The notes under the pieces were generated by a model, which had not been told where the DNA came from, did no database searches, and saw only the letters and a program-made list of their open reading frames with translations. 64,000 nucleotides of DNA. Origin: Polyangiales bacterium (lineage in GTDB: Bacteria; Myxococcota_A; Polyangia; Polyangiales; Ga0077539). Positions 1 through 64,000 of the stretch are shown here, piece by piece; position 1 is the stretch's first letter, and each line of letters starts with the position of its first letter. The translations under genes and the position numbers were made by a program. The stretch spans positions 96,001 through 160,000 of the forward strand of contig JBGARZ010000002.1 of assembly GCA_044229975.1 (NCBI GenBank), written 5' to 3'.

Positions 1-1432
1 CGGGCGACGCGCCGTAGACGTGGTGTAGTTGCCTCGCGACCTTGCCGAGCAGCTCGTCAGGCATGCCGAGCGCTCGACCAACTTCGCGGATCGCGCTGCG
101 CCCGCGGTAGGTGATGGTGTTGGCGGTCATCGCCGCGTGCCGCGCCCCGTACTTCTCGAAGACGTACTGGATCGCCTTCTCGCGCTTGTCGCCGCTGGGC
201 AGGTCGAGGTCGATGTCGGGCCAGTCGCCGCGCTCCTTCGAGAGAAAGCGCTCGAAGAGCAGGTTGATGGTTCCGGGTTGGATGGCGGTGATGCCGAGGC
301 AGAAGCACACCACGCTGTTGGCCGCCGACCCCCTGCCCTGCACCAGGATGTCGCTCGCGCGGCAGAATTTGATGATGTCGTGGACGATGAGGAAGTACCC
401 AGGGAAGCCGAGCTCTTTGATGAGCGCGAGCTCCTTCTCGATCTGCGGGAGCCACTCGTCGTAGGTGCCCTTCAATCGCTCGCGCGCACCGGTGAGGGTG
501 AGCTCGCGGAGCATCCGGTTCTCCGCGTCAACGTCGCCGCCGGTGAACGAGGGCAGCGAGTATCTGAGGTCCTTCAGCGTGAACGCGCAGCGCGCGGCGA
601 GCGCCTGGGCGTTGAGCAGCGCCTCAGGCAGATCATCGAAGCGTTCTTTCTGCACCATCTCCGGTTGCAGGTGCCAGCCGTGGTGCGGGAGCAGTTTCTT
701 CCCTGCGCGCTCGACCGTCGTGCGCTCGCGGATGCACGCGAACACGTCGTGCAGCCGCGCGTCCCCCTCGACGGCGTAGCGGACGTCGCCCGTCGCGACG
801 GTCGCGATACGCAGGTGGCGCGCGAGGTCGACGAGCCGTTGGGTGCGACGCTCCTCGGGTCGGTGGTCGTGGCGCGTGAGCTCGACGTAGGTGTCGCCGC
901 GCCCGAAGACGCCGACGATCGTCGTGGCCCACTGGAGGACGGCGTCGCGGTCGAAGCGGCGGAGGGCGAGCCGTGAGAGAGGAGGATCAGCGGCGGTGAG
1001 CACCGCCAGGAGGTCGCCGCGGTGAAGGGCGAGCTCTTCGGGCGTGACGGAGGCGTAGCCCTCGCGCGCCTCCTCCTTGGTGACGCGCGACTTGGCGATC
1101 GTCACCAAAGCGCAGAGGTTCTGGTAGCCGAGGCGTGAGGTGACGAGGAGCGCCAGGCGGCCGTCGGGTGGTTTGTCGCGGAGCTTCTTCTGGCGGTCGT
1201 CGTCGCGGGGCCAGCGCACCGCGAGGTTGACGCCGAAGATGGGGCGGAAGGTCTTCTCGTCGTGCTTGCTGGCCTCGGCCTGGAAGCGCGCCGCCCCGCT
1301 CACTCCGTCGCGGTCGATGAGCGCGAGTGAGGGAATGCCCAGCTCCACCGCGCGCGTAACGAGCGCCTCGGGTGAAGACGACCCGCGCAGGAAGCTGAAC
1401 GCGCTGATGGCGTGGAGTTCGGGCAGCGGCAC
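1..1432 (-). CDS. dnaE2: Error-prone DNA polymerase III alpha subunit DnaE2 (ImuC), 5' part; runs off the left edge
   Basis: Manual translation (absent from ORF track): GTG at 1432, VPLPELHAISAFSFLRGSSSPEALV..LALIDRDG (PHP domain), GRGSAANSVVCFCLGIT, LLFERFLSKERGDWPDIDLD. GSAANS and the SAFSFL start are typical of DnaE2. Confidence 0.92.
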   Translation of the reverse strand, partial: MPLPELHAISAFSFLRGSSSPEALVTRAVELGIPSLALIDRDGVSGAARFQAEASKHDEKTFRPIFGVNLAVRWPRDDDRQKKLRDKPPDGRLALLVTSRLGYQNLCALVTIAKSRVTKEEAREGYASVTPEELALHRGDLLAVLTAADPPLSRLALRRFDRDAVLQWATTIVGVFGRGDTYVELTRHDHRPEERRTQRLVDLARHLRIATVATGDVRYAVEGDARLHDVFACIRERTTVERAGKKLLPHHGWHLQPEMVQKERFDDLPEALLNAQALAARCAFTLKDLRYSLPSFTGGDVDAENRMLRELTLTGARERLKGTYDEWLPQIEKELALIKELGFPGYFLIVHDIIKFCRASDILVQGRGSAANSVVCFCLGITAIQPGTINLLFERFLSKERGDWPDIDLDLPSGDKREKAIQYVFEKYGARHAAMTANTITYRGRSAIREVGRALGMPDELLGKVARQLHHVYGASP

Positions 1433-1444
1433 CGCCCGACGGTA

Positions 1445-1460
1445 CGGAACATCCGATCAG
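1445..1460. promoter_or_regulatory. Putative LexA (SOS) box upstream of dnaE2
   Basis: Minus strand CTGATCGGATGTTCCG, 12 bp before the GTG; resembles the myxobacterial CTGAAC-N4-GTTCAG type box and the box before imuA. Confidence 0.6.
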
Positions 1461-1492
1461 TCCCGCAAGCGGTCCCGAGACGTCGGGGACAT

Positions 1493-4400
1493 CTACACGT
1501 TGATGAGGTCGAAGAGCTTGTCCGCCAGCGGGCGGTTCAACACCTTCAGGCTCTTGTAGACGTCCTGCGCGCTGTTCCAGTCGCCCGACCGGTACAGGCA
1601 CTCGCCCAGGTCGAACTGCAACTGCGCGTCGTTGGGCGTCTGCCGCGACGCCCGCCGCAGCGGGTCGACCGCCTCCTTGAAGCGCCCGGTCTTCTTGTAC
1701 GCGAGCCCGAGGCCGCGGTGCGCCGACGGCGCGTCGGGCGACGATTGCAGCACCCGCCGAAACGCCTTGATCGAGTCCTCGTCGCGACCGAGCTGACCCA
1801 TCAACAGCGCCGCCGCGAGGTGCGAGTCCACGTCGTCGGGCTTCAAGCGAATGGCGTTCTGGTACGCCTCTACGGCGTCTTGCAGCCGCCCGCTCTCGGC
1901 CAGCATGTACCCGAGGCCCGCCTGGAGCGTCGGGTCGCGCGGGTCGAGGCGCGCCGCGTTTTCCACGTGCGCGAGGGCGTCCTCCCCTTGGCCCTTCTGC
2001 CGCAGCGCGAGGCCCAGCGAGTAGTGCGCGTGCGCCATGTCGGGCTTCAACCTCACGGCCTCCCGCAGCGCCTCCACCGCCTCGTCGGGCTTCTCGACGT
2101 ACATGCTCAGCACGCCGAGCTTCTGGTGCGCCTCGGCCGACTGCGGGCGCAGCCGGACCGCCCGCTTGCACGCGTCCGCCGCGTCCAGCCATCGCCCCAT
2201 GCGCTCGTAGGTGAGCGCGAGGTTCCACAGCGCGTCGGCGTGGTCGGGGCGGTACCGCACGGCCTGCCGCAGCGACTCCGACGCGTCCTCCATGCGACCG
2301 AGCTCGGCGTAGCTGCGCGCGATGCCCAGCAGCGCGTCGATGAGGTCGGCCTTGATGCCGAGCGCGCACTCAAACGCCGTCACCGCGTCGGAGTGATGAC
2401 CCGCGTTTCCATAGAGGTTGCCGAGCGCCGTCCACGCGTCGGAATGATTGCGGTCGAGGTCGATGCACGCGCGAAACGCCTCGCCCGCCTCGGGGTAGCG
2501 ACCGACGTCGCGCAGCACCTCGCCGAGCGCGAAGCGCAGCGGAGCCTCGCGGGGCAGCAGCTCCACCGCGTGCTGGAGGGCGGCCTCGGCCTCGGGCAAG
2601 CGATCGAGCTGCTTGCTCGCGAGCGCCAGCAGTCGGTACGAGTCCGCGTGGTCGGGGTTGATGCGGATGGCCTCGCGCAAGGGAGGCAGCGCCGCCTCGT
2701 AGCGGCCGAGCGCCACCGAGACCGCACCGTAGCCGCGGTGGGCCGCGCCGTCGTGCGCGTCGAGGGCGAGCGCGCGCTGGAAGATCTCGGCGGCCTCGGC
2801 GTTCATCCCGGCGGCCTGGTAGGTCTCGCCGAGGACGCGGTACGCGAGCGCCTGGCGCGGGTCGAGGCGGATGGCCTGCCCCAGCGAGTCGACGGCCTCC
2901 TGTCCGCGACCGAGCTTCGCGTAGAGAACTCCCAGCTCAAGATGGGCGCGCGCGTCGTTGGGCCGCAGTCGTAGCGCCTGGCGGAAGCGCTCGATGGCCT
3001 CCTGGTCGCGTCCGAGGTCACGCGCCACGGCGCCGAGCGAGACATACGCGTCGGGGCTGTCGGGCCGCAGCCGCGCGAGCTGCCGGTACGCTGCCGCGGC
3101 CTCCTGGGGCATCTCCAGCGCGCGGTAGGTGTTGCCGAGCGCGTCGTAGGCCTCGGCGAAGTCGGTCTGGATGACCGTGGCCTGGCGGAAGTTTTCGACG
3201 GCCGCGCGGCGGTCGCCGAGGCGCTCGCGCATGAGGCCGAGGTGGTAGTGCGCTTCGGCGTATTCGGGCTTCTGCTCGACGGCCTGACGGAAGTACCCGA
3301 GGGCTTCTTCCCAGCGCTGGCCGCGCTCCAACGCGAGGCCGAGGAAGTAGAGCCCCTGCGGCTCTTCGGGCTTGCGGTCGACGGCCTTGCGGAGGCTCTC
3401 CAGCGCTTCGTCACCGCGGCCGAGGCGCTCCAGCGCGATGCCGTGGTTGCGCTGCGAGTCCATGTCGTTGGGGTCGAGCCAGACGGCCTGCTCGAACGCA
3501 TCGACCGCGTCCTGGTAGCGCTCGATCTCCAGGAACACCGACCCCAGCGCCGCGTGCAGCACGGGGTTGTTGGGCTGGAGCTTCACGCCTTGCTGGAAGG
3601 CCTTGATGGCCTCGTCGGGGCGGTCGATGCGGCGGTAGGCGACGCCGAGGTTGTAGTGCCCGTCGGGGTGATCGGGCTTCACCTTCACGGCGCGCAGGAG
3701 ACCTTCGATGGCCTCGTCTTTTCGATCGAGCGAGAGCAGCGCGGCGCCGAGTCGATGGAGCGTCTCGGGGTGGTCCTTGCGGAGGGTGAGCGCGCTCTTG
3801 AACTGGTCGACGCCGTCCTGGTAGCGCGTCGTGGTGACGTAGGTGACGCCGAGCTGAACGATCGCGTCGAAGTAGTCGCCGCGCAGCTTGATGGCCTCGC
3901 GGAAGGCCTCGACGGCTTCGACCTGTCGGCTGAGACCGGCGTAGACCTTGGCGAGCTCGAAGTGCGACTCGGGGTAGTCGGGCCGCAGCTTGATGGCCTT
4001 GCGAAAGGCCTCGATGGCGGCGTCGGGCTTGTCGATGGCAGCGCAGACCTCGCCGAGCGCGTGCAGCGAGTCCGGGTGGTTGGTGCGCAGCCGCGTCGAC
4101 TGGCGCAGCGACTCCTCGGCCTGGATGAGGTTGCCCAGCGCGCGCTCGTGCAGGCCCAGCGTGTAGTGGAACTCCGCCTCTTCCGGTTGCAGCCGGATGG
4201 CGTCGCGCACCGCCTTGGCCGCTTCGGGGATGCGCCCGAGGTCTTTGTAGACGATGCCCAGGTGGTTGTAGCCGGGGGCGCAGTTGGGATCGATGTGGAC
4301 GGCCTGTTCGAGGGCCTCGACGGCCTCCTGCATGGAGCCGACGGCGGCGCACGACACGCCGAGGCCGACGCGCAGGAGCGGCTGGTCGGGGGCGCGCTTG

Positions 4401-5269
4401 ATGGCCTCGCGGAAGGCGCTCACGGCGTCGGAGTGTTTGCCGAGCGCCTGCGCGGCGTAGGCGACGCCGGCGTGTCCCTCGACGCGCTCGGGGGCGACGC
4501 GGACGACCTCGTGAAACGACCCGAGGGCGAGCTCGTGGCGCCCGAGGCGGGCGGCGAGGTTGGCGGCGGCGAGGTGCGCTTCGAGGCGGTTGGGATCGGC
4601 CGCGACGCAGGTGCGCCACGTCGCGAGGGCGTCGTCGACCCGGTTGGTGTTTTCGAGGGAGACGCCGAGGCGGAAGAGGTCGTCGGGGGTGGCGGGCTCG
4701 ATCTTCGAGAGGTGGTCGAAGGTCTTGACGGCGTCGTTGTCGCGCTTGGCGCCGTGGTAGGCCCACGCGAGGTTGCGGATGATCTCGGCCTCGCCGGGGC
4801 GCAGCTCGTTGGCGCGTTCGAGGTAGGGGATGGCCTCGGCGAAGGCGCGGGCGCGGACGTAGACGAAGCCCACCTCGGAGACCGCGGCGGCGTAGTCGGG
4901 CTTGACCTTGAGGGCCTGGCGAAACGACGCGCTGGAGTCGTCCCACTGCGCGAGCTTCGCCTGCACCTGACCGAGGCGGTACCAGCTCTCGGCGTGCTCG
5001 GGCTTGAGGCGTGCGCCCTCCTTGAGCGCCGGGGCGGCGGCGGCGAAGTCCTCCTTGGCCATGTGGTCGAGGCCGAGGTTGAAGTGCCCGTCAGCGAGGT
5101 TGGGGTCGATGGCGATGACCCGCTTGTGGGCGACGATGGCCTCGTCGAGGCGCCCCGCCTGGCGGTAGAGGTTGCCCAGCCGGTTGCGCTGAAACGGGTC
5201 GTTGGGACGGATCATCAACGCCGTCTTGGCCTGCTCGATCTGCTCCGCCAACCGCTGCTGCTCGCTCAT
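1493..5269 (-). CDS. Giant tetratricopeptide-repeat protein (1258 aa, about 35 TPRs)
   Basis: Continuous 34-aa TPR periodicity (A..NLG..Y...G...EA...F..A....P) from MSEQQRL to the C-terminus; start re-picked at ATG 5269. Confidence 0.9.
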   Translation of the reverse strand: MSEQQRLAEQIEQAKTALMIRPNDPFQRNRLGNLYRQAGRLDEAIVAHKRVIAIDPNLADGHFNLGLDHMAKEDFAAAAPALKEGARLKPEHAESWYRLGQVQAKLAQWDDSSASFRQALKVKPDYAAAVSEVGFVYVRARAFAEAIPYLERANELRPGEAEIIRNLAWAYHGAKRDNDAVKTFDHLSKIEPATPDDLFRLGVSLENTNRVDDALATWRTCVAADPNRLEAHLAAANLAARLGRHELALGSFHEVVRVAPERVEGHAGVAYAAQALGKHSDAVSAFREAIKRAPDQPLLRVGLGVSCAAVGSMQEAVEALEQAVHIDPNCAPGYNHLGIVYKDLGRIPEAAKAVRDAIRLQPEEAEFHYTLGLHERALGNLIQAEESLRQSTRLRTNHPDSLHALGEVCAAIDKPDAAIEAFRKAIKLRPDYPESHFELAKVYAGLSRQVEAVEAFREAIKLRGDYFDAIVQLGVTYVTTTRYQDGVDQFKSALTLRKDHPETLHRLGAALLSLDRKDEAIEGLLRAVKVKPDHPDGHYNLGVAYRRIDRPDEAIKAFQQGVKLQPNNPVLHAALGSVFLEIERYQDAVDAFEQAVWLDPNDMDSQRNHGIALERLGRGDEALESLRKAVDRKPEEPQGLYFLGLALERGQRWEEALGYFRQAVEQKPEYAEAHYHLGLMRERLGDRRAAVENFRQATVIQTDFAEAYDALGNTYRALEMPQEAAAAYRQLARLRPDSPDAYVSLGAVARDLGRDQEAIERFRQALRLRPNDARAHLELGVLYAKLGRGQEAVDSLGQAIRLDPRQALAYRVLGETYQAAGMNAEAAEIFQRALALDAHDGAAHRGYGAVSVALGRYEAALPPLREAIRINPDHADSYRLLALASKQLDRLPEAEAALQHAVELLPREAPLRFALGEVLRDVGRYPEAGEAFRACIDLDRNHSDAWTALGNLYGNAGHHSDAVTAFECALGIKADLIDALLGIARSYAELGRMEDASESLRQAVRYRPDHADALWNLALTYERMGRWLDAADACKRAVRLRPQSAEAHQKLGVLSMYVEKPDEAVEALREAVRLKPDMAHAHYSLGLALRQKGQGEDALAHVENAARLDPRDPTLQAGLGYMLAESGRLQDAVEAYQNAIRLKPDDVDSHLAAALLMGQLGRDEDSIKAFRRVLQSSPDAPSAHRGLGLAYKKTGRFKEAVDPLRRASRQTPNDAQLQFDLGECLYRSGDWNSAQDVYKSLKVLNRPLADKLFDLINV

Positions 5270-5361
5270 CGATCCCCTCGGGAAACGGGTGTTCCGCTCG
5301 TCACGCGGCGCGATGATCGCCAGTGCGCCCGCTCCTGTCCATTCCGACGTGCGCCCGACGG

Positions 5362-6162
5362 TCAGCGCCGCGCAAAGGCCCGCTGCGCGGCGTCGTCGAC
5401 GAGCTCGCCCGCCGGGGTCGACGCGATCACTGCGGGGGCGTAGCCGCTCTCGACGGCGAGGATGTCGACGGCGGTCCCTGTCACGCGGAGACGGAGGCGC
5501 CACGCGCGCCAAGCGATGTGCCGGTCGCCGTCGGGGAGCGCCTCGATGCGGCGGTAGGGGTGCGGCGTGGCGTCGCGGCGCAGGACGTCTTCGAGGGGCG
5601 CGAGGTCGACGGCGTGATCGGTCCAGAGCCAGTCGCGCTGCTCGGCGGCGAGCGGTGACCATGTGACGGTGTTGGGGAAGGCGCTGCCGTCACGCTCGGC
5701 GCGGACGAGGTCGTCGATCCATCCGGCGCGCGCGTCAGGGTGGGCTTCGACGCTGGGGTGGTAGGGCTTGAGATCAAGCACGGGCGTGCCGTCGAGCAGG
5801 TCGACGTCGGCGACGCGGAGGGTGAGGCCGCGCACGTCGAGCAGGCGAACAAGCGAGAGACCGAGCGGATTGGGACGATGGGGCGAGCGCGTGGCGAAGA
5901 CGCCGCGGCGCACGCGCGGGCCGCGTGGAGGCAGCACCATCGGGCGCCAGTTGCGGGCGCGGTCGAACCACGTGATGAGCCAGAGGCGGTCCATGCCGGC
6001 GAGGTCGCGCAGGGCCTCGCGGATGCCGGGCGCGGGGTGGAGCTCGACGAGGGCCTCGCGCTCGGCGGGCGCGGCGCCGGGCTGACGCGGGGTGCGCGCG
6101 AGGTGATCGTGGGCGGAGCGCACGACGCCGATGGGGCGCAGGGTGATGGGGACATCGGTCAT
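5362..6162 (-). CDS. trmO: tRNA m6t6A37 methyltransferase TrmO (TsaA)
   Basis: LRPIGVVRS..TPRQP, RRGVFATRSPHRPNPLGLS, DLLDGTPVLDLKPY; start 6162 or 6198. Confidence 0.9.
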   Translation of the reverse strand: MTDVPITLRPIGVVRSAHDHLARTPRQPGAAPAEREALVELHPAPGIREALRDLAGMDRLWLITWFDRARNWRPMVLPPRGPRVRRGVFATRSPHRPNPLGLSLVRLLDVRGLTLRVADVDLLDGTPVLDLKPYHPSVEAHPDARAGWIDDLVRAERDGSAFPNTVTWSPLAAEQRDWLWTDHAVDLAPLEDVLRRDATPHPYRRIEALPDGDRHIAWRAWRLRLRVTGTAVDILAVESGYAPAVIASTPAGELVDDAAQRAFARR

Positions 6163-6268
6163 CGGGCGGGTGTTGGCCGTGGGCACGATCGCGGTCATGC
6201 GCGCTTCGGTCGTGGGCGCCGAGACTATGTCTTCTCCGTGATCCTTCGGGTAGGTTCGCTCGCACCCG

Positions 6269-6982
6269 ATGATGAACCCTCCCAACGGTCCCCTTCCTTC
6301 CTCGACTCCTTCCGCCAGCAGCGCCCTCCTCACCGCCGCCCTCGGCGGGCTGCTCTGCTTCACCGCCTCGTGCAGCTCCCAGGCGATCGCTCCCGCGTCG
6401 GACTCGGGTGCAGGCGCCGATACGGGCGCCAGTGTCGATGGCGGCACGGTGGTCGACACGGGCACCGGGCGCGACGCGGGTACTGCGACCGATACGCCAG
6501 TGACGTCGACGGATGTCGTTGTGGCGACCGACACGCCCGTCACCGCGACCGACACGCCCGTCACCGCGACGGACGTCGTCGCTGCCACCGACACGCCCGT
6601 CACCTCGACTGACACGCCGGTCGCCACCGATACGCCCGTCACTCCGACCGACGCCGGCTCCGCGATCGACGCGACGACCGCCGCTGACGCGACCACCGCG
6701 CCCGATGTGCAGCCTGATGTTCCGCTCATCGTGCGCGACGCGGGCTGTGACGTCGCGGCCGATCGGGTGGTCGCCTCCCGCGACGCGGGCATCGGCGGCA
6801 TGAGCCTCACGGTCTTCGTCGCGCGCTGCAACGCGGCGGGCGGCTTCGTGGAGATTCACCCCCACTGCGGCGGCGCCAATTCCTGCGCGGGCTTCTCCTA
6901 CGACCAGACGACGGACACCTTCTCCGAGCACAACTGCGCGACCCTCAACACCTGCACCGGCTACACCTGCGTTCTTCCCTGA
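6269..6982 (+). CDS. Putative lipoprotein with Thr/Asp/Pro/Val linker and Cys-rich C-terminal domain; candidate MNIO (DUF692) precursor/substrate
   Basis: Hydrophobic stretch ending in lipobox-like FTAS-C; TDTPV repeats; C-terminal CNAAGG..HPHCGGANSCAG..EHNCATLNTCTGYTC; converges on DUF2063/DUF692 genes. Confidence 0.7.
   Translation: MMNPPNGPLPSSTPSASSALLTAALGGLLCFTASCSSQAIAPASDSGAGADTGASVDGGTVVDTGTGRDAGTATDTPVTSTDVVVATDTPVTATDTPVTATDVVAATDTPVTSTDTPVATDTPVTPTDAGSAIDATTAADATTAPDVQPDVPLIVRDAGCDVAADRVVASRDAGIGGMSLTVFVARCNAAGGFVEIHPHCGGANSCAGFSYDQTTDTFSEHNCATLNTCTGYTCVLP
6487..6654 (+). repeat. Intragenic tandem repeats (about 21-bp unit, TDTPVT[A/S])
   Basis: Repeated accgacacgcccgtcacc; two exact adjacent copies of gcgaccgacacgcccgtcacc plus several degenerate copies. 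Confidence 0.85.
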
Positions 6983-6991
6983 CGAGCCCGA

Positions 6992-7846
6992 TCAGCTCGT
7001 AGCGAGCCCCGTCCACATCCCCCGCGCGACTCCTTGCGCGAGCCATCGCTGGGCGTTGCCCGGTAGCGCCGCCCGCTCCGCCTCCGAACCCCCCGCCTCC
7101 AGCCGCGCGAGCGCCTCGCGCACCGGGTGCTCCCGCAACAGCATCAGCAGCTCCGCTTCGCGCGCTTCGAGCGCGAGCTGACGGATGCCTGCCACCTCGC
7201 GGACGAGCACCCACCAGCGCAGCTGCGGCAGGCGCTCGGGCACCGCCACCCGCGTCTCTCCGCGCGCCGCCGCCGCGACGCCTCGCAGTGCCAACAAGGG
7301 CCAACGCTCCACGACGATGGCCGTCGCGGGTGAGCTTTCGAGGCGCGCGTCGAGCAGGCGTGCCGCATCCGCCGCGCTCGGAACAAACGGCACCGTCGCG
7401 GGCGCGCGGAAGATGATCCGCCAGGCAGCATCGAGCCGTGCCGCGTCGAGCAGCACGTCGCGGAGCGGGTGCTCGCCGATGGACTCCGCGAGGAAGTCCT
7501 CGAAGCCGTCGGGGGCGCGGTCGAGGTCCCAGTGACGCGGCGGGTGTGCGAGCAGGAAGCGCGCGGAGTGCTCGTTGAAGTGCCAGTGACCGAGCAGCCG
7601 CGACGTCAGCGGAAACGCCGTCTGCAACACCCCGAAGAGCCGAAACCAGTACTGCCGGTTGTAGACCGCGAGCCGGTCGGCGGCGATGGCGCGTGGCCCG
7701 TCCATCGCCTCGGCGAGAGCGCCCGGGTCGTACGCCGTGGGCGTCGCGCGCAGCGTGTTGGTGCTGCGATCGAGTGGCGTGCGGATCACCGACCCAAAGC
7801 GCTCCTGCATCTCCGCGAGCCACGGCGGCGGTTCGCGGCCGCTCAC
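6992..7846 (-). CDS. DUF2063 family MNIO partner protein (HvfC/BufC-like)
   Basis: RLAVYNRQYWFRLFGVLQTAFPLT..LG...F, ARFLLAHPP..WDL, DAARLDAAW; overlaps the DUF692 stop (GTGA). Confidence 0.85.
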   Translation of the reverse strand: MSGREPPPWLAEMQERFGSVIRTPLDRSTNTLRATPTAYDPGALAEAMDGPRAIAADRLAVYNRQYWFRLFGVLQTAFPLTSRLLGHWHFNEHSARFLLAHPPRHWDLDRAPDGFEDFLAESIGEHPLRDVLLDAARLDAAWRIIFRAPATVPFVPSAADAARLLDARLESSPATAIVVERWPLLALRGVAAAARGETRVAVPERLPQLRWWVLVREVAGIRQLALEAREAELLMLLREHPVREALARLEAGGSEAERAALPGNAQRWLAQGVARGMWTGLATS

Positions 7847-8682
7847 GCGCGGGCCTCACGGGCCTTGGCGAGCTCGGCGAGCACCTCGGGCATCGGCGGG
7901 ATGCGGTCGTCCCACTCCAGCAGCGTCGGGAAGGGGCCGCCGTGCTTCCAGGCGTGCGCGTACAGCGCCCACACCGCATCCGGAACCGGGTGGTCGTGCG
8001 TGTCGACGAGCGTCCCGTCGGGCTCGCGCGTGTGCCCCGCGAGGTGCACCTGGAGCACGCGCGAGTAGTCGACGGCGCGCAGGTACTCGTGCGGGTCGAA
8101 GCCGTGGTTCTGGCTCGACACGTAGACGTTGTTGACGTCGAGCATCGACCAGCAGCCCGCCTCGCGGACCACCGCTGCGTAGAAGTCCCACTCGCTCATG
8201 GTCGAGCGGCCGAACTCCACGTAGCTCGACAGGTTCTCGATGCCGAAGGGGCGACCGAGGCGCCGCTGAACGTGGTGCGCCCGCTCGGCGGCGAGCTCGA
8301 CGAGCTCGGGGGTGTACGGTGTCGGCAGGAGGTCGTGGTGCGACACGCCGTGGGCGCCCGTCCAGCACAGGTGGTCGGTGACGAAGGGCGCGTCGACGTG
8401 GTCGGCGAGGCGGCAGAGCGCGTCGAGGTACGCCTCGTCGAGCGGGGCGTGGCCGAGCAGGTTGAGGCCGACGCCGTGCAGCACCACGGGGTAGCGCGCG
8501 CGCACCGCGTCGAGGCGCGCGCGCGGGGGGAGCGCGGGGCCGAGGAAGTTCTCGCTGATGACCTCGAAGTACCCGACCGCGGGCCAGTGCTCGAAGAGGT
8601 AGGGGTAGTGGGCGAGCCGCAGTCCGAGCCCGAGGGCGTCGCGCGGGAGCGTGCTCGATGGTCCGGTCACGGGGCCGACCAT
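7843..8682 (-). CDS. DUF692 multinuclear non-heme iron oxidative enzyme (MNIO; MbnB/TglH/ChrH/BufB family)
   Basis: GLGLR, EVISENF, HGVGLNL, DHLCW, HDLLP, ENLSSY, LDVNNVYVS, HLAGH, DTH, LLEWD; ATG 8682 preceded by GGAGG. Confidence 0.95.
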   Translation of the reverse strand: MVGPVTGPSSTLPRDALGLGLRLAHYPYLFEHWPAVGYFEVISENFLGPALPPRARLDAVRARYPVVLHGVGLNLLGHAPLDEAYLDALCRLADHVDAPFVTDHLCWTGAHGVSHHDLLPTPYTPELVELAAERAHHVQRRLGRPFGIENLSSYVEFGRSTMSEWDFYAAVVREAGCWSMLDVNNVYVSSQNHGFDPHEYLRAVDYSRVLQVHLAGHTREPDGTLVDTHDHPVPDAVWALYAHAWKHGGPFPTLLEWDDRIPPMPEVLAELAKAREARA

Positions 8683-8762
8683 AGCGCCTCCCTTGGGCGT
8701 TGCGGTGCGCCGCGCGGCCGTGGAATCCTCTCCGCCCGACCCCGTGGCCGCCGGAACCCGAT

Positions 8763-9866
8763 GTGCGAACCCCACCGCTGATTCGCCACCTCCGCGGCGT
8801 CGCTGTCCTCCTGGTGCTCGTCGCGCTCGATCAGCTCGTGACGGCCATCCGTCCCGTCCGCGGTGCTCCCTTCCAGGCGTCTCCGCTGCGCGTCGCGTCC
8901 GCGCTCTACGACCACGACCTCGCGCCGGGCGCCGCCACCGAGGAGCGCTGGGGCGACGCGCTCACTCCCCTCGTCACCAACTCCCTGGGCTTCCGCGATC
9001 GCTCGCGTCGCCGCATCGATCCGTCGTCGCGCCGTCGCCGGGTCTTGTTCATGGGTGACTCCTTCGCCGAGGGCATCGGGGTCCCCTACGAGCAGACCTT
9101 CGTGGGCCGCGTCGACGATCGCCTGCGCCGCGATGGCGTCGAGGTGCTCAACGCCGCGGTGGTCTCCTACTCACCGTCGATCTACTGGCGGAAGGTGAAG
9201 CACCTCGTCGAGACCGTGGGCCTGCGCTTCGACGAGCTCGTGGTCTTCGTCGACGTCTCCGACGTGCAGGACGAGGCGTGGTTCTACGAGCGCCGCGGCG
9301 ACGCCGTCGTACGGCAGCCCGGCGCCGACGAGCGCGTCTTCGGCGTGACGGCGCCGATGCGCCTCGCGTTCTGGGGCATCGGCCACTCCATCACGCTGCG
9401 CACCCTGTACCCCTTCGTGCCACGCGGTCACCGCGACCCGCTCGCGCATGCCCTCGACCACGCCAACCTCTCCTGGCGCCGCGGCGCGTGGACCACCGAC
9501 GCCGCCACCTACGCCTCGTACGCGCCCGTCGGCCTCGCGCGCTCCGACCGCGCCATGAACGACCTCGCCGCCCTGCTCGCTGCCCGCGGCATCCGGCTCA
9601 CCGTCGCGGTGTACCCGTGGCCCGTGCAGATCTTCGCGCGCGACCGCGACTCGCTCCAGGTGTCGCACTGGCGCGAGTGGTCGCGGCAGCACGGCGCCGA
9701 CTTCCTCGATCTCTTCCCTCGCTTCATCGGCGACGACCCCCCCGCGCGCGTCTACGACGCCCTCTTCATCCCCGGCGACTGTCACTGGAACGCCGCCGGT
9801 CATCGCGTCGTCGCCGACGCCTTCCTCGACCACTACCTCCACCGCCCGCGCCCCGGAGTGCATTGA
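8763..9866 (+). CDS. SGNH/GDSL hydrolase-fold membrane-anchored protein
   Basis: N-terminal TM, TNSLGFRD, RVLFMGDSFAEG, EVLNAAV, GDCHWNAAGH; start probably GTG 8763. Confidence 0.8.
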   Translation: MRTPPLIRHLRGVAVLLVLVALDQLVTAIRPVRGAPFQASPLRVASALYDHDLAPGAATEERWGDALTPLVTNSLGFRDRSRRRIDPSSRRRRVLFMGDSFAEGIGVPYEQTFVGRVDDRLRRDGVEVLNAAVVSYSPSIYWRKVKHLVETVGLRFDELVVFVDVSDVQDEAWFYERRGDAVVRQPGADERVFGVTAPMRLAFWGIGHSITLRTLYPFVPRGHRDPLAHALDHANLSWRRGAWTTDAATYASYAPVGLARSDRAMNDLAALLAARGIRLTVAVYPWPVQIFARDRDSLQVSHWREWSRQHGADFLDLFPRFIGDDPPARVYDALFIPGDCHWNAAGHRVVADAFLDHYLHRPRPGVH

Positions 9867-10780
9867 ACGACGTTCCCCCGAAGGTCGCGGTGCTGCTCGC
9901 CAACTTCAACGGCGGGCGCTTCCTCGACGAGGCCATCGCGAGCGTCGTGGCGCAGACCTTCCGCGACTGGGAGATGGTCGTCGTCGACACCGGGTCGGAC
10001 GACGAGTCGGTCGCCATCCTGGAGCGATGGGCCGCGATCGATGAGCGCATCAAGCCGGGGTTCTTCCCCGAGCGCATGTCGTGCCCCGCGGCGCTCAACG
10101 TCGCGCTGGAGCGCAGCAAGAGCCCGCTCGTCGCGCGCATCGAGAGCGACGACCTGTGGGAGCCGGGTCGCCTCGAAGCGCAGGTCGCCTTCTACGATCG
10201 ACCCGAAAACGCCCGCGTCGGCGTGCTCGGCACCGCCGCGACGCTCATCGACGAGTCGGGCGCGGTCACCGGGCTCAAGCGCTTCCCCGAGTCCCACGTC
10301 GGGTGCATGGAGATGATCTGGTTTCGTACGCCGCTCTGTCACAGCTCGGTGCTGCTGCGGCGGGCGGCCTTCGAGGAGTGCGGCGGCTACGACGACCGCT
10401 ATCGCTACTGCGAAGACCTCGAGCTGTGGTTTCGCGTGGGCCGCCGCTGGGAGGTTCGCAACCTGCCCGAGGCACTCACCCGCTACCGCGTGTGGACCGG
10501 CAGCCTCACGACCCGGCGCCTCACCACCCTCGTCTGGCGGAGCTGGCTCATCCGCATGTGGCGCGCGCCCTCGCTGGGCTACGAGGTCCCGCTCGGGGCG
10601 CGGGTGTACTCGTGCCTGAGCTTCGGCGTGCTCGCGCTGCCGCCCTTCACCACGCGGCGCCTCTACGAGTTCGTCGTCCAGCAGATCGGCGACCGCATCG
10701 AGGGCTCAGCCCCTCAGCGCGGCGACTCGCAGGTGGGCCACGGCTCCTCGAACACGTCGAGCTCGAAGAACCGCACCTGA
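9863..10780 (+). CDS. Glycosyltransferase family 2
   Basis: VAVLLANFNGGRFLDEAIASVVAQT..VVVDTGSDD, ARIESDD, GGYD...CEDLELW; TTG overlapping upstream TGA. Confidence 0.9.
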   Translation: MNDVPPKVAVLLANFNGGRFLDEAIASVVAQTFRDWEMVVVDTGSDDESVAILERWAAIDERIKPGFFPERMSCPAALNVALERSKSPLVARIESDDLWEPGRLEAQVAFYDRPENARVGVLGTAATLIDESGAVTGLKRFPESHVGCMEMIWFRTPLCHSSVLLRRAAFEECGGYDDRYRYCEDLELWFRVGRRWEVRNLPEALTRYRVWTGSLTTRRLTTLVWRSWLIRMWRAPSLGYEVPLGARVYSCLSFGVLALPPFTTRRLYEFVVQQIGDRIEGSAPQRGDSQVGHGSSNTSSSKNRT

Positions 10781-12660
10781 TCGCGCATGCCGTTGCGCTC
10801 GGGCGGATCGCGCTCCAGCACCAGCTCGACGTCGATGGGCCCGGCCTCGTGCTCCTGCGCCGGAATCAGGTAGCGCTCCACGTCGTGCGGCCCGGCCGTG
10901 AGGTTGAACAACATCTGCGTCCCCGCGCGCGGGTCGGGCTGCGGCGCGCGCACCCGCCCGCCGATGCGCACCGTGGGGTGGCAGAAGCTCCCGTGCTGCA
11001 CGCCGATCACCCGATCGCCCGCGCCCTGGTTGAGCGTCGCGCGCAGGCGCAGCGTCCCGGCGGGCGCGTCCATCCAGAGGTCCTCGAAGGGCCGCTCGGT
11101 CACTCCGCCGCGGATGGGCTGCGAGACCTGGGTGAGCGTCTCGCACGCGAAGCCGCAGCGCCCCGGCAGGATGCGAGAGAAGTTCGGCGACGACCACACG
11201 CTGCCGTCGGGGAGCGAGAGGTTCATCTCCACGGGTCGGAGCTGCGGGTCGTAGCCGGCGAGCACGCGCGTCGTCGCGCCGGGGATGACCTGCTGCCAGA
11301 CCGCGAAGCGCGACGACACCCGGGCGCAGCGGTCGACGAGGAGCGCGTGCTGCGGTCTCGATGGGCCGGCGGTGAAGGTCTTTGCGATGGAGCGCGGCCC
11401 GATGCTCTCCGACCACCACGAGGGCCCGTGCGTCGCCGACAACCAGCGGGCCGGCGGGATGCCGTGCCGGGTCGACGCGCGCGCGATCAGGATCTGCTCC
11501 CGGTATGTGAGCTTGTCGGCCAGCGCGGTGAGTTGGGGGCGCGCGGTGCCGGCCTTGAAGAGCGTCGAGCGCGCGACCAGCAGCATGGCCGTCCAGGCCA
11601 CGAGGGAGAGGGCGAGGCGCAGCCGCTCGGGGGCGCGCGCGGCCCACCCCGCGACGGTGCCGAGCGCGGCGGCGACGAGGAGGCCGAGCGCGGGCTCGAA
11701 GACCAGGAGGTAGCGGGGCAGCCAGAGGTAGCTGTGGCGGGTGTAGAGGTACGCGCCGCAGGGCCCGGCGAAGAAGGCCAGGAGCATCGCCGCCGAGCGC
11801 GGCTCGTGCCGTACGCGGGCGGGCCCGAAGGCCGCGACCGCGAGGACGACCAGCGCGGCGACGACGGTGGTGGTCGGGAGGCTGAGCTGGGCCGAGTCGA
11901 AGCTGCCACCCTGCGCCGTGAGGAAGGTGTGGATGGCCGAGGTCGAGTGGAGCGAGCCCGGCAGGGCGCGGGTGCGCAGCGCCTCGTAGACGGTGGTGCC
12001 CTGGATCAACAGCGGCGCGGTGATGGCCGCGACCAGCGCGCGGCGCGAGGTCGGCGGGCGGTAGGCGATCGCCGGGATGAGGAGCGCGGGCATGGCGAGC
12101 AGCGCGATGCCGTGGAAGTGCAACGCGAACGCTGCGCCGGTGGTGGCGAAGACGAGGTAGCGGCCACCCCTGCCGTTGATCCAGTGCACCGCGCCCCACG
12201 CGAGGGCGGCGAGGGGGAAGGTGGTGAAGGGCGCGTGCTGGCCGTCGCGGTAGGCGAAGAGGAGGTTGACGTCGGACGCGATGACGACGCCCGCGGCCAG
12301 GCCCCAGGGCCAGCCGTAGCGAGCGCGGATGAGCCGCGCCGACAGCACGACCGCGGCGCCGAGCAGTGTCAGCATGAGCCAGTACTCCGCCGCGGGGTCG
12401 GCGGTGAAGTACCGGATGAGCGCGAGCAGGTAGAGGTACCCGGGGCCCTGGAGCACCGAGCCCGCGAGGGGGCAGTTGCCGGTGCGGAGGCACGCCTCGC
12501 CGCGCTGGTGATAGATGTCGTGCTCGAAGGTGAACGGCCGCCCCGCGTCGATCTGCGTGGCGTACCGAACGACGAGGACGAACAGCACCACGTCGGCGCA
12601 CAGCGCGAGCAGCGGAAGCAGGCGTCGAACCCGCGGATCCCCGGTGAGACGATCGGACAC
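10714..12660 (-). CDS. Polytopic membrane protein, probable GT-C (ArnT/PMT-like) glycosyltransferase with C-terminal soluble domain
   Basis: About 10 hydrophobic segments; FEHD..Y..G and GPGY.YLLAL in the first loop, typical of GT-C. Confidence 0.6.
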   Translation of the reverse strand: MSDRLTGDPRVRRLLPLLALCADVVLFVLVVRYATQIDAGRPFTFEHDIYHQRGEACLRTGNCPLAGSVLQGPGYLYLLALIRYFTADPAAEYWLMLTLLGAAVVLSARLIRARYGWPWGLAAGVVIASDVNLLFAYRDGQHAPFTTFPLAALAWGAVHWINGRGGRYLVFATTGAAFALHFHGIALLAMPALLIPAIAYRPPTSRRALVAAITAPLLIQGTTVYEALRTRALPGSLHSTSAIHTFLTAQGGSFDSAQLSLPTTTVVAALVVLAVAAFGPARVRHEPRSAAMLLAFFAGPCGAYLYTRHSYLWLPRYLLVFEPALGLLVAAALGTVAGWAARAPERLRLALSLVAWTAMLLVARSTLFKAGTARPQLTALADKLTYREQILIARASTRHGIPPARWLSATHGPSWWSESIGPRSIAKTFTAGPSRPQHALLVDRCARVSSRFAVWQQVIPGATTRVLAGYDPQLRPVEMNLSLPDGSVWSSPNFSRILPGRCGFACETLTQVSQPIRGGVTERPFEDLWMDAPAGTLRLRATLNQGAGDRVIGVQHGSFCHPTVRIGGRVRAPQPDPRAGTQMLFNLTAGPHDVERYLIPAQEHEAGPIDVELVLERDPPERNGMRDQVRFFELDVFEEPWPTCESPR

Positions 12661-12754
12661 GGCGCCATTGGGGCTGCGATGGGATGGCGCGTCAAGCGCG
12701 TAAGGTTGCCGCTCTCTCCGTCGTCAGCTGCCTTCGCGCATAGACTCCGCGCCC

Positions 12755-14806
12755 GTGGACGCCCCCGACCTCCCGCCCGATGCCCCCGCACCGCGCGAGG
12801 TGCTGTGGCAGCAGGCGCTCATCCGCGCGTCGCTCCAGGGCCTCGAAGACGTCGCCACCGCCGACGCCGCCGAGGTGCTCTTCGCCCGCTCGCGCCGCCC
12901 CTCCACCGCGAGCACCTTCTTCGATCAGCTCGGCGAGGCCGCCCTCGCCCGGGGCTTCGCGGTCGCTCGCGTGAGCGTCCTCGAAGAGCGCGCCTTCGAC
13001 ACCCTCGACGGCCTCGTGCGCAACCTCCTGCTCTCCCTGCGCGCGCCCGCGATGCCCTCGCGCGCCCGCGGCTGGTCCGCCCTGCTCGATCGCTTCGCCG
13101 CCGCGCACCCCTCCGCCGCCGCGGCCTCCGCCGCCTTCGAGCGCGTCGCCCTCCGCTACGGCGCCGCGGGTGACCTCTCGGTGCTCAGCCGCGAGTACCT
13201 CGACGCCTCCCCTCGCCCGGCCCGCGCCCTCGCCCGCCTCGACGCGTGGCTCTCGGGCACCGAGCTCGCTCGCGTCGAGGGCCGCGTCGCCGCGCTCGCG
13301 TCGCTCACCTCCGTCACCGCCCGCCGCGCCCTCGGGGAGTTCACGCGCCTGCTCCGCGCGCTCGGCCACCACGGGCTGGTGATGATCTTCGAGGGCGCCG
13401 AGGTGCTCACGCGCCTCTCGCCCGCGCGCCGCGACGGCAGCTTCACCGTGCTGCGCGAGCTCATCGACAACGCCGACGGCGGTCGCGGTCTCGTCGCCGC
13501 CCAGCTCTGGGTCTCCGGCACCGCCGCCCTCTTCGACGGCCCGCGCGCCATCACCGCCTTTCGCCCGCTCGCCACGCGCGTCCTCGTCACCTCCACCTTC
13601 GACGGAACCTTCCCCCCGCCCCACCGCGCCCTCGTCGACCTCACGCCCATCGGCGACTGGGACCCGGGCAACCTCCTCCCCACGGTGCGCCCTCCCGCCC
13701 CGGAGGTGGCCTCCGCGCTCCGCGCCGTGATGCGCGCCTCGCACGGCCTGCCCCCGGCCGACCCGGAGGTCTCCATGAGCGTCGGCCACGAGCGCATCGA
13801 TGCCACCATCACCGAGCTCTTCCACCACGCGGCGCTGGAGAGCTCGGTGTTCGCGCTGGTCACGGGCGTCTACGGCGCGGGCAAGTCGCACCTGCTCATG
13901 CACCTCACGGCGCGCGCCCTCGCGGAGAAGCGCCCGGTGTTTCGCCTCGCGATGGAGCACCTCGACGCTGACCTCGGCAACCCGCAGCGCCACCTGCGAC
14001 GCATGCTCGACCAGGCCGTGCTGCCGCTCCCGTCGGCGCCCAGCGCGCTCGATCGACTCGTCGCGTGGACGCGCTCTGCGGTGGGCGTCCATGACCTGCT
14101 CACGGCCCTCGAAGAGATCGCCGCCACCGCTGGGGACGCCGCCGTCCCCGCGCGCAAGGCGCTCTCCCGCGCGTCGCGCCAGGCGGGCGCTGGCGTCGCG
14201 CTGGAGAGCTTCCTCGGCGCCTCCGACCTCGCCGCGCGCGTGGGCACGTCGGCGTATCGCCGCGACGCCTACCAGCGCCTCCAGCTCTGGCTCGAACTCC
14301 TCGCCCGCATGGACGGCTGCCGCAACCCGATGATCCTCATCGACGAGGCCGAGAACCTCTACCGCGGCCTCGACCGCGGGCAACGGCGCGCGGCGCTGCG
14401 GTCGCTGTCGTTCTATTGCGGCGGCACGCTCCCCGGGAGCTGCGTGGTGCTCGCCATCACGCCCGACGCCCTCACCTCGCTGCGCCAGGAGGCCGGAGAA
14501 CTCCTCGACGACGTGGCCGAGCAGCGCACCGTGCTCCCCTCCGAGGACGCCGCGATGCTCCGTCGGCGCATCACCTTCACGCGCCCGGTGGAGGTGCCCG
14601 AGCTCGACGCGGGGCAGCGGGTGGTGCTGGCGTTTCGGGTGCGCGCGACGCACGCGAGGGTGCGCGGCGACGTGGACGATCCGCGCTGGGCGTCGTGGGT
14701 GACGGGCGCGCTCGCCGACGCCGCGACGCCGCGCGAGCTGGTGCGCCGGGTCATCGATCGGCTGGAGGGGTTGTGGTGGCGCGCGGGCGCCGTCTCGACG
14801 CGCTGA
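12755..14806 (+). CDS. Tandem DUF2791 (BREX BrxC/BrxD-like) P-loop ATPase; first domain degenerate
   Basis: N half: ALARGFAVARV, GHHGLVMIFEGAE, LRELIDN; C half: GVYGAGKSH (Walker A) and ILIDEAENL (Walker B). Confidence 0.75.
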   Translation: MDAPDLPPDAPAPREVLWQQALIRASLQGLEDVATADAAEVLFARSRRPSTASTFFDQLGEAALARGFAVARVSVLEERAFDTLDGLVRNLLLSLRAPAMPSRARGWSALLDRFAAAHPSAAAASAAFERVALRYGAAGDLSVLSREYLDASPRPARALARLDAWLSGTELARVEGRVAALASLTSVTARRALGEFTRLLRALGHHGLVMIFEGAEVLTRLSPARRDGSFTVLRELIDNADGGRGLVAAQLWVSGTAALFDGPRAITAFRPLATRVLVTSTFDGTFPPPHRALVDLTPIGDWDPGNLLPTVRPPAPEVASALRAVMRASHGLPPADPEVSMSVGHERIDATITELFHHAALESSVFALVTGVYGAGKSHLLMHLTARALAEKRPVFRLAMEHLDADLGNPQRHLRRMLDQAVLPLPSAPSALDRLVAWTRSAVGVHDLLTALEEIAATAGDAAVPARKALSRASRQAGAGVALESFLGASDLAARVGTSAYRRDAYQRLQLWLELLARMDGCRNPMILIDEAENLYRGLDRGQRRAALRSLSFYCGGTLPGSCVVLAITPDALTSLRQEAGELLDDVAEQRTVLPSEDAAMLRRRITFTRPVEVPELDAGQRVVLAFRVRATHARVRGDVDDPRWASWVTGALADAATPRELVRRVIDRLEGLWWRAGAVSTR

Positions 14807-14812
14807 CGACGG

Positions 14813-15565
14813 CTACTTGAACCAGTCGCGACCGGGGCCGATGAGGAAGCCGATGAAGCTCCCCACCACGAGCGCGGCGACGATGAGCATCACCGAGAGG
14901 CGCGCGGGCGGCGCCGGGGTCGTCCGCCAGCTCCGGCGCATCAAGCGCTTGGCGACGATCTGCGCGAGCGGGCCCTTCGGGTCGGTGCCGAGCATCACGC
15001 CCAGGCAGCGCAGCATGATCTTCTCGATGTCGGGCGCGCGCTGATCGACGGGGCTGCCCGGCACGCGCAGCTCGTTGAGCGCCACCGCGTAGATGAACGC
15101 CATCCCCACCGGCAGCTTGCCCTGGTTGTCGGGCGCGCCGAGGATCTCGCAGACCTTCGTCCACTGGTTCTGGCTGACCAGGTTTTCGATGGTGCCCATG
15201 GCGATGGTCGACGCCGCGGAGGGCGGCATGCGCGACAACGTCGGCTCTGGCAGGTTGGACGGCATCACCTCGCGCTTCATGCCCTCCAGCAGCGCGCTCG
15301 GCGGCGTCGTCGCGATCATCTCGACGGGCTCGACCGTCTCGATGAGCAGGAGGTCGGACGGGTGCAGCGACACCGGCGGCACCGTCGGCGAAGCGCCCTC
15401 CGGCGGAGACAGCGTCGGCGGAGCCTCGCTCCCGCGCTGCCCCATGGTGGTGATCTCGATGAAGTCCGCGAGGGCGCGCAACGAGGGTCGCTCGCTGACG
15501 GGACGCTTCTCCTCTTCCTCCCAGCTATCGCCAGGCGGAGGAACACTCTTGACGGGCCCGGCCAT
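14813..15565 (-). CDS. Hypothetical protein with Pro-rich N-terminus and C-terminal TM anchor
   Basis: Clean ORF from MAGPVKSVPPP; ends LSVMLIVAALVVGSFIGFLIGPG. Confidence 0.7.
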   Translation of the reverse strand: MAGPVKSVPPPGDSWEEEEKRPVSERPSLRALADFIEITTMGQRGSEAPPTLSPPEGASPTVPPVSLHPSDLLLIETVEPVEMIATTPPSALLEGMKREVMPSNLPEPTLSRMPPSAASTIAMGTIENLVSQNQWTKVCEILGAPDNQGKLPVGMAFIYAVALNELRVPGSPVDQRAPDIEKIMLRCLGVMLGTDPKGPLAQIVAKRLMRRSWRTTPAPPARLSVMLIVAALVVGSFIGFLIGPGRDWFK

Positions 15566-15648
15566 GGGTTCGCTCTTTCCCTTTTCGGCGTCGACGATAC
15601 GCCGAGCCCGCGGCCGTTGCCCACTCTCTTGCAGCGGCACGAGTGCCG

Positions 15649-17157
15649 CTATTCGTAGACCCCGTCGAGGCGCCAGCGCGCGGTGATGGGGTCGTACGCG
15701 ACGAGGTAGAGCCCGCCGTCTTCGAGCTCGACGTCGTAGCCGTCGTGGGCGTAGCGCTCGGCCCACCAGTGGCCTTCGACGCGCCACGGCCCGCCGCAGC
15801 GCACCACGCGCCCGCGCACCTCGCCGGCCCTCACGCCCACCAGCTTCCCCCCGCTCAGATGAACCTCTGCCTCGCGTGGCGGGCGAAACACATGCAGCGC
15901 CATGGCGCGCCCGGTGGGAGCGGCGGGTGTTCGCGGGGTGCGCGGCGGATCGAAGGCGGCCATGGCGGCGGCGTAGGGCACGTGCGAGTCGGGCGCGACG
16001 GGTGCGCCCACGCGATCGGCGCCGACGAGGGCGGCGAGGCGGGTGAGCGTGAGGGCGAGGCGTTCGGGCGGCGGGCCGGGCGGGTCGAAGAGTCCGAGCT
16101 GCGTGGCGCGCAACGCGAGCGGGTGGGCCGCGATGCGCAGGGCCCGCACGGCATCGGGCGGCGCCTGCTTCTCCAGCGCGGCGCGCACGAGCGCGAAGAG
16201 CGAGGGGACGTCTCGCGTGGCCGTCGCGAGCGGGATCAAGCGCTCATCGGAGACGCGCGTGGTGAGGTCGAGGGCGAGCACCAGGGAGCCCACGCCGAGG
16301 CCGCGACAGGTGAGCCGGGCGACCAGCGCTTCGAGCACGCGGCGGGTCACGAAGAGCAGCGGCTCGGTGGTGAGCACCTCCCACTCGAACTCCACGCCCT
16401 CCTCGAAGCGCGCGGGCAGGGCCTGGGCGACGAAGGGTCGGTCGTCTTCGCCGCGGGCGAGCCGTACTGCGCGCGCGGCCTCCTCGCCGAGCCGCAGCCC
16501 CGCGTCGCCCACCGGGAGTCGGGCGAGCTCGGCGACCCGCGTGACGCCGTAGCGCCGCAGCGACGCGCGGAGTTCGTCGGTGAGTGACAGCGCCTCCAGG
16601 CCGAGTCGTCCGAGGTAGCGCGCCTCCTCGCCCGCGGGGATCACCGTCACCCCGTCCCGCTTCGACGCCACCGCGGCCACGCCGAGGTTGCTCGCGACGC
16701 CGACGGAGACCTCCAGGCCCACGCGCCGTGGCGCCTCGGTGAGCGCGGCCCCGAGGCCCGCTTCGGTCTCGTACATCCCCGCGAGCTCGCCCGCGTCGAT
16801 CCACACGCCGCGCGGCGCGGGGCAGAGCCGCGCTCCCACCGTGGCGACCGCGTCGAGCAGCGCGGAGCGGGCGCGCTGGAGCACCTCCTCGGACACGCCG
16901 CGCAGCCGAACGTCGGGAGCGACGGCCCGCGCGTGGTGCCCCGTCTGCCCGACCGCGACACCCAGCGAACGCGCCGGCGCCGTGCAGGCCACCACCCGGG
17001 CGGCGCCGTAGCCGGGCGGCAGCGCGCCTCCGCGGGCGGCGTCGGGGGCGACGTCGAGCACCGCGAGGGGGACGAGCGCGAGGTCGGGCTCGACGCGCAG
17101 CAGCGACGAGAGCGCGAGGTCACGCACGCGCACGAAGGCCACGCGGGTGGGCTTCAT
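15649..17157 (-). CDS. imuB: ImuB, inactive Y-family polymerase of the mutasome
   Basis: Y-family fold remnants (ARSLGVAVGQT, SVGVASN, YGVTRVAELARL), clamp motif QLGLF, C-terminal GPWRVEGHWW..DGYDVEL; catalytic carboxylates absent. Confidence 0.88.
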   Translation of the reverse strand: MKPTRVAFVRVRDLALSSLLRVEPDLALVPLAVLDVAPDAARGGALPPGYGAARVVACTAPARSLGVAVGQTGHHARAVAPDVRLRGVSEEVLQRARSALLDAVATVGARLCPAPRGVWIDAGELAGMYETEAGLGAALTEAPRRVGLEVSVGVASNLGVAAVASKRDGVTVIPAGEEARYLGRLGLEALSLTDELRASLRRYGVTRVAELARLPVGDAGLRLGEEAARAVRLARGEDDRPFVAQALPARFEEGVEFEWEVLTTEPLLFVTRRVLEALVARLTCRGLGVGSLVLALDLTTRVSDERLIPLATATRDVPSLFALVRAALEKQAPPDAVRALRIAAHPLALRATQLGLFDPPGPPPERLALTLTRLAALVGADRVGAPVAPDSHVPYAAAMAAFDPPRTPRTPAAPTGRAMALHVFRPPREAEVHLSGGKLVGVRAGEVRGRVVRCGGPWRVEGHWWAERYAHDGYDVELEDGGLYLVAYDPITARWRLDGVYE

Positions 17158-17210
17158 CCAACCCTGTCGACGTCAGCGCACCCGGCCGCCGCGGGTTTGC
17201 CGGGCTTCAT
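17154..17210 (-). CDS. Possible 18-aa linker ORF (MKPGKPAAAGCADVDRVG) coupled to imuA and imuB
   Basis: ATG overlaps imuA TGA (ATGA at 17207-17210); its TGA overlaps imuB ATG (17154-17157). Confidence 0.35.
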   Translation of the reverse strand: MKPGKPAAAGCADVDRVG

Positions 17211-17938
17211 CCCCTCGTCGCATCACCCCAGCGGATGCCCTCCGTCGACGGTGATCCGCCGCGCAGCCTTCGCACCATGAGCTCACCCACCGCGCCGTCG
17301 AGGAGGCTGGCGCCGCCGACCCATTGCGCGTGCTGGCGTCGCACGCCGAGGCCCACCGCCGCGTAGGCGCCCGGTCGCAGCCGCGGGTCGCCGTCGGTCA
17401 CGATCAGCAGCGCGGTGTTGGCGCGCTCGGCCCGCTGGGTGAGCCGCGCCCACGCCGAAGCCGGGATGCCGCGAGGGAGCGTTCGTGAGGGGGGAGCGCC
17501 CACGAGGTAGAGCGCGACCATCGCGAAGCCGCCGCCGTCGAGGATGAGGTCGGCACACCGGAGCGCGGCGTGGAGGTCGTCGGGACGAACCCACAGGACA
17601 CGCGCCCGCTCGTCGGCCGTGAGGTCATCGGGCTCCAGCGCGTCGGCCACGTCGATGAGCGCCACGGGCTCACCCGACGACGCGGCGTGCGCGAGCAGGT
17701 GCAGCGTGACGGCCATGCGCCCGGACGAGCGCGCCCCCGAGAGCTCGCTGATGCGCCCGCGCGGTAAGCCTCCGCCGAGGGCCTCGTCGAGCCGGGCGAT
17801 GCCCGTGGACACCACCGTCGGGCGCGCGCCGCGGGTGGGCGATCGGGTCGCCGGAACGACGAGGCCGAGGTGCTGCGACGCCTCCGAGAGCGCCCGTCGG
17901 GCGGCGGCGAGGCGGAGGTCGACGGCGGCGGCAGACAT
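17207..17938 (-). CDS. imuA: ImuA, RecA-like mutasome component
   Basis: STGIARLDEALGGGLPRGRISELSGARSSGR (Walker A with K to R), ALIDVAD, RVLWVRP; directly upstream of imuB. Confidence 0.88.
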   Translation of the reverse strand: MSAAAVDLRLAAARRALSEASQHLGLVVPATRSPTRGARPTVVSTGIARLDEALGGGLPRGRISELSGARSSGRMAVTLHLLAHAASSGEPVALIDVADALEPDDLTADERARVLWVRPDDLHAALRCADLILDGGGFAMVALYLVGAPPSRTLPRGIPASAWARLTQRAERANTALLIVTDGDPRLRPGAYAAVGLGVRRQHAQWVGGASLLDGAVGELMVRRLRGGSPSTEGIRWGDATRG

Positions 17939-17959
17939 GCGATGGCTCTATGCGCGATA

Positions 17960-17975
17960 CTGAACAAATGTTCCG
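17960..17975. promoter_or_regulatory. Putative LexA (SOS) box upstream of imuA
   Basis: CTGAACAAATGTTCCG, near-palindromic GAAC-N4-GTTC, 21 bp upstream of imuA ATG. Confidence 0.78.
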
Positions 17976-18027
17976 ATCTCGACAACCCATGGTCGTCGTC
18001 GGGCTCCGGGGTAGAACCTCCGCCTCC

Positions 18028-19596
18028 ATGAACAAGCGCGTGTGTTTCGGGGCGGCGGTGATGGTCTGCGCGGTGGGCGGTTGCGGGATGTTCGGTCAGG
18101 GCGGGGCCACGACGCCCGCGCCGAGCCCATCCCCCACGAGCGGCAGCGCGGCGGCGAGCGCCAGCCCGAGCGCCGATGCGGAGCTCCGGGCGATGGTGAC
18201 CGAAGCGCTCACGCCGCAGCTCTGCCCGAAGCTGCTGGGCTCGTACCTGGGCCTGCCCGGCGAGAGCGACGCGCGCGGCCCCGCCTCCGGGACGGTCGCC
18301 TCGGTGGGTCGTTGGTGGATCCGCCGTTGCGAGGCGCGCACCGTCGGCGACCGCCTGGAGCTGTCCATCGGCGGCTCGGGCTGGACCTGGATCGACCGTG
18401 AGACCAGCGGCTTCCGCGTTCGGCAGTACCTGCTCTTCGACGCGAGCGCCTCGCTCGGCGCGGACGTGACCGTCGGCTACGACCGCGCGCGTCGGGTGGC
18501 CTCGCTGTGGATGACGCCCGCCGCGGGGGTGCAGGCGACCATCACCCCGCGCGGCCTGGTCAACGTCGAGGCGCAGGGCTTCTTCGCGTCGGTGCTCGGC
18601 GGCGTGGCGTCGGTGACGGGCAACTCGGTGAGCGACCGGGCGCGCACGCAGGCGGCCGAGCTCGGCTCGACGCAGCTCCGCGAGAGACTGGGCGCGGGCT
18701 TCACCATGACCGTCGCGCTGGAGCGTCGGCAGGCGGATTTCATGGTGGGGGCGCTGCAACGGGGAGAGGTTCCGGAGCGGCCGTATCCCGCGGCGGAGGG
18801 CGGCGCGTGGCTGGTCAACCAGCGCTCGTCGGTGTGGCCGGGCGGCCTCGACGTGGTGGGTCCGGTGGACACCTCGCAGGCCGCGCTGGGGATGGATGTG
18901 ACGCTGGAAGAGGGCGACGGGGTGGTGATTCGCGCGGTGTGCGCGGAGCCCCTCACGCGCTACTTCGACGCGCGCTTCCGCGACCCGTCGTCGACGCCCG
19001 CGGCCCCGGCGGGGGAGACGCTGATGGAGCTCACGCAGGGGGCGCGCGAGCGGCACCTCACGCTGCCCGCGCAGGTGGCGGGGACGACGTGCCCGATGGT
19101 GCTGACGTTCTCCACGCGCGGGGCGAGCGCGCTGCCGGCGCGCATGCGCTACCGCATCGCGCCGGAGGTGGCGGGCGCGGTGGCGACGCCGAGCGCGCCG
19201 CGTCGGGTGCGCGTGCAGGTGGTGGGCGTCTCGGTGACCCCCAACAACGCCAACGGCCGCGCGTGGGACCTCGTGGGCGGCGAGGCGGATGTGCGGGTGA
19301 TCACGGCGTCGGTTCCGTTGCGTCGCGAGGTCGACCGCACGCCGGTGGTGGCCGACCACAACGACGCGAGCTTCGGGCGGTGGCTGCCGTCGGCCTTCGA
19401 GGTGGGGCGCGACCTGCCGCTGCGGTTCACCGTGGTCGACGACGACACGACGACCGAGGAGTTCATCGGGAGCGCCGATCTGGACGCCGACGCGCTCGCG
19501 CGAGCGACGCCGGAGCTGTCGCTGCCAGTGCGAACATCGGGCGCGATCCCGACGCAGACGGGGACGCTGCGGCTGCGCATCGAGGCGGTGCCCTGA
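18028..19596 (+). CDS. Lipoprotein with C-terminal C2-like domain
   Basis: MNKRVCFGAAVMVCAVGG-C lipobox; C-terminal RVRVQVV..AWDLVGGEADVRV..RTPVVAD..LRFTVVDDD....EFIG..GTLRLRIE. Confidence 0.7.
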   Translation: MNKRVCFGAAVMVCAVGGCGMFGQGGATTPAPSPSPTSGSAAASASPSADAELRAMVTEALTPQLCPKLLGSYLGLPGESDARGPASGTVASVGRWWIRRCEARTVGDRLELSIGGSGWTWIDRETSGFRVRQYLLFDASASLGADVTVGYDRARRVASLWMTPAAGVQATITPRGLVNVEAQGFFASVLGGVASVTGNSVSDRARTQAAELGSTQLRERLGAGFTMTVALERRQADFMVGALQRGEVPERPYPAAEGGAWLVNQRSSVWPGGLDVVGPVDTSQAALGMDVTLEEGDGVVIRAVCAEPLTRYFDARFRDPSSTPAAPAGETLMELTQGARERHLTLPAQVAGTTCPMVLTFSTRGASALPARMRYRIAPEVAGAVATPSAPRRVRVQVVGVSVTPNNANGRAWDLVGGEADVRVITASVPLRREVDRTPVVADHNDASFGRWLPSAFEVGRDLPLRFTVVDDDTTTEEFIGSADLDADALARATPELSLPVRTSGAIPTQTGTLRLRIEAVP

Positions 19597-19643
19597 GCGG
19601 GTGGAGGGCGACGTGACGCGTTGCGATGGGGTACGCTCGAACG

Positions 19644-19880
19644 ATGTCAGCTCGCTTCCATTCCCTCGCACAGGCAGCGTTGGAGCTCGATCCCGCCGAG
19701 CGGTTGCAACTCGCGTCGGAGCTGATCGACAGTGTCGAGGGCCCGACCGACCCCGCGTGGTCATCGGCCTGGGCCGCTGAGCTGGAGCGCCGGGTGAGCG
19801 AGGCGGATCAGTCGGGAGAGCGCGGTCGTTCGTGGGACGACGTGCGGGCCGATCTGCTCCGACGCCTGGCCGGAACGTGA
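19644..19880 (+). CDS. Addiction module antitoxin (TIGR02574-like)
   Basis: ALELDPAERLQLASELIDSV..AWAAELERR..SWDDVR; overlaps toxin start. Confidence 0.88.
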   Translation: MSARFHSLAQAALELDPAERLQLASELIDSVEGPTDPAWSSAWAAELERRVSEADQSGERGRSWDDVRADLLRRLAGT

Positions 19881-20182
19881 CGACGCCGATCCTGCTCCCT
19901 GCGGCAGAGCGGGAGCTGTGGGAGGCGATGGACTGGTACGAGGCGCGTCGCCCCGGGCTCGGGTTGGAGTTTCTGGCGACCGTGGACGCGGCGTTGCGGA
20001 GCATCGGAGAGGCGCCGGAGCAGGTCGCCGCCTGGAGCGAGAACGCACGCTTTCGTCGCCTGGTGCTGCGACGCTTTCCGTACGTCGTCTTCTTCCACAT
20101 GAGGGCGCAGGGACCGGAGATCGTCGCGATCGCGCATTGCAGCCGCGCGCCGGGCTACTGGGCAGCGCGGATGTCGGAGTGA
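19877..20182 (+). CDS. RelE/ParE family type II toxin
   Basis: AERELWEAMDWYE..PGLG.EF, RRLVLRRFPYVVFF, IVAIAHCSRAPGYW; GTGA overlap with antitoxin. Confidence 0.9.
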   Translation: MTTPILLPAAERELWEAMDWYEARRPGLGLEFLATVDAALRSIGEAPEQVAAWSENARFRRLVLRRFPYVVFFHMRAQGPEIVAIAHCSRAPGYWAARMSE

Positions 20183-20204
20183 ACGGTGACGTGATCGCGC
20201 TGCC

Positions 20205-20507
20205 GTGGCGCATCGAAGCGGCGCCCTGACGGGGATCGACGAACTGACCGCGGCCGAGAAGGCGGCGAAGGCCGTCACCACGGCGCTCGCGGCGGTCGCT
20301 CCGGCGCTCAAGGCCACCGACGGGGCGCGGTCGCGGCGTGACGCACTGGTGCAGCCGTGGGAGACGGCCTTCGCGGCGCTCAAGCGCGGCGCGCGGGCGG
20401 CGGAAGACGACGGGGCGAAGGGGCTCTTCGCGGCGCTGTTCGAGAGCACCGCGACGGTCAGGAAGCCCACGAAGAAGAAGCCGGTCGCGCCGCCTCCGGT
20501 GGCCTGA
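20205..20507 (+). pseudogene. Probable C-terminal remnant of a hypothetical protein
   Basis: Protein-like helical sequence (WETAFAALKRGARAAEDDGAKGLFAALF) without a good start, directly after the toxin. Confidence 0.4.
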
Positions 20508-20576
20508 GCAGTCCGTCGTGCCGTGCGCTGGAGAGTCGCGCGCTGACCAGCGATCGCCGTAGTCTCGGACCAGCAC

Positions 20577-20916
20577 ATGGCGACGCGAAAGACTCCTGCG
20601 AGTGTGATGCCCGGCGTTCGCCCGGCTGCCGACGTGCCCGTGACGCGCGCGATGCTGCATTGGGGTGCGTGACGAGCTTCGTGCGCTCAACGATGCGACC
20701 AACGCTCGCCGCGACGAGATATTTTTCGCCGGGATGCGCGCATCAGTGGACCGCATAGAGACGCTGTTCAAGAGGCAGGAGGCGCGCAACCTCGTGATCA
20801 TTGAAATCCTGCAAGGTCACAACGCCCGCTTCGAACGCATCGAAGCCGGTGTCGAGGAGATGCGTGGGATGTTCCGCGACATCGTCGACCTGCTCCGTCA
20901 ACGACCAGCCACCTGA
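20577..20916 (+). pseudogene. Frameshifted small coiled-coil hypothetical protein
   Basis: ATG 20577 MATRKTPAS..DVPVTRAMLH stops near 20670; the adjacent frame continues GVRDELRAL..FERIEAGVEEMR; one extra base near 20660. Confidence 0.5.
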
Positions 20917-20918
20917 GC

Positions 20919-21287
20919 TCACCTCTCCCGCTCACCTTCCACCAACCGCCGCAGCGCCTCGCCCACCGCTGCGAGGAAATCCCCCATGCACCGCAGCGGT
21001 AGCGGCCCGCCGAGATACCGCCGCGCGGCCTCGACCGCGGGCGCATCGAGAACCCCCGCGAGCCGCGTCTGCGCGGCCCCGTCGAGGCACTCCAGCAGCA
21101 CGTCGGCGAGGGTGTCGGAGTCGATGGCGTTGTCGCCGATGGCACCGCGCATCAGCTCGGAGCTGCGCTCGACGATGCACACCCCACGATCGAGCAGCGC
21201 GTCGAGTCGACCGCCCTTCATCGCCGCGAGAAGCACGCCCGTGCCGGCCGGTCCGCCGCCCGCGATCACCACGCCGTAGCGGTTCAC
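20919..21287 (-). pseudogene. N-terminal fragment of an FAD/NAD(P)-binding oxidoreductase
   Basis: VVIAGGGPAG..IVERS Rossmann motif; stops after about 120 aa. Confidence 0.65.
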
Positions 21288-21320
21288 GCGCCCACCTCGC
21301 ACCCTTCGCGAACGACGGCC

Positions 21321-21626
21321 TCACCATGCGCCGCGCGGTCGAGAAACACCTCCAGCCCCGGGTGATCGCGCAGCGCCGACACCGGCAGCGAGCGCGACGC
21401 CGGGCCGCGCAGGAGTGACGTGGTCGGCTGCGACGGAGACGAACACCCGATCGGCGGGGCACCACGGCGGGACGCGCGCGACGGCGGCGCGGAGCATCGG
21501 GGTGTGGTCGATCCAGTCGAGGAGGGGCTTCGGTCGGTCGGGGCGGCTCAACGGCCAGAGGCGTCGGCCCGCCCCACCCGCGAGGATCAGCACCGCGACA
21601 TCGGAAGGCGTCAACGCAACGGCCAT
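21321..21626 (-). pseudogene. Truncated mannose-1-phosphate guanylyltransferase-like NTP transferase
   Basis: VLILAGGAGRRLWPLSRPDRPKPLL motif; homology lost after about 70 aa. Confidence 0.75.
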
Positions 21627-21823
21627 GGAGGTCCTCCTGCGACGAGAGGACACCGACGGTTGCACGGCGAGGCGGGTCGCGTGGGGCGCCGGGCCGATGA
21701 AGGGACAAGAGGGTGCACCGCCCGACGGCGCGGGACAGGTCGCGGACAACTCGTGCAGGTCGGCGACCGGTCCGTTGCGCGTTTCTTGGCCGCTCCGCGC
21801 GGTCGCGCTACCGGCGAGTCTCC

Positions 21824-22834
21824 ATGGACCGTGCGGGCGCCATCGTCGGACGACGTTACCAGCTTGAGTATTCCGTCGGCGCCGGCGCCATGGCCCGCGT
21901 GTGGTGCGCGACGGACCTCCGCACCAACGAGCGCGTCGCCATCAAGCGCGTGCTGGAGACCGTGCGCGACCGCGCCGACGCGACGTGGCGCTTCCTCGAC
22001 GAGATCCGCGTGACGCGTACCGTGGAGCACCCGAGCGTCGCCGCCGGGCTCGACCACGGGCTCGATGAGGAGGGGCCGTTCCTGGTGTTGGAGTGGGTCG
22101 ATGGGCTCGACGCGCACGCCATCGTGTCGCGCTGTGAGCGGCTCGATCCGGGCGCTGCGGCCGTGGTGGCGCTCGACCTCGCGGACGCGCTGACGGCTGT
22201 GCACTCGCACCGCACCGGCGTGCTCCATCGGGACATCACGCCGGGCAACGTGCTGCTCTCCCGCGAGGGCCGCGCCCTGCTCGCCGACTTCGGCCTCGCG
22301 CGGTGGCTCGCGAGCCCGCGCTCGCAGCCCTCCAACATCGTGGTGGGCAAGCTGGCCTACCTCCCGCCGGAGGTTCTCCGCGGCAAGATGCACGGCGTCC
22401 GCGCCGACCTCTACGGCTTCGGCGCGACCCTCTGGGAACTCCTCTCCGGCCGTCGCCTCTGGGCCCACGTCACCGACCCCGCCGACCGCGCCCGCGCCTG
22501 GATGCGCTCCCCTCGCCTCCCGCTCGCGGACGTCGCTCCCGACGCCCCGGCCCACCTCGCCGCGGTCATCGATCGCTGCCTCGCCATGGACCCGGCCGTC
22601 CGTCCCGCCAACGCCCGCGAGCTCCGCGTCGAGCTCGAGCGCGCTCTCTCGCGCGACCACATCGCTCCCTGCCGCGACGAGCTCGCCTGCTCGGTGTGGG
22701 CCGCGCTCTGCGATCGTCCCGTGGTGGTCGCCACGAAGAGGGTGCGACGCAGCCGCGCCGAGTACGTGACCGTGAGCGCGCTGCCGGTGGTGCCGCAGGC
22801 GATCCGACCGCGGGCCATTGCCGCCGTCGGCTGA
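21824..22834 (+). CDS. Hanks-type Ser/Thr protein kinase (soluble)
   Basis: VGAGAMARV, VAIK, HRDITPGN, ADFG, GKLAYLPPE, DLYGFG. Confidence 0.93.
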   Translation: MDRAGAIVGRRYQLEYSVGAGAMARVWCATDLRTNERVAIKRVLETVRDRADATWRFLDEIRVTRTVEHPSVAAGLDHGLDEEGPFLVLEWVDGLDAHAIVSRCERLDPGAAAVVALDLADALTAVHSHRTGVLHRDITPGNVLLSREGRALLADFGLARWLASPRSQPSNIVVGKLAYLPPEVLRGKMHGVRADLYGFGATLWELLSGRRLWAHVTDPADRARAWMRSPRLPLADVAPDAPAHLAAVIDRCLAMDPAVRPANARELRVELERALSRDHIAPCRDELACSVWAALCDRPVVVATKRVRRSRAEYVTVSALPVVPQAIRPRAIAAVG

Positions 22835-22837
22835 CGC

Positions 22838-23203
22838 TCAGTGGCGGTAGATGGCGTCGGGTCGGCGCGCTTCGTAGTGCCGCGTGGCCGCGTCGCCGAC
22901 GGCCTTCACTGAAGCAGCGAAGAGCGCAGGCCGCGCCGCCCAGCCCACCAGCGGAACCAACCCCACCACCTCACCGATGGCCTTCATCCCGAGGTTCTTC
23001 ACCGTCGAGAGCCCGATGAGCTTCACGGCTTCCATGTCGTCGATGCGCTCGCCGTAGGCAGCGGCGATGTCCACCACCAGCTTCACCTCCGCGGCGGTCA
23101 CGGCCATGGAGGTTCCCGGCACCGGGATCAACCCGCCGACCCCTGCCCCCGCTGCGTACTTCATCACGAGCTGCTGACAGTGTTCACGCGCGAGCAGGGT
23201 CAT
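22838..23203 (-). CDS. DUF697-like small protein
   Basis: AAGAGVGGLIPVPG..IAAAYG..VPLVGW. Confidence 0.7.
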   Translation of the reverse strand: MTLLAREHCQQLVMKYAAGAGVGGLIPVPGTSMAVTAAEVKLVVDIAAAYGERIDDMEAVKLIGLSTVKNLGMKAIGEVVGLVPLVGWAARPALFAASVKAVGDAATRHYEARRPDAIYRH

Positions 23204-23234
23204 GGGGCGCCTCCGTGGATGTTGGGTGTCTCGG

Positions 23235-23306
23235 TACGCGGGGCAGGGATCGAACCTGCGACATCCTCCGTGTAAAGGAGGCGCTCTGCCACTGAGCTAA
23301 CCGCGC
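23235..23306 (-). tRNA. tRNA-Val (UAC)
   Basis: GCGCGGTTAGCTCAGTGGCAGAGCGCCTCCT-TTACACG-GAGGATGTCGCAGGTTCGATCCCTGCCCCGCGTA; anticodon TAC; followed by CCG rather than CCA. Confidence 0.95.
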
Positions 23307-23345
23307 GTCGCGGGGCCCACGGTTGTACCCGCGTGCCCCTTCAGG

Positions 23346-25832
<2,487 letters not shown>

Positions 25833-25874
25833 GGAGGCTCCTGGCGGAGGGGTACAGGGGTCGGTCGGAGGGCC

Positions 25875-27131
<1,257 letters not shown>

Positions 27132-27191
27132 CAGTGCACCGCTTCCTCCACGGCTACGCGCGTGGCTGGGTTTCCGCTGAAAACCGAATCG

Positions 27192-27221
27192 AGTCTAGAC
27201 GCCGCCCCCCGAAGGGGGCAA
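27192..27221 (-). promoter_or_regulatory. GC hairpin with UUCG loop between clpP and clpX, overlapping a possible sigma70 promoter
   Basis: Minus strand GCCCCC-TTCG-GGGGGC; also TTGCCC-N18-TAGACT. Confidence 0.4.
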
Positions 27222-27239
27222 GCCAACCGCAGCGATCGC

Positions 27240-27860
<621 letters not shown>

Positions 27861-27862
27861 GC

Positions 27863-29164
27863 TCACGCCTCCTTCGCCGGGGCCGCGTCGCTCGCGGCGG
27901 TCGGCACCTCCGTGACGGTCGCCTTGCTCAACACCAGGTCGAGCACCTTCTTCTCGAGAACCTCGCTGATGAGGAGGTCGCGCTTCTGCTGATCGCGGTA
28001 CTCGACGCGCAGCCGCGGCAGCGCCCGACCCGTCTCCTTCGCCATCTCTTCGAGGCGCGCGTTGAGGTCGGCCTCGGCCACCTGGATGCCGTTGGTGCGC
28101 GCGACCTCGGTGAGGAGGAGACCCGCCCGAACGCGCTGCTCGGCCTCGCTACGAAGAGTGGTCTCCAGGTCGCTACCCTCGGCCGGGAGGCCGCCCATCT
28201 CGCGCATCAGCGACGGCCGGAGCTGACCCAGCACCTGCGTCACCAGCGACGGCGGAACCGGCACCGCGTTGGCAGCCACCAGCTTCTCGATGGCCTCCTC
28301 GCGGACCTCATCATCCGAGCGGTCGTTGAACTGCTTCTGGAGCGTCGCGAGGGTGCTCGCCTTGAGCGCGTCGAGGCTCTCGGCGCCGACATCCTTGGCG
28401 AACTCGTCGTCGAGCTCGGGCAGCACCTTCTCCTGGAGCGTGGTGAGCGTGAGCCGGAACTGGCCCTCCTTGCCCGCGAGCTCCTTCTGACGATGCGTCT
28501 CGGGGAAGGTCACGGGGACCTCCTTCACGTCACCCGGCGACATGCCGCGGAGGCCGTCGTCGATCTCCTTGATGAGGGTGTTCTTCCCGAGCTCGACGGT
28601 GCGGCCCTTGGCGCCGAACTCCGCCATCTCGTTGCCGTCGACCAGGATCGCCACGTCGAAGGTCGCGGTGTCGGTCTCCTGGGCGGGGCGCATCGGCTCC
28701 GGCGTGCGGAGCGTCGCGTTTTCTTCGCGCTTCTGCTGGAGGGCGACGTCAAGCTCCTTGTCGCCGACCGAGTAGACCTTGCGGGTGAGCTGGAGCGCGC
28801 CGAGGTCGATGCCGCTCATGTCGGGGCGCACCTCGATCTGCGCGGTGTACGACCAGGCGGCGGTGCTCAGCAGGTCGCTCTCGGTCTCGACGCGCGGCTG
28901 GCCGATGACCTCGAGCTTCTGCCCGGAGATGGCGCCGGGCAGCGTCTCGTCGATGAGCTTGCGGAAGACGTCGGAGGCGACCTGTCCGCCGAAGTACTGC
29001 TTCAGCACCGGGCGCGGGACCTTGCCCTTCCGGAACCCCCTGATCTGCGCCTCGCGTCCGAGCTTCTGGAACGCTCGGTCGAGCTCTGCATCGACCTTGT
29101 CCTGAGCGAGGACGACGCGGAGCGAGACTTCAACGGGCGAGAGACGCGAGACAGTGACCTGCAT
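27863..29164 (-). CDS. tig: Trigger factor
   Basis: GFRKGKVP ribosome-binding motif, FKBP-like middle, PELDDEFAK; tig-clpP-clpX-lon order. Confidence 0.96.
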
Positions 29165-29209
29165 GGAACGCTGTGCCTCAACAGAAGGTGATGGGTGACG
29201 GGGCCGCGG

Positions 29210-29237
29210 ACTCTAACGAGGGGTGCCCCTGTGTCAA
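29210..29237 (-). promoter_or_regulatory. Putative sigma70 promoter of tig
   Basis: TTGACA-N16-TAGAGT, 45 bp upstream of the tig ATG. Confidence 0.6.
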
Positions 29238-29245
29238 GCGTGCGT

Positions 29246-30233
29246 TCAGCGGTTGGCGGTCACCCAGGCGAGCGCACGGCGCACCTCCGGGACGAACGCA
29301 GGCGGTAGCTGGTGACCCGCGGCGGGGAGGATGCGCATCTGGACCCGACCGAGATGCTCGCGGCGCATGAGCGCGTCGGCGCGTCGGGTGCGCTCGACGA
29401 TGCCGTCACCTGCCCCTGTAAGAAGGTAGACCCGGCGCAGCGCGCGACGGGCCGCGGGGTAGAGCTCGGTGTTCATCCCGACGTAGCCGTCGTGAGCGGC
29501 GAAGATCACCCAGCGGGGAAACGCGACGGGCTCCATCAGGCCGGTCTGCATCGCCACGAAGGCGCCCTCGCTGAAGCCCATGATCACGTTGTCGTTGCGT
29601 CGCACGCGCCGTGGGAAGCGCCGGAAGAGCGCCTCGACCGCGGCCATCGTGTAGGTGTGGGCCAGGGTGGCGTTGTTGTTCCAGACGCGGTGGCCGTCAC
29701 CGCGAACGCCGGGGCCCTGCGGGCAGATGAGCCAGCCGCGCGGTGTCACGACAGGCGCGAAGCGGGCGCAGTTCTCATGCGGGTCGGCTCCGCGCGCGTG
29801 CAGATAGACGAACACCCGCGCCCCTCCCGCCCACCCTCGGTCGGAAGAACCACGCGTCTGGGATGCCTGAGAGCTCTAGCTGTTCGGGCGCGTTGGGGTC
29901 ACGCCGTCGGCGCGCTCGCTGGGCTGCCACCACGCGCTCGTGCTCGGCGCGGTCATCGCCTCGTCCGAACATCCGCGCGCGCACCGGGCGCGTCACGCCC
30001 GTCACGGCGTTGGGGCGTGTGGGCAGCGCCTCGTCGGGAGGGTGCACCGCCGCGGCGGGAGGCGTCGTGGGGCCGTCGTCAGGAATCTCGGTGAGGTCGC
30101 CGATGCCGAGTGGTCCGGGGTCGGCCCCGGCATCGGGAGCGGGCTGCGCGCCGACGGGCGGAGCCCACGCCATCGCCGCGATCAGCAGGGCTGCGACGGC
30201 GGGCGTCGAGTGGAGGGTTCGTTGCGCGGCCAT
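29246..30233 (-). pseudogene. Secreted alpha/beta hydrolase (esterase) interrupted by a frameshift near 29815-29830
   Basis: Signal peptide ORF (30233) reads ..DAWFFRPRVGGRG; the other frame continues VFVYLHARG..GFSEG..GDG..GHQL. Confidence 0.65.
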
Positions 30234-30277
30234 CGGAGGGGCGACTGCGTTAGCCCTCGCAGCGGCCGAGGGTCAAG

Positions 30278-32029
30278 TCAGGGCGACGGTGGGGTCTCGG
30301 GTTCGCGCTGGATCGAGGGTGCCGCGCGGCTCCGCAGCGAACGCACGTAGTCGACCACCATCGTGAGCTCGCGCTCGTTGAGGCGATCGTGGAAGCGAGG
30401 CATGTGGTTGCGCGTGCCGTAGTTCTCGGGGGCGCCGGGGTTGAGCATCTGCGCGCGGATGTACGCGCGCGATCCCCACGCATCGAGGTTGGGCGCGTCG
30501 CGGTCGGCCACCTCGGAGCCGGAGGTGTCGCCCTCTCCCTGGTGGCAGGTCGTGCAGCGTCGCCGATAGAGCGTCTCGCCCGCGGCGACGAGCGCCGGGT
30601 CGTAGGGCGCGTCACCGGGTTCGTACCCGCGCGAGTACAGCCACTCGGACACGGAGCGGAGACCCTCCTCGCGCAGGCGTCGCTCCTGGCCGGGCATGTC
30701 GTGGATCTCGGTGGTTCCCATGAGCTCGGGGTGGTCGGGCCACACCATGAAGGCGGTGGCCCAGGCGCGCGATCCGAAGCCATCGAGGCGCGGGCCCTTG
30801 CGCTGCTCACTCACCCCGCGCACCGCGTGGCAGGTGCCGCACTGCTCGGCGAAGAGCTCGCGCGGGCGCACGGCGGGGTCGTTGCGAAGCATCTCCAGCG
30901 GGCCCTCTGATGGAATGCCCGCGCGGGCCAGCGACCTCGCACGCCGTGCCGTGGCGGCGGCCTCACGCTGCGAACGCACGAACGCGGGTGCGTGGATGTC
31001 GCGACGTAGCTGGAGGCCCAGGACGACGGCGCCCACACCGGCCAGGAGAAGCGGCGCTAGTGCGAGGGCGCGACGCGCCCGGCTGGGGCCGCGGTCGATC
31101 CAGGGGAGGAGCGCGAGGAAGGTCACCAGCGCGCCTGGGATGACCATGGTGCCGATGATCTGGCGCGATCCCGGGAAGGATTTGAGGAGCTGCGAGAGTG
31201 GCATGAAGAACCACTCGGGCACCGCCGGGTAGTGGCTCGAACCGTCGGCCGGCGCGTCGAGCGGCGCGCCCCAGCGCAGCGCCATCCAGGCCACGACCCC
31301 GACGACGACGAGCGAGGCGACGCCATCGCGCGCCGCCTGCGTGGGCCACCAGCGGGCCTCCGGGTCGCCGCGCGTCGCGTCGCCGACCAGACCGTGTCGC
31401 TTCACCATCGCGACGTGCGCCCACACGCCGAGCAGCAGCGCCAACGGAACCAGCCACACGTGCAGCGTGTAGAAGCGCGTGAGCGTGAGCTGCCCGTAGT
31501 GCGCGCCGCCCACCAGCACGCGCTGGAGCATCGGCCCGACGAGGGGCGTGCTGCCGATGATGCTCGTCTCGATGCGCGACTCCCAGTAGCCGCGCTGGTC
31601 CCACGGGAGGGGGAAGCCGGTCATGCAGGCGAAGAGCACGAGGCCCGCGAGCGCGAGGCCGAGGAGGTGGTTGAGCTCCCGCGGACGACGCGTGGCGCGC
31701 TCGATCACCACCTGCGCGAGATGGAGGAGCAACACCACGACGATGGCGTTGGCCCCGAAGTGGTGCAGCCCCCGCACGAGTCGCCCCCACGGGAGCACCG
31801 TCTCCAGGTACCAGGTGCTCGACCACGCGGTGCTCGTCCCCGGCGAGTACACGGTCATCATTGCGACGCCAGTGACCGCTTCGAGCAGCAGCAGCGCCGC
31901 GAGCACGGCGCCAAACACGCGGCGCCAGCGAGGACCGCCCGGCATCGCGACGTCCACCGCGCGACCGATCGCGCTCGGCAGCCCGGTGCGCTCTTCGAGA
32001 AACTCCCTCCACTGTGACGCCTTGCTCAT
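30278..32029 (-). CDS. Cytochrome b (b6 + subunit IV) fused to a diheme cytochrome c
   Basis: RGLHHFGAN, LLHLAQ, TGFPLPWDQ, RFYTLH..WAH, PEWF; then CGTCH and CTTCH. Confidence 0.92.
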   Translation of the reverse strand: MSKASQWREFLEERTGLPSAIGRAVDVAMPGGPRWRRVFGAVLAALLLLEAVTGVAMMTVYSPGTSTAWSSTWYLETVLPWGRLVRGLHHFGANAIVVVLLLHLAQVVIERATRRPRELNHLLGLALAGLVLFACMTGFPLPWDQRGYWESRIETSIIGSTPLVGPMLQRVLVGGAHYGQLTLTRFYTLHVWLVPLALLLGVWAHVAMVKRHGLVGDATRGDPEARWWPTQAARDGVASLVVVGVVAWMALRWGAPLDAPADGSSHYPAVPEWFFMPLSQLLKSFPGSRQIIGTMVIPGALVTFLALLPWIDRGPSRARRALALAPLLLAGVGAVVLGLQLRRDIHAPAFVRSQREAAATARRARSLARAGIPSEGPLEMLRNDPAVRPRELFAEQCGTCHAVRGVSEQRKGPRLDGFGSRAWATAFMVWPDHPELMGTTEIHDMPGQERRLREEGLRSVSEWLYSRGYEPGDAPYDPALVAAGETLYRRRCTTCHQGEGDTSGSEVADRDAPNLDAWGSRAYIRAQMLNPGAPENYGTRNHMPRFHDRLNERELTMVVDYVRSLRSRAAPSIQREPETPPSP

Positions 32030-32033
32030 GGTG

Positions 32034-32567
32034 TCAGCCTTCCTCCCGGACACGCTCGGTGGTGCCCAGGCGATAGCGGGCCCACCGCACCTCTACCCTT
32101 CCGTCGCTCACCCTGGACTCGATGGGGTCCATCGCGCGCGGCGACGGACCGCGCTGCGGAGCGCCGGCCGGGTCGAAGTCGCTCACGTGGCAGGGGCACA
32201 CGAAGCCGCCCTCGCGGCGTTCGATGAGGCAGCCGAGGTGAGGGCAGATCGCCGAGAGCGCGCGCAGCGTCTCGGGTCCGTCACCGCCGCGCAGGAGCCA
32301 GACGGTGCCGAGGCGGCGGTCGGGGGTGACGCTCCAGGCGTCGACCTCGGCGCCCATCACGTGCGCTTGGAGAGGCGTTCCCGCGACGAGGTCGTCCCAG
32401 CGCGCGACCGCGCGCCAGCCGTCGTCACCGCCCGCACGCCGCCCGGGCAGGTGGGGTGCGTCGGCCGATGCGATCACCACCGCCGCCGCCGGGAGCACGC
32501 CGACGCCGACCGCCGCCGCGCCCGCGCCCGCCGCCACGACCTTCAATGCCTTCCGCCGATCGACCAT
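32034..32567 (-). CDS. Rieske 2Fe-2S protein
   Basis: Tat-like DRRKALK; CPHLGC and CPCH; GPSPRAM. Confidence 0.93.
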   Translation of the reverse strand: MVDRRKALKVVAAGAGAAAVGVGVLPAAAVVIASADAPHLPGRRAGGDDGWRAVARWDDLVAGTPLQAHVMGAEVDAWSVTPDRRLGTVWLLRGGDGPETLRALSAICPHLGCLIERREGGFVCPCHVSDFDPAGAPQRGPSPRAMDPIESRVSDGRVEVRWARYRLGTTERVREEG

Positions 32568-32641
32568 CGTCCGGTGCCTCCACGCTCGCGCCGCATCTGA
32601 CCGCTGCCAGTCCGGCAGGGCCTGCATTATGTTCCAGCTAG

Positions 32642-34954
32642 ATGTCCGGCCTCCGTCGAATCCTTTTCTTCATCCTCGCGGCGGCGGTCCTTTTGACGGG
32701 GTGCCCCGCGCGCTTCATCGCGGGCCGCACCGTCGTCTCGCAGGTCAACTTCACCGGTGTGCAAAACGTCGACTCGGGGGACGTTCGCACCCGCATCGCG
32801 ACGCGAGAGACGCCGTTGTGGCCCTCCAACCGTCCGCGCCTCCTCCGTTGGTGGCGCTGGTGGTGGGTCGACCCCGAGTACCTCGACCAGGCCGCCCTCA
32901 CCCGCGACCAGGCGCGTGTGCAGCGCTTCTACCAGGCCCGTGGCTACTACGACACGCACGTCTCGCCGCCGCGCGTGACCGACCTCGGCAACAACCGCGC
33001 GCGCGTGGACATCGCCGTCAACGAAGGTCCGCCCACGCTCGTCGAAGACCTGCGCCTGCGCGGCTGCGAACCCGGCGACCCCGACCCGCTGCCCGCGCGC
33101 ATCTGCACCAGCATCCAGGCGGGCCTCACCATCACCCGCGGTGGCCTCTTCGACGAGGACCGCTTCCACTTCGACCGCAGCTTCATCTTCGACTCGCTGC
33201 GCGAGGGCGGCTACGCGACGCCCACCGTGGTGCCCCACGCGGCCGTCGACCCGGTGAGCCACCGCGCGTGGGTCGAGTACACCGCGCGCTCGGGGCCGCG
33301 CAGCACCTTCGGCGTCGTGCGCCTGCAGCTGTCACCCAGCACCGATGCCTTCACCGCGGACAGCCTGCCCAATGGGCTCCCGGTCTCGGTCATCCGCTCG
33401 GCGCTCAACATCGATCCCGGCAACCGCTACTCGCGCCGCGCGCTCGTCGACGGCCAGCAGGCGCTCTTCGACCTCGGCGTCTTCGGCATCGCGCGCATCG
33501 AGGAGGCGCCCCGCCCCGGCGGCGTCGTCGACCTCAACGTCACCGTATCCACCGCGCGCCTCTGGAAGTTCCGACTGGGCGGCGGCCTCGAGTACGACAG
33601 CGTCCGATCGAACGTTCACCTCACCGCATCCTTCGAGCACCGCAACTTCCTCGGGGGCTTCCGCCGCTTTCGCATCGAGGCCCGCCCCCTCCTGTACTTC
33701 GTCAACCTCGGTAGCGTCTTCAACGGCGATCAGTCCCTGCCGGGGGTGGTGCCCGGCGCCTCGGTCGTCGCCGAGCTCGCGCGCCCGGAGATGTTTCGCC
33801 GCACCCAGGGTTTGCTCTCGGTGCAGTACGAGCTCGCGCCCGACCCGCTCATCCCCAACGTCGCGTTTCGTCAGCTCGCGCGGGTCACCGTCGGCCTGGA
33901 GCGCGCGTTCACCCGGCGCCTCCATGGTGCGTTCTACCTGCGCTTCACCGACGTGCAGTACCGCCCCAACGAGATCACCGTCCAGAACGACATGATGCGG
34001 TCCAACGCCGACCTGCTGCAGAACGACCCCCTCTACAGCAGCCTCTTCTACGACCAGCGCTACCTGCACCTGGAGCAGTCGATCACCTACGACAGCCGCG
34101 ACGACCGAGCCCGCCCGTCGCGCGGCTGGTTTCTCGCCGCCGGCCTGATGGAGTCGGTGCGTATCCCGTACGTCTCGGACTTCACCTTCGTCCGTGCGCA
34201 GGCCGAGGCGCGCACCTACGTCTCGCCGTTCCGCAACGTCGTCCTGGCCTTCCGCGCCATGGTCGGCGGAACGGTCGGCGACTCCTACGAGGTCAACGGT
34301 CGACGCTACTGGCCGCTGCCCACCGACCTCCGCTTCGTCTCGGGCGGCTCGCAGTCCAATCGCGGATACCCCTACGGGCGCGTCGGCGCGCTCGGCGCTG
34401 TGCCCCTCGCAGGCGTACGCAACTCCGGCATCGACGACGCGCGCACCACCGCGATCGGCGGCACCGGCATCTTCGAGGCGTCCTTCGAGACCCGCTGGCA
34501 GCCGAGCAACTTCGGCATGGTCGCCTTCATCGACCTCTCCAACGTCGTGGGCATGGACCCGACGCCCTTCGTCAACCCGCAGGGGACCACCACCGGCTGC
34601 CAGCCCACCGCGGGCAACGCCGTGCCCGACGGGGACGACTGCGCGGGCAGCCGCAACAACCTCCCGCCGCCCCGCAGCTTCAACCTCGACACGGTCGCCG
34701 CGCTCTTCAGCGACCTGCACCCCTCGGTGGGCATCGGGTTCCGCTACCGCACGCCGATCGGTCCGCTGCGCGCCGACGTCGCCGTGCGCCTCAACGACCT
34801 CCTGTGTCGGCGCTTCGACGCCGACGTCGCCGCGCAGAACCGCGCCACCAACAACGGCTGGGCGACCTACTACGTCGTCACCTCGCCCCGCTGCGACTTC
34901 TTCGGCGCCGACATCCCGGTGGCGGTCCAGCTCTCGCTCGGCGAGGCCTTCTGA
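32642..34954 (+). CDS. tamA: Omp85 family TamA/BamA-like outer membrane protein
   Basis: Lipobox LLTG-C, POTRA motifs (RFYQARGYY), GGSQSNRGY, RYRTPIGPLRAD, ends LGEAF. Confidence 0.88.
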   Translation: MSGLRRILFFILAAAVLLTGCPARFIAGRTVVSQVNFTGVQNVDSGDVRTRIATRETPLWPSNRPRLLRWWRWWWVDPEYLDQAALTRDQARVQRFYQARGYYDTHVSPPRVTDLGNNRARVDIAVNEGPPTLVEDLRLRGCEPGDPDPLPARICTSIQAGLTITRGGLFDEDRFHFDRSFIFDSLREGGYATPTVVPHAAVDPVSHRAWVEYTARSGPRSTFGVVRLQLSPSTDAFTADSLPNGLPVSVIRSALNIDPGNRYSRRALVDGQQALFDLGVFGIARIEEAPRPGGVVDLNVTVSTARLWKFRLGGGLEYDSVRSNVHLTASFEHRNFLGGFRRFRIEARPLLYFVNLGSVFNGDQSLPGVVPGASVVAELARPEMFRRTQGLLSVQYELAPDPLIPNVAFRQLARVTVGLERAFTRRLHGAFYLRFTDVQYRPNEITVQNDMMRSNADLLQNDPLYSSLFYDQRYLHLEQSITYDSRDDRARPSRGWFLAAGLMESVRIPYVSDFTFVRAQAEARTYVSPFRNVVLAFRAMVGGTVGDSYEVNGRRYWPLPTDLRFVSGGSQSNRGYPYGRVGALGAVPLAGVRNSGIDDARTTAIGGTGIFEASFETRWQPSNFGMVAFIDLSNVVGMDPTPFVNPQGTTTGCQPTAGNAVPDGDDCAGSRNNLPPPRSFNLDTVAALFSDLHPSVGIGFRYRTPIGPLRADVAVRLNDLLCRRFDADVAAQNRATNNGWATYYVVTSPRCDFFGADIPVAVQLSLGEAF

Positions 34955-37900
34955 TGGGCACCCCGCGCCGCATCCTCGGTCAACTGCTGCGCCTCACGGT
35001 GCTGCCGCTGCTCTTCGTCGTCTCGCTCGTCCTCCACCTCCCCGGCGTCATCGGCCGCTCCGCCGTCCGCGACATCGCGCGCGCCGCCGTGGCCGACCTC
35101 GCCCCCGGCCACCTCACGCTCCGCCGCATCACCCGCCTCAACCTCAGCGGCATCACCGTCGAGGGCCTCCACTGGCGCGACCTCGACGACAAGCTCCTCC
35201 TCGAAGACGCGACGCTCAACGTCACCTCGCTGCCCGCGCTCATCGCGGCGGCGGTCGGTGGTGCCCCGTGGCCTGCGCTCTCCCTCGACGCCCGCCGGGT
35301 CAACGGCTTCGTCCCGCGCCTCACCCAACCCGCGGCCGTCGCCGGTCCGCCGGAGCCACCCTCGCCGCTGCCGTCGATGCGCTTCCCCAACCTGCGGGTG
35401 CACGTCCGAACGCTGCACAACACCGTCGGCTACCCCATCGACGCTCGCGACGTACGCATTGCCGGCGGCGTGCGGCTCAGCCCCACCGGCATGAGCTTCA
35501 ACCTCCGCAGCCTCGCGCTCGACACGCAGACCACGCCGCTCTCGCCCGTCAACGTGCAGGCCCACGCGCGCGTTCGCACCTACCCCGCGCTCAGCGTCGA
35601 CGGCGGCATCGCGCTCGCGGGCGCCCCGCTGCGCTGCTCCATCAACGCGGTGCCGCAGTCCAACGGCGAGATGATGTTCTCGGTCGACAACTGCTTCGTG
35701 CCGGGCACGACGCTCCAGCAGCTCGCGGCGCTCGACCCCGCGCAGACCGTGCCCGACGTCAGCATTCCCCACCTCGGCGCCCACGGCCGCCCTGGCACGA
35801 GCTGGGTCGTCGACGGGCGCGTCGGCGTGGGCCGCGCGAGCTTCACCGTGTCCGCCTACGTCGGCGCCAATGATCAGAACGCGACCCTGCGCTTCGACCA
35901 CGTCGTGCTGCGCGACGCGCTCACCGCCCTCCCCGAAGGACAGGTCCACGGCACCATCGCCCTCTCCGCGCAGAACCTCGGCGACCGCCTGCGCCTCACC
36001 GTCAACGCTGGGGAGTTCGAGGCCAACGTCGCGGGCAACGAGGTGCCGCCCTTCTTCGCGGTGGTCGAGTATCGCGACGGCTTCCCGCTGCGGGTCGAGC
36101 GCTTCGACGTCCCGATGCTCCTGCTGCACACCGAAGGCACCGTCGGGCTCGCCGTTCCCAACCAGCTCGACCTCCGCGCCACCTTCGAACCGCCGCCCAT
36201 CCAGACGCTCCCGTGGACCCGCACGCTCGGCTCGGGTCGCGTCCACGGCGACGCCCACATCACGGGCACGCCCGCGCGGCTCAACGTCGACGCCCACGTC
36301 GTCGGCGACGCCATCGCCGTGGGTCCCGCGCGGGTTCGCCACGCCGAGGTGCGTGGCAACGTCGTGGTCGCCGGGGCGACGCCCATCATCGACGTGGTGG
36401 CCAACCTCCAGGGCGCCTCGGTGCGTGGCTCGGTCGGCCCATCGGACGCGACCCTCCACGCGGTGGGCAACCCATCCGGGGTGCTGCGCGTCGACGCCGC
36501 CGCGGAAGGTTCGGGCCTTCTCGCCGCGCTCGGAGCGCCACCCGCGGGCCGACCCAACAACGCGAGCGTGCGCCTGTCCGCGACCATCGATCGATCGGAC
36601 CCGAACTACCTCGCCACCCGCGTCACCGACCTGCGCGTCAACGTCCGCGGCGCGACCGCTCGCATCCACGGCGCGCTCTCGCTGCGACCCGCTCGCCCTT
36701 CCACCTCTCTCCGCGGAAGCGTCGCCATCGACGCGGGCGCTGCGGGTTCCATCGCCGTGACGCTCGCGCCTGGAACCGTGTCCGTCAACGCGCGCCAGTT
36801 CGACCTCGCGTGGGCCGCCCCCATCGCTCCGGCGGGCCAGCGCCTCGCCGGTCGCATCGACGGCAACCTCCTGCTCGACCGCGACAATATCGCTCGCAGC
36901 CGCGGCGAGCTCACCCTCCGCGGGCTGACCATCCCCGACGTCGGAACGGTGACCGCCGACCTCACGCTCGCCCGCCGGGAAGAGGACCTCGTCGCCCACC
37001 TCGCCGCGAGCCTCGTGCCGCCGCAGGGCGCGCCCGTCGGCACCGCCGTGTTCGACGTCGTGACCCCGCCGGTGAGGGACCCGTCCGATCCGATGGCCTG
37101 GCTGCGCGTCGTGCGCGAGGTCTCCGGGCGCGTCGAAGTCAACGACCTCGAGCGCTTCCCGCTGAGCGGGCTCGGCGTGCCGCGTGCGCTGCGGATGCAG
37201 GGGCGCCTCGTCGCGACGGTGACCAGCTCCCGACCGACGCCGGGCGGTCCGCTCGCTGCGACGGTCGGCCTCGAAGCGCGCTCGCTGGTCGCGGGCGTCG
37301 GCGTGCCGAGCCTGCTCAGCCGCGACGTGCGGATCATCCCCGCGGTGCACCCGCTGTGGGTGCGCGGTGCGCTCTGCGCGTCGCTCGGATCGCTCTCCCT
37401 CGACGCGATCACGCCTCGGTTGAGGCTCGCGGTCGGTCGCGAATACAACGAGACCTCGGCGGGCCCGCCGACGGTCTGCGACGACCAGCCGCTCATGTCG
37501 CGCACCCTCCTCGCCACCGATGGGACGCTCGCCGGACCGTGGCTCAGCGCCGCTCGCGCCGCGTCGGTGGTGCTGGAGAACCGCGGCACGACGGTGTCGG
37601 CTGCCGACCGCGCGCTGCTCACCGCGTCGAACGTCGACTGGCGCTTCTCGGTGGGGCCGTTTCTGCGCAGCGAGTGGCCGCTGCGGACGGTGGCCATCCC
37701 GCAGGAAGACGGGCCGCCGATCTTCGTCCGACCGCCCGATGTTCCGCCCGGGACCATGGTGCACGTGGAGGCCCGCGCGCGGGGCAACCTCCTGGCGCCG
37801 ACCGTCGACGTCGAGGTCGAGGGGAGTGCGCCGACGCTGAACCTCGTCGGCCTGAACGAGCCCGTGCGCGCGGAGGTCTTCGCGTCCATCGCCCCGCGCG

Positions 37901-39798
37901 AGGGCGGCACCATCCTCGACTCCTGGGCCGTCACCCTCGGCGTGCAGGCGCAGAGCTCGCCCAACGCGCCGCGTGAGATCCAGGCACGCGTCGCGGCCGA
38001 CGTCCGCCTCTCCACGACCATCGCCAACCTGCGCGCCCACGGCAGCGGCGGCGTGGCCTATGAGCGCTTCGACGTCGACTCGGAGAACCTCCACCTGGAG
38101 CGCTTCGCCTGGGCGCGCGATCGCGGCCTGGAGGGCAGGGTCGCCGTGCGCATCCTGGCGACGGACAACCAGCGCGAACCCGTCAACGCGACCGTCACCG
38201 TGGAGGACTTCCGCGCGCGTCTGCCCGAAGGGCTCCAGAGCGGCGGTTACGTCGCGCCGGCCGCGCGCGCCCGGGTCCACGCCGCCGTGCGAAACGAAAA
38301 CGGCGGGCTGATGGTGCGCTCATGCCTGATCGCGACCACGGCCGCGTCGACGCCCGACTGCTCCCCCGACGCGCCGGTGCCGACCGACGACTCGACGACC
38401 GAGTCGATCCTCGTGGTGGGCGCGGTACCGATGGTCGGAACGCTCCCTCAGGTGCGCCCCAACCTCGACGGCGCCAGCGTCGACATGGTGGCCGCGGGCT
38501 ATCCCCTCGACACCCTCTCGCGCTTCATCCCCGACGACACCGCGACCAACCTGGGCGGCACCCTGCAAGCGCGCGTTCACTGGGACGGCCAGCACCCCAA
38601 CTCGCCCACCGGGCAGATCGCGATCCGCAACGGTCGCGCGACGGTCACCGCGCTGGGCGAGCCGATGCGCGAGCTCGACCTCCTTCTCGTCGCCCGCGAC
38701 TCGACGCTGCGCTTCGAGCGAATGAACTTCGCGCTCGGGCGCGGACGGATGGAGGTCGACGGCGCGGCCACCATCGCCGATGACCACGTCTCTCTCAACC
38801 TCCACGGCACCACCCGCACCGTCCCCGCGGTGCTCTCCGGCTACACCTGGGCGTGGCTGGACGGCAGCGTGCGCCTCAACATGGAGTTCCGGGCCGACGG
38901 GGCGCGGGGCGCCGTGGAGGTCGAGCGCCTCTCGGCCCTCGTGCAAGATCAGCCGTCGAGCGACATCCAGCCCATCGGCGAGGACTCCAACATCTTCATC
39001 GTCGGGCGCACGCGGCTCGCCCGCGCGGGCGACGCCGCGACGTACGGCATCGAGCTCGCGATCCACTCGCAGACCCCGGTTTGGGTCCGCCGCTCCGACT
39101 TCGCCATCGCGCTTCGCACGGACATCCGCATCCGCCGTGACCGCGCGGGCCTCGCCCTCGCCGGCTCCATCACCCAGGCCAGCAACCAGTCCTGGTACTC
39201 CATCTTCGGCAAGCAGTTCGACCTCGACCGCGTGCGCGTCACCTTCGACGGCGGCCTCGCGCTCAACCCCGAGCTCGACGTCGTCGCGCACCACACCTCG
39301 CCCACCGCGGGTCGCATCACCGTCACCGTCACGGGGCGCCTCGATCACCCCTCCATCGTCCTCGCCGCCGACGGCGCACCTACCGCCAGCCAGGCGGAGA
39401 TCCTCGCCATGATCGTGCTGGGCCGACGCTCGCCCGCCGCGAGCTCGTCGGGCACCGACTTCGCCGCGCAGTTCGCGCAGGCCATCGTCTCGCTCGTGTC
39501 GAGCATCGTCGCGAGCGGCATCTCGCGGGAGTTCTCGTTCTTGCCGACGATCATCGCCGAGCCCACCACCACGGGCGCGGGCGCCCGCTACGGCGCCGGG
39601 GTCAACCTCTCGTCGCGCCTCTACGTGCAGGCGACCTACTCCGCCGGCGGCGGATCGGGCTCCACCGCCAGCGGCACCAGCAGCCTCGCGGCGGAGTTTC
39701 GTCTGCTCGCCGAGTACGCCATCAGCGAGGCCATCACCTTCGCGGCGAGCTTCAGCAGCCGCGGCGCGGGCGGCGCCGACGTCTACTGGTCACCGTGA
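34954..39798 (+). CDS. tamB: Translocation and assembly module TamB (DUF490 C-terminus)
   Basis: N-terminal TM, long beta-rich body, FGKQFDLDRVRVTFDG..NPELDVVA..VTGRLDHP; TGATG coupled to tamA. Confidence 0.85.
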   Translation: MGTPRRILGQLLRLTVLPLLFVVSLVLHLPGVIGRSAVRDIARAAVADLAPGHLTLRRITRLNLSGITVEGLHWRDLDDKLLLEDATLNVTSLPALIAAAVGGAPWPALSLDARRVNGFVPRLTQPAAVAGPPEPPSPLPSMRFPNLRVHVRTLHNTVGYPIDARDVRIAGGVRLSPTGMSFNLRSLALDTQTTPLSPVNVQAHARVRTYPALSVDGGIALAGAPLRCSINAVPQSNGEMMFSVDNCFVPGTTLQQLAALDPAQTVPDVSIPHLGAHGRPGTSWVVDGRVGVGRASFTVSAYVGANDQNATLRFDHVVLRDALTALPEGQVHGTIALSAQNLGDRLRLTVNAGEFEANVAGNEVPPFFAVVEYRDGFPLRVERFDVPMLLLHTEGTVGLAVPNQLDLRATFEPPPIQTLPWTRTLGSGRVHGDAHITGTPARLNVDAHVVGDAIAVGPARVRHAEVRGNVVVAGATPIIDVVANLQGASVRGSVGPSDATLHAVGNPSGVLRVDAAAEGSGLLAALGAPPAGRPNNASVRLSATIDRSDPNYLATRVTDLRVNVRGATARIHGALSLRPARPSTSLRGSVAIDAGAAGSIAVTLAPGTVSVNARQFDLAWAAPIAPAGQRLAGRIDGNLLLDRDNIARSRGELTLRGLTIPDVGTVTADLTLARREEDLVAHLAASLVPPQGAPVGTAVFDVVTPPVRDPSDPMAWLRVVREVSGRVEVNDLERFPLSGLGVPRALRMQGRLVATVTSSRPTPGGPLAATVGLEARSLVAGVGVPSLLSRDVRIIPAVHPLWVRGALCASLGSLSLDAITPRLRLAVGREYNETSAGPPTVCDDQPLMSRTLLATDGTLAGPWLSAARAASVVLENRGTTVSAADRALLTASNVDWRFSVGPFLRSEWPLRTVAIPQEDGPPIFVRPPDVPPGTMVHVEARARGNLLAPTVDVEVEGSAPTLNLVGLNEPVRAEVFASIAPREGGTILDSWAVTLGVQAQSSPNAPREIQARVAADVRLSTTIANLRAHGSGGVAYERFDVDSENLHLERFAWARDRGLEGRVAVRILATDNQREPVNATVTVEDFRARLPEGLQSGGYVAPAARARVHAAVRNENGGLMVRSCLIATTAASTPDCSPDAPVPTDDSTTESILVVGAVPMVGTLPQVRPNLDGASVDMVAAGYPLDTLSRFIPDDTATNLGGTLQARVHWDGQHPNSPTGQIAIRNGRATVTALGEPMRELDLLLVARDSTLRFERMNFALGRGRMEVDGAATIADDHVSLNLHGTTRTVPAVLSGYTWAWLDGSVRLNMEFRADGARGAVEVERLSALVQDQPSSDIQPIGEDSNIFIVGRTRLARAGDAATYGIELAIHSQTPVWVRRSDFAIALRTDIRIRRDRAGLALAGSITQASNQSWYSIFGKQFDLDRVRVTFDGGLALNPELDVVAHHTSPTAGRITVTVTGRLDHPSIVLAADGAPTASQAEILAMIVLGRRSPAASSSGTDFAAQFAQAIVSLVSSIVASGISREFSFLPTIIAEPTTTGAGARYGAGVNLSSRLYVQATYSAGGGSGSTASGTSSLAAEFRLLAEYAISEAITFAASFSSRGAGGADVYWSP

Positions 39799-40772
39799 GC
39801 GGGCGGGCGCGGTCGCGTACGACACGCCCACGGCGTCGAGCGTGCGCCGCAGCCCGATGAGCAGCAGCAGGTTGCGCACGTTGTATCCGTAGCGGAGCCC
39901 CTCGGCGCTGAACACCGCCGCGCGCGTATCGCCGTTGGACACGTACACGGAGGGATGAACGTTGTCGTCCGAGACGCCCTCGGACGGCAGCGCCGCCATC
40001 GCCGCGTGGTAGTCGATGAGCGGGAGGTGACGCTCGGTCACGATCGCGTGGATGCGCTCGTTGATGGCGTCCGCCGCCGCGTGCGCCGTCGGGTTGCCGC
40101 GGTGCGAGGGGATGGTGCTCACCATCGCGACGACGTTGCGCCGCTCGACCCGGTCGAGGATCTCCCCGAGGTGCGTCGCGAGCACCGCCGGGCTCGCCCG
40201 CTCGGCGTCGTTGGTGCCGATCATCAACACCGCGAAGGCTGCGCGCGTCGCCTGGAGCTCACGCTCGACGGGGCTGCGGTCGCCTCCTTCGAGGAGCTGC
40301 CTCGACTCCCACCCGGCGGTCGCGCAGGCGCTCGCGCGGGTGAACGCGTTGTCCTCCCGCCCTCCGAGCGAGCGCCGACGAAACCAGCGCACCACGGGTT
40401 CGAGTTGCGTGAAGGCGCCGAGCTCGTACCAACCGTGGCCGATGTCCTGCGCGAAGCTGCCCGACTCGGTGATGCTGTCACCGAGCTTGCTGAACACGTC
40501 GCTGCGCAGCCCCGCCGCTGCGCCGCGCGCAAACACCGCGCGCACATGGGCCACCGTCGGAGCGTCGAGCTCGGGGACGAAGCGCTCCCACGGCGTCGCC
40601 ACGGGCGGTGTCGGCGGCACGTCAACGGGCGGGGCGACTTCCGGCGTGGGCGTGGGCGTGGGCGCCACCACCGGGAGGACCGTGCGCTCGGGCGGCGGCT
40701 CGGTACGCGCGGGCCGCGTGCAGCTCGCCACGATGCCCGTCGCCAGAGCGAGCCACGTCGGCGCGCGCGTGC

Positions 40773-40776
<4 letters not shown>
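39790..40776 (-). CDS. SGNH/GDSL hydrolase lipoprotein
   Basis: Lipobox IVAS-C, Pro/Thr linker, KLGDSIT, MIGTND, DNVHP; TTG overlapping glmM stop. Confidence 0.82.
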
Positions 40777-42185
<1,409 letters not shown>

Positions 42186-42233
42186 GGGGGGACGCACCTT
42201 ACCAAAGGGACCCGCCGGGCGGGTGAGTGCTCG

Positions 42234-43184
42234 CTACGGCACCAGCAGCACCTCGGCGGGCTCCACCACCACCGTGATTCCCTCGCGCAGGGGCATCACC
42301 TGCACCCGCGCCTCGGTCGCCACCCGGAGCGGTCCCTCGTCGGGCGCCGTCACCGTCGGAACGACCTGCGACGGCACCAGCTCCGCCAGCAGCTCGGGGT
42401 CGCCGCTGACCACCACCGCGACCACGGGCGGCCTCGCCTCCAGGCGTTGGGCGCCCCGCGGTGCGCCGCGGACGGTGACCGGGATGCGCTCGAAGCGACG
42501 CTCGCCGTGCAGCGCGGTGACGTCGAAGGTGACGCGCACCTGCGTGGGGCCATAGTCGATACCGTTGCGGGGCGCCTCCAGCAGCACGCGGCGTTCGTAG
42601 CGCCCGGGCGCGAGGCCCGAGGCGTCGACGGCCACGGTGTGCACCACCTCCTGCGCTTCGAGCGCGAGCGCCGGGCCGCGCGCACGCACGCGCTCGGGCT
42701 CGACGGTGATGGTCCCGATGCGGGTGCGGGGCGCGGTGCTGCCGACGACGCTCGCGCGCACGTCGAGCACGCGGGTGAGCAGCGTGTCCCAGCGGAGGTC
42801 GAGGCTCGACGGGCTGAAGCTGACGAAGTCCGCGCCGGCCGGGAGCTGCACGAGCGAGGGGTCGAGGTCGACGCGGCGTCGTCGGCCGTCGCGCAGGTCG
42901 ATCTCCACCGGGCCGATCTCGTCGCCGCGCAGCGGGGCGACCACGGACGGCGTCCCGCGAACGGTGAGGCGCACGCGCTCGGGCAGCGGCGTGACCAGCA
43001 GCGGGCCGCCCGGGACGGCGGCAGGGAGCCTCGCCGTGATGGGAACGTCCACGCTGCGCTGCACCGCTCCGGCGCCGCGAAACACCATGAAGAGTCCGAG
43101 CGAGATGGCGAGCGACGCGACCTTGTAGGGGAGGTTCTCCCGCACCAGGGCGAACAGGGCTCCGAGGCGCGAAGGGAGGTTCAC
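42234..43184 (-). CDS. cdaR: CdaR/YbbR-like regulator of diadenylate cyclase
   Basis: ENLPYKVASLAISLGL TM, YbbR-like beta repeats, between cdaA and glmM. Confidence 0.85.
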   Translation of the reverse strand: MNLPSRLGALFALVRENLPYKVASLAISLGLFMVFRGAGAVQRSVDVPITARLPAAVPGGPLLVTPLPERVRLTVRGTPSVVAPLRGDEIGPVEIDLRDGRRRRVDLDPSLVQLPAGADFVSFSPSSLDLRWDTLLTRVLDVRASVVGSTAPRTRIGTITVEPERVRARGPALALEAQEVVHTVAVDASGLAPGRYERRVLLEAPRNGIDYGPTQVRVTFDVTALHGERRFERIPVTVRGAPRGAQRLEARPPVVAVVVSGDPELLAELVPSQVVPTVTAPDEGPLRVATEARVQVMPLREGITVVVEPAEVLLVP

Positions 43185-44113
43185 GACTCGTCTCCGCTGG
43201 CGCGCGTCGGTGGTTCGGCGTCATCCGTCGGCACCGGCCGGACGCCCGAGCGCGGTGGTGGTGGCAGGCGAGACGACCGCCCGTCGCGATCGCCCTGCTC
43301 GGCCTCGCGCATGAGCGCCGCCACCTGTCGCTTGGAGTAGAGCACCCCGTAGAGCGCCTGGCGGGTGGTCTGCGCGTCGAGGCCCCGCACGATGTTGCCG
43401 TTGAAGCAGAGCGAGATCTCGCCGCGCTCTTCGCTCACGACGACCACGGCGGCGTCGGTCTCTTCGGAGATGCCCAGGGCCGCGCGGTGGCGGGTGCCGA
43501 GCTGCCGGTCGAGGGCGCCGCTGTTGGTGAGAGGGAGCACCGCGCCCGCCGCCGCGATGCGCCCGTTGCGGATGATGACCGCGCCGTCGTGCAGGGGGTT
43601 GTCCTGGCTCGGGAGGAAGAGCGTGAAGAGCAGCTCGGTGGAGATCTCCGCGTCGAGGTGGGTGCACTGCGTGACGAAGTCGTCGACGCTGGCCTCGCGC
43701 TCGAAGACGAAGAGGGCGCCCACGCGTCGCTGCGCGAGGTCTTCGGCCGCGGCGATGACCTCCTCCATCGCGGGCGCGTCGACGGGCTTGCGCCAGCGGG
43801 AGAGAAATGGCCGGTCGCCCACCCGCATCAGCGCGCGCCGGATGTCGGCCTGGAAGATCACCACCACGAACACCAGAAACGACGTGAGCGAACGGTCGAG
43901 CAGCGTGAAGGTCGTGGTGAGGTGGAGCCACTGCGAGATGGCGTAGACGACGGCGAGGAGCACCAGCCCCTGCCCCACCTGCGCCGCGCGCGTGCCGCGC
44001 ACGAGCAGCAGGATGCGGTAGATGGCGTAGGCCACCACCAGGATGTCGACGGCGTCGCGCAGCAGCTCCTGTGGCGGCCGACGAAGGATCACCCGCAGCC
44101 AGTCAGAGTGCAC
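43181..44113 (-). CDS. cdaA: Diadenylate cyclase CdaA
   Basis: Three TM helices, NPLHDGAVII and LGTRHRAALG motifs, VVSEERG. Confidence 0.96.
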   Translation of the reverse strand: MHSDWLRVILRRPPQELLRDAVDILVVAYAIYRILLLVRGTRAAQVGQGLVLLAVVYAISQWLHLTTTFTLLDRSLTSFLVFVVVIFQADIRRALMRVGDRPFLSRWRKPVDAPAMEEVIAAAEDLAQRRVGALFVFEREASVDDFVTQCTHLDAEISTELLFTLFLPSQDNPLHDGAVIIRNGRIAAAGAVLPLTNSGALDRQLGTRHRAALGISEETDAAVVVVSEERGEISLCFNGNIVRGLDAQTTRQALYGVLYSKRQVAALMREAEQGDRDGRSSRLPPPPRSGVRPVPTDDAEPPTRASGDES

Positions 44114-44990
44114 GGTCGCCCCCTCCCGCGAGGCGCAGCGCGTGGGCCACCCTCGCCGCCTGGGCCATCACGGCGACGTCGTGCACGCGCACCATCTCCG
44201 CCCCCTGGAGCACCGCGAGCGCGACGGATGCGGCCGTCCCTCCGACGCGCTCGGCCGCGGCGGCGGAGTCCTGCGCCCACCCCGGCGGGTGTGCCTCGTC
44301 GGAGACGAGGAAGCTCTTGCGAGATGGTCCCACGCAGAGAGGGTAGGTCAGCGATCGCAGCGCCGCGAGGTTTGCCAGGAGCGCCAACGAATGGGCGCCC
44401 GTCTTGGCGAAGCCGAGTCCCGGATCGAGCACCACGCGATGGGCCGCGACGCCCGCCGCGATGAGACGCTCGGCCGTCTGGGCGAGCTCGGCGCGCACGT
44501 CGGACACCACGTCACCGTAGCGGGCGAGTGAGCGCATGGTCGCAGGCGTCCCACGGGCGTGCATCGCGAGATACACGGCACCGTATTCCGCCGCGACCAC
44601 CCCGAGCGCCTCGGGGGCCTCGCCGGTGCCGACGTCGTTGAGGAGGGACGCACCCGCGGCGAGGGCCGAGCGCGCGACGGCGGCCTTGGTGGTGTCGATG
44701 GAGATGGGCGTCGGGAAGCGAGCTGTCAGCGCGTCGATGACGGGCACGACGCGCCCGAGCTCCTCCGCCTCGGAGACCACGGCGGCTCCGGGGCGGGTGC
44801 TCTCCCCGCCGACGTCGATGGCGTCTGCGCCTTCGGCAATCATCGCGGCGGCGCGGTCGACCGCGGCGTCGACCCGGACGAAGCGACCGCCGTCCGAGAA
44901 CGAGTCGGGCGTGACGTTGAGCACGCCCAGGACATAGGGTCGGGACCAATCCCAGGTGACGGTTCGGAGCTGGAGGGGGAGGCGCGGCAT
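44103..44990 (-). CDS. folP: Dihydropteroate synthase
   Basis: GVLNVTPDSFSDGG, GGESTRPG, DPGLGFAK, SRKSF, RVHDV. Confidence 0.97.
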   Translation of the reverse strand: MPRLPLQLRTVTWDWSRPYVLGVLNVTPDSFSDGGRFVRVDAAVDRAAAMIAEGADAIDVGGESTRPGAAVVSEAEELGRVVPVIDALTARFPTPISIDTTKAAVARSALAAGASLLNDVGTGEAPEALGVVAAEYGAVYLAMHARGTPATMRSLARYGDVVSDVRAELAQTAERLIAAGVAAHRVVLDPGLGFAKTGAHSLALLANLAALRSLTYPLCVGPSRKSFLVSDEAHPPGWAQDSAAAAERVGGTAASVALAVLQGAEMVRVHDVAVMAQAARVAHALRLAGGGDRAL

Positions 44991-45034
44991 ACAGAACTCG
45001 GTAAGCCGCGAGGGCGAGCGCGAACGGACGCCGA

Positions 45035-46975
<1,941 letters not shown>

Positions 46976-47067
46976 GATCACCTCTTCGAGAGTTTGCGCA
47001 GGTTACCTCGCAACCGTGCCAGCGCTAACCCCTCGCGCAGGATTTTTGCAGATTGGGGAGATCGGTC

Positions 47068-48063
47068 TCAGCCCCGTGCGACGCGTCGCCGGAGCAGCAC
47101 CCGACCCGAACGCCGGTCGAGCGTCACCGTCGCGCCGTGCAGCACCAGAGCCTCGGCGCGAGAGAGGTCGCGCGGGGTGAGCGCCGCGTGGGCGAGCGCG
47201 CGGGCGTCGTGCCGGAGGTGCACCGCATCGGCCGACGGGCACACCGCCCTCACCGCGGCCCGCGCGACCCATGGCCCGCGCAGCCCGCGGAGCGCCTCCA
47301 CGTCGAGCTCCAATGCCTCACCCACCGCGCCGCCTCGCACCAACGCTTCGGCGTCGTGCGCGAGCATCCGCTGCACCCGACGCGACTCCCGCCCGAGCTT
47401 CGCGAGCGCCGCCGACGAGCCGGGCGCGACGGCCCTCAACCGCGGCAGGATCATCGTCTCCAGCGCCGGGAGCAGCCGGTCGCGCGAGGGCTTCTGGTCG
47501 GGCGGGGGCAGCGGCACCTCGACGCCCAGCAGCGACGCGAGCGACGCGGCCTCGGAGCCCTCCAGGGTCAACAGCGGACGCACCACGCCTCCGCGCAGCT
47601 TCGGCGCGAGACCGCGGATGGAGGTCATGCCGCGCCCACGCAGCAGTTCGAGCAGCACCCGCGACGCGTCGTCGTCCCGCGTCGGCGCGAGGGCAATGCG
47701 GGTGTGCCCCTGGTCGGTCGCGAGCCGTCGCAGCTCGTCGATCACGCGCACCCGCCCGGCCGTCGCCGACGGTCGCACGCCGTGGAAGGTCAGCCCGAGC
47801 TGCCGCGCAAGGCGACCGAGGTCGGCCACCTGCTCGGCGTCGTCGGACTCCTCGTCGAGCCGACACTCCACCGCGGCGACCGCAACGTCCGCGAGGCCCA
47901 GCGCAGCTCGCGCGTGGATGAGAAGGCCCAGGAGACCGAGGCTCGACGCGTCGGCGCCGAGACCTACCAGTACGCGGTCGCCCGGCTGAAAGAGCCGCTG
48001 GCGCTGCGCGAACGCGACGGCCCTGCGCAGCACCTGCTCGACCCCCGAGGCGTGCTGACTCAC
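47068..48063 (-). CDS. tilS: TilS-like protein with degenerate PP-loop
   Basis: Syntenic position before ftsH; LFQPGDRVLVG, LLRGRG, VVRPLL, ILPRL; SGGxDS replaced by GADASS and AHxxDD by APTRDD. Confidence 0.75.
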   Translation of the reverse strand: MSQHASGVEQVLRRAVAFAQRQRLFQPGDRVLVGLGADASSLGLLGLLIHARAALGLADVAVAAVECRLDEESDDAEQVADLGRLARQLGLTFHGVRPSATAGRVRVIDELRRLATDQGHTRIALAPTRDDDASRVLLELLRGRGMTSIRGLAPKLRGGVVRPLLTLEGSEAASLASLLGVEVPLPPPDQKPSRDRLLPALETMILPRLRAVAPGSSAALAKLGRESRRVQRMLAHDAEALVRGGAVGEALELDVEALRGLRGPWVARAAVRAVCPSADAVHLRHDARALAHAALTPRDLSRAEALVLHGATVTLDRRSGRVLLRRRVARG

Positions 48064-48260
48064 AGGAGCTCGAACTCCTTGCAGAAGGTTCCGTCGCGCG
48101 ACCCTTCGCCCTCGAAGGCCGCGCGTCGGTGCATCGCGTTGGGGTAGCCGTTGGCGCAGCGCCCGCCCTCCGCCACGAAGAACACGCAGTCCTCGCAGGC
48201 GTGCCTCAGCACGAAGCGCTCACGCTCGGCGATGAACTCCCGATCGACGACGCTACGCAC
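48060..48260 (-). CDS. Small Cys-rich protein (66 aa)
   Basis: CEDC..RCANGYP..FCKEFEL; overlaps both neighbours. Confidence 0.75.
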   Translation of the reverse strand: MRSVVDREFIAERERFVLRHACEDCVFFVAEGGRCANGYPNAMHRRAAFEGEGSRDGTFCKEFELL

Positions 48261-49503
48261 GCCCCGCTCCCTTCGTGGCCACGAGCGTCGCGACGACCTC
48301 CACCAGCGGCGTCTGTGGAAACATCTCGAAGGCCGCCAGGCGCTGCAACGTGTACTTCGCCGAGAGCGCCTGGAGGTCGCGACCGAGGTGCTCCGGGTCG
48401 CACGAGACGTAGACCACGCGCCGCACCGGTGCGCTCACCAGCACCGCGCACGCCTCGCGCGCGCCCGTCCGCGGCGGGTCGAGCACCACCACGTCGGCCT
48501 TCCACGGCCGCGTCCGCACCTCCACGGCCTCCTCGTGAACGCTGACGTTCGTGATGCCGCGGTTGGTCAGGTTGACGCGCAGCGCCTCCGTCGCGTCGCG
48601 GTCGGACTCCACCGCCGTCACCTTCGCGGCGCTCTTCGCGAGGCACACCGTGAGGTTGCCCGCGCCCGCGTACAGCTCGACCACCGAGCGACCCGCGGCC
48701 TGGGCTTCGCTGTCGACGTACGCCGCGAGCGTCGGGTTGAGCGAGCCGTTGGCCTGACCAAATCCCCCGATGCCCGCGCGCAACGGCAGTCCGTCGCCGC
48801 CCACCTGCACCGGGCACGGGTCTCCCTCGATGGCAGGCGCGCTCACACCCGGTGTCCACAGTGCGACCCCGGCGAAGCCCCGGGTCAACAACTGGCGACC
48901 GACCGCGTAGCCCCGCTCGTCGAGCGGTCGCTGCGGTCGCAGGCTCGCCACCGGCCGACCGCCTTCGCCGAGCGCGATGGCCGCCTCGCCGCGACCGCCC
49001 AGCGCCGCGATCGCCTCGCGCAACGCGGGCAACGCCGCCTCCAACGCGGGCACGAGCACCGGGCACGACGGGAGGTCGACGATGGTGCTGGAGCGACGTT
49101 CGAGGAAGCCCAGGAGCACGCGCGGACCCGACAGGGTCCAGTGCAGTCGGGCGCGGGTGCGGTAGCCGTACGGGGCGTCGCTCGCGACGTACGTGACGGG
49201 CGTCGTGCGGAGTGCGGGGGGGAGCGCGCGCTGGAGGCGTTCGAGGCGGGCGGCCTGCTGGGCCGACGGCGAAGCGTGCTGCCAGGTGCAGCCGCCGCAG
49301 CGACCGAACACCGCGCACGGCGCCTCGACGCGCGCGTCGGACGACTCTTCGCGGGCCACGGTCGCCCAGCCGTTGCCCTCGCGGCGGACGCGCCAGCGCT
49401 CACCGGGGAGCGTGTCTTCGAGGCGCACGACGGTGCCGTTGAGGCGGGCGATGCCCTCCCCCGACGCGGCGAGGGACTCGATGGTGACGACGGACTCCTT
49501 CAC
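48253..49503 (-). CDS. rlmD: 23S rRNA (uracil-5)-methyltransferase RlmD/TrmA family
   Basis: TRAM start, CAVFGRCGGC, FGQAN, ELYAGAG, LDPPRTG, YVSC, FEMFPQT. Confidence 0.9.
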   Translation of the reverse strand: MKESVVTIESLAASGEGIARLNGTVVRLEDTLPGERWRVRREGNGWATVAREESSDARVEAPCAVFGRCGGCTWQHASPSAQQAARLERLQRALPPALRTTPVTYVASDAPYGYRTRARLHWTLSGPRVLLGFLERRSSTIVDLPSCPVLVPALEAALPALREAIAALGGRGEAAIALGEGGRPVASLRPQRPLDERGYAVGRQLLTRGFAGVALWTPGVSAPAIEGDPCPVQVGGDGLPLRAGIGGFGQANGSLNPTLAAYVDSEAQAAGRSVVELYAGAGNLTVCLAKSAAKVTAVESDRDATEALRVNLTNRGITNVSVHEEAVEVRTRPWKADVVVLDPPRTGAREACAVLVSAPVRRVVYVSCDPEHLGRDLQALSAKYTLQRLAAFEMFPQTPLVEVVATLVATKGAGRA

Positions 49504-50138
49504 TGGAACCGCTGCGCCGGCCGACCGCGCACGAAGTAGAAGCGGAACCACCCCTCCAGCTCGCCGACGCTGTCCGAGAGCACCCGCGGCTCGCGTGCGG
49601 CGGGGCCGGTCGGGGCGCGCGAGGGGTCGGTGTCGCGCACCTCGCGGGGGTCGCGCAGCGAGATCGAGAACTGGGTCACCTCGGTGAGGCGCTGCGTCGC
49701 GTCGGCGTTGGGGTCGCCGCGATAGATGGAGCTGAACACCACGTAGCCGTGCGTCGCTTCGAGGGCGACGGTGGGCGAGTAGGCGGTGAGCTCGCGGCGT
49801 CCGCACGTGTAGTTGGGGCGGAAGACCGCCTGCACCGGCGCGACACCGGGGAGGCCCACCGGGATGCGCTCGTTGAGGTGCGCCGCGACGTAGGCCGTGT
49901 CGTTGACGCGCCACACGAACTCGTCGCTGAACTCCGCGGTCTCGCCGCCCTGCGCCACGCGGATGATGAGCGTGCCGTCGTGGAAGTCGCCGCCGAAGAA
50001 CACCGGCTTCAGGTCGAACAGCTCCGTCGACACCCCGCACACCTCGAGGTGCAACGGTCCGCGAACATCACCGCTCCCCTCGCCCACGCTGCACCCCGCG
50101 AGGAGCACCAGACCCAGTCCTCGCCAACGACCGCTCAC
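49500..50138 (-). CDS. Hypothetical lipoprotein
   Basis: LLAG-C lipobox; coupled to mnmA and rlmD. Confidence 0.8.
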   Translation of the reverse strand: MSGRWRGLGLVLLAGCSVGEGSGDVRGPLHLEVCGVSTELFDLKPVFFGGDFHDGTLIIRVAQGGETAEFSDEFVWRVNDTAYVAAHLNERIPVGLPGVAPVQAVFRPNYTCGRRELTAYSPTVALEATHGYVVFSSIYRGDPNADATQRLTEVTQFSISLRDPREVRDTDPSRAPTGPAAREPRVLSDSVGELEGWFRFYFVRGRPAQRFQ

Positions 50139-51196
50139 GATGGAAGCTCCGTGATCCAGGCGCCACCGACGACGCGATCGCCCGCATAGAGCACCGCCGC
50201 CTGCCCGGGCGCAACCCCTCGCTGCGGCTCCGCGAATCGCAGCGTCGCCCGGCCCTCACCGAGGTCTTCCACCGTCGCCTCGACGCCCGTGTGCCGGTAA
50301 CGGATGCGCGCCCGCACCTGCGTCGGCCGGGTGTCGCTCAACCAGCGGAAACCCTCCAGGGCCGCGACGCTCGTGCGCGTCTCTTCGTCGTCGCCCACGA
50401 CGACGGCCGCCCGCTCGGGGACGATCTTCAGCACGTAGCGCGGGCTCCCGGCGGCGCCGATGCCCCGGCGCTGTCCCGGCGTGAAGGCGTGCACCCCGTC
50501 GTGCTGCCCCACCACCTCGCCGCGGAGTGTCTCGATGGGACCGGGGCGCGCCGCTCCGCCGCCGTGACGCTCGACGAAGCCTGCATACGGTTGACCTTCG
50601 AGGAAGCAAAGGTCGACCGAGTCCGGCTTCTGCGCGTTGGGCAGCCCCGCCTCCGCGGCGAGCGCCCTCACCGCGGGCTTCTCCAGCCCGCCGAGCGGGA
50701 GGTGCAGCCGTCGCAGCGCCTCGACCGGCGAAGCCCAGAGAAAGTACGACTGGTCCTTGCTGGCGTCGGCGGCGGCGCGGAGGTCGACGCCGTCACCATC
50801 GAGCGAGACCCGCGCGTAGTGCCCGGTGGCGATGGCGTCGGCCCCGAGGCGCGTGGCGATGTCCCACAACGGCCCGAGCTTCACCGACTCGTTGCAGCGC
50901 ACGCAGGGGCTCGGTGTGCGCCCTGCGGCATAGTCCTCGACGAAGCGGTCGACGACCTTCTCGCGAAACAGCGAGCGGCGGTCGAAGGTGTAGTGCGCCA
51001 CGCCGAGCAGCTCGCAGACCCGCGCGGCGTCGTACTGATCTTCAGGCGAGCAGCACCGACCGGCGTGCCCCTCGCGGACGTAGTCCCACAGGTGCAGGGT
51101 GACGCCGATGACCTCCCAGCCCTCGCGGTGCAGCACCGCCGCGGCCGCGGACGAGTCCACCCCGCCGCTCATTCCCACCACGATTCGCCGCGCCAC
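50135..51196 (-). CDS. mnmA: tRNA 2-thiouridine synthase MnmA
   Basis: GMSGGVDSS, TPSPCVRCN, ATGHYA, KDQSYFL, DLCF, PGQAAVLY. Confidence 0.96.
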   Translation of the reverse strand: MARRIVVGMSGGVDSSAAAAVLHREGWEVIGVTLHLWDYVREGHAGRCCSPEDQYDAARVCELLGVAHYTFDRRSLFREKVVDRFVEDYAAGRTPSPCVRCNESVKLGPLWDIATRLGADAIATGHYARVSLDGDGVDLRAAADASKDQSYFLWASPVEALRRLHLPLGGLEKPAVRALAAEAGLPNAQKPDSVDLCFLEGQPYAGFVERHGGGAARPGPIETLRGEVVGQHDGVHAFTPGQRRGIGAAGSPRYVLKIVPERAAVVVGDDEETRTSVAALEGFRWLSDTRPTQVRARIRYRHTGVEATVEDLGEGRATLRFAEPQRGVAPGQAAVLYAGDRVVGGAWITELPS

Positions 51197-51210
51197 GAGT
51201 GCAGGTCCTC

Positions 51211-51426
51211 TCAGAACCCCAGGAAGGTCTGCGCGGCACCGTCGACCAGCGCGGACCACTGGCCGATGGTGAACACCGTCGCCACGACGACCAGCACCAT
51301 GCAGCCGTCGATGGCGAACACGGCCCAGCCCGGGGCGCAGGCGTCACACGGAGCAGGCGCGCGGGCGGGCGAGCGGTAGGGGCTCACCGCCACGGGCGCG
51401 CAGGTCGATGGGGTTGAATCGATCAT
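51211..51426 (-). CDS. Small hypothetical membrane protein
   Basis: 71-aa ORF with SPYR and one TM filling the gap between epimerase and mnmA. Confidence 0.45.
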   Translation of the reverse strand: MIDSTPSTCAPVAVSPYRSPARAPAPCDACAPGWAVFAIDGCMVLVVVATVFTIGQWSALVDGAAQTFLGF

Positions 51427-51475
51427 GCCCGCCGATGATGCCGCACCACGGCGCCCGGCGCGAGCACGAGCGTCA

Positions 51476-52408
51476 TCAGGCCGACGCGAGGCACGCGCGC
51501 AGGCCCTCTTCGAGCGAGACCTTCGGCGCAAATCCGAGGCCCTCCACGATGCGGCCGATGGAGGCGAGGCTGTGCCGGATGTCTCCCGCGCGCTCGGGGG
51601 CGTGCACGATCTTCGACCGGCTCCCGGTCACGGTCACGATGGACCGCGCGAGGTCGTTGATGGTGATGCGCCCGCCCTGGGCGACGTTGAAGACCTCTCC
51701 CTTGCCCGCGCGATCGGAGGTCGCCGCGAGCACGTTGGCGGCCACCACGTCGCCCACGAAGACGAAGTCGCGGGTCTGCTCGCCGTCGCCGAAGATGCTG
51801 ATGTCCACCCCGCGCTGGGCGCGCTCGATGAAGATCGGAACGGCCGCCGCGTAGGCGCCCTTCGGGTCCTGCCGCGGGCCGAAGACGTTGAAGTACCGCA
51901 GGCTGACGGTGGGCACGCCGTGGGCCTCGGCATACATCTTCAGGTAAAATTCCCCGTCCAGCTTGGTGATGCCGTAGGGGGACTTCGGGGCCGGGGTCAT
52001 GTCCTCGGTCTTCGGGCTGCGCGGGTCGTCGCCGTACACCGCCGCGCTGCTGGAGAACACCACGCGCGACACGCCCGCGGCCTTCGCCGCGTCGAGGACG
52101 TTGAGCGTCCCGTGGATGTTGATGTCCACGCACTCCAGCGGTCGCTCCATGGACTCGGGGACGCTCACCTGCGCCGCGAGGTGGTGCACCACCGAGCAAC
52201 CGTCCATCGCCCGCTTCACCGTCGCGGCATCGGTGATGCTGCCCTCGATGAACGTGAGCCCGCCGTCGTCGGGGATGCGCGCGACGTTGTCCCGCTTGCC
52301 CGTCCGCAGGCTGTCGAGCACCACCACGTGCGCCCCGCGCCGACGCCACTCCGTCGCCACGTGATGCCCGATGAACCCCGCCCCTCCGGTGACCAGAACC
52401 TTCTTCAT
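51476..52408 (-). CDS. NAD-dependent epimerase/dehydratase (UDP-glucose 4-epimerase-like)
   Basis: VLVTGGAGFIG, HLAAQVSV, SSSAAVYG, YGITK, RYFNVFGP, GDGEQTRDF. Confidence 0.94.
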   Translation of the reverse strand: MKKVLVTGGAGFIGHHVATEWRRRGAHVVVLDSLRTGKRDNVARIPDDGGLTFIEGSITDAATVKRAMDGCSVVHHLAAQVSVPESMERPLECVDINIHGTLNVLDAAKAAGVSRVVFSSSAAVYGDDPRSPKTEDMTPAPKSPYGITKLDGEFYLKMYAEAHGVPTVSLRYFNVFGPRQDPKGAYAAAVPIFIERAQRGVDISIFGDGEQTRDFVFVGDVVAANVLAATSDRAGKGEVFNVAQGGRITINDLARSIVTVTGSRSKIVHAPERAGDIRHSLASIGRIVEGLGFAPKVSLEEGLRACLASA

Positions 52409-52487
52409 GCCGCGCATTCCGCCCTCCGTCGCGCGCCGGGTCAAGGCTTCCGCGCGGGAAGTCACCGCGACCGGTAGAGTTCGCGCC

Positions 52488-53221
52488 ATGAACGGCTCGA
52501 CCCTGGTCATCGGCGCCGGCACCAACCTCGGCGGGCGCTGGTCCATCCTCCGCGCCGCGCGTGACCTCGTCGCCTCGCGCTTCGGCACCTCCGACCTCCG
52601 CGTCGCGCCCGTGTGGGAGACCGCGCCGCTCGGTCCACCGCAGCCCGACTACCTCAACACCGCGTTTGCGCTCCCCTTCGATCGCACCCTCGGCGAAGCG
52701 CTGGAGATCTGCCGCTCCATCGAGCGCGACCTCGGCCGCGAACGCCGCGATCGCTGGGGGCCGCGCACCCTCGACCTCGACCTGCTCTGGCACGCCTCGC
52801 AGCGATCGAACACCGACACCCTCACCGTCCCGCACCCCGGGCTGCGACAGCGCACCTTCGCGCTCGACCCGCTGTTGGCGCTCGTCCCCGACGCGGTCGA
52901 TCCGACGGAAGGCGCGCCGCTCGCGGATGTGCGAGCGCGGCTCCCCGCTTCGATGCCGGGAAGCGATCTCGCGAAGGGGCCCGCGACACGCGATTTCGCC
53001 GATGAGCTCGCCTTCGCGGCCGAAGCCGGGATCGCCGAGGGCGTCCTGCGAGGCCGACCAGGAACGTTCGAGCTGTTGGTGGAAGGGCCGACCGATCCCG
53101 CTCACTTTGCCAGGGCGGTGCGGGCACACCTGCGCGGTCGCCCGGTGGCTCTTGTACGGGTCGCGGTGCTGGAGCACACGCCCGAGCGCACCCGCGCCGT
53201 GCTGACACTCGTCACGCGGCG

Positions 53222-53225
<4 letters not shown>
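52488..53225 (+). CDS. folK: HPPK (FolK) with C-terminal extension
   Basis: IGAGTNLG, QPDYLN, IERDLGR..RWGPRTLDLDLL, LTVPHP..RTF. Confidence 0.9.
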
Positions 53226-54187
<962 letters not shown>

Positions 54188-54189
54188 CG

Positions 54190-54849
54190 ATGCCCGTCTT
54201 CGTGGCCGTGGTCGGCGTCGGCGGTCTCGGCTGCCCCGCGGCGCTCGCGCTCGCCGAGGCGGGCGTCGCGCTGCGGCTCATCGACGAGGACACCGTCGAC
54301 CGCTCCAACCTCCATCGCCAGGTGCTCTTCACGGAGGCCGATGTCGGTCGACGGAAGGTCGATGCGGCGCGCGATGCGCTCGCGAAGATGGCGCCCGGGA
54401 TGGTGGTGGAGACGCGCCCCGAGCACCTCGCGCCGGAGAGCGCGGAGTCCCTGCTGCGCGGCGCGGCGGTGATCGTCGAGGGGAGCGACAACCTCCCGAC
54501 GAAGTTTTTGACGGCGGACGTGGCGCGGGCGTTGGGGGCGCCGGTGGTGCACGGCGCGTGCGTCGGCTGGGGCGGCACGGTGCTGCCCGTGAAGTGGGGC
54601 GACGGCGCCTGCTACCGCTGCGTCTTCGAGGACGTGCCCGACGAGGAGGCGACGACCTGCGCCATCGCCGGGGTCTACGGGCCGATCACCTCCGTCATCG
54701 GCGCGATGATGGCGCGCGACGCCTTGAGGCTGCTGCACGGTGACCGCAGCACCGTCGGCAGCCTTGCGCGATACGACGGCTGGAACCAGACGTTCCGCTC
54801 GTCGTGCTTCGCGCGGCGCGGCGATTGTCCGCTGTGCGGTCGCGGCTGA
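54190..54849 (+). CDS. ThiF/MoeB family E1-like adenylyltransferase lacking the N-terminal RYxRQ segment
   Basis: GVGGLG, DEDTVDRSNLHRQ, GSDN, CYRC, TCAIAG, CPLC. Confidence 0.9.
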   Translation: MPVFVAVVGVGGLGCPAALALAEAGVALRLIDEDTVDRSNLHRQVLFTEADVGRRKVDAARDALAKMAPGMVVETRPEHLAPESAESLLRGAAVIVEGSDNLPTKFLTADVARALGAPVVHGACVGWGGTVLPVKWGDGACYRCVFEDVPDEEATTCAIAGVYGPITSVIGAMMARDALRLLHGDRSTVGSLARYDGWNQTFRSSCFARRGDCPLCGRG

Positions 54850-54873
54850 GGTTCCAGTGGACCCAGCGACGGT

Positions 54874-54887
54874 TTCAGTTTACTGAA
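54874..54887. promoter_or_regulatory. AT-rich inverted repeat upstream of the sulfur carrier gene, candidate operator
   Basis: TTCAGT-TT-ACTGAA. Confidence 0.4.
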
Positions 54888-54919
54888 TGCGCGAACAATC
54901 GCTCCCAAGGAGGCTCTCG

Positions 54920-55192
54920 ATGGCGATCACGGTGCGGGTTCCGACGCAGCTTCGGACCCTGACGGCGGGCAAGGAAGAGGTCAGTGGCACGGGCGCGACG
55001 GTGGGCGAGCTCATCGACCAGCTCGAAGGCGCGCACCCCGGCCTCAAGGATCGGCTGCTCGATGCCAAGGGCATCCGCCGCTTCGTGAACCTCTACCTCA
55101 ACGAAGAGGACGTCCGCTTCCTCGAAGGGCTCGCCACTCCGCTGAAGGACAACGACACCCTCACCATCGTCCCGGCGATCGCGGGCGGATGA
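54920..55192 (+). CDS. cysO: Ubiquitin-like sulfur carrier protein (CysO/MoaD/ThiS family)
   Basis: VRVPTQLR..RRFVNLYLNEEDVRF..IVPAIAGG C-terminal GG; RBS AGGAGG. Confidence 0.9.
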   Translation: MAITVRVPTQLRTLTAGKEEVSGTGATVGELIDQLEGAHPGLKDRLLDAKGIRRFVNLYLNEEDVRFLEGLATPLKDNDTLTIVPAIAGG

Positions 55193-55491
55193 GCGACCGG
55201 CCGCTCGACCACGCGCGCTACGGGCGGCAGATCGCGCTGCCCGAACTCGGCGTGGCAGGTCAGCGGTCGCTGGCAGAGGTCGCGGTGCGCTTCCATCCCG
55301 ACAATCCCCTCGCGCGAGAGGCGCACGAGCGTGCTGGTGGCACCGTCTCGGACTATGCCTCCGTCGTCATCGAGCTGCCGGTGGGCGGACGGGGTGTTGC
55401 CGCGTGGGCGAGCGTCGAGGCGGCGCGTCGGGTGCTGGGTCAGCCTGCGAAGGCGCTGCCGCCAGGGCTGGCGGCGCGGTTGGGTGAGTGA
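55189..55491 (+). CDS. Minimal MoeB/ThiF N-terminal-like protein (100 aa)
   Basis: RYGRQIALPELGVAGQRSL matches the MoeB N-terminus; no GxGxxG, no Cys; coupled at both ends. Confidence 0.7.
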   Translation: MSDRPLDHARYGRQIALPELGVAGQRSLAEVAVRFHPDNPLAREAHERAGGTVSDYASVVIELPVGGRGVAAWASVEAARRVLGQPAKALPPGLAARLGE

Positions 55492-56429
55492 TGCTGCGAC
55501 CGAAGCGATTGGACTCCATCCTCGACGCAGTGGGCAACACGCCGCTGCTGCGACTGCGAACGCTAGAGCGCGACACACCGGGCGTGGAGATCTACGCCAA
55601 GCTGGAGTTTCAAAACCCCGGCGGCTCGGTGAAGGACCGCGCGGCGCGGCAGATCTTCACCGACGCGCTCCGCCGCGGTGACCTCACCCGCGATCGCGTG
55701 CTCATCGACTCGACCTCGGGCAACACGGGCGTCGCCTACTCGCTCGTGGGCGCGGCGCTCGGCTACCGCGTCGCGCTGGTGATGCCGTCCAACGTGTCGC
55801 AGGCGCGCAAGGACATCACCCGCGCCTTCGGCACCGAGATCATCTACTCCGACCCGCTGGAGGGCAGCGACGGCGCGATTCGCCTTGCCCGCAAGCTCGT
55901 CGCCGAGCGGCCCGACCACTACTACTACCCCGACCAGTACTCCAACGAGAGCAACCCGCTGGGGCACTACCTCACGACGGGGCCGGAGATATTGGCCGAC
56001 GTGGGCGACCGCATCACGCACTTCGTCACGGGCCTCGGCACTACCGGCACCATGATGGGCACCACGCGCCGCTTGAAGGAGCACCACCGCCCCATTCGCT
56101 GCGTGGCGGTGCAGCCCGCCGACGCGCTGCACGGCCTGGAGGGCCTCAAGCATCTGCCGAGCTCGCTGGTGCCGCCCATCTACAGCGACGCCGTGCCCGA
56201 CGAGACCATGTGGATCAACACCGAGGACGGCTGGGACATGACCGACCGGCTCTGGGAGCAGGAGTCGGTTCACGTCGGTCACTCGGCCGGGGCCAATGTG
56301 TTTGCCGCGTACACCATCGCGCGTGACCTCGCTTCGCGGGGCGAGCCCGGCTGCGTCGTGACGATCCTTTGTGACCGCGGCGACCGATACTTCCTCCCGA
56401 TGAAGTGGGAGCGTCTCTACACCTGGTGA
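55488..56429 (+). CDS. cysM: PLP-dependent cysteine synthase, CysM type
   Basis: VGNTPL, NPGGSVKDR, TSGNTG, GLGTTGT, LEGLK; context with cysO and mec. Confidence 0.85.
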   Translation: MMLRPKRLDSILDAVGNTPLLRLRTLERDTPGVEIYAKLEFQNPGGSVKDRAARQIFTDALRRGDLTRDRVLIDSTSGNTGVAYSLVGAALGYRVALVMPSNVSQARKDITRAFGTEIIYSDPLEGSDGAIRLARKLVAERPDHYYYPDQYSNESNPLGHYLTTGPEILADVGDRITHFVTGLGTTGTMMGTTRRLKEHHRPIRCVAVQPADALHGLEGLKHLPSSLVPPIYSDAVPDETMWINTEDGWDMTDRLWEQESVHVGHSAGANVFAAYTIARDLASRGEPGCVVTILCDRGDRYFLPMKWERLYTW

Positions 56430-56443
56430 GAGGGAGTCCGACG

Positions 56444-56953
56444 ATGCGTACCCGACCGTGGCTACAGGGCAATCTCGTGATTCCGCAGGACGTCCTCGAC
56501 GACGTCGACGCGCACGCCCGCGAGGCGTACCCCGGCGAGTCGTGCGGGCTGCTCCTCGGCCCCGCGGGTGACCCGCGCGTCATCACGTCGGGGCGGCGCG
56601 TGCCCAACCTCGCCGACCGCTATCACAAGCTCGACCCCGAGACGTACCCGCGCACCTCGAAGAACGCCTACATCATCGACGGCATGCTCATGCAGCGCGC
56701 CCTCGCGGACGGCGACGCGGGCGGCGTTCCGGTGAAGGTGATCTATCACTCGCACTGCGACGTCGGCGCGTACTTCTCCACCGAGGACAAGATCGTCGCG
56801 TCCCCGGAGGGAACGCCCGTGCTGCCCGTCGTGTATCTCGTCACGAGCGTGCGCGAGGGCGGCGTGGTCGACGACCACAAGCTCTTCATCTTCAAGGATG
56901 GCGACTGGGACGAGGCGCCGTACACCATCGGGCCGCGTCCCTCGATGGTGTAG
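56444..56953 (+). CDS. mec: JAB/MPN (M67) metallopeptidase, Mec-like
   Basis: AYPGESCGLL and YHSH.....YFS.ED JAMM motif. Confidence 0.9.
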   Translation: MRTRPWLQGNLVIPQDVLDDVDAHAREAYPGESCGLLLGPAGDPRVITSGRRVPNLADRYHKLDPETYPRTSKNAYIIDGMLMQRALADGDAGGVPVKVIYHSHCDVGAYFSTEDKIVASPEGTPVLPVVYLVTSVREGGVVDDHKLFIFKDGDWDEAPYTIGPRPSMV

Positions 56954-56959
56954 CGGGCG

Positions 56960-57696
<737 letters not shown>

Positions 57697-57700
<4 letters not shown>

Positions 57701-59169
57701 GACCGCGCCAGCCTCGATTCAAGCCTGCGAGCCACCACCGACAAGGGGTAGCTCATGAGGAAGTACATCAGCGCGCACAGCGCACCGGGCCACGCCCACC
57801 CGCGGATGTCGACGGCCGTGATGGTCATCTGCTTGGTGAGCTCGACCACCGTGATGACCGACACCAGCGAGCTGTCCTTGAGCAGCGCGATGAAGTCGTT
57901 GGTCACCGACGGCAGCGCCAGACGAAAGGCCTGCGGCAGGATGATGCGCCGCAGCGACAGCCCGAGCGGCATGCCCAGCGACAGCGCCGCCTCCATCTGC
58001 CCACGCGGAACCGCCTGGATGCCCGCGCGGTACACCTCGGCCTCGTAGGCGGCGTAGTTCATCCCGAGGCCGATGATCGCTGCCGGGAAGGCGCTGATCT
58101 TCACGATGGGCGCGAGCCCGTAATACAGGACGTACAACTGGAGCAGTACCGGCGTGCCCCGGTAGAGCTCGACGTAGGCGCCCGCGAGCCGCGCGAGGGG
58201 CTTCGGGCCGAAGAGGCGCAGCACCGCGAGGCCGAGCCCGAGCGGGATGGCCAGCGCCATCGCGAGCGCCGAGAGCAGCAGCGTGACGAGCGCGCCCTTG
58301 AGGAAGAGCACCACGTGCGAGCGGGAGAAGTGTTGCGCTGCGGCGGCCGTGCCGAGCATGCGCCGCTGGTCTTCGTCGGACCATGTGGCGAGGCGGCGTT
58401 CGCGGTCGTTCCAGATGTTGCCGTGGCGCAGGATGCGCTCCATCTCGCCGCTCGCGGTGATGCGCGCCAGGGCCTGGTCGACGGCCTGCTGGAGGTCGGC
58501 TTCGGCCGGTCGCGTGGCGATGGAGTAGTAGCCGTCGGCGAGGTCGCCCACGACGCGCAGCTCGGGCTTCGTCTCGCCGTACCGGGCCGCGATGATGTCG
58601 TCGAGCAGCACCGCGTCGGTGCGGCTCTGCACGAGGTCGATGTACGGCTCCTCGACGCCTTCGTAGGGGACGACCTCCGCGACGTTGCGGAGCAGCTCGT
58701 AGGAGAAGCTGTTCGCGAGCGTTCCGACGCGACGACCGCGCAGCGAGGTGAGCGACGGTTGGATGCGCTGGTCGTCACGGCGGGCCATGAGACGCGCGCC
58801 GAAGATGTAGTAGGGCCGAGTGAAGCGGACGCGGCCGACGCGCTGGGGAGTGACCTCCAGGCCGTTCATCGCGATGTCGAAGGTGCCGCGCTCCAGCGAG
58901 GGGATGAGGGCGCTCCAGTCGTTCTGCACGAACTGCGCGCGCACCCCGAGCTCGCGCGCGATGGCGTTGGCGATCTCGACCTCGAAGCCCGTGAGGCGAC
59001 CGCCGTGCTCGGCGTCCTCGTAGACGTACGGCTCGCCGCCCTGGATGTCCCCGCCCCACCGCAACACACCGGCCGCGCGCACCCTCGCGAGCCCGCCCCC
59101 CGGCGGCGCCGCGCGGTGACACGAGAGCAGCGCCGCTGCGAGCACCACGACCCACCACAGTCGATTCAC
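57697..59169 (-). CDS. Polar amino acid ABC transporter, fused substrate-binding/permease protein
   Basis: SBP family 3 N-terminus (GFEVEIA, YYIF) plus permease (RGTPVLLQ, AYEAEVYRAGI, LLKDSSL). Confidence 0.94.
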
Positions 59170-59224
59170 CCCGCGACGCTACCGCAGGGCAAACGCGACT
59201 GACCAGCGCTACGAGCGAGCCCGC

Positions 59225-59533
59225 TCAGGCCGTGAGAACGCGCTCCAGGTAGCGCTTCGCGCCGCGTCGGGCGAGCTCGGTGGCGGCGTAGCCACCGAGG
59301 TTCCAGATGAGGAAGCGCGCGACGCGGGAGCTGGCGACGACGCCGATGGTGATGCCCACGCCCACGGCTACGGCGAGCGTGCGGTAGGGGCGCTCGCGGA
59401 GCTCGGTCTGTACGCGGTCGGGAATCGCCAGCACGGTGTCGACGATCTCGTCTGGGGCGATGTGCTTGATGGCCTCGACCGGCGAGTGGAGCATGTCCTT
59501 CACGGACATCGATTCGTGGTGGTGGGTGGTCAT
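59225..59533 (-). CDS. Small membrane protein, DUF883/ElaB-like C-terminus
   Basis: RERPYRTLAVAVGVGITIG; RBS GAGG. Confidence 0.65.
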   Translation of the reverse strand: MTTHHHESMSVKDMLHSPVEAIKHIAPDEIVDTVLAIPDRVQTELRERPYRTLAVAVGVGITIGVVASSRVARFLIWNLGGYAATELARRGAKRYLERVLTA

Positions 59534-59606
59534 GGAGGCACCTCGTGGGAGCGTCGGTTCTCCCTACTGCGTGATGCCCGGCCGCCGAACGGCAAGCCTG
59601 CGCTCT

Positions 59607-60620
59607 TCAGACCTCTCCCGCCCAGCACTCCGCGAAGGCTCGCCGCGCCGTCTCCCGTCGCCGACCCTCGTCCGCCCGACCGAGCGCCAGCATCAGCTTC
59701 GCCACGGCCGCCTCGGCGGTCATCGCGCCTGCTCCGATGGCGCCCTCGCCCAGGGCCGCGGCGCCACCCTCGTAGCGCGTGAGGTCGACCGCCCCGCGCG
59801 CGCACTGGCTCACGATCACCACCGGGACGTCACGCGCCACGGCGTCGCGCACGACAGGGACGAGGGAGTTTTCGAGGCGCGGGATGTTGCCCGAACCGAA
59901 GCCCTCCAGCAGGAGACCCCGCACGCCCGATCGCAGCGCGCCCAGCAGCAGCTTCGGGTCGAGCCCCGGAAACAACCGCACCGCGAGCACCTTCGCCTCG
60001 ATGCGCGCGTCGAACTCGGCGCGGGCTCGCGGCGGGAGGATGTGGGTGCCTCGCTCGACGGTGACGCCCAGCGTGACGAGCGGCGCGCACGAGGGCGACG
60101 CGAAGGCGTCGAGCGCCCAGGCGTCCATCTTGATGGCGCGGCAGCCGCGCAGGAGCCGCGCGTTGAAGGCGATGGCGACCTCGGGGAGATCCATCGTGGC
60201 AAGGTGGCAGGCGTCGACGAGGTTGGAGCGCGCGTCGGTGCGCACCTCGGCGAGCGGGCGCTGCGCTCCGGTGAGCACCACCGGTCGGTCGAGCCCGGGA
60301 AGAAGAAACGCCAGCGCGCTCGCGGTGTAGGCCATGGTGTCGGTGCCATGGAGGACCACCACGCCGTCGAAGGAGCGCGAGCCGTCGGGGAGGCGCTCGT
60401 CGAGCGCGCCGTGGATGGCGGCGCCGAGCTCGACCCAGTGGTGCGGTTGCAGGTCGCTGGAGTCGTAGTTGAAGAGGATGCGCGTCTCGATGTCCGCGAT
60501 GCGGTTGAGCACCGGGAGCTCGGCGAGCAGATCGCTCGTGTAGACGTCGGGCTTGAGAGGCGTCGGATCGCCTCCATGCATCATCAGGGTTCCGCCGGTG
60601 TGGAGGATGAGGAGTCGCAC
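59607..60620 (-). CDS. ansA: Type I L-asparaginase
   Basis: LHTGGTL, DSSDL, HGTDTMAY, LTGAQ, GFGSGN, VSQC. Confidence 0.92.
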   Translation of the reverse strand: MRLLILHTGGTLMMHGGDPTPLKPDVYTSDLLAELPVLNRIADIETRILFNYDSSDLQPHHWVELGAAIHGALDERLPDGSRSFDGVVVLHGTDTMAYTASALAFLLPGLDRPVVLTGAQRPLAEVRTDARSNLVDACHLATMDLPEVAIAFNARLLRGCRAIKMDAWALDAFASPSCAPLVTLGVTVERGTHILPPRARAEFDARIEAKVLAVRLFPGLDPKLLLGALRSGVRGLLLEGFGSGNIPRLENSLVPVVRDAVARDVPVVIVSQCARGAVDLTRYEGGAAALGEGAIGAGAMTAEAAVAKLMLALGRADEGRRRETARRAFAECWAGEV

Positions 60621-60717
60621 GGCGCGGCACCGTATCACGGTCGGGATATGTCCCCCGCGGATTGGCGAGCGCGCGACGGATGAGGCACACCGACGAGCGG
60701 GTTGAGGAGCGGTGACG

Positions 60718-61158
60718 ATGCAGCGATTGACGAGGCCCGAGGTGGTGCGGCTGACGGAGCGGGTGCCCGACATCCTGAAGGTGCTGGAGACGGTGCTGGG
60801 TTCGGTGTTCGACGAGCAGGGGTCGCGGTGGAGCGAGTGCAAGCTGCGGGTGGGCGCGGCGATGAGCGCGGTCGAGCTCGCGTCCAACAGCCGGCTGGAG
60901 AAGCGACGGGCGCTCTGGCACGCGTCGATGGTGCTGATGACCCTGAAGGATGTCGAAGGCGACCCCGACACGGCGCGCCTGCTCGATGAGGTGGCGGGCG
61001 TCTCGCACACGCTCTCGCTGGCTGCCATCGCGTGCGACAGCGAGGTGGCCTCGGCGGAGGTCATCGGTCAGGCGCAGCGCTTCATCGAGGCGCTCGGCAT
61101 CGGCCCGGTGACCTGGGAGGTGCTCGCGAAGGCCCACCGCGCCGTGGACGACCGGTAG
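60718..61158 (+). CDS. Hypothetical helical protein
   Basis: Clean ORF with GAGGAG upstream. Confidence 0.7.
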   Translation: MQRLTRPEVVRLTERVPDILKVLETVLGSVFDEQGSRWSECKLRVGAAMSAVELASNSRLEKRRALWHASMVLMTLKDVEGDPDTARLLDEVAGVSHTLSLAAIACDSEVASAEVIGQAQRFIEALGIGPVTWEVLAKAHRAVDDR

Positions 61159-62094
61159 TCAGTCGCGGTCGACGGAGAAGTCGAAGTTCGAGACGAAGTG
61201 ATCGGCGAGGCCGGCCTGCGCGATGGTCGGCAGGCTGTCGAGCAGTCCAGCGCTCGCCGGGAGCGAGAGCCGAACGCTGATGCGAGGCGTGTCGCCGCGC
61301 ATGGTGGTGGTGCAGCGCAGGCGCACACGGTTGTCGTCGAGGATGGCCGTGACGTTGGCGCGCACGCGGTCACGATCGCCGCTGGCGAAGCGAAACGTCC
61401 CGCCGGTGAAGCGCATGCGGATGGGAATCGGGGTGTCGAGGTGGGCGCTGCCGGTCAGCGACTCAAGCGTGAGGAGCGGTCGACCACCGGGCTCGCGCAC
61501 GTCGATGGCGAGCACGGTGCTGATGTCCGAGACCCGCGCGTCGGGCACGTCGGGCACGGCCGTGATCAGCGTGATGTCGGACACCTCGATGCGCTCGAAG
61601 ACGACGTTGGACGGCCGCGGTCCGGGCGGTGGCGGCCGGGAGGGCTCGCCTTGCGGGCGGGGCCGACCCTGGAAGGTGGTGTCGATGGAGAGGGTTCCGC
61701 TGCGCTGGTGGAGCACGACGCGGCCGCCGTGGGCTCGCGTGCGCGGCGACACGAAGTGGCCGCGAAGCGCGGCGCTCCAGCGAACCTCCAGGTCGACGTC
61801 TCGCACGACGATCACCTGCTCACCTCCAGGCGCGCGAAAGCGGACGTCGCGGGCGACGACGCCGCGACGGGTGAGCTTCGTGATCTCGGCGATGCTGATG
61901 CGCCCCTTGATCTCGCCGTTGATCAACGACTCGACCTTGCGCGCCAGGAAGCGACGGCCCGCCTCACCGTGCAGCCACACGACGAAGACTCCCGTCGAGG
62001 CGACGAGGAGCACGATCAGCGCGAGCAACGACCACAGGACGCGACGCAGCCACGGGTGACGCGTGCCCTTGGGCGCGTCAGGAGGTGCCGTCAT
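61159..62094 (-). CDS. AsmA/TamB N-terminal-like protein
   Basis: N-terminal TM, AGRRFLARKVE..IKGRISI, beta-rich body. Confidence 0.65.
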   Translation of the reverse strand: MTAPPDAPKGTRHPWLRRVLWSLLALIVLLVASTGVFVVWLHGEAGRRFLARKVESLINGEIKGRISIAEITKLTRRGVVARDVRFRAPGGEQVIVVRDVDLEVRWSAALRGHFVSPRTRAHGGRVVLHQRSGTLSIDTTFQGRPRPQGEPSRPPPPGPRPSNVVFERIEVSDITLITAVPDVPDARVSDISTVLAIDVREPGGRPLLTLESLTGSAHLDTPIPIRMRFTGGTFRFASGDRDRVRANVTAILDDNRVRLRCTTTMRGDTPRISVRLSLPASAGLLDSLPTIAQAGLADHFVSNFDFSVDRD

Positions 62095-62157
62095 CGAGGG
62101 GTGCTCCGCGGGTTCACGTCTCCACCGCATGGAGCCGTCGGCCGCGGACGTCGAGGT

Positions 62158-62949
62158 TCAGAACGTCGCGCCGAAGGAGAGGTGCCCTTGCGCACCGACG
62201 CGGACGTCACTGCTGAGCCGGTACTGGATGGCGGACAGACCGCCGCCGGCGCTCAGCACGAAGCGGTCGATGGAGAGCGTCGCCTCGGGGCCCGCGACCA
62301 CGTCCCAGTCGGGCTCGTTTTCGGGCTCGTCGGCGTCGCGTTCGAGGTCGAGGCGCGCGCGCGAATCGAGCCCGAGGCGAAAGGTCGGCGTGACCCTGAC
62401 GAGCGCCGCGAGGCGGGCCTCGCCGAAGTGCTCGCCCTGATCCAGCCCGTAGCCGTAGCCCACGTTGGCGAGGAGGTTGAGCCGACCAAACGAGCGACCC
62501 ATCGCGACCAGCACATTGGCCGCCGGAACGGTGTTGAACCCCTGCCCCTGGTAGCCCGCATAGACGGCGAGGTCGATGCCGTGTCGCTCCTGCCGGAGCG
62601 CGTCGACGCTGAGGGAGACGCTGGGTCGGACCGTTCCGTCGGGGCCCACGTAGCCGACGCCGGCGCGGAGGGAGACGGGGCCGATGAGCGACGCCTGCGC
62701 CGTGCTGTCGAAGACGAAGCCGCCGTGCGCGCTGTCATAGCCGCCTTGAACCCAGGCGTAGGCCCGCTGGGTGTCGCCCCGCGCAGGGGCCGTCAACGGC
62801 AAGAACGCGCCAGCCTGGACGGCCGCCGACGAGGGAGGAGGCGCGGGCTGCTCATCGCCGTCGCTGCCCGCGGGCGGGTCGGCGAAGACCGGAGTCGCCG
62901 CGAGGGTGAGCGAGAGCGCGAAGGACACGAAGCGGTGGGACGGAAGCAT
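62158..62949 (-). CDS. Putative outer membrane beta-barrel protein
   Basis: Signal peptide, alternating beta strands, C-terminal LSFGATF. Confidence 0.7.
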   Translation of the reverse strand: MLPSHRFVSFALSLTLAATPVFADPPAGSDGDEQPAPPPSSAAVQAGAFLPLTAPARGDTQRAYAWVQGGYDSAHGGFVFDSTAQASLIGPVSLRAGVGYVGPDGTVRPSVSLSVDALRQERHGIDLAVYAGYQGQGFNTVPAANVLVAMGRSFGRLNLLANVGYGYGLDQGEHFGEARLAALVRVTPTFRLGLDSRARLDLERDADEPENEPDWDVVAGPEATLSIDRFVLSAGGGLSAIQYRLSSDVRVGAQGHLSFGATF

Positions 62950-63039
62950 TGGACGACGAGACCTCCTCACGACGGACCCCCGCTCGCATACGACGACCGC
63001 GCTCGTGAGAATAGTGGCCACCCGGCCACGATCACCGGA

Positions 63040-63636
63040 TCAGCACGGCGTCCCGAGGGCGCGCTCCAGCTCACCGAAGGGGTCGACCACCGCCCGCACG
63101 ATGCCCCGCGCCACCCGCGGGAGCCCGGCCGCCATCTCCCAGGTCACGAAGCGCAGCTCGCCGATGAGCGCGCCGCCGAGCGGTGTCCAGACGAGGTCGT
63201 TGGCGGAGGGGCGGCTGTTCCAGACCTCGACGCCGTACTCCCAGACGATGGAGCTCACGGCCGTAAACGCGAGCGACGCCGCGAACCCGTGCTGGCACTG
63301 CCGCGCCCGCAGGTACAGCTCGCTGCCCATCAGGCCGTGGCCGAAGAAGTTGATCTCCCAGCGGTCGCCGTCCCACTCGAAGAGCCGCCGCGACGGGTCG
63401 AACACCGGCGGTTGTGTGTACGCCGCGCGCAGGTGGGCGAGGTTGCGATCGCCGTCCTCGAGCGAGAACGCGTGCTGCCAGAGCAGCATCGCCGCCGCGC
63501 GCTGACCCAGGAGCAGCCCCGTGCCGTGGAGCGCGGGGACGAGCCACGACGAGGCGTGCGGTCGCTCGACGGGCTGGGCGCTGACCTCCATGGAGAGGGC
63601 CAGCGCCGCGAACCCGGCGAGCGCCGCGGAGCGCAC
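63040..63636 (-). CDS. DUF3943 domain protein
   Basis: WDGDRWEINFFGH..MGS..Y, SS.VWEYGVE..PSANDL..TPLGG..IGE. Confidence 0.85.
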   Translation of the reverse strand: MRSAALAGFAALALSMEVSAQPVERPHASSWLVPALHGTGLLLGQRAAAMLLWQHAFSLEDGDRNLAHLRAAYTQPPVFDPSRRLFEWDGDRWEINFFGHGLMGSELYLRARQCQHGFAASLAFTAVSSIVWEYGVEVWNSRPSANDLVWTPLGGALIGELRFVTWEMAAGLPRVARGIVRAVVDPFGELERALGTPC

Positions 63637-63637
63637 G

Positions 63638-64000
63638 TCAGCTCTTCGCGTTGCGCGCGAGGTAGGTGCCCCAGTCGAGGGGCTTGAGGTCGCTCACCTT
63701 GTACTTGTGCATGGCCTCCACCGCGGCGCGCGCGAGCTGGAGGTTGGTGAGCAGCGGCACGTTGACGTCCACCGCGCGGCGGCGGATGCGGTAGCCGTCG
63801 GGCAGGCCCTGGTTGTCGTACGAGCGCGGGATGTTGATCACCAGGTCGATGTGCCCGCTGTTGAGCAGCGACACCGCGCTCGGCGACTTCTCGTCGCTGT
63901 CCTTGTAGGCCACCTCGCAGGCGATCCCCTGCTCCTTGAGCACGTCCGCGGTGCCGGGCGTCGCATAGATGGTGAGTCCCATCTCGGTGAGCCACTGCGC
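63638..64000 (-). CDS. carB: Carbamoyl-phosphate synthase large subunit, C-terminal MGS domain (partial)
   Basis: IYATPGTA, IDLVINIP, DGYRIRRRAVD..VPLLTN. Confidence 0.85.
   Translation of the reverse strand, partial: AQWLTEMGLTIYATPGTADVLKEQGIACEVAYKDSDEKSPSAVSLLNSGHIDLVINIPRSYDNQGLPDGYRIRRRAVDVNVPLLTNLQLARAAVEAMHKYKVSDLKPLDWGTYLARNAKS

Follow-up and report, generated by a model that had tools for sequence, protein, structure and literature searches.

A predicted stalked lipoprotein with a Buf2-related six-cysteine head as likely substrate of a facing MNIO/DUF2063 pair in Polyangiales

In the window, the 64,000-nucleotide stretch of Polyangiales DNA analyzed here, the genes for an MNIO (DUF692) enzyme and its DUF2063 partner lie tail to tail with a gene for a 237-aa protein, and across relatives these three genes travel as a unit. 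On the basis of linkage and homology, the Cys-rich C-terminal head of the 237-aa protein is very probably the substrate of the facing MNIO. The initial annotation had proposed this protein as the substrate, a proposal now supported by linkage in both directions, by a single MNIO clade and by homology to the bufferin Buf2. In our overall reading, to which we give a probability of about 0.6, the head would be modified at its Cys residues and the protein exported and lipidated at Cys35, so that a stalk would hold the copper-binding head in the cell envelope. More surprising than the lipid anchoring are relatives in which the same head is fused to cytochrome c.

Layout of the locus

The features of the locus are collected in Table 1. 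The MNIO scored 319.5 bits against PF05114 and 310.5 bits against the BufB model NF050167, only 0.5 bit above the cut-off of 310, which two deeper members of its clade miss (249 and 282). It remained below the cut-offs of the HvfB (227/360), ChrH (40/600), ApyH and MbnB (43/325) models. The partner matched PF09836 with 61.6 bits (cut-off, 27.2; E = 8.6e-17) and HvfC weakly, so that the window carries the combination of a BufB-type MNIO with a PME type 1 (DUF2063) partner. The MNIO stop codon and the GTG start of the partner overlap by 4 bases. Ten MNIO residues (H69, D103, H104, E149, D182, N185, H213, D227, H229 and E256) are invariant in 52 aligned sequences, and we take these columns to be the iron ligands. 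An enzyme with metal-ligand motifs and a coupled partner, with 9 bp between the facing stops of the partner and 237-aa genes, had been described from the sequence alone, and the Pfam scores, the invariant His/Asp/Glu columns and the coordinates agree with that description.

Table 1. Features of the cassette (positions in the window)
Feature	Position	Strand	Basis or remark
Precursor gene, 237 aa	6269..6982	+	ORF; same start in aligned homologues; GC3 0.86
Signal core SxxLLxAALxGLL, hydrophobic and conserved, with lipobox-like TASC (Cys35) at its end	6317..6373	+	Predicted lipoprotein signal
Low-complexity Thr/Ala/Asp/Val stalk, 122 residues	6374..6739	+	Six TDTPV repeats
Head domain	6740..6979	+	Likely MNIO target; likely circularly permuted Buf2 domain
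Gap between facing stop codons, 9 bp	6983..6991	.	Between precursor and DUF2063 genes
DUF2063 partner protein (PME type 1, BufC-like), 284 aa	6992..7846	-	PF09836
MNIO (DUF692) enzyme, BufB-like, 279 aa	7843..8682	-	PF05114, NF050167

The stretch directly upstream of the MNIO gene is free of Cys-rich ORFs, in keeping with the earlier remark that no other candidate precursor was nearby. The 9-bp gap (6983..6991) showed no terminator-like site; upstream regions had no evident motif in common when inspected by eye, and a search for sigma-70 sites gave none. The flanking genes, encoding TrmO, an SGNH hydrolase and a glycosyltransferase, are unrelated and do not recur around relatives. The 237-aa protein has no family match in Pfam; a homologue with 63% identity carries the label Polyangiales bacterium.

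Signal and stalk

The lipobox-like signal noted in the initial annotation is present as a hydrophobic core followed by TASC; the lipobox is atypical, however, as TASC is not the strict form and neither Lys nor Arg occurs in the first 20 residues. Among 151 family proteins that start with Met, 122 have a hydrophobic region followed by [AGS]C, and only 35 have a strict lipobox by the usual pattern. The lipobox Cys is nearly invariant in one family alignment, and an A/G/S-Cys placed likewise after the hydrophobic core is seen in most canonical Buf2s from this order. We consider lipidation at Cys35 likely. The long TDTPV stalk was confirmed, its six repeats lying within the Thr/Ala/Asp/Val tract. 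From the lipobox Cys to the first head Cys there are 152 residues in the window protein and 26 to 207 across the family, a range parsed from 76 of 83 genes, two of them mis-picked.

The six-Cys head and its family

The two related motifs (HPHCGGANSCAG and EHNCATLNTCTG) and the CNAAGG element that had been noted in the head are all present, but the sixth invariant Cys, C234 (in GYTC), and the variable C160 had been missed. The head thus contains C187, C200, C206, C223, C229 and C234, together with C160; H197, H221, N204, N227 and S210-Y211 are conserved as well. Its consensus reads helix-C-x3-GG-x-V-x-H-x-x-C-GG-x-N-S-C-x-G-x-S-Y ... T-E-H-x-C-x-G-x-N-T-C-x-G-x-S-C. All six Cys are kept by 136 of 142 aligned family sequences (one family alignment holds an out-of-frame row, L097); the remaining six lack C206 alone, and the other five Cys never vary. 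This solitary loss fits a modified residue better than one half of a structural disulfide.

With the 80-residue head as query, 17 proteins were matched in a word-indexed search and 150 representatives at E ≤ 0.001, from which the unrelated matches P0030, P0094 and P0166 were dropped. This unnamed family occurs in 67 of 401 genomes of the order (two unpublished genomes, G387 and G396, count only towards the totals of 401 and one tally, and we make no claim on their sequence), with one head gene in the window's genome, which is 93% complete. One heme-fused member of the family carries the label Pseudomonadota. A first metagenome scan gave no head-family match, and a contig scan with a tandem-head member gave three loci, all of other bufferin types. 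In the AlphaFold model (pLDDT 74.9) the head forms a helix and five short strands. Foldseek returned no match to this model at E ≤ 0.001 and VIA-align a best Z of 3.3, which does not in itself make it a new fold; there was no usable match for the head in the ESM Atlas, and a PDB sequence search matched only the cytochrome part of the family, not the head.

Linkage of the head gene with MNIO and DUF2063 genes

We fetched about 5 kb on each side of 73 hit regions in the order (window excluded) and of hits in six of the seven hit genomes outside it; two weak matches at phylum level (G401 and G452:C89) were left out. In these 79 loci, an MNIO or DUF2063 gene was found no more than about 5 kb away from 76 of 89 head-family genes. 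The count comes from kindred genomes, and hence not from independent tests, but the linkage holds through four gene orders. The head gene is tail to tail with the partner gene in 48 cases, upstream on the same strand in 20, downstream on the same strand in 5 and divergent in 3. The other 13 are unlinked; about five of them lie near contig ends, and about eight are not so explained. In the reverse direction, an MNIO at E ≤ 1e-95 to that of the window was found in 55 of the 401 genomes, and 54 of the 55 carry a head; in the sole exception the contig ends inside the partner gene. At the level of single places, 53 of 58 such MNIOs adjoin a head gene, and the other five are less than 1 kb from a contig end. 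It had been stated at the outset that the proposal would fall if the Cys domain never co-occurred with DUF692 enzymes; the synteny of homologues shows the opposite, both from the head and from the enzyme.

In 38 tail-to-tail relatives the median gap between the stops is -4 nt, and in 13 of them the genes overlap by 22 nt. Such tight packing suggests few inversion events followed by inheritance of the cassette. A crude filter picked up another upstream Cys-rich ORF in only 1 of the 34 tail-to-tail loci where there was enough sequence for this check. Loci of this type share no extra genes. Some heme-free loci contain two or three tandem precursor genes. On a metagenome contig of 49% GC, a two-head lipoprotein gene is followed 1 bp downstream by the start of an MNIO gene, whose product is nearer to the enzymes of the head clade than to Buf2 enzymes (298 versus 216 bits).

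A tree of 84 MNIOs, from which sequences with stops or fewer than 230 aligned residues were left out, placed 61 enzymes of the window type in one clade (100/100). Outside it are 20 MNIOs that lie beside BufA2-like genes and the three other MNIOs of the window's genome, each of which has its own upstream lipoprotein-like precursor, of SCG type. No BufA2 or DUF2282 gene over cut-off was found in this genome. The first split within the clade separates six fused, precursor-first loci (94/77) from an unresolved mix.

The head is likely a circularly permuted Buf2 domain

The bufferin-family profile comparison suggested in the initial annotation gave a divided answer, a remote and rearranged likeness to Buf2 being found but the BufA2 model itself failing: against NF050166 (cut-off, 60 bits) the whole protein scored 11.6 bits and the head 13.3. 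Weak matches to this model were seen for 72 of 142 family members, with a best E of 5.2e-6. For a Buf2 profile we took 28 domains from this order, picked by a pattern that demands CxxxGG. The head core aligned to its CysI-CysV region with a probability of 93.8 and an E of 1.8e-7, with an aromatic residue at CysIII. When the Buf2 alignment was rotated through 62 cut points, the best score was obtained with the terminal CxxxGG helix placed in front (53.8 versus 45.1 in the native order), and the alignment grew from 37 columns to 50-52. None of 300 shuffled tails reached 53.8. The Buf2 tail alone, aligned to the head, scored 17.3 over 11 columns with a probability of 62.7; the highest score among 200 shuffles was 13.9. 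A mapping in which the two internal repeats of Buf2 are swapped was rejected (35 versus 53.8).

By these alignments the head is likely a distant, circularly permuted Buf2 domain with the CxxxGG helix in front, CysIII lost and one Cys new. We grade the permutation as likely rather than proven because the moved element is short and the Buf2 set was chosen by its CxxxGG pattern. Natural tandem Buf2s, together with tandem heads that begin with the helix, make the usual duplication route available. The Cys map inferred from the permuted alignment would equate C187 with CysVI, C200 with CysI, C206 with CysII, C223 with CysIV and C229 with CysV, C234 being new and CysIII replaced by the aromatic residue. 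The head has the six Cys of a BufA2, of which only five map to Buf2 Cys; the BufA2 order, CysI-V and then a C-terminal CxxxGG helix, is absent, the helix of the head being N-terminal. The bufABC gene order, with the precursor upstream of the MNIO on the same strand, is likewise absent from the window and is found in 20 of 89 relatives. The head family would appear to work like Buf2, and by these criteria it falls outside BufA2.

Heme-fused relatives

In 65 of 155 family proteins the sixth Cys is closely followed by a CxxCH-type motif, and 60 of these proteins also have a later Met motif. The distribution of the heme motif follows gene order: it occurs in 20 of 20 precursor-first genes, 3 of 5 downstream genes and 4 of 13 unlinked genes, and in 0 of 48 tail-to-tail and 0 of 3 divergent genes. 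PF00034 was over cut-off in eight of nine heme-fused proteins tested. A model of one such protein (pLDDT 85.9 and pTM 0.76, despite about 50 loose N-terminal residues) suggests that the head and cytochrome domains would pack together. By fold it came closest to cytochrome c6-like proteins, with no match at E ≤ 0.001, and in the ESM Atlas one fused member met only generic cytochrome c clusters at 0.87. Of the 27 heme-fused loci, 6 have a gene for MbnP nearby, 4 one for MbnH and 6 one for a YtkA-like protein; none of the 52 heme-free loci, the type to which the window belongs, has any of these. MbnP binds copper and is matured by MbnH (PMC11951088).

A tblastn search of the window's 93% complete genome with the fused cytochrome domain gave no homologue. 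The earliest divergence in the MNIO clade sets fused loci apart, and loci from beyond the order are heme fused as well, so that by parsimony a fused and co-oriented arrangement is the likelier ancestral state. The form in the window probably descends, without the heme, from an operon in precursor-first order that encoded a product ending in a cytochrome c.

Proposed function and alternatives

We propose that the MNIO and its partner most likely act on the head in the cytoplasm before export, where the pair would likely oxidize several head Cys to thiooxazoles. The exported protein would then likely be lipidated at Cys35, with the stalk carrying the head in the cell envelope, and the heme-less form in the window would serve as a tethered copper buffer. 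PME1-dependent MNIOs are reported to produce 5-thiooxazoles broadly (PMC13097082), and in Buf2 the central Cys show -4.03 Da with a likely CysI-CysVI disulfide (10.1101/2024.03.18.585515). As C187 and C200 are the counterparts of CysVI and CysI under the permuted map, they would form a disulfide, with C206, C223, C229 and perhaps C234 each changed by -4 Da, about -18 Da in total. By analogy we hold thiooxazole chemistry on the head to be quite likely, and copper to be the probable main ligand; His197/His221 and Tyr211 may help to bind the metal.

The strongest competitor, which we regard as a minority possibility, leaves the head modified and changes the role of the product, from a buffer to a redox metal site, a deliverer of copper to or from a cytochrome c, fused in relatives and separate in the window, or a ligand of another soft metal. 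The universal heme motif of the precursor-first copies, the PF00034 matches, the fused model, the family-specific His residues of the head and the MbnP/MbnH and YtkA neighbors, which suggest copper handling rather than simple sequestration, all speak for it within the family. The window protein itself, however, has no heme domain, its genome yielded no homologue of one, tail-to-tail loci share no extra genes, and tandem precursors in some heme-free loci are what a dose-type buffer predicts. A bolder reading would make the family a third class of bufferins, circularly permuted, with an ancestral lipoprotein that packs an MNIO-made thiooxazole-copper site against a c-type heme, the window's protein being a heme-less offshoot fixed by inversion. 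This is speculative, and we hold it to be less likely than not. A redox protein with an MNIO-derived cofactor could be a copper reductase, an oxidase or a relay in the envelope.

The two remaining alternatives bear on the anchor and on the substrate. That the protein is modified without being lipid tethered, through a signal peptidase I cut, an uncleaved helix or clipping of the head into a soluble bufferin, would suit the non-strict TASC, the uncharged n-region and a stalk so variable in length that little constraint acts on it; the near-invariant A/G/S-Cys after the hydrophobic core, its recurrence in canonical Buf2s of the order and the lack of a visible conserved cleavage motif before the head make this improbable. 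Slightly less probable still is an ordinary disulfide-bonded lipoprotein domain that hitchhikes with an MNIO pair whose true substrate is elsewhere. The 13 unlinked genes, the score below the BufA2 cut-off and a precursor on the opposite strand, which is not co-transcribed with the pair, are what this explanation can draw on, yet the linkage persists across four gene orders and in a distant host of low GC and holds in reverse in 54 of 55 genomes; no other upstream precursor was seen in 33 of the 34 tail-to-tail loci that had enough sequence for this check; no gene of the window's genome passes the BufA2 or DUF2282 cut-off; and the head is homologous to Buf2. We retain the tethered, Cys-modified copper-binding head as the preferred reading.

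If this reading holds, MNIO chemistry would reach beyond free peptides, to proteins bound to the membrane and possibly to some that transfer electrons. Given how often the head is fused to a heme domain, thiooxazoles may be cofactors in electron transfer and not only copper sponges. A permuted Buf2 domain behind a spacer of 26-207 residues also offers direct tests of whether BufBC-type enzymes recognize core or signal, a point on which two papers differ: the signal was dispensable for Buf1, and later preliminary work calls it part of the recognition sequence (PMC12452194).

Comparison with known systems

The initial annotation had set a lipid-anchored substrate against the small exported peptides that MNIO precursors normally are. 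Such anchoring is likely here, and a membrane-tethered MNIO substrate is not new, since lipid anchoring has already been published in PMC12452194 and PMC13056109. In the former, BUF_6/12Cys Buf2s of 51-367 aa include about 16% predicted lipoproteins, and lipidated MNIO products are shown in the latter (preprint, PMC12636315). The DAG-RiPPs described there (DybA and lipidated bufferins and oxazolins; PMC13056109) have an MNIO substrate with a lipoprotein signal, as is predicted here; DybA is a ChrH-type CPACGMG substrate, whereas the likely substrate in the window has 237 aa and a folded head on a stalk. The surveys consider precursors that precede the MNIO gene and have fewer than 200 aa (PMC12452194) or 50-160 aa (PMC13056109). 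Neither would take in a gene of 237 aa on the opposite strand, and a likely substrate family is thereby named for a whole orphan MNIO clade. In the open-access literature we found no account of the motif order of the head, its own enzyme clade, the tail-to-tail cassette or a Buf2-type cytochrome fusion, bearing in mind that supplementary tables of the surveys could list short or long fused members under the Buf2 profile.

Oxazolins (HvfA/HvfBC), chryseobasins (ChrA/ChrHI) and methanobactins (MbnABC) likewise rely on an MNIO and a partner acting on Cys; unlike the first two, the window protein has neither an EGKCG (Buf_EGKCG) nor a CPACGMG motif. It also lacks PF10048, the four-Cys domain of Buf1, of which its genome has none over cut-off. 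Closest is Buf2 (BufA2, NF050166; buf2ABC of Caulobacter vibrioides), which like the window combines a BufB-type MNIO and DUF2063 with six Cys and an export signal, and which shares with the head two CxGxNxCxG motifs, homologous to CysI-II and CysIV-V, and the CxxxGG helix. Buf2 is defined experimentally by -4 Da Cys modifications, a band at about 305 nm and copper binding. The window differs in its front helix, missing CysIII, new last Cys, own MNIO clade, tail-to-tail order and long stalk, and in having relatives fused to cytochrome c. We met no Buf2-cytochrome fusion in PMC12452194; its Fig. 3 legend gives a few cases of Buf1|Cytochrom_C, Buf1 there being DUF2282. These resemble the relatives described here in joining a bufferin domain to a c-type cytochrome, but here 65 of 155 proteins are fused and the bufferin domain is derived from Buf2.

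A second precursor family in the same genome

Besides the precursor of the window, its genome (G000) encodes, judging from sequence, a second, unnamed family of putative precursors, comprising three lipoprotein-like paralogues with repeated (A/G)SCG and NCG motifs (see table). Each lies directly upstream of an MNIO (DUF692 Cys-modifying enzyme), and in the MNIO tree these three enzymes form a long-branch clade of their own. No Pfam or NCBIfam profile matched the paralogues. Inspection by eye also revealed a multicopper-oxidase-like gene near two of the three.

Coordinates of the features described
Feature	Location	Strand
TPR protein, 1258 aa	window 1493-5269	(-)
TrmO tRNA methyltransferase	window 5362-6198	(-)
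BrxC/BrxD-like ATPase	window 12755-14806	(+)
ImuB-like (IMS) protein	window 15649-17157	(-)
Precursor paralogues, 141-143 aa (n = 3)	L002:1050-1478 (C19), L003:1057-1482 (C29), L004:1051-1482 (C31)	
Cytochrome c-fused head-family members	L164-L169, L090-L110	
Lipoproteins with 2-4 tandem heads	P0020, P0075, P0087, P0153, P0157, P0158, L173:2-538	

Variants of the head and its genes

In the window, the precursor gene is divergent from the TrmO gene, ~70 bp away. Seven heads (normally six-Cys domains) have five Cys, the C206 equivalent being absent (L075, L077, L079, L081, L088, and L089); none is tail-to-tail with the MNIO-partner pair or precursor-first, and five are unlinked. At L077, two copies have an MNIO fragment between them. 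By eye, a C160-like Cys before the head is accompanied by an additional C-terminal Cys at L065, L066, L067, L069, L080, and L083, likely forming an added disulfide; the window's protein has C160 without this partner.

Hosts of the tandem-head lipoproteins have lower GC. Several of these proteins lack the conserved His residues, and one gene lies directly upstream of an MNIO of the head-linked clade. Separately, at L066, L080, L087, L071, and L060, a single MNIO-partner pair faces a tandem array of two or three precursor genes whose stalks differ in length. At L082 (G014), which represents either a locus in decay or an assembly error, the frameshifted precursor gene lies ~4 kb from a likewise frameshifted MNIO, and a short head remnant adjoins the partner gene.

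Several cytochrome c-fused members carry MopE-like repeats (PF11617) or EF-hand-like segments within their stalks, and several of their loci have MbnP/MbnH, YtkA, DUF3570, and DUF2271 genes as neighbours.

Other MNIO-linked precursors

Scoring under or near the 60-bit cut-off of the canonical Buf2 bufferin model (NF050166) and lacking the CxxxGG helix, the MNIO-linked precursors of L138-L140, L170, and L171 are made up of HxCKGxNxCKG(Q/K)GGC repeats.
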